25,774 bases of DNA, from contig NW_021833211.1 in NCBI RefSeq assembly GCF_006345805.1, positions 1 through 25,774 of the forward strand. The letters run 5' to 3'. This stretch comes from Octopus sinensis. Taxonomy: Eukaryota. The notes under the pieces are model-generated. The model saw only the letters and a list, made by a program, of their open reading frames with translations. It did no database searches and had not been told where the DNA came from. Shown here in pieces: positions 1 to 25,774 of the stretch (position 1 is the first letter of the stretch; every line of letters begins with the position of its first letter). A program made the position numbers and the translations under genes.

Positions 1-2090
1 AAAAAATCTGATTTTAACAAAATCCTTTCCAATATTCAAAAACATCAAGTACTGTTTGACCTCTCTCTTGTAAATGCAAATTTAATCATTCAAGTACCTG
101 TCACTTAGAAGCATCAGTTTAAATAACCCGTCTTCGTTGTTTAATCTGGCAACTGTTTCCTTTCAAGAAATATTCTTCTAAGCATGATACAAATCTGTTC
201 AAAACATTACCCCGACAAAGCCAACGGACTGTAAGGACCGTGCGATGCGAGTTGACAAGAATGGCTCTTTAGTACCACATCACACAGCCCTTACAATAAA
301 GAGAAAATTGATAGTACCATCTATTTGCCAGATGGATAAAGGAGACAACCGCGTAGAATGATTAAAAGAAGATTTATTGATATGTTAACAGATGTGTCTG
401 TGTGTGCATCATGTATACTGAACGATAGACATGCCGTCATGAGAACAGAATGTATGCGTATGGGTTCATAGATGTAGGAGACAATTAGAGGTATATGTTG
501 AACGTGATGTCGTGGCTGTGATGCTGCTGCCTGGGTAACTTGTACAGGAGTTCATACTGGTTGTATATTTGTTGTTGACCCATGATGAAGTAATTCATGA
601 ACAGTGAAGTGTTGGAACCTGGGTGCATCGCTTGCAGAGCTGTGTACGTAGAGAGATGATGTTGAAGACGTTAAGGACATGGTGATAGCGACGAATATGT
701 GGGTTGTTGGAATGTTGATGGGCAAAGTTGGTAAGTCTCTGGAACTGGCTGTGTCTTTGTGGTCAGAGGCTAGACCTTCAATGGTCTGGAACCAAAAGAC
801 ATCGAAAGGAGGAAAAGCTGAGATTTTATAAAGAGAAGTAGGCCAAAACGGGGTAGTGAACAGACTGACTCCGACTGGTTATACGCGGCAGTTTGGCGCG
901 ACAAATTGCGCCAATACCAACTAATCAGAGTAGTGGACAGAACGGGATCCAAATAGCGGCAACCGGATAGCTGTTCCCTTCTACGTTCGAATGCACGTAT
1001 ATATAATAAATGGGAGAGAGGAATTTTAACCGAGTCTACGCTGCAGGACTTTACTGTGAAGTGGGAAGTCTGCATATTCGCTGTCCAGTTCCTGCAGAAG
1101 AGACTTAAATTGTCTGTGAGTCAGTGAAGAGCAAGAAACCATGAAGTTAACTATTTTAACAACAGTTTCCACGACAGAACTCAAGCTTTGTGACGAAAGT
1201 TTTGCAACTAAATTTTCCTGATGTACAATGCAATTAAAAACACATTAAACTGCGTGAAATGTGATTTTCAAGACGCTTAATAAATCTTTTTTTCTTTCCA
1301 CCCACTGCACGTGCACCACCAGTAGTAATACAAAATATTTTATTTGTATTAATGGCTTGATTTTCGAAATAATTTAGAAATGCAGTCAGAATGTCCTGTC
1401 CTGTAGATGTATTGGTAAGAGGAATCAAACAACATGATTCTTCGTAAATACGATCATTGTCCCAGTATCTTGCAACAATTGCTAGGTGCGCCATGTCATT
1501 CACTTGAGTACTTTCATCGATAGGGGTCACTGAATGCAGCAGCTTTTTGTAATCTAACTTTCTGTGTTATAATTATGTTTTCAGCTATATCAGTTACACG
1601 TCTCTCAACTGATCATGCAGAAGTTGGTATTTCTTGAATTCGAGACAGTATTTATTCAGCGTTTGCTTAATCACTGAACAAAAGTTTTGCACTTCTCAGA
1701 AAATCTTTTTTGATAAATTCTCTTCTGTAAAAGGTTTACCTTTCTCAGCTCTACATTGAGCAATTGTCTAAGTACATTATTTGGCTTCATTGTTGGTTCC
1801 AAGCATTTGAACAAAAACAGAAGTGCTTTTATTGTAACTAGAAATAGCCCTTTTTATGATTTGCCTTTTATCATCAGCGTTTTTAGACATAGTCTGGTGT
1901 CTAGTTTGATAGTGTCTTTGTACACTTGATGTACGACATACGACAAATTCACAGCAGAACGCACACACAACTCGATGATTTTGTTATACAAATCCATACT
2001 CAGTGCTCCAGAAATCTTGAAATTAACGAACGTCAAATTTTGGTCCTTTGTTATTCAATTTGGGGCACTATATATTGATAATTGATATGA
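1..2090 (-). pseudogene. Disrupted hAT transposase (GTF2IRD2/ZBED-like), interrupted by a solo LTR at 230-1045
   Basis: Minus-strand fragments in colinear order: CAFCCEF...QRHYQTRH (BED-like zinc finger), DESTQVNDMAHLAIVARY, CITTGGARA (TTDGA motif with D>G), NCIVHQENL (CxxH), THRQFKSLLQELDSEYADFPLHSK, then after the LTR VRWLCRGNVLNRFVSCLEE. Multiple frameshifts and stops. Start coordinate is approximate. Confidence 0.9.
230..1045 (-). mobile_element. Solo LTR (816 bp), probably Ty3/gypsy-type
   Basis: Starts TGTAAGG (230) and ends CGCTGCA (1045), flanked by the direct repeat GGAC (226-229, 1046-1049). Removing it plus one TSD restores the transposase codons H-S-K-V-R-W. Orientation is inferred only from minus-strand TATAAAA (824-830) upstream of AATAAA (373-378). 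Confidence 0.85.
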
Positions 2091-2906
2091 CAGGTGTATA
2101 AACCCTTAAATTAGGTTCTACTAATAAAAATAACTAAATAAAGATAATTAGAATAAAATAAATAGTAAAAAAGAACGAAATTAATTTAATGAATTAATTT
2201 TTGTAATAATAAAATAATTAGATTAAAATAGATGATATGAATAAACAAAAAAATACTCAAAAGATCAGACAACTTGACTCACGAAGAAAATAACTATAAC
2301 CTAAGAAACCCTAAGAAAATAACTAATTTTTGACTTTTCATGTTTATTTCCTTTTGAAAACCCTACTCGTTACCGCTTTTTCTTCCCAAAATGTGAGAAT
2401 ACTTTTAAAAGCGTCTACTTATAGACGACCCTCAATGTAGGAGTCAATTTTAAAGAGTGTCTTTATTTAGACTGGCTGCTGTAAAGTGGTTAACTAAGTT
2501 TAACATATTATGATCTGCACTGCTAAATATACAGCCGAGTTCGAAACAATAAGCGTTCGCACCTCTAGCTCCCGGCTTCAGTGATTAAGTACATATAAAT
2601 GCTTTCAGCTCCAGTTTACAAACAAATCAATTGTGCTAACATTCATAATTTCGTATCAAAATTGTGTTCAGTAGTACTATATTTTTAAGGAAATGTAATA
2701 CTACGAAATACAGCTAACTTCAGATAGTTTAGGCTAGAATAGATGGATCGTAAAAAAGATATGTAATTTAATTATTATGATGTCGCTTCCTCAGAGTTAG
2801 TTATAAATAAAATTTTACTTTTATTTTTTGCCAAGTGGTGTGCATGCCATTGTGAATTGTTCCGCGTGCTACACATGACACGCGTGCCACAGGTTACAGA
2901 CGCCTG

Positions 2907-3150
2907 GTCTAGACACTCCAAGGAAAACATCCAGAAGTCTGAAGATGTTCAGCTATCCTGAACCTGCCGAGGTGTAAACAGCCACCAGACTGAGGGCACC
3001 TCCGTTACTACTGTTCACGACGTCCAGGACCACCAACTTACCTTCTGTGTCCAAGAAGATAATGTTTGTGTTGAGATCCAGGCGTCTCTGGGACAACACT
3101 GCCATTCCACCCCCGCCCCCCCCCCCATTCCCGTTTGACATGGAAATAAA
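2907..3150 (-). pseudogene. LINE ORF2 apurinic-like endonuclease fragment
   Basis: Translation GGGMAVLSQRRLDLNTNIIFLDTEGKLVVLDVVNSSNGGALSLVAVYTSAGSG*LNIFRLLDVFLGVSR follows the GVAIL...D.EGR.....V......L..VYAP pattern of L1-clade endonucleases. Contains an in-frame stop. Confidence 0.75.
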
Positions 3151-4262
3151 TATCAGGCTGAGTAAAAAGTAAGCAACGTTTTGAAACATGAAATTCGTCA
3201 CAATGTATTTCAGCAATGCGGAAATTTTATTCATCAAAGTCTGTACCATTACTATAAACACATTTTTGCCAATGAGTTACAAAGTTTGTTTGTTCCGTTA
3301 ACATAAAAATCTGGAGTTCTGGAGTTGATGGACTCTTTGCACGCGCTTTCAGCATCGGTTTGATTTTTGAACTCCTTCTCTCGAAGGAAACCATAAAGAT
3401 ACTTGAAAAAGTGGTAGACGTTGGGAGAAAGGTCTGGGGAATAGGCTGAGTAGGGAAGAACTTCGTAGCCAAATTCTCTCATCTTCTGGAGCGTCATGAA
3501 GAATGATTGGGCCTCTTCTGTTGACCAGTCTGAGACAGAGGAGTAGCAGTTTTTCGTACACATTGGCAATTTCTTGGTAATATGTTTCTGCAGTAAAGGT
3601 TTTTCGGGGTTTTAATAAGTTATAGTCGATCAGTCCAACAGCACATCACTAAACAATCACCATAATCTCTTTTTTGAAGAGATCGGGTTTAGGGAAGCTT
3701 TTCGGTGCTTCATTTGGGTCCATCCACTGCGAAAAACATTTTCTATTATTATACAGAATCTACTTTTCATCGCAAATACGGTCAAGAATTGGATCGGTCT
3801 GGTTTCGGCGAAGAAGTGACGAGCACATTTCATAAGTTCACATTTTCTGATTTTCATTCAAATCGTGTGGTACTCAAATGTCGAGCTTTTCTGATTTTCC
3901 GATCGCATGCAAATGGTTTCAGGCATTTTCTGGTTAACTTGAAGTTCTTTTGCCAATTTTCGAGTGGTTTTACGTGGGTCTTCCTCAATGACGGTCTTCA
4001 ATTGACCGTCATCGATGACAGACGGGGGACCACTACGCTTATGATCTTCAGGTTTCCACTGCTAAATCGTTTAAACCATTTTCAAGCTGACCACTACTGG
4101 TCATTTCCTCACCAAACGTTTCGTTGACATCGCGAGCAGTTTCAGCTGCTTTACATCCTTTTTTGATGTTGAATAGCAAAATTTATCGAATATCGCGCTT
4201 TGACAATTGCATTTCAGATGATTGCAACAACGGTGAAAAAAATATCAATGTTAATTTATTGA
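3151..4262 (-). mobile_element. Tc1/mariner (mariner-family) element lacking one TIR
   Basis: TA (3151-3152) followed by TCAGGCTGAGTAAAAAGTAAGCAACG, a mariner-type TIR. No matching inverted copy is seen at the other end. Right boundary is approximate. Confidence 0.85.
3227..4212 (-). pseudogene. Mariner transposase pseudogene (Mos1/SETMAR-type)
   Basis: ATG at 4212 (MQLSKRDIR*ILLFNIKKGCKAAETARDVNETFG), *VPHDL (WVPHEL motif), CDEK, ILHD, PYSAYSPDLSPNVYHFF (YSPDLAPxD motif, last D>V), C-terminal WQKCVYSNGTDFDE* ending at 3227. Several stops and frameshifts. Confidence 0.92.
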
Positions 4263-5163
4263 TGCATTTGGGAAAGTCTATGTCTGAATTGTCTGTGTGT
4301 TTTGGGTTCTGTTTCTTTTTCTTTTGTGTGTTCAGGCGACTTCTTGCCATTTTGGTCTTTCGTCGTCCCCCTCCGCGCAAGGTATGTCTGAGTGCTCCGA
4401 AGAGGGGAGGGGCAAATCTCGTAAAGCTTTTTGGCGTTGTCCTATTCATAAAGTTGTTGCTTTTTTTGGTGATGGGGACCGGGGTTGATGCTGTTGTTTT
4501 TGCTGCTGCGATTAGTGTTGCTGCTACTGTTACTATTGATTTTGTAGCCACGATGGTCACCTGCCTCTGTTGGTGCTGTTGCTATTGTTGTTATTGTTGC
4601 TCTGGTGGTGGTGGTGGTGGTGGTGATGATGTTGGCAAAAGTGATAGGCTCCTTTCTCTAATTTGTTGTGGGCAACAGAAGAAACTTAGATGATTTGTGT
4701 CCCCACACAGGTGATACCGCAGCCATCATCTTTCAAAGACCACGTGGAGGTTGGTGCCACCGTGTAAATTTATGATATCTGGAATTGTGTCCAGACTTTC
4801 GCTGCCCATTTTCACCCACAATTTTAGCCCTTGCCCCGAATAGTTTTGTTAGTAAAGTTTCCGCATCTGTAAGATGCTCATTTTGACGTATATGTCCAAG
4901 GGGACAGGTCCCACCAAGAATCAGCTGTCTATTTCTGGTGGTGTGTCTTCTTTTTTAGAGTCAAAGTGGATTGATTCCTTGCCTGCTCTTCATTTTTCTG
5001 TTATGTTTTTGTTGGTGCTGATGGTTGTGATGCTGTTGTTGTTGTTGCCACTACTGCTGCTGCTGTCTTTGCTTTGTTTCTCAAACAAATTAACAAGCAG
5101 AGGTGACAAACTGTCAAAACGGATGATGTAAGAACCTTTACTTGCCTCGATTTGGGAAGCCAT
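4263..5163 (-). pseudogene. LINE ORF1 (gag-like) remnant with a degenerate CCHC zinc knuckle
   Basis: Candidate ATG at 5163. SLDTIPDIINLHGGTNLHVVFER*WLR is followed by Y-HL-C-GDTN-H-LSFF-C (4675-4716), i.e. CX2CX4HX4C with the first Cys mutated (TGT>TAT). Downstream is a low-complexity Thr/Pro/Ala/Lys-rich tail. Confidence 0.65.
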
Positions 5164-5380
5164 ACTGAACTTTTTCTTTTTAAAATATTAATTTGTAGTT
5201 TTTAAAACACAAACTTCGCCTTTATGGGGCTAATTCTGGCCACCGCAGCTAGCCCCGCTTACAGCGAGGTGGATTCTGTCGTCAATAAAGTTTTGAAAAC
5301 AGACATTGGAACAAGAAATTCTAAAGAAAACTTAGAGCTCCGAACAACTAGTCTCCAAACCCGGACACAATAATAATAAT

Positions 5381-5714
5381 AAAAATAAAGAAATGGAGAA
5401 ACTTTCAAAATATAAAGACCTAGAAATAGAGGTAACTAGAATGTGGAATCTAAAAACAGAAACAATTCCTATCATAGTAGGTGCATTAGGCCTGATAAAA
5501 AAATATTCAGACAAATACATAACAAAAATACCAGGACTTACAAACACATATAACATACAGAAAATTGGACTACTAGGCACTGCACACATCCTACGCAAAA
5601 CACATTCAATACAATAACCATCAGAGCATCACAAAAAATCACAGCACATGCCCAAGGCACACAGAGCTGCGCTCGGTAGTGAAGTGAAAGCACGCTATAA
5701 AAATAAAACTACTG
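5381..5714 (+). mobile_element. 5'-truncated 3' end of a restriction-like-endonuclease LINE (R4/Dong-like)
   Basis: ORF 5393-5617 (EKLSKYKDLEIEVTRMW...IPIIVGALG...IQKIGLLGTAHILRK) matches the C-terminal RLE domain pattern (K..KY..L, P.VVGALG). A short 3' UTR follows. (AAT)n lies on both sides, consistent with TAA-repeat targeting by Dong elements. Confidence 0.85.
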
Positions 5715-5789
5715 AATAATAATAATATTAATAATAATAATAATAACAACAACAACAATAATAATAATATTAATAATAATAATAATAAT
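5715..5789. repeat. (AAT)n/(AAC)n microsatellite
   Basis: Directly visible trinucleotide repeats. Confidence 0.95.
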
Positions 5790-6476
5790 GCCCTTATGCA
5801 GTACCAGACAGTGGCCCTCATGACTCCTGATCTTAACTGATTGGAAATGTTATCATGTACATTGTTTTGTCTTGGTATAAAAGATGGGCTACAGCAAATA
5901 TTCTGCTCAATACCACAGATTTGCTAATGCCCTGATGCAGTACCAGGCAGTGGCTCTCATGGCTTCTGATCTTAATTGATTGGTAGTGTTATCATGTACA
6001 TTGTTTTGTCTTGGTATAAAAGATGGGCTACAGCAAATATTCTGCTCAATACCACAGATTTGCTTGTCAGTTGCTTGACCATAACCAGTTGAGCATGTCC
6101 CTTATTGGGTGACGATATGTGCATCTCTGATCACGAGCAGAAGTACTGGGGGAGCATCATAAACATGTATTGAGAGGAATCCTTTGGGGTTTGAATAATT
6201 CACCTCTGGAAACATGGGTGGTTCGTTCAACATCCTTAAACAACCCTTATTCAGGGACCTTTTGGGCGGGATGGGTTACTCGACCAGACGAAAATTCTAA
6301 CTGGGCCCCACCTGCAAGGTCATGTGCTGTTTATCTTAATATGAGATCACCATGTCGCACACATATGGTTGTGATTAATGGTGTACCCTTATCAGATGGG
6401 TAGTCATGATGGGAATACTGGGCTTCGTATATTTTACCCCAGTGTCACTTTGATGGCATCCACTGCTCTCACACTC
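5786..6476 (-). mobile_element. AAT-flanked interspersed element (non-autonomous retroelement or 5' piece of an R4/Dong-like LINE) with a 139-bp terminal duplication
   Basis: A GC-richer block sharply bounded by (AAT)n at both ends. 5786-5924 is repeated at 5925-6063. No recognisable protein domain. Family and strand are inferred. Confidence 0.55.
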
Positions 6477-6572
6477 AATAATAATTATAATAATGATGAT
6501 GATGATGATGATGATATTAAAAATAATAATAATGAATAATATAATATAAAATAAAAATAAATATAATGATGA

Positions 6573-6610
<38 letters not shown>
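6477..6610. repeat. Compound microsatellite (AAT)n-(GAT)n-(TAG)n
   Basis: Directly visible. Confidence 0.95.
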
Positions 6611-6611
<1 letters not shown>

Positions 6612-6730
6612 GTGATATGAAGTGAGATGTTGTGACGGTGTTGATGGTGAGTTGGTCAGTTGTAGTAAGTTTTGAATGTAAAGGAAGGCTATTTTAATGT
6701 TAAGCAAAAACAACAAAATAAGAAATATCT

Positions 6731-6765
6731 CATATATATATATATATATATAATATATATATATA

Positions 6766-6818
<53 letters not shown>

Positions 6819-6830
6819 GTGTGTATATAT
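6731..6830. repeat. (AT)n-(GT)n microsatellite
   Basis: Directly visible. Confidence 0.95.
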
Positions 6831-6831
6831 A

Positions 6832-7030
6832 CCACAGGGAGAATTCAGAAAAAAAACAAAAGACGAAGACAGGTGGTGTAGAAAACAAAGTGATGTAGTA
6901 GTATAATGCTCGGGAGTGAAAAAGTTTTTAACGTTTCGAGACTAGGCTCTTCACAGAAAGGAACACGGAAAGAAACGGGGAGAGAAACAAGGAGAGAAAA
7001 AAGAATGTGTAGTGGCTAGCGATCTATCAA
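6832..7030 (-). mobile_element. Penelope-like element terminal (pLTR) fragment with a minimal hammerhead-like motif
   Basis: The minus strand of 6930-6960 reads CTTTCTGTGAAGAGCCTAGTCTCGAAACGTT: (N)UGAAGA, a short GAG/CTC stem, then GAAA and palindromic AACGTT. This is the layout of minimal hammerheads in Penelope-like termini. The fragment is embedded between microsatellites. Confidence 0.55.
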
Positions 7031-7039
7031 TACATCCAT

Positions 7040-7110
7040 AGATACATAGGTACATACATGCATACATACATACATACATACATATAAAGAGAGAGAGAGA
7101 GAGAGAGAGA
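7040..7110. repeat. (TACA)n-(AG)n microsatellite
   Basis: Directly visible. Confidence 0.9.
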
Positions 7111-7479
7111 TTGAAGTGATGTACAGATATATATTTATCGATAATGGAAGCAAACGTTAAAATGTAAATAAAATTTAACTACATAAAAAATATATAATCA
7201 TCCAACATTCTGAATACCTTATTATTCTATATGCATTATTCTATATGTGTGTGTGTGTGGGGGGAGATATATGTTGTTAGATAAATAGATATTAGTGTAT
7301 ATATAATTTTCAGAGCTTTTTAATTTCTGTTGTTGTCAATGTTTCTTTTGTTGTTGTTGCTTCCTTATCCACTTTCTTTATTTTATTGTGTCTATTTGTG
7401 TCCGCAAAGAAATTTGCTTCCTTTGATGTACGTCCATTTTTATTTGTTCATTTAAAAACCTTTCGTTACAATAGAGTTG

Positions 7480-7600
7480 CTTGTGGGGTCCCATCGGATT
7501 TAACGACCCGACCGGGTTTACAACCACTGCGTATTTAGGGTCTACGAAACTCATGGTTCGTTAGTTTTGTATATATATTAGACCCCCCGAGTATGGTTAC
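7480..7600. mobile_element. Possible hAT-type MITE remnant
   Basis: GGGGTCCC...GACCCG..GGTTTACAACCACTG ending at 7529 is the reverse complement of a CAGTGGTT..AACC-type TIR. GGGTCTA/TAGACCC inverted motifs follow. No partner TIR or TSD found. Confidence 0.35.
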
Positions 7601-7889
7601 AGATGTGTGTAGGAGTGCGTTTGTGTTTGTGTGTATGTGTGTGTTTGGTATATTCTTTGATATTATTACGCGTTAAAGCTATAATATTTTTATAAATTTC
7701 TTCACACTAATTTATCGAAATTTAATTTTTTAGCTTTAAATATCCAATCACGAAAACAAAAATATATTTGTCATGTGGAACAGGGGTGAATTTTAGTTCC
7801 TTCGGAGAATCTGCAATTTGAAGTTAATAACATTGAAATCTCTGACATTCCTATTTTCTTCTTTTACAGATAAATCTACGCCTGGCAAT

Positions 7890-8080
7890 ATGTTTCACCA
7901 CGTAGATATCAATAGACGGTCTCTTGTGTTGATACTGTGTACGATATTGTTTTTGGAGACTCAAGCTGATTCAGATATATGCAAGAAATGTACTTGCAAT
8001 TCACTTACAACGAGAATAAATTGTACACATCGCAATTTACCATCGATTCCACAACCAATTCCGACGAATGTTGAATATTT
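7890..8080 (+). CDS. First visible coding exon of an extracellular leucine-rich-repeat protein (signal peptide + LRRNT cap)
   Basis: Acceptor ttttcttcttttacAG at 7869, so the exon starts at 7870. ATG at 7890 gives MFHHVDINRRSLVLILCTILFLETQADSD, a hydrophobic signal-like segment, then ICKKCTCNSLTTRINCTHRNLPSIPQPIPTNVEYL (C..C.C......C....L..IP..IP, LRRNT). Donor TT|GTAAGT at 8080/8081, phase 2. Subfamily (Slit-like, TLR, LGR etc.) cannot be determined. Confidence 0.92.
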
Positions 8081-8541
8081 GTAAGTATTTGACACTTTCT
8101 ACGTATTTTCCACATCCAATATTTTAAATTCTCATTGATTATGTTCTCAGCTAATCGCTTATGCTGTTTATCTCACAGCTTTAAGCACAATCTTATGTTA
8201 GAGTAAAACAAATCGATATGTTGCCTGCTGTGAAGTCAAATAAACTGTTTCTTACCATATTGAATAATTTATAATATATAACACCGCATACACAGTGATT
8301 GGATCTGACTAGTATCTGACTTTGATGTTATTTGTCTGAACTTATCAAATCTTACGGTATATTCAATGAACGGACAGTATAAAAACTTTAGTGCTAAGAA
8401 AACGTGTATTCCACATAGTTATATTATATCATTAATTAGTTGAATTGTTGCTTCTAGTTACAGTAATATGATATAATATCATTTGATCGTGTCACATAAT
8501 AATTGTTAATTATTGTTTGTGTTAGTTTTATAATAGAATAT

Positions 8542-8760
8542 GCAGCGAGCTAATATAGAAACGTTGTGCACGCCAGACAAAATGTTGAGCGGTATTTCGT
8601 TCGTCTTTACGTTTCGATTTTAAATTCTGTCGAGGTTGACTTTGCTTTTCATTCTTTTGGAATCGGTAAGTTAAATAGCAATTTATCTCTGAGATCAATG
8701 TAAAGGACTTGTCCCTTTCCCCAAATTTCAGGTTTGTCCCTATAGAAGAAATGATTATTT
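8542..8760 (+). mobile_element. tRNA-derived SINE, diverged (octopus-type)
   Basis: The head GCAGCGAGCT..AGAAACGTT..CACGCC..ACAAAATG.TGAGCGGTATTTCG, a degenerate B-box-like TTTAAATTC, the body GTCGAGGTTGACTTTGCTTTTCATTCTTTTGGAATCGGTAAG and an ATT-rich tail resemble the abundant octopus SINE as recalled. Not database-checked. Confidence 0.75.
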
Positions 8761-9405
8761 TTATAATTAAAAATGATACAGATGGATTAAACTGCAGATA
8801 ATGACGAGATCCGCTTAAATTGCCAAATTATTAAAAAAGTGAAGAAATCAAAATAGTGCTGTTTGAACAAAGTTTGAGGAATTTATTTTTGATAGAATGT
8901 CATCAGTAAAATTTACCCTATCATGAACACAATAAAACTTATTACAAAATTGTACAAGCCTAATTGAAGTTTCGGCTGATTGATGTATCCCCGTTCACCT
9001 GAAACTTACGTAATTTTTAAGTAAATTATTAAAATTTAACGTCTCAAGAAATGGAATAGAATAAAGAAGAGTAATTATTTGATACATGCAATCATAACAA
9101 ATATTCTGTTGCAACACATTGCTCTTCCAGGTGATTATTTCCAGTTAATTGGCTTGCATCATTGCATTAATCACCTTAAACTTTCAGTTTTAATAAAATA
9201 TTCTAATACTAAAGTGGATCAATTCATTCGATCAGATCTATTTCTCAAAAAATTTGGAACGTTTTGACCAAATGAGAAATTCCAATGTAAAATAAAGAGA
9301 AAAGTTTCAATAATGGAATTCCTAAATCTCGTATAACTCAAGATGTTGAATAGTAAAGTTGAAGTTCTGTTTAATAAGTTAGATATTCTCATTGTTCACA
9401 ACTTA

Positions 9406-9530
9406 AGCGAGGATTGGCACAAATCATTTGACCGTCTAGCAGAATACATTGCGTTCTGACACACGGCAATCTAACTTCAAATCCCGCCAAGGTCAACCTT
9501 GCGTCATTCATTTCCGAGATCAATAAAGAA
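9406..9530 (+). mobile_element. Second, more decayed SINE fragment of the same type
   Basis: CTTCAAATCCCGCCAAGGTCAACCTTGCGTCATTCATTTCCGAGATCAATAAA aligns by eye with the body of the 8542-8760 copy. Confidence 0.55.
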
Positions 9531-10419
9531 CCATAACAGTTCAATGAACAAATGCAACTATGAGGACCTCGAATAAGACACCTTGCAGTATATTGTCCAG
9601 TTGTTTGTGATCTGAGTTAAAATCCCACACTTTTTATTTTACCGATTTTGGAGAAAGGATCAGACAAGTTTTATAACTCCTGCAAGATATCCAATACTTG
9701 TGAGACAGATATCATTAATATTCCGTTTGAGCTGTTTACAGGAATGATGAACAGGGATGTTATTTAGGAGATGAAGGATTTAGCATATGTGGTTAATAAT
9801 GGGAACAAACTGAGGTTTAATACAGCAAGAGTAAGGAGCAAAGGACAAAAGAAAGACGAAAAAACAAAGGCAATGTATGTTGTCTCATCCCTTTTTTAAA
9901 TAACACCCTTAACCAGTTAAATCACCATGTAAGGTTGTTCTCCCTTGTAGCACATAACTCAAAATTATATCAGGGTTTCCCCACTCTACCATCACCAATT
10001 CTATTAATAAATCCCTTTCTATTTCTATTATGTTTTCCTTCCTAGTCTATTATTTCAGTCTTGAAGTTTTGGGGGTTTATTTATTTTTGTGAAGAACTTT
10101 TATGCATCAACTAATCAAAGGAAAGGAGTTTACTTTTGCAAAGATAAATTACTTTTGACAGAAAAGTGTAATAACAAATGGAATGCTCATTGGACAGAAA
10201 CAAGATATTTATAAATAAAGCTGACTTCTGAGATGATAAAAATATCTTCCATTGAATACTGAATACGAAGGCTTTGTAAATCTAATTCAAATCACAAATA
10301 TTCTGAACATCCATTCTTTTCTCATATTTTACATGCCTGTGTGTTTTTCATTCATACTTCACGCGGTGATTTAAATCTGTTTTATATCTTATATAATAAA
10401 CTCCCAGTAAATCGAACAG

Positions 10420-11150
10420 AACCTTCGTGAAGAAGAAACGGAAGCCTTACAAACTGAAGAATGACAATTCAATCATCCTAAAAGAAAACGATTAGGGAAG
10501 GGTGATAGCAGTCACGGACCAAGACTACTATAAAGATAAAATATTGGAAACAGACCAATCCTGCTAAAAGGAAGAACCAAGACACCCGGAGAAAGTAATA
10601 ATGAATACACCCAAAAGTCTGATAAATGAATACCAATGTTCGTTCACAAATAAAGGGAAAAATTATTTATGCAGCTCTGTAATGAAAGAGAGTAATTCCT
10701 ATGGATCACCCAAGATCTACGAATGCTCCAAACTGCAGGAACCAGCAGATAAACATATTAAGACCTACTGACATCAAATTGAAACCAACAGTTGCTGGAC
10801 CTTGAGCCCCAACACAACAACTGAGCCATCTTTTGGATATACTCCTTAAACCGTTATGCCCATTAATGCCCAGCTATACCCGAGACGATATGGATTTCCT
10901 CAAACACATTCCAGAACGTATTATATTTACAATCTTTGACTAATCTTTATCCTAATACATCAGACTTTGGGCCTGGAAGCAATCAAACACTGGGTAGAAA
11001 AGCATAACGGACGGACGAACGAACGCTTCAAAACGCATTTCCAAAGACACACACCTGGAACTAGAAGACAACACCTTTAGATTCGATAATAAACTATATC
11101 GACATATAAAAGGACATCACTACAGAGACGAGGTTCGCACACATTCCCGC
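10420..11150 (+). pseudogene. Penelope-like element reverse transcriptase remnant (intronic)
   Basis: Frameshifted fragments in order: LKNDNSIILKEND*G (IIIK.ADKG motif), VTDQDYYKDKILE, SNSYGSPKIY (FYGLPKIH), LKPTVAGP*APTQQLSHLLDILLKPLCPLMPSYTRDDMDFLKHIPE (RPIV...SYIRD..DFL), TNLYPN, LEDNTFRFDNKLYRHIK. Confidence 0.85.
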
Positions 11151-11159
11151 ACCCAGAGG

Positions 11160-11242
11160 TAGATATACATATGTGTGTATATTTCTGCGAGCATACGTGT
11201 GTATGTGCGTATATGTGTATGTATGTGTGTGTATGTGTGTGT
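11160..11242. repeat. Imperfect (GT/AT)n microsatellite
   Basis: Directly visible. Confidence 0.85.
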
Positions 11243-11327
11243 TGATACATAGACAGGCGAAGTGGATACTCGATGTTGTACAAGTCAAGTCAGAAATAAA
11301 CACGAAACGGCTGCCACATTAAGACAT

Positions 11328-11930
11328 TCTTCTTCTTCTTCTTCTTCTTCTTCTTCTTCTTCTTCTTCTTCGTTTTCTTTTTTTTCTTCTTCTTCTTCTC
11401 CTACTTCGTTTCTTCTTTTCATGCCTCTCCTGCCCCACCTCTCTCACCACCCTTACATCTCTACCTCCTCCTCCTCCATTCTTCTTTCCCTTCTTCTACT
11501 ATTTCTTCTCATTCTTCTTCTTCTTCTTCTTCTTCTTCGTCTTCAACTTCTTTTCCTTCTGTTTCTTCTAATTCTATTTCTTCTTTTCTTCTTCTTCTTC
11601 TTCTTCTTCTTCTTCTTCTCTTTCATAAATCATTCCCGTACTTTCTGCTTCTTCACTTTTTCTACTATTTCTTTTACTTATTCTCATTGACTTACTTCTC
11701 CTGCCCCACCTGCCCCTCTTCTCTCCTACTCCTCCTCTCTCTTCCTCTTCTTCCTCCTACACTCTCTTCTTCCTCCTACCCTCTCTTCCTCCTCCTACCC
11801 TCTCTTCCTCATCATCCCCATCTTCTTCCCCCTCACCCCCATCCTCCTCCTCCTCCTCCTCCTTTGTTCATCCTTATCATCTTCTTCTTCTTCTTCTTCG
11901 TTAACGCTCTTCTTTTTCTTCCTTTAATTC
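11328..11930 (+). repeat. About 600-bp polypyrimidine low-complexity tract with (CTT)n and (CCT)n runs upstream of the LRR exon
   Basis: Directly visible. It explains the spurious Ser/Leu/Phe/Pro-rich ORFs at 11262-12004. Confidence 0.9.
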
Positions 11931-12004
11931 TGAAGCCACAGTTTTTGATGTCGTATCACAAATATTTTCCATCTAATCTTTTTACTCTTTCTTTACTGCT
12001 ATAG

Positions 12005-12076
12005 AAATCTGCTAGGGAACAACATTGCAACCATCAAAGAAGGGACCTTCACGGGGCTTTCGAAATTAAAGTCATT
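12005..12076 (+). CDS. 72-nt exon encoding one 24-aa leucine-rich repeat of the same gene
   Basis: Acceptor ctttctttactgctatAG (12004) with a CTAAT branch-like motif upstream, and donor TT|GTAAGT (12076/12077); phase 2-2. Splicing to 8080 gives VEYL-NLLGNNIATIKEGTFTGLSKLKS(L), matching LxLxxNxIxxIxxxxFxxLxxLxxL. Too short to appear in the ORF track. Confidence 0.92.
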
Positions 12077-13189
12077 GTAAGTTCGTTCAGTTTCTTAATA
12101 CTATTTTCTGAAAGTAATATTTGATGCTGATATATACACTCATTACCCAAAAATCTTTCAGACTGCGCTAAACAAAATCAATTTAAAGTTCGAGACCGAG
12201 CATGAGTTTGGAAGATAAAAGGAGGGAGTAAGAGGGGGAGACATAGTGAGAGAAAGCGGGAGAAATTGAGAGATAACGTGAAATAAAAGGACAATTCTAA
12301 TGCTCCTTTATTGCAGCTGTTTCAATTCAGGTCACCATAACTCATTTTTGATCCTCAAATTTCAATTATTTTTTCTTGTATTTGTATTTGTGAGTTTACA
12401 TGTTTGCATCAAATATTTTTAGCTGAAGTATGTGTGTATGTTCATATATAAGTGTACTTCCGTGTGAAATGTGATTTATATTATTCCTTTATTTTATAAT
12501 TTGTCTCCTCCTTCATTTCTCATTTCAATCTCCTTCGTGAATCGATATTATCATTCAACTTCGACTTTTCGACTCCTTTCACTTTATTTATGTGATAGAC
12601 AAACTGAAGTGGAAGCGGAACATATATATACATTCTATCTGTAAACCTGAAATACTTACTGCACTTGTAAGCTGGAATATTTGGCCTGATACAATTTAAC
12701 TTCTGATATATTTCTAGTTAGAGGGTGTTTTCTAATATCACTTTCTTGTGTCAATTAAGCGATATGAAATTAATAATCTCTCTCGCCATATTTCCACACA
12801 GGTGAGTGAGAATATGTGTAAATGTGAGTGTGCGAATCACCTTACGTCGTTGATATTATGAATATAAGTATGTGTATGAGTGCATTCGAATATTTTGACT
12901 TCCTAGTCAGTATATTCCCTCATTTTTCAGCTATGTTGTCTCCCTCAAACGTTTCTTCCATGTCCCTGAATTATCTCATGATTTTTCTTTGACTACCTTT
13001 TCTGTTTCACCCTCATGAACACCTTGATTTTCAATGTGTCTCCTTCTTTTTCTTCTTCCATATCTTTCTGTTCTTCTTCTTCTTTTTCTTTATCTCCCCT
13101 GTCTCCTCTGCCTCCTTCATCCTCCTCCATCATTTTCTTTTCCTTCAACTTCTTCTTCTTCTATTTGTTTTCCCTCCACATTCTTTTTC

Positions 13190-16100
13190 TTCTCCTTTTT
13201 CTTTCTCTTCTTCTCATTTTCCATAAACTTACTCCAGTACTTTCTCCTTGATCACATTTCTCCTTTTTCTTTCTCTTCTTCTCATTTTCCATAAACTTAC
13301 TCCAGTACTTTCTCCTTGATCACATTTCTTCTTCTTCTTTCTCTTCTGTTTATTTTCCATAAACTTACTCCAGTACTTTCTCCTTGATCACATTTCTCCT
13401 TTTTCTTTCTCTTCTCTTCATATTCCATAAACTTACTCCAGTAAATTCTGCTTGATCACATTTCTCCTTTTTCTTTCTCTTCTCCTCATTTTTCATAAAC
13501 TTACTCCAGTACTTTCTCCTTGATCACATTTCTCCTTTTTCTTTCTCTCCTCCTCATTTTCCATAAAATTAATCCAGTACTTTCTCCTTGATCACATTTC
13601 TCCTTTTTCATTCTCTTCTCCTCATTTTCCATAAACTTACTCCAGTACTTTCTCCTTGAAAACATTTCTCCATTTTTTTTCTCTTCTCTTCATATTCCAT
13701 AAACTTACTCCAGTAAATTCTGCTTGATCACATATTCTCCTTTTTCTTTCTCTTCTCCTCATTTTTCATAAACTTACTCTAGTACTTTCTCCTTGATCAC
13801 ATTTCGCCTTTTTCTTTCTCTTCTCCTCATTTTTCATAAACTTACTCCAGTACTTTCTCCTTGATCACATTTCGCCTTTTTCTTTCTCTTCTTCTCATTT
13901 TTCATGAACTTACTCCAGTACTTTCTCCTTGATCACATTTCACCTCTTTCTTTCTCTTCTCCTCATTTTCCATAAACTTACTCCAGCACTTTCTCCTTGA
14001 TCACATTTCTCCTTTCTCTTTCTCTTCTCCTCAGTTTTCATGAATTTACTCCAGTACTTACTCCTTGATCACATTTCTCCTTTTTCTTTCTTTTCTCCTA
14101 ATTTTTCATAAATTTACTCCAGCACTTTCTCCTTGATCACATCTCTCCTTTTTCTTTCTCTTCTCCTCCTTTTCCATAAACTTACTCCAGTACTTACTCC
14201 TTGATCACATTTCATAACTTACTACAGTACTTTCTCCTTGATCACATTTCTCATTTTTCTTTCTCTTCTCCTCATTTTCCATAAACTTAATCCAGTACTT
14301 TCTCCTTGATCACATTTCTTCTTTTTCTTTCTCTTCTCCTCATTTTTCATAAACTTACTCCAGTACTTTCGCTTGATCACATTTCTTCTTTTTCTTTCTC
14401 TTCTCCTCATTTTTCATAAACTTACTCCAGTAATTTCTCCTTGATCACATTTCTTCTTTTTCTTTCTCTTCTCCTCATTTTTCATAAACTTACTCCAGTA
14501 CTTTCTCCTTGATCACATTTCTTCTTTTTCTTTCTCTTCTCCTCATTTTTCATAAACTTACTCCAGTACTTTCTCCTTGATCACATTTCTCCTTTTACTT
14601 TCTCATCTCCTCATTTTTCATAAACTTACTCCAGTACATTCTTCTTGATCACAATTCTCATTTTTATTTCTCTTCACCTCATTTTCCATAAACTTAATCC
14701 AGTCCTTTCTCCTTGATCACATTTCTTCATTTTTTTCTCTTCTCCTCATATTCCATAAACTTACTCCAGTACTTTCTCCTTGATCACAATTCTCATTTTT
14801 ATTTCTCTTCACCTCATTTTCCATAAACCTAAACCAGTCCTTTCTCCTTGATCACATTTCTCCTTTTTCTTTCTCTTCTCCTCATTTTTCATAAATTTAC
14901 TCCAGTGATTTCTTCTTGATCACATTTGTCATTTTTCTTTCTCTTCTTCGCATTTTCCATAAACTTACTCCAGTACTTTCTCCTTGATCACATTTCTTCT
15001 TTATCTTTCTCTTCTTCTCATTTTTCATAAACTTACTCCAATACTTTCTGCTTGATCAAATTTCTTCTTTTTCTTTCTCTTCTTCTCATTTTTCATAAAC
15101 TTACTCCAATACTTTCTGCTTGATCACATTTCTCCTTTTTCTTTCTCTTCTCCTCATTTTTCATAAATTTACTCCAGTAATTTCTCCTTGATCACATTTC
15201 TCCTTTTTCTTTCTCTTCTTCTTATTTTCCATAAACTTAATCCAGTACTTTCTCCTTGATCACATTTCTCCTTTTTCTTTCTCTTCTCCTCATTTTTCAT
15301 AAATTTACTCCAGTACTTTCTCCTTGATCACATTTCTCCTTTTTCTTTCTCTTCTCCTCATTTTCCATAAACTTACTCCAGTACTTTCTCCTTGATCACA
15401 TTTCTCCTTTTTCTTTCTCATCTCCTCATTTTCCATAAACTTACTCCAGCACTTTCCCCTTGATCACATTTCTTCTTTTTCTTTCTATTCCTCATTTTCC
15501 ATAAACTTACTCCAGCACTTTCCCCTTGATCACATTTCTTCTTTTTCTTTCTCTTCTTCTCATTTTTAATAAACTTACTCCAGTACTTTCTCCTTGATCA
15601 CATTTCTCTTTTTCTTTCTCTCTCCTCATTTTACATAAACTTACTCAGTACTTTATCCTTGATCACATTTCGCTTTTTCTTTCTCTTCTCCTCATTTTTC
15701 ATAAACTTACTCCAGTACTTTCGCCTTGATCACATTTCGCCTTTTTCTTTCTCTTCTTCTCATTTTTCATGAAGTTACTCCAGTACTTTCTCCTTGATCA
15801 CATTTCACCTCTTTCTTTCTTCTCCTCATTTTCCATAAACTTACTCCAGCATTTCTCCTTGATCACATTTCTCCTTTTCTTTCTTTCTTCCTAATTTTTC
15901 ATAAATTACTCCAGCAATTTCTCCTTGATCACATCTTCCTTTTTCTTTCTCTTCTCCTCTTTCCCATAAACTTACTCCAGTACTTACTCCTGATCACATT
16001 TCTTCTTTTTCTTTCTTTTCTCCTAATTTTTCATAAACTTACTACAGTACTTTTCCTTGATCACATTTCTCATTTTTCTTTCTCTTCTCCTCATTTTCCA

Positions 16101-19100
16101 TAAACTTACTCCAGTACTTTCTCCTTGATCACATTTCTTCTTTTTCTTCTCTTCTCTCATTTTCATAAACTTACTCCAGTACTTTCGCTTGATCACATTC
16201 TCTTTTTCTTTCTTCTCCTCATTTTCATAAATTACTCCAGTATTTCTCCTTGATCACATTTCTTCTTTTTCTTTTCTTCTCCTCATTTTTCATAAACTTA
16301 CTCCAGTACTTTCTCCTTGATCACATTTCTTCTTTTTCTTTCTTTTCTCCTCATTTTCATAAACTTACTACAGTACTTTTCCTTGATCACATTTCTCCTT
16401 TTACTTTTCTCTCCTCATTTTCATAAACTTACTCCAGTACATTCTCCTTGATCACAATTCTCATTTTTATTTCTCTTCACCTCATTTTCCATAAACTTAA
16501 TCCAGTCCTTTCTCCTTGATCACATTTCTTCATTTTTTTCTCTTCTCTAATTCCATAAACTTATCTCAGTACTTTCTCCTTGATCACATTCTCATTTTTA
16601 TTTCTCTTCACCTCATTTTCATAAACTTAAACCAGTCCTTTCTCCTTGATCACATTTCTCTTTTTCTTTCTCTTCTCCTCATTTTCATAAACTTACTCCA
16701 GTATTTCTTCTTGATCACATTTGTCATTTTCTTCTCTTCTTCGCATTTTCCATAAACTTACTCCAGTACTTTCTCCTTGATCACATTTTCTTCTATCTTT
16801 CTATTCTTCTCATTTTCATAAACTTACTCCAATACTTTCTGCTTGATCAAATTTCTTCTTTTCTTTCTCTTCTTCTCATTTTCATAAACTTACTCCAATA
16901 CTTTCTGTGATAACATTTCTCCTTTTCCTTTCTCTTCTCTCATTTTCATAAATTTACTCCAGTAATTTCTCCTGATCACATTTCTCCTTTTTCTTTCTCT
17001 TCTTCTTATTTTCCATAAACTTAATCCAGTACTTCTCCTTGATCACATTTCTCCTTTTTCTTTCTTCTCCTTATTTTAATAAATTACTCCAGTACTTTCT
17101 CCTTGATCACATTTCTCCTTTTTCTTTCTCTTCTCCTCATTTTCCATAAACTTACTCAAGTACTTTCTCCTTGATCACATTTCTCCTTTTTCTTTCTCAT
17201 CTCCTCATTTTCCATAAACTTACTCCAGCACTTTCCCCTTGATCACATTTCTTCTTTTTCTTTCTCATCTCCTCATTTTCCATAAACTTACTCCAGCACT
17301 TTCCCCTTGATCACATTTCTTCTTTTTCTTTCTCTTCTTCTCATTTTTAATAAACTTACTCCAATACTTTCTGCTTGATCACATTTCTTCTTTTTCTTTC
17401 TCTTCTTCTCATTTTACATAAACTTACTCCAGTACTTTATCCTTGATCACATTTCTCCTTTTTCTTTCTCATCTCCTCATTTTCCATAAACTTACTCCAG
17501 CACTTTCTCCTTGATCAAATCTCTCCTTTATATTTCTCTTCTCCTCATTTTCCATAACCTTACTCCAATACTTTCTCCTTGATCACATTTCTCCTTTTTC
17601 TTTCTCTTCTCCTCATTTTACATAAACTTACTCCAGTACTTTATCCTTGATCACATTTCTCCTTTTTCTTTCTCATCTCCTCATTTTCCATAAACTTACT
17701 CCAGTACTTTCTCCTTGATCACAATTCTCATTTTTATTTCTCTTCACCTCATTTTCCATAAACTTACTCCAGTCCTTTCTCCTTGATCACATTTCTTCTT
17801 TTTCTTTCTCTTCTCCTCATTTTCCATAAACTTACTCCAGTAATTTCTCCTTGATCACATTTCTTCTTTTTCTTTCTCTTCTCTCATTTTCCATTAACTT
17901 ACTCCAGTACTTTCTCCTTGATCACATTTCTCCTTTTTCTTTCTCTCTCATTTTCCATAAACTTACTCCAGTACTTTCTCCTTGATCTCATTTCTCCTTT
18001 TTCTTTCTCTTCTCCTCATTTTTCATAAACTTACTCCTGTTCTTTCTCCTTGATCACATTTCTTCTTTTTCATTCTCTTCTTCTCATTTTCCATTAACTT
18101 TCTCCAGTACTTTCTCCTTGATCACATTTCTCCTTTTTCTTTCTCTTCTACTCATTTTCCAGAAACTTATTCAATTACTTTCTCCTTGATCACATTTCCT
18201 TTTTCTTTTCTTCTATCTCATTTTCATAAACTTACTCCAGTACTTTCTCCTTGATCACATTTCTCCTTTTTCTTTCTCATCTCCTCATTTTCCATAAACC
18301 TACTCCAGTACGTTCTCCTTGATCACATTTCTCCTTTTTCTTTCTCTTCTCCTCATTTTCCAAAAACTAAATCCAGCACTTTCTCCTTGACCACATTTCT
18401 CCTTTTTCTTTCTCTTCTCCTCAGTTTTCATAAACTTACTCCAGTGCTTACTCCTTGATCACATTTCTCCTTTTTCTTTCTCTTCTGTTTCTTTTTCATA
18501 AAATTAATCCAGTACTTTCTCCTAGATCACATTTCTCCTTTTTCTTTCTCTTCTCCTCATTTACCATAAACATACTCCAGTACTTTCCCCTTGATCACAT
18601 TTCTTCTTTTTCTTTCTCTTCTCCTCATTTTTCATAAACTTACTCCAGCACTTTCTCCTTGATCACATTTCTTCTTTTTCTTTCTCTTCTTTTCATTTTC
18701 CATAAACTTACTCCAGTACTTTCTCCTTGATCAAATTTCTCCTTTTTCTTTCTCATCTCCTCATTTTTCATAAAATTACTCCAGTACTTTCTGCTTGATC
18801 ACAATTCTCCTTTTTCTTACTCTTCTTCTCATTTTCCATATACTTACTCCAGTACTTTCTCCTTGATCACATTTCTCCTGTTTCTTTCTCTTCTCCTCGT
18901 TTTTCATAAACTTACTCCAGTACTTTCTCCTTGATCACATTTCTTCTTTTCTTTCTCTTCTCTCATTTTCATAAACTTACTCCAGTACTTTCTCCTTGAT
19001 CACATTCTTCTTTTCTTTCTCTTCTTTTCATTTTCAATAAACTTACTCCAGTACTTTCTCCTTGATTAAATTCTCCTTTTTCTTTCTCATCTCCTCATTT

Positions 19101-22100
19101 TCATAAAATTACTCCAGTACTTTCTGCTTGATCACATTTCTTCTTTTCTTACTCTCTTCTCATTTTCCAATTCTTTCTCCAAGTACTTTCTCCTTGATCA
19201 CATTTCTCCTTTTTTTCTCTTCTCCTCATTTTTCATAAACTTACTCCAGTACTTTCTCCTTGATCACATTCTCCTTTTTCTTCTTTTCTCCTAATTTTCA
19301 TAAACTTACTCCAGTACTTTCTCCTTGATCACATTTCTCCTTTTTCTTTCTTTCTCCTCATTTTCCATAAACGTACTCCAGTCTTTCTCTTGATCACATT
19401 TCTCCTTTATTTTCTCCTCATTTTACATAAACTTACTCCAGTACTTTCTCCTTGATCACATTTCTCTTTTTCTTTCTCTTCTCCTCATTTTCCATAAACT
19501 TATTCCAGTACTTTTCCTTGATCACATTTCTCCTTTTTCTTTCTCTTCTCCTCATTTTTCATAAACTTACTCCAGTTCTTTCTCCTTGATCACATTTCTT
19601 CTTTTATTTCTCTTACTCTCATTTTCCAAAAACTTACTCCAGTATTTCTCCTTGATCACATTCTTCTTTTTCTTTCTCTTCTCTCATTTTCCATAAACTT
19701 ACTCCAGTACTTCTCCTTGATCACATTTCTCCTTTTCTTCTCTCCTCATTGTCCATAAACTTACTCCAGTACTTCTCCTTGATCACATTCTCCTTTTCTT
19801 TCTCTTCTCCTCATTTTCATAAACTTACTCTGTTACTTTCTCCTTGATCACATTTTCTTTTTCTTTCTCTTCTTCTCATTTTCCATAACTTACTCCAGTA
19901 CTTTCTCCTTGATCACATTTCTCCTTTTTCTTTCTCTTCTACTCATTTTCCATAAACTTATTCAGTACTTTCTCCTTGATCAGATTTCCCCTTTTTCTTT
20001 CTCTTCTCATTTTCCATAAACTTACTCCAGTACTTTCTCCTTGATCACATTTCTCCTTTTTCTTTCTCTTCTCCTCATTTTCCATAAACTTACTCCAGTA
20101 CTTTCTCCTTGATCACATTTCTCCTTTTTCTTTCTCTTCTCCTCATTTTCCATAAATTGACTCCAGTACTTTCTCCTTGATCACATTTCTCCTTTATCTT
20201 TCTCTTCTCCTCATTTTCATAAACTTACTCCAGTTCTTTCTCCTTGATCACATTTCTCCTTTTTCTTTCTCTTCTTCTCATTTTCCATAAACTTACTCCA
20301 GTACTTTCTCCTTGATCACATTTCTCCTTTCTTTCTCTTCTCCTCATTTACATAAACTTACTCCAGTACTTTCTCCTTGATCACATTTCTTCTTTTTCTT
20401 TCTCTTCTCCTCATTTTTCATAAACTTACTCCAGTACTTTCTCCTTGATCACATTTTTCTTTTTCTTTCTCTTTTTTCTTTGTAAACTTACTCCAGTACT
20501 TTCTCCTTGATCACATTCTCTTTCTCTTTCTCTTCTCCTCATTTCATAAACTTACTCCAGTACTTTCTCCTTGATCACATTTCTCCTTTTTCTTTCTCTT
20601 CTCCTCATTTTTCATAAACTTACTCCAGTATTTTCTCCTTGATCACAATTCTCATTTTTATTCTCTTCACCTCATTTTCCATAAACATAATCCAGTCCTT
20701 TCTCCTTGATCACATTTCTTCTTTTTTTTCTCTTCTCCTCATTTTCCATAAACTTACTCCAGTATTTCTCCTTGATCACATTTCTCTTTTTCTTTCTCTT
20801 ATTCTCATTTTCCATAAACTTACTCCAGTACTTTCTCCTTGATCACATTTCTCCTTTTTCTTTCTCTCTCATTTTCCATAAACTTACTCCAGTACTTTCT
20901 CCTTGATCTCATTTCTCCTTTTCTTTCTCTTCTCCTCATTTTTCATAAACTTACTCCTGTTCTTTCTCCTTGATCACATTTCTTCTTTTTCATTCTCTTC
21001 TTCTCATTTTCCATTAACTTACTCCAGTACATCTCCTTGATCACATTTCTCCTTTTTCTTTCTCTTCTAATCATTTTCAGAAACTTTCTATTACTTTCTC
21101 CTTGATCACATTTCCTTTTTTTTTCTCTTCTTATTTTTCATAAACTTACTCCAGTACTTTCTCCTTGATCACATTCTCCATTCTTCTCATCTCCTCATTT
21201 TTCCATTAACCTACCCAGTACTTTCTCCTTGATCACATTCACCTTTTCTTTCTCTTCTCCTCATTTTCCATAAACTTACTCCAGCACTTTCTCCTTGATC
21301 ACATTTCTCCTTTTTCTTTCTCTTCTCCTCAGTTTTCATAAACTTACTCCAGTGCTTACTTGATCACATTTCTCCTTTTTCTTTCTCTTCTCCTCTTTTT
21401 AAAACTTACTCCAGTACTTTCTCTTGATCACATTTCTCCTTTTTTCTTCTCTTCTCCTCATTTACCATAAACATACTCCAGTACTTTCCCTTGATCACAT
21501 TTCTTCTTTTTCTTTCTCTTCTCTCATTTTTCATAAAACTTACTCCAGCACTTTCTCCTTGATCACATTTCTTCTTTTCTTTCTCTTCTTTTCATTTCCA
21601 TAAACTTACTCCAGTACTTTCTCCTTGATCAATTTCTCCTTTTCTTTCTCATCTCTCATTTTTCATAAATTACTCCAGTACTCTGCTGATCACATTTCTC
21701 CTTTTTCTTTCTCTTCTTCTCATTTTTCATAACTTACTCCAGTACTTCTCCTTGATCACATTTCTCCTTTTTCTTTCTCTTCTCCTCATTTACCATAAAC
21801 TTACTCCAGTAACTTTCCCTTGATCACATTTCTTCTTTTACTTTCTCTTCTCCTCATTTTTCATAAACTTACTCCAGCACTTTCTCCTTGATCTATTTCT
21901 TCTTTGTTTTCTTCTTTCATTTTCCATAACTTACTCCAGTACTTTCTCCTTGATCACATTTCTCCTTTTCTTTCTCTCTCCTCATTTTCATAAAATTACT
22001 CCAGTACTTTCTGCTTGATCACAATTCTCCTTTTCTTACTTCTTCCTCATTTTCCATTACTTACTCCAGTACTTTCTCCTTGATCACATTACTTCTTTTC

Positions 22101-25100
22101 TTTCTTTTCTCTAATTTTCAATAAACTTACTCCAGTACTTTCTACTTGATCACACATTTCTCCTTTTTCTCGTTTTCTCATTTCCATAAACGTACTCCAA
22201 GTAATTTATCCTTGATCAATTTCTCCTTTTTCTTTCTCTTCTCTCATTTACGTAAACTTACTTCAGAACTTTCTCCTTGATCACATTTCTCTTTTTCTTC
22301 TGTTCTCCTCATTTCCATAAATTTATTCCAGTACATTCTCCTTGATCACATTCTCCTTTTTCTTTCTCTTCTCCTCATTTTCCAAAACTTACTCCAGATT
22401 CTCCTTGATCACATTTCTCCTCTTTCTTTTCTTCTTCTCATTTTCCATAACTTACTCCAGACTTTCTACTTGATCACATTTCTCCTTTTTTTTTCTCTTC
22501 TCATTTTCCATAAAATTACTCAGTACTTTCTCCTTGATCACATTCTCTTTTTTCTTTCTCTTCTCCTCATCTTCCATAAACTTACTCAAGTACTTTTCCT
22601 TATCACATTTCTCCTTTTTCTTCTCATCTCCTCATTTTCCATAAACTTACTCCAGCACTTTCCCCTTGACAAATTTCTCTTTTTCTTTCACTTCTTTCAT
22701 TTTTAAGAAACTTACTCCAATACTTTCTGCTTGATCACATTTCTCTTTTCTTTCTCTTCTTCTCATTTTACATAAACTTACTCCAGTACTTTCTCCTTGA
22801 TCACATTTCTCCTTTTTCTTTCTCTTTCCTCATTTTCCATAAACTTACTCCAGTACTTTCTCCTTGATCTCATTCTCCTTTTTCTTTCTCTCTCCTTCAT
22901 TTTTCATAAACTTACTCTGTTCTTTTCCTTGATCACATTTTCTTTTTTCATTCTTTCTTCTCATTTCCAAACTACTCCACTCAGTACTTTCTCCTTGATC
23001 ACATTTTCCTTTTTCTTTCTCTTCTAATCATTTTCCGAACTTTTTCATTACTTTCTCCATGATCAATTTCCCTTTTTTCTTCTTCTTCTTATTTTTCATT
23101 AAACTTACTCAGTACTTTCTCCTTGATCACATTTCTCCATTTTCTTTCTCATCTCCTAATTCCATAAACCTACTCCAGTATGTTCTCCTTGATCACATTT
23201 CTCCTTTTCTTTCTCTTCTCCTCATTTTCCAAAAAACTAATCCAGAACTTTCTCCTTGACCACATTTCTCCTTTTTCTTTCTCTTCTCCTCAATTTTCAT
23301 AACTTACTCCAGTGCTTACTCCTTGATCACATTTCTCCTTTTTCTTTCTCTTCTGTTTCTTTTTCATAAAATAACAAAACAATCCAGTACTTTCTCCTAG
23401 ATCACATTTCTCCTTTTTCTTTCTCTTCTCCTCATTTACCATAAAAATACTCCAGTACTTCCCCTTGATCACATTTCTCCTTTTCTTTCTCTTCTCCTCA
23501 TTTTTCATAACTTACTCCAGCACTTTCTCCTTGATCACATTTCTTCTTTTCTTTCTCTTCTTTTCATTTTCCAAAACTTACTCAGTACTTCTCCTTGATC
23601 AAATTTCTCCTTTTTCTTTCTCTTCTCTCATTTTTCATAAAATTACTCCAGCTTTCTGCTTGATCACAATTCTCCTTTTTCTTACTCTTCTTCTCATTTT
23701 CCATATACTTACTCCAGTACTTTCTCCTTGATCACATTTCTCCTTTTTCTTTCTCTTCTCCTCATTTACCATAAACATACTCCAGTACTTTCCCCTTGAT
23801 CACATTTCTTCTTTTTCTTTCTCTTCTCCTCATTTTTCATAAACTTACTCCAGCACTTTCTCCTTGATCACATTTCTTCTTTTTCTTTCTCTTCTTTTCA
23901 TTTTCCATAAACTTACTCCAGTACTTTCTCCTTGATCAAATTTCTCCTTTTTCTTTCTCATCTCCTCATTTTTCATAAACTTACTCCAGTACTTTCTGCT
24001 TGATCACAATTCTCCTTTTTCTTACTCTTCTCCTCATTTTCCATAAACTTACTCCAGTACTTTCTCCTTGATCACATTACTCCTTTATCTTTCTTTTCTC
24101 CTAATTTTTCATAAACTTACTCCAGTACTTTCTCCTTGATCACATTTCTCCTTTTTCTTTCTTTTCTCCTCATTTTCCATAAACGTACTCCAGTAATTTA
24201 CCCTTGATCACATTTCTCCTTTTTCTTTCTCTTCTCCTCATTTTACGTAAACTTACTTCAGTACTTTCTCCTTGATCACATTTCTCTTTTTCTTTCTCTT
24301 CTCCTCATTTTTCATAAACTTACTCCAGTACTTTCTCCTTGATCACATTTCTCCTTTTTCTTTCTCTTTCTCTCTTCTCCTCATTTTCCATAAACTTTCC
24401 AGCACTTTCTCCTTGACCACATTTCTCCTTTTTCTTTCTCTTCTCCTCAGTTTTCATAAACTTACTCCAGTGCTTACTCCTTGATCACATTTCTCCTTTT
24501 TCTTTCTCTTCTGTTTCTTTTTCATGAAATTAATCCAGTACTTTCTCCTAGATCACATTTCTCCTTTTTCTTTCTCTTCTCCTCATTTACCATAAACATA
24601 CTCCAGTACTTTCCCCTTGATCACATTTCTTCTTTTTCTTTCTCTTCTCCTCATTTTTCATAAACTTACTCCAGTACTTTCTCCGTGATCACATTTCTTC
24701 TTTTTCTTTCTCTTCTTTTCATTTTCCATAAACTTACTCCAGTACTTTCTCCTTGATCAAATTTCTCCTTTTTCTTTCTCATCTCTCATTTTACGTAAAC
24801 TTACTTCAGTACTTTCTCCTTGATCACATTTCTCTTTTTCTTTCTCTTCTCCTCATTTTCCATGAACTTACTCCAGTACTTTCTCCTTGATCACATTTCT
24901 CCTTTTTCTTTCTCTTCTCCTCATTTTTCATAAACTTACTCCAGTATTTTCTCCTTGATCACAATTCTCATTTTTATTTCTCTTCACCTCATTTTCCATA
25001 AACTTAATCCAGTCCTTTCTCCTTGATCACATTTCTTCTTTTTCTTTCTCTTCTCCTCATTTTCCATAAACTTACTCCAGTATTTCTCCTTGATCACATT

Positions 25101-25774
25101 TCTTCTTTTTCTTTCTCTTATTCTCATTTTCCATAAACTTACTCCAGTACTTTCTCCTTGATCATATTTCTCCTTTTTCTTTCTCTCCTCATTTTCCATA
25201 AACTTACTCCAGTACTTTCTCCTTGATCTCATTTCTCCTTTTTCTTTCTCTTCTCCTCATTTTTCATAAACTTACTCCTGTTCTTTCTCCTTGATCACAT
25301 TTCTTCTTTTTCATTCTCTTCTTCTCATTTTCCATTAACTTACTCCAGTACTTTCTCCTTGATCACATTTCTCCTTTTTCTTTCTCTTCTAATCATTTTC
25401 CAGAAACTTTTTCAATTACTTTCTCCTTGATCACATTTCCCTTTTTTTCTTTCTCTTCTTATTTTTCATAAACTTACTCCAGTACTTTCTCCTTGATCAC
25501 ATTTCTCCATTTTCTTTCTCATCTCCTCATTTTCCATAAACCTACTCCAGTACGTTCTCCTTGATCACATTTCTCCTTTTTCTTTCTCTTCTCCTCTCAT
25601 TTTCCAAAACTAATCCAGCACGTTCTTTCTCCTTGACCACATTTCCCTTTTTCTTTCTCTTCTCCTCTCTTCTTTTTCATAAACTTACTCCAGTGCTTAC
25701 TCCTTGATCACATTTCTCCTTTTTCTTTCTCTTCTGTTTCTTTTTCATAAAATTAATCCAGTACTTTCTCCTAG
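13190..25774 (+). repeat. Tandem satellite/minisatellite array, 68-bp monomer, roughly 185-190 copies, open at the right edge
   Basis: Consensus TTGATCACATTTCTCCTTTTTCTTTCTCTTCTCCTCATTTTCCATAAACTTACTCCAGTACTTTCTCC. The period is confirmed by TTGATC at 13248 and 13316. Each unit has 55/68 pyrimidines, 2 G, one TGATCA and one AGTACT palindrome. Copy number is estimated as length divided by period. Confidence 0.98.

What the first reader, a model, noticed from the sequence alone, without database searches (positions are those of the whole stretch)
11618..11688. Diverged single copy of the satellite monomer in the preceding intron: a possible birthplace of the array
Seen: TTCATAAATCATTCCCGTACTTTCTGCTTCTTCACTTTTTCTACTATTTTCTTTTACTATTCTCATT aligns colinearly with the monomer TTCATAAACTTACTCCAGTACTTTCTCCTTGATCACATTTCTCCTTTTTCTTTCTCTTCTCCTCATT. 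GTACTTTCTGCTT occurs exactly in array variants. The upstream tracts also share ordered motifs (CCTCCTCCAT, CTTCAACTTCTT, CTATTT) between about 11420-11580 and 13090-13170. Inference: the two introns have paralogous 3' portions from duplication of an intron+LRR-exon unit, and in one copy a 68-bp segment amplified to more than 12 kb. Prediction: the next 72-nt LRR exon lies a few hundred bp past the array end, behind sequence resembling 11690-12004. Caveat: low complexity inflates similarity.
Basis: partly seen in the sequence, partly recalled or inferred. Interest (0 to 1): 0.75.

Follow-up and report, generated by a model that had tools for sequence, protein, structure and literature searches.

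The report
Satellite born inside octopus receptor intron
The 68-base sequence is a real single copy of the neighbouring tandem repeat, but it is only one of many such singles in the repeated introns of an octopus receptor gene family; the long array likely grew in place from a different single copy in the next intron, and a sister gene still shows a matching spot with just one copy.

Summary
The single copy at 11622-11688 is real: 78% identical to the array consensus, and none of 2000 shuffles reach its score. It is probably not the birthplace. The window is the 5' end of an octopus LRR (adhesion-GPCR family) gene built of repeated intron + 72-nt exon units. In 121 such units I found 23 single monomers; 11 of the other 22 are closer to the array than this one, which groups with singles of contig C11856. 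Paralogues hold one monomer where the window's array starts. In C1622 one array-like monomer lies between a match to the window's pre-array flank and a match to the flank after an array end in C12213, where an LRR exon follows 514 bp on. The repeat core occurs only in four array contigs and in LRR units (434 of 434). So the array likely arose in place, by tandem duplication of its own intron's single copy. Caveat: the array contigs overlap at 99% and joins through them are inferred. The scan found this gene family before on other DNA, not this satellite. Precedents: CapA, minisatellite birth. Interest 0.4.

The parts
7870..8080 (+). Coding exon for the N-terminus (hydrophobic leader, LRRNT-like cysteine cap) of an octopus LRR/adhesion-GPCR family gene; ATG at 7890, phase-2 donor at 8081
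   Evidence: 21 of 21 homologues are Octopus LRR proteins, 77-91% identical; LRRNT below cut-off; 31 copies at >=91% among 40 scored, some on redundant contigs
11327..11621 (+). TTC/TC microsatellite-rich tract upstream of the single copy
   Evidence: not more like the pre-array tract than 4- and 5-mer shuffles
11622..11688 (+). Single diverged monomer (the finding): one of at least 23 singles in LRR intron units; a relative, not the likely source, of the array
   Evidence: short-read contig with no difference over 11632-11824
11881..12004 (+). Acceptor flank of the intron-exon unit, repeated family-wide
   Evidence: 121 copies in 44 fetched stretches; about 90% like the flank before the exon that follows array A in C12213
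12005..12076 (+). 72-nt phase 2-2 LRR exon (NLLGNNIATIKEGTFTGLSKLKS), AG and GT intact
12077..13040 (+). 5' part of the next intron, 74-91% identical to paralogous units; in C12516, C3171, C29:2.07 Mb and C29:3.23 Mb it is followed by one monomer
13041..13165 (+). Pre-array flank, a TC-rich module that also precedes the single monomer at C1622:4475
   Evidence: score 144, 0 of 300 shuffles at k=2, 4, 5; the module is also in 7 other LRR-unit places with no monomer directly behind
13190..25772 (+). 68-bp tandem array, about 188 copies, 4.9% mean substitution from consensus, cut by the contig end; 14370-25774 is about 99% identical to the end of reverse-complemented C12213

Best explanation
The copy at 11622-11688 is one of many single 68-bp intron modules that sit in the repeated intron + LRR-exon units of an octopus LRR/adhesion-GPCR gene family, and the array likely grew in place from a different single copy in the next intron (at 13219). 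Shown: singles are widespread in these units and diverse (mean pairwise identity 73%), the arrays are uniform (about 95% to consensus) and confined to four unplaced, partly overlapping contigs, and paralogues hold one monomer at the array's position. [quoted passage not shown] The single at 11622 was likely carried into its intron with a C11856-type unit and never amplified. No function is needed or shown; the array is likely spliced out as part of a very long intron.
For: Singles: 53 HMM hits and 0 in the reversed control; 23 with the full core, 19 distinct; 23 of 23 lie on the gene strand within 145-1342 bp of an LRR-unit landmark. Confinement: 366 of 366 exact matches to the array-type core lie in C9682, C12213, C11665, C6512; of 434 matches to a core shared with singles, 429 are in these arrays and 5 in LRR-unit contigs. 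Position: C12516, C3171, C29:2.07 Mb and C29:3.23 Mb have one monomer (77-88%) 144-174 bp after the same intron segment that precedes the array by 182 bp. Empty site: C1622:4424-4476 shares the array states A18 and A33, its 5' flank matches window 13041-13165 (0 of 300 shuffles) and its 3' flank matches the DNA after array A in C12213 (86% over 228 bp; 0 of 300), and the next two exons come in the same order. Tree: holding the arrays with the C1622 or C12516 single costs nothing (p-AU about 0.5); with the 11622 single it costs 23.3 lnL. Tandem copies are in short-read contigs of three species labels (runs X1, X6, X9; 31 or more letters on both sides of the first monomer junction). Mechanism precedent: PMC6947457 citing Haber and Louis 1998.
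Against: The link between the window's 5' junction and C12213's 3' junction is not assembled. The window's array from 14370 on is about 99% identical to C12213's other array (B), so one of the two contigs may be mis-joined. The 5' junction was not tested by reads (13179-13221 skipped as repeat). The AU test does not formally exclude the 11622 single (p 0.069), the tree has 67 columns and unsettled bootstraps, and arrays were not one clade in the free search. C1622 is a paralogue at about 85%, not an allele; its 5' flank module also occurs at 7 other LRR-unit places with scores 128-160 and no monomer behind. C12516/C3171 singles are closer to the consensus (88%) than C1622 (84%), yet their flanks do not beat 4- and 5-mer shuffles, so the tracts are mosaics. 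The array's 5' edge has about 30 extra bases of degraded partial unit.
Confidence: 0.7

Rival explanations
1. One reading: the copy at 11622 is the founder. Its intron-exon unit duplicated in tandem and the copy in the duplicate amplified.
For: Adjacent, same strand, 78% identical, ends in the same CTCATT; the exon after array A in C12213 is about 90% like the window's exon 12005-12076 with flanks; AU test p 0.069 does not reject it.
Against: 11 of 22 other singles are closer to the array; it has C18, G28, T33 where arrays have A, C, A; it groups with C11856 singles (98/96); its flanks do not match array flanks beyond 4- and 5-mer shuffles.
Confidence: 0.07
2. The array arose elsewhere in the gene cluster (for example array B) and was put into this intron by ectopic recombination or conversion using the resident single monomer as homology.
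For: A second array (B, 44 kb) starts abruptly in mid-monomer in another intron of C12213, so arrays seem able to appear at new introns; all arrays share one consensus.
Against: Both flanks of array A match a site with one array-like monomer in register; array B, not A, has the abrupt junction.
Confidence: 0.12
3. Assembly artefact: the intron has a short run of monomers that the assembler joined to a satellite lying elsewhere.
For: The window and C12213 share 11.4 kb at about 99% and end within 14 bp of each other; C11665 and C12213 share about 11 kb; all four contigs are unplaced.
Against: The first 1.2 kb (about 17 monomers) of the window's array has no near-identical copy in the other array contigs (best 92%); all three assembled junctions with unique DNA are in LRR introns. 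An artefact would change the array's length, not its origin.
Confidence: 0.08
4. The singles are remnants or dispersed offspring of the satellite, or part of a genome-wide dispersed repeat.
For: Arrays can contract and seed copies (general knowledge).
Against: Singles share states that arrays lack (C18 in 13 of 19, G28 in 10 of 19), are far more diverse than arrays, and 434 of 434 core matches are in arrays or LRR units. Three weak BLAST places on C5, C16 and C654 that I fetched gave no HMM hit.
Confidence: 0.03

Closest known systems
CapA satellite of New World monkeys from a NOS1AP intron (bioRxiv 10.1101/213868; whole text read; supplements not seen)
   Same: A tandem repeat traced to an intronic sequence that survives unamplified elsewhere.
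   Different: CapA is about 1,500 bp, up to 100,000 copies, heterochromatic, and proposed to have moved before amplifying. Here the unit is 68 bp, roughly 1,100 non-redundant copies are assembled, the array stands in an intron of the same family, and unamplified copies survive in paralogous introns of the same genome.
Minisatellite birth between short flanking direct repeats (Haber and Louis 1998, seen only as cited in PMC6947457; passages read)
   Same: A unique motif flanked by very short repeats is duplicated by slippage or unequal crossing-over, then expands; the C1622 single has a TC-rich imperfect repeat pair 62 bp apart.
   Different: Array length here (12.6 kb to 44 kb assembled) is of satellite scale; the flanking repeats are low-complexity, so the exact first breakpoints cannot be fixed.
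Octopus-specific adhesion GPCR expansion, group 3 (Ritschard et al. 2019, PMC6408891; passages read)
   Same: Host family: homologues of the window's exon include LRR + GPS + 7tm_2 proteins (P0012).
   Different: The passages seen do not treat intron modules or satellites; the window holds only the 5' end, so GPS and 7TM are not shown for this copy.
[quoted passage not shown]
   Same: LRR genes built of tandem fixed-length exons with phase-2 introns, shuffled by unequal crossing-over.
   Different: 72-nt exons in an animal receptor family; no shared ancestry tested or implied.

Membership tests
Satellite/minisatellite tandem array | Long head-to-tail array of a non-coding unit | tested here: met
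   187.9 copies of 68 bp; 584+32+47, 27, 488 and 83 hits in the other contigs
Satellite/minisatellite tandem array | Homogenised copies | tested here: met
   4.6-6.1% substitution from one consensus in 7 of 7 array parts
Satellite/minisatellite tandem array | Heterochromatic, centromeric or subtelomeric location | not testable with these tools
   All four array contigs are unplaced; no chromatin data
Intron-derived satellite (CapA-like origin) | Unamplified homologue persists as a single intronic copy | tested here: met
   23 singles in LRR units; one monomer at the array's position in paralogues
Intron-derived satellite (CapA-like origin) | Single state is older than the array, shown in outgroup species | tested here: inconclusive
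   Diversity and shared states point that way; no outgroup genome was searchable; tandem copies occur in three species labels
Intron-derived satellite (CapA-like origin) | Array relocated away from the source intron | tested here: not met
   All three assembled junctions lie in LRR introns; this is in-place growth
   the tree test alone is inconclusive (p-AU 0.069)
Genome-wide dispersed repeat | Copies outside the gene family | tested here: not met
   434 of 434 exact core matches in arrays or LRR-unit contigs; diverged copies elsewhere would be missed
Octopus LRR adhesion GPCR (group 3) | N-terminal LRR region homologous to family members | tested here: met
   84.5% over 71 aa to P0012 and LRR exon match
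Octopus LRR adhesion GPCR (group 3) | GPS and 7TM domains in this gene copy | not testable with these tools
   The contig ends in the array; the 3' part of the gene is not linked

The most novel reading that the evidence does not exclude
The intron-born satellite has spread to a second intron and now brackets a pair of LRR exons (C12213: array A, two exons, array B), so unequal exchange between the arrays would add or drop LRR exons: a young satellite acting as a shuffling device for a variable receptor, with its before and after states both kept in one genome.
Probability: 0.12. Interest if true: 0.65.

Novelty: new member of a known kind. Interest (0 to 1): 0.4.

Why it matters
The origin of a given satellite can rarely be traced (stated in 10.1101/213868). 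Here the unamplified state, a series of diverged relatives and the amplified state lie in paralogous introns of one gene family, so the first steps (which copy, which flanks, which new variants) can be read and tested across octopus species. It also shows an intron of 12.6 kb or more of tandem DNA in a receptor gene with intact exons. It is a clean example, not a new principle.

Tried and rejected
Upstream-tract paralogy of 11330-11621 and 13030-13218: not above 4- and 5-mer shuffles. The shared 13-mer as a sign of descent: it is the ancestral state common to singles and rare in arrays (the 'G26' and 'C17' columns printed there were mis-indexed and are not used; the per-position table is). Weak BLAST places on C5:105.4 Mb, C16 and C654: low-complexity matches only; those on C8, C9, C19, C50 were not fetched. 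C12516/C3171 as exact empty sites: right position, but near flanks fail shuffle tests. Monomer tree: mostly unresolved (29 of 39 inner branches open). Read support for junction B: one contig of run X2 (depth 17.3, same sample as X1) covers bins across it but with under 31 letters on the unique side and is not in the list of pieces; the other three runs show no bridge; treated as no verdict. Summed contig depths were not used as copy numbers. No RNA holder listed. Pfam found nothing in four ORF remnants at 1.2-5.6 kb. Literature searches listed no paper on this satellite or on satellites in octopus LRR genes; the library lacks most subscription papers. Earlier-finding look-ups by place and by sequence were empty.

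Full report
Observation. The window is the whole of contig C9682 of a 2.72-Gb genome. A 68-bp array runs from 13190 to the contig end, 187.9 copies. The single copy lies at 11622-11688 and is 78% identical to the array consensus. It is not a low-complexity accident: 0 of 2000 shuffles keeping 2-, 3- or 4-mers reach its score, and 0 of 500 shuffles of the whole pyrimidine tract do. A short-read contig repeats 11632-11824 letter for letter (run X1, possibly the source sample). The claimed likeness of the two upstream tracts does not hold once 4- or 5-mers are kept (213 and 372 of 500; 171 and 230 of 300).

Host gene. An exon at 7870-8080 encodes an N-terminus whose 21 of 21 homologues are Octopus LRR proteins, several named adhesion GPCRs; P0012 carries LRR, GPS and 7tm_2. 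A phase 2-2 exon of 72 nt at 12005-12076 encodes one LRR. The exon with its intron flanks is a repeated unit: 39 other copies at 84-89% among 40 scored of 174 candidates, and 31 copies of the first exon at 91% or more among 40 scored, some on redundant contigs. This fits the octopus-specific group 3 of PMC6408891 (passages read) and three earlier notes of this scan.

The single copy is one of many. I fetched 44 stretches (708 kb) around family members; they hold 121 acceptor flanks. A profile of the monomer's 5' core found 53 hits and none in the reversed control; 23 have the full core, 19 distinct. All 23 lie on the gene strand within 145-1342 bp of a unit landmark. They are diverse (mean pairwise 73%), while every array part lies 4.6-6.1% from one consensus. 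Genome-wide, 366 of 366 exact matches to the array-type core lie in four unplaced contigs, and 434 of 434 matches to a core shared with singles lie in those arrays (429) or in LRR-unit contigs (5; four checked in held DNA, one read from the list). So the monomer is neither a dispersed repeat nor a chance likeness.

It is probably not the founder. 11 of the other 22 singles are closer to the consensus (79-88%). At positions 18, 28 and 33 arrays have A, C, A (95, 94, 99%); the 11622 copy has C, G, T, like most singles. In the tree it joins three C11856 singles (98/96), and its 3' flank matches theirs (0, 2, 1 of 300 shuffles). Forcing it with the arrays costs 23.3 lnL but p-AU is 0.069, so the tree alone does not exclude it; forcing the C1622 or C12516 single with the arrays costs nothing (67 columns, rough support).

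Where the array began. In C12516, C3171, C29:2.07 Mb and C29:3.23 Mb one monomer stands 144-174 bp after the intron segment that precedes the window's array by 182 bp; in three of the four the next LRR exon follows within about 500 bp. C12213, read on its minus strand, shows an array end at 46106, then 514 bp, a 72-nt LRR exon (45592-45521) that matches window 11881-12135 at about 90% with its flanks, a second LRR exon (45038-44967), and a second array of 44 kb. C1622:4424-4476 is a single monomer with A18 and A33; its 5' flank matches window 13041-13165 (0 of 300 shuffles), its 3' flank matches the DNA after the C12213 array end (86% over 228 bp, 0 of 300), and the next two exons come in the same order. 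Among 22 matches to that 3' flank only C1622 and C13298 are strong. The 5' flank is a module that also occurs at 7 other LRR-unit places with no monomer directly behind, so only the combination singles out C1622. It is a paralogous empty site at about 85%, not an allele.

Mechanism (inferred). The C1622 single is bracketed by an imperfect TC-rich direct repeat 62 bp apart. [quoted passage not shown] Unequal exchange and conversion then lengthen and homogenise the array (PMC5615363, passages read). Short-read contigs that bridge two monomers occur in runs of three species labels (X1, X6, X9), so the tandem state is not private to one animal. No function is shown.

Against, and open. The window's array from 14370 on is about 99% identical to the last 11.4 kb of C12213's second array, and C11665 shares about 11 kb with C12213. 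The contigs are overlapping assemblies of one locus or a few, and at least one join through the satellite may be wrong. The window's first 1.2 kb of array is its own (best match elsewhere 92%). The 5' junction could not be tested with reads. The second array starts abruptly in mid-monomer after a TTG tract; read support is one short contig, so whether it is real is open. No outgroup genome could be searched.

Comparison and verdict. The closest precedent is CapA, a primate satellite from a single intronic sequence (10.1101/213868, whole text read; supplements not seen); there the sequence is thought to have moved before amplifying, here it grew within the gene family's introns. [quoted passage not shown] Searches listed nothing on this satellite. 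Verdict: observation partly confirmed, first reading partly supported, new member of a known kind, interest 0.4.

Noticed in passing
G000:C12213:39171-41310 (L024): A 2.1-kb block of 32 monomers is inverted inside the 44-kb array, with 2-3 shared bases at each junction.
   Followed up: partly
G000:C12213:44432-46106 (L039:433-2107): Two intact 72-nt LRR exons lie between two arrays; the second array starts in mid-monomer after a TTG tract.
   Followed up: partly
window 14370-25774 and G000:C12213:1-11400: About 99% identical over 11.4 kb, both contigs ending within 14 bp of the same place: redundant assembly or a very recent duplication.
   Followed up: partly
window 13219-25772: The array's derived A18 creates a CAG about 22 bases after a CTCAT motif in every unit, a weak look-alike of a branch point and 3' splice site on the gene strand; most singles lack the AG (splice motif recalled, untested).
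   Followed up: no
G000:C1622:3600-4190 (L064): An insertion of about 600 bp made of two inverted copies of a dispersed element interrupts the 3' flank of the empty site (seen).
   Followed up: no
G000:C1622:1-16784: This contig alone holds 8 of the 23 full singles, in several subtypes, two introns with two copies each about 400-500 bp apart.
   Followed up: partly
G000:C12213:45860-45950 and C13298:568-621: A second, more degraded monomer lies about 150-200 bp after the array end, also in paralogues.
   Followed up: partly
window 10381-11170: A 790-bp segment that looks like a retroelement remnant (label recalled, untested) is at the same place in intron 1 of many paralogues at 86-96%.
   Followed up: no
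window 3252-3645 (-): Broken ORFs with a mariner-like YSPDL motif (recalled); Pfam gave no hit.
   Followed up: partly
window 5786-6064: A 139-bp unit repeated twice at 94%.
   Followed up: no
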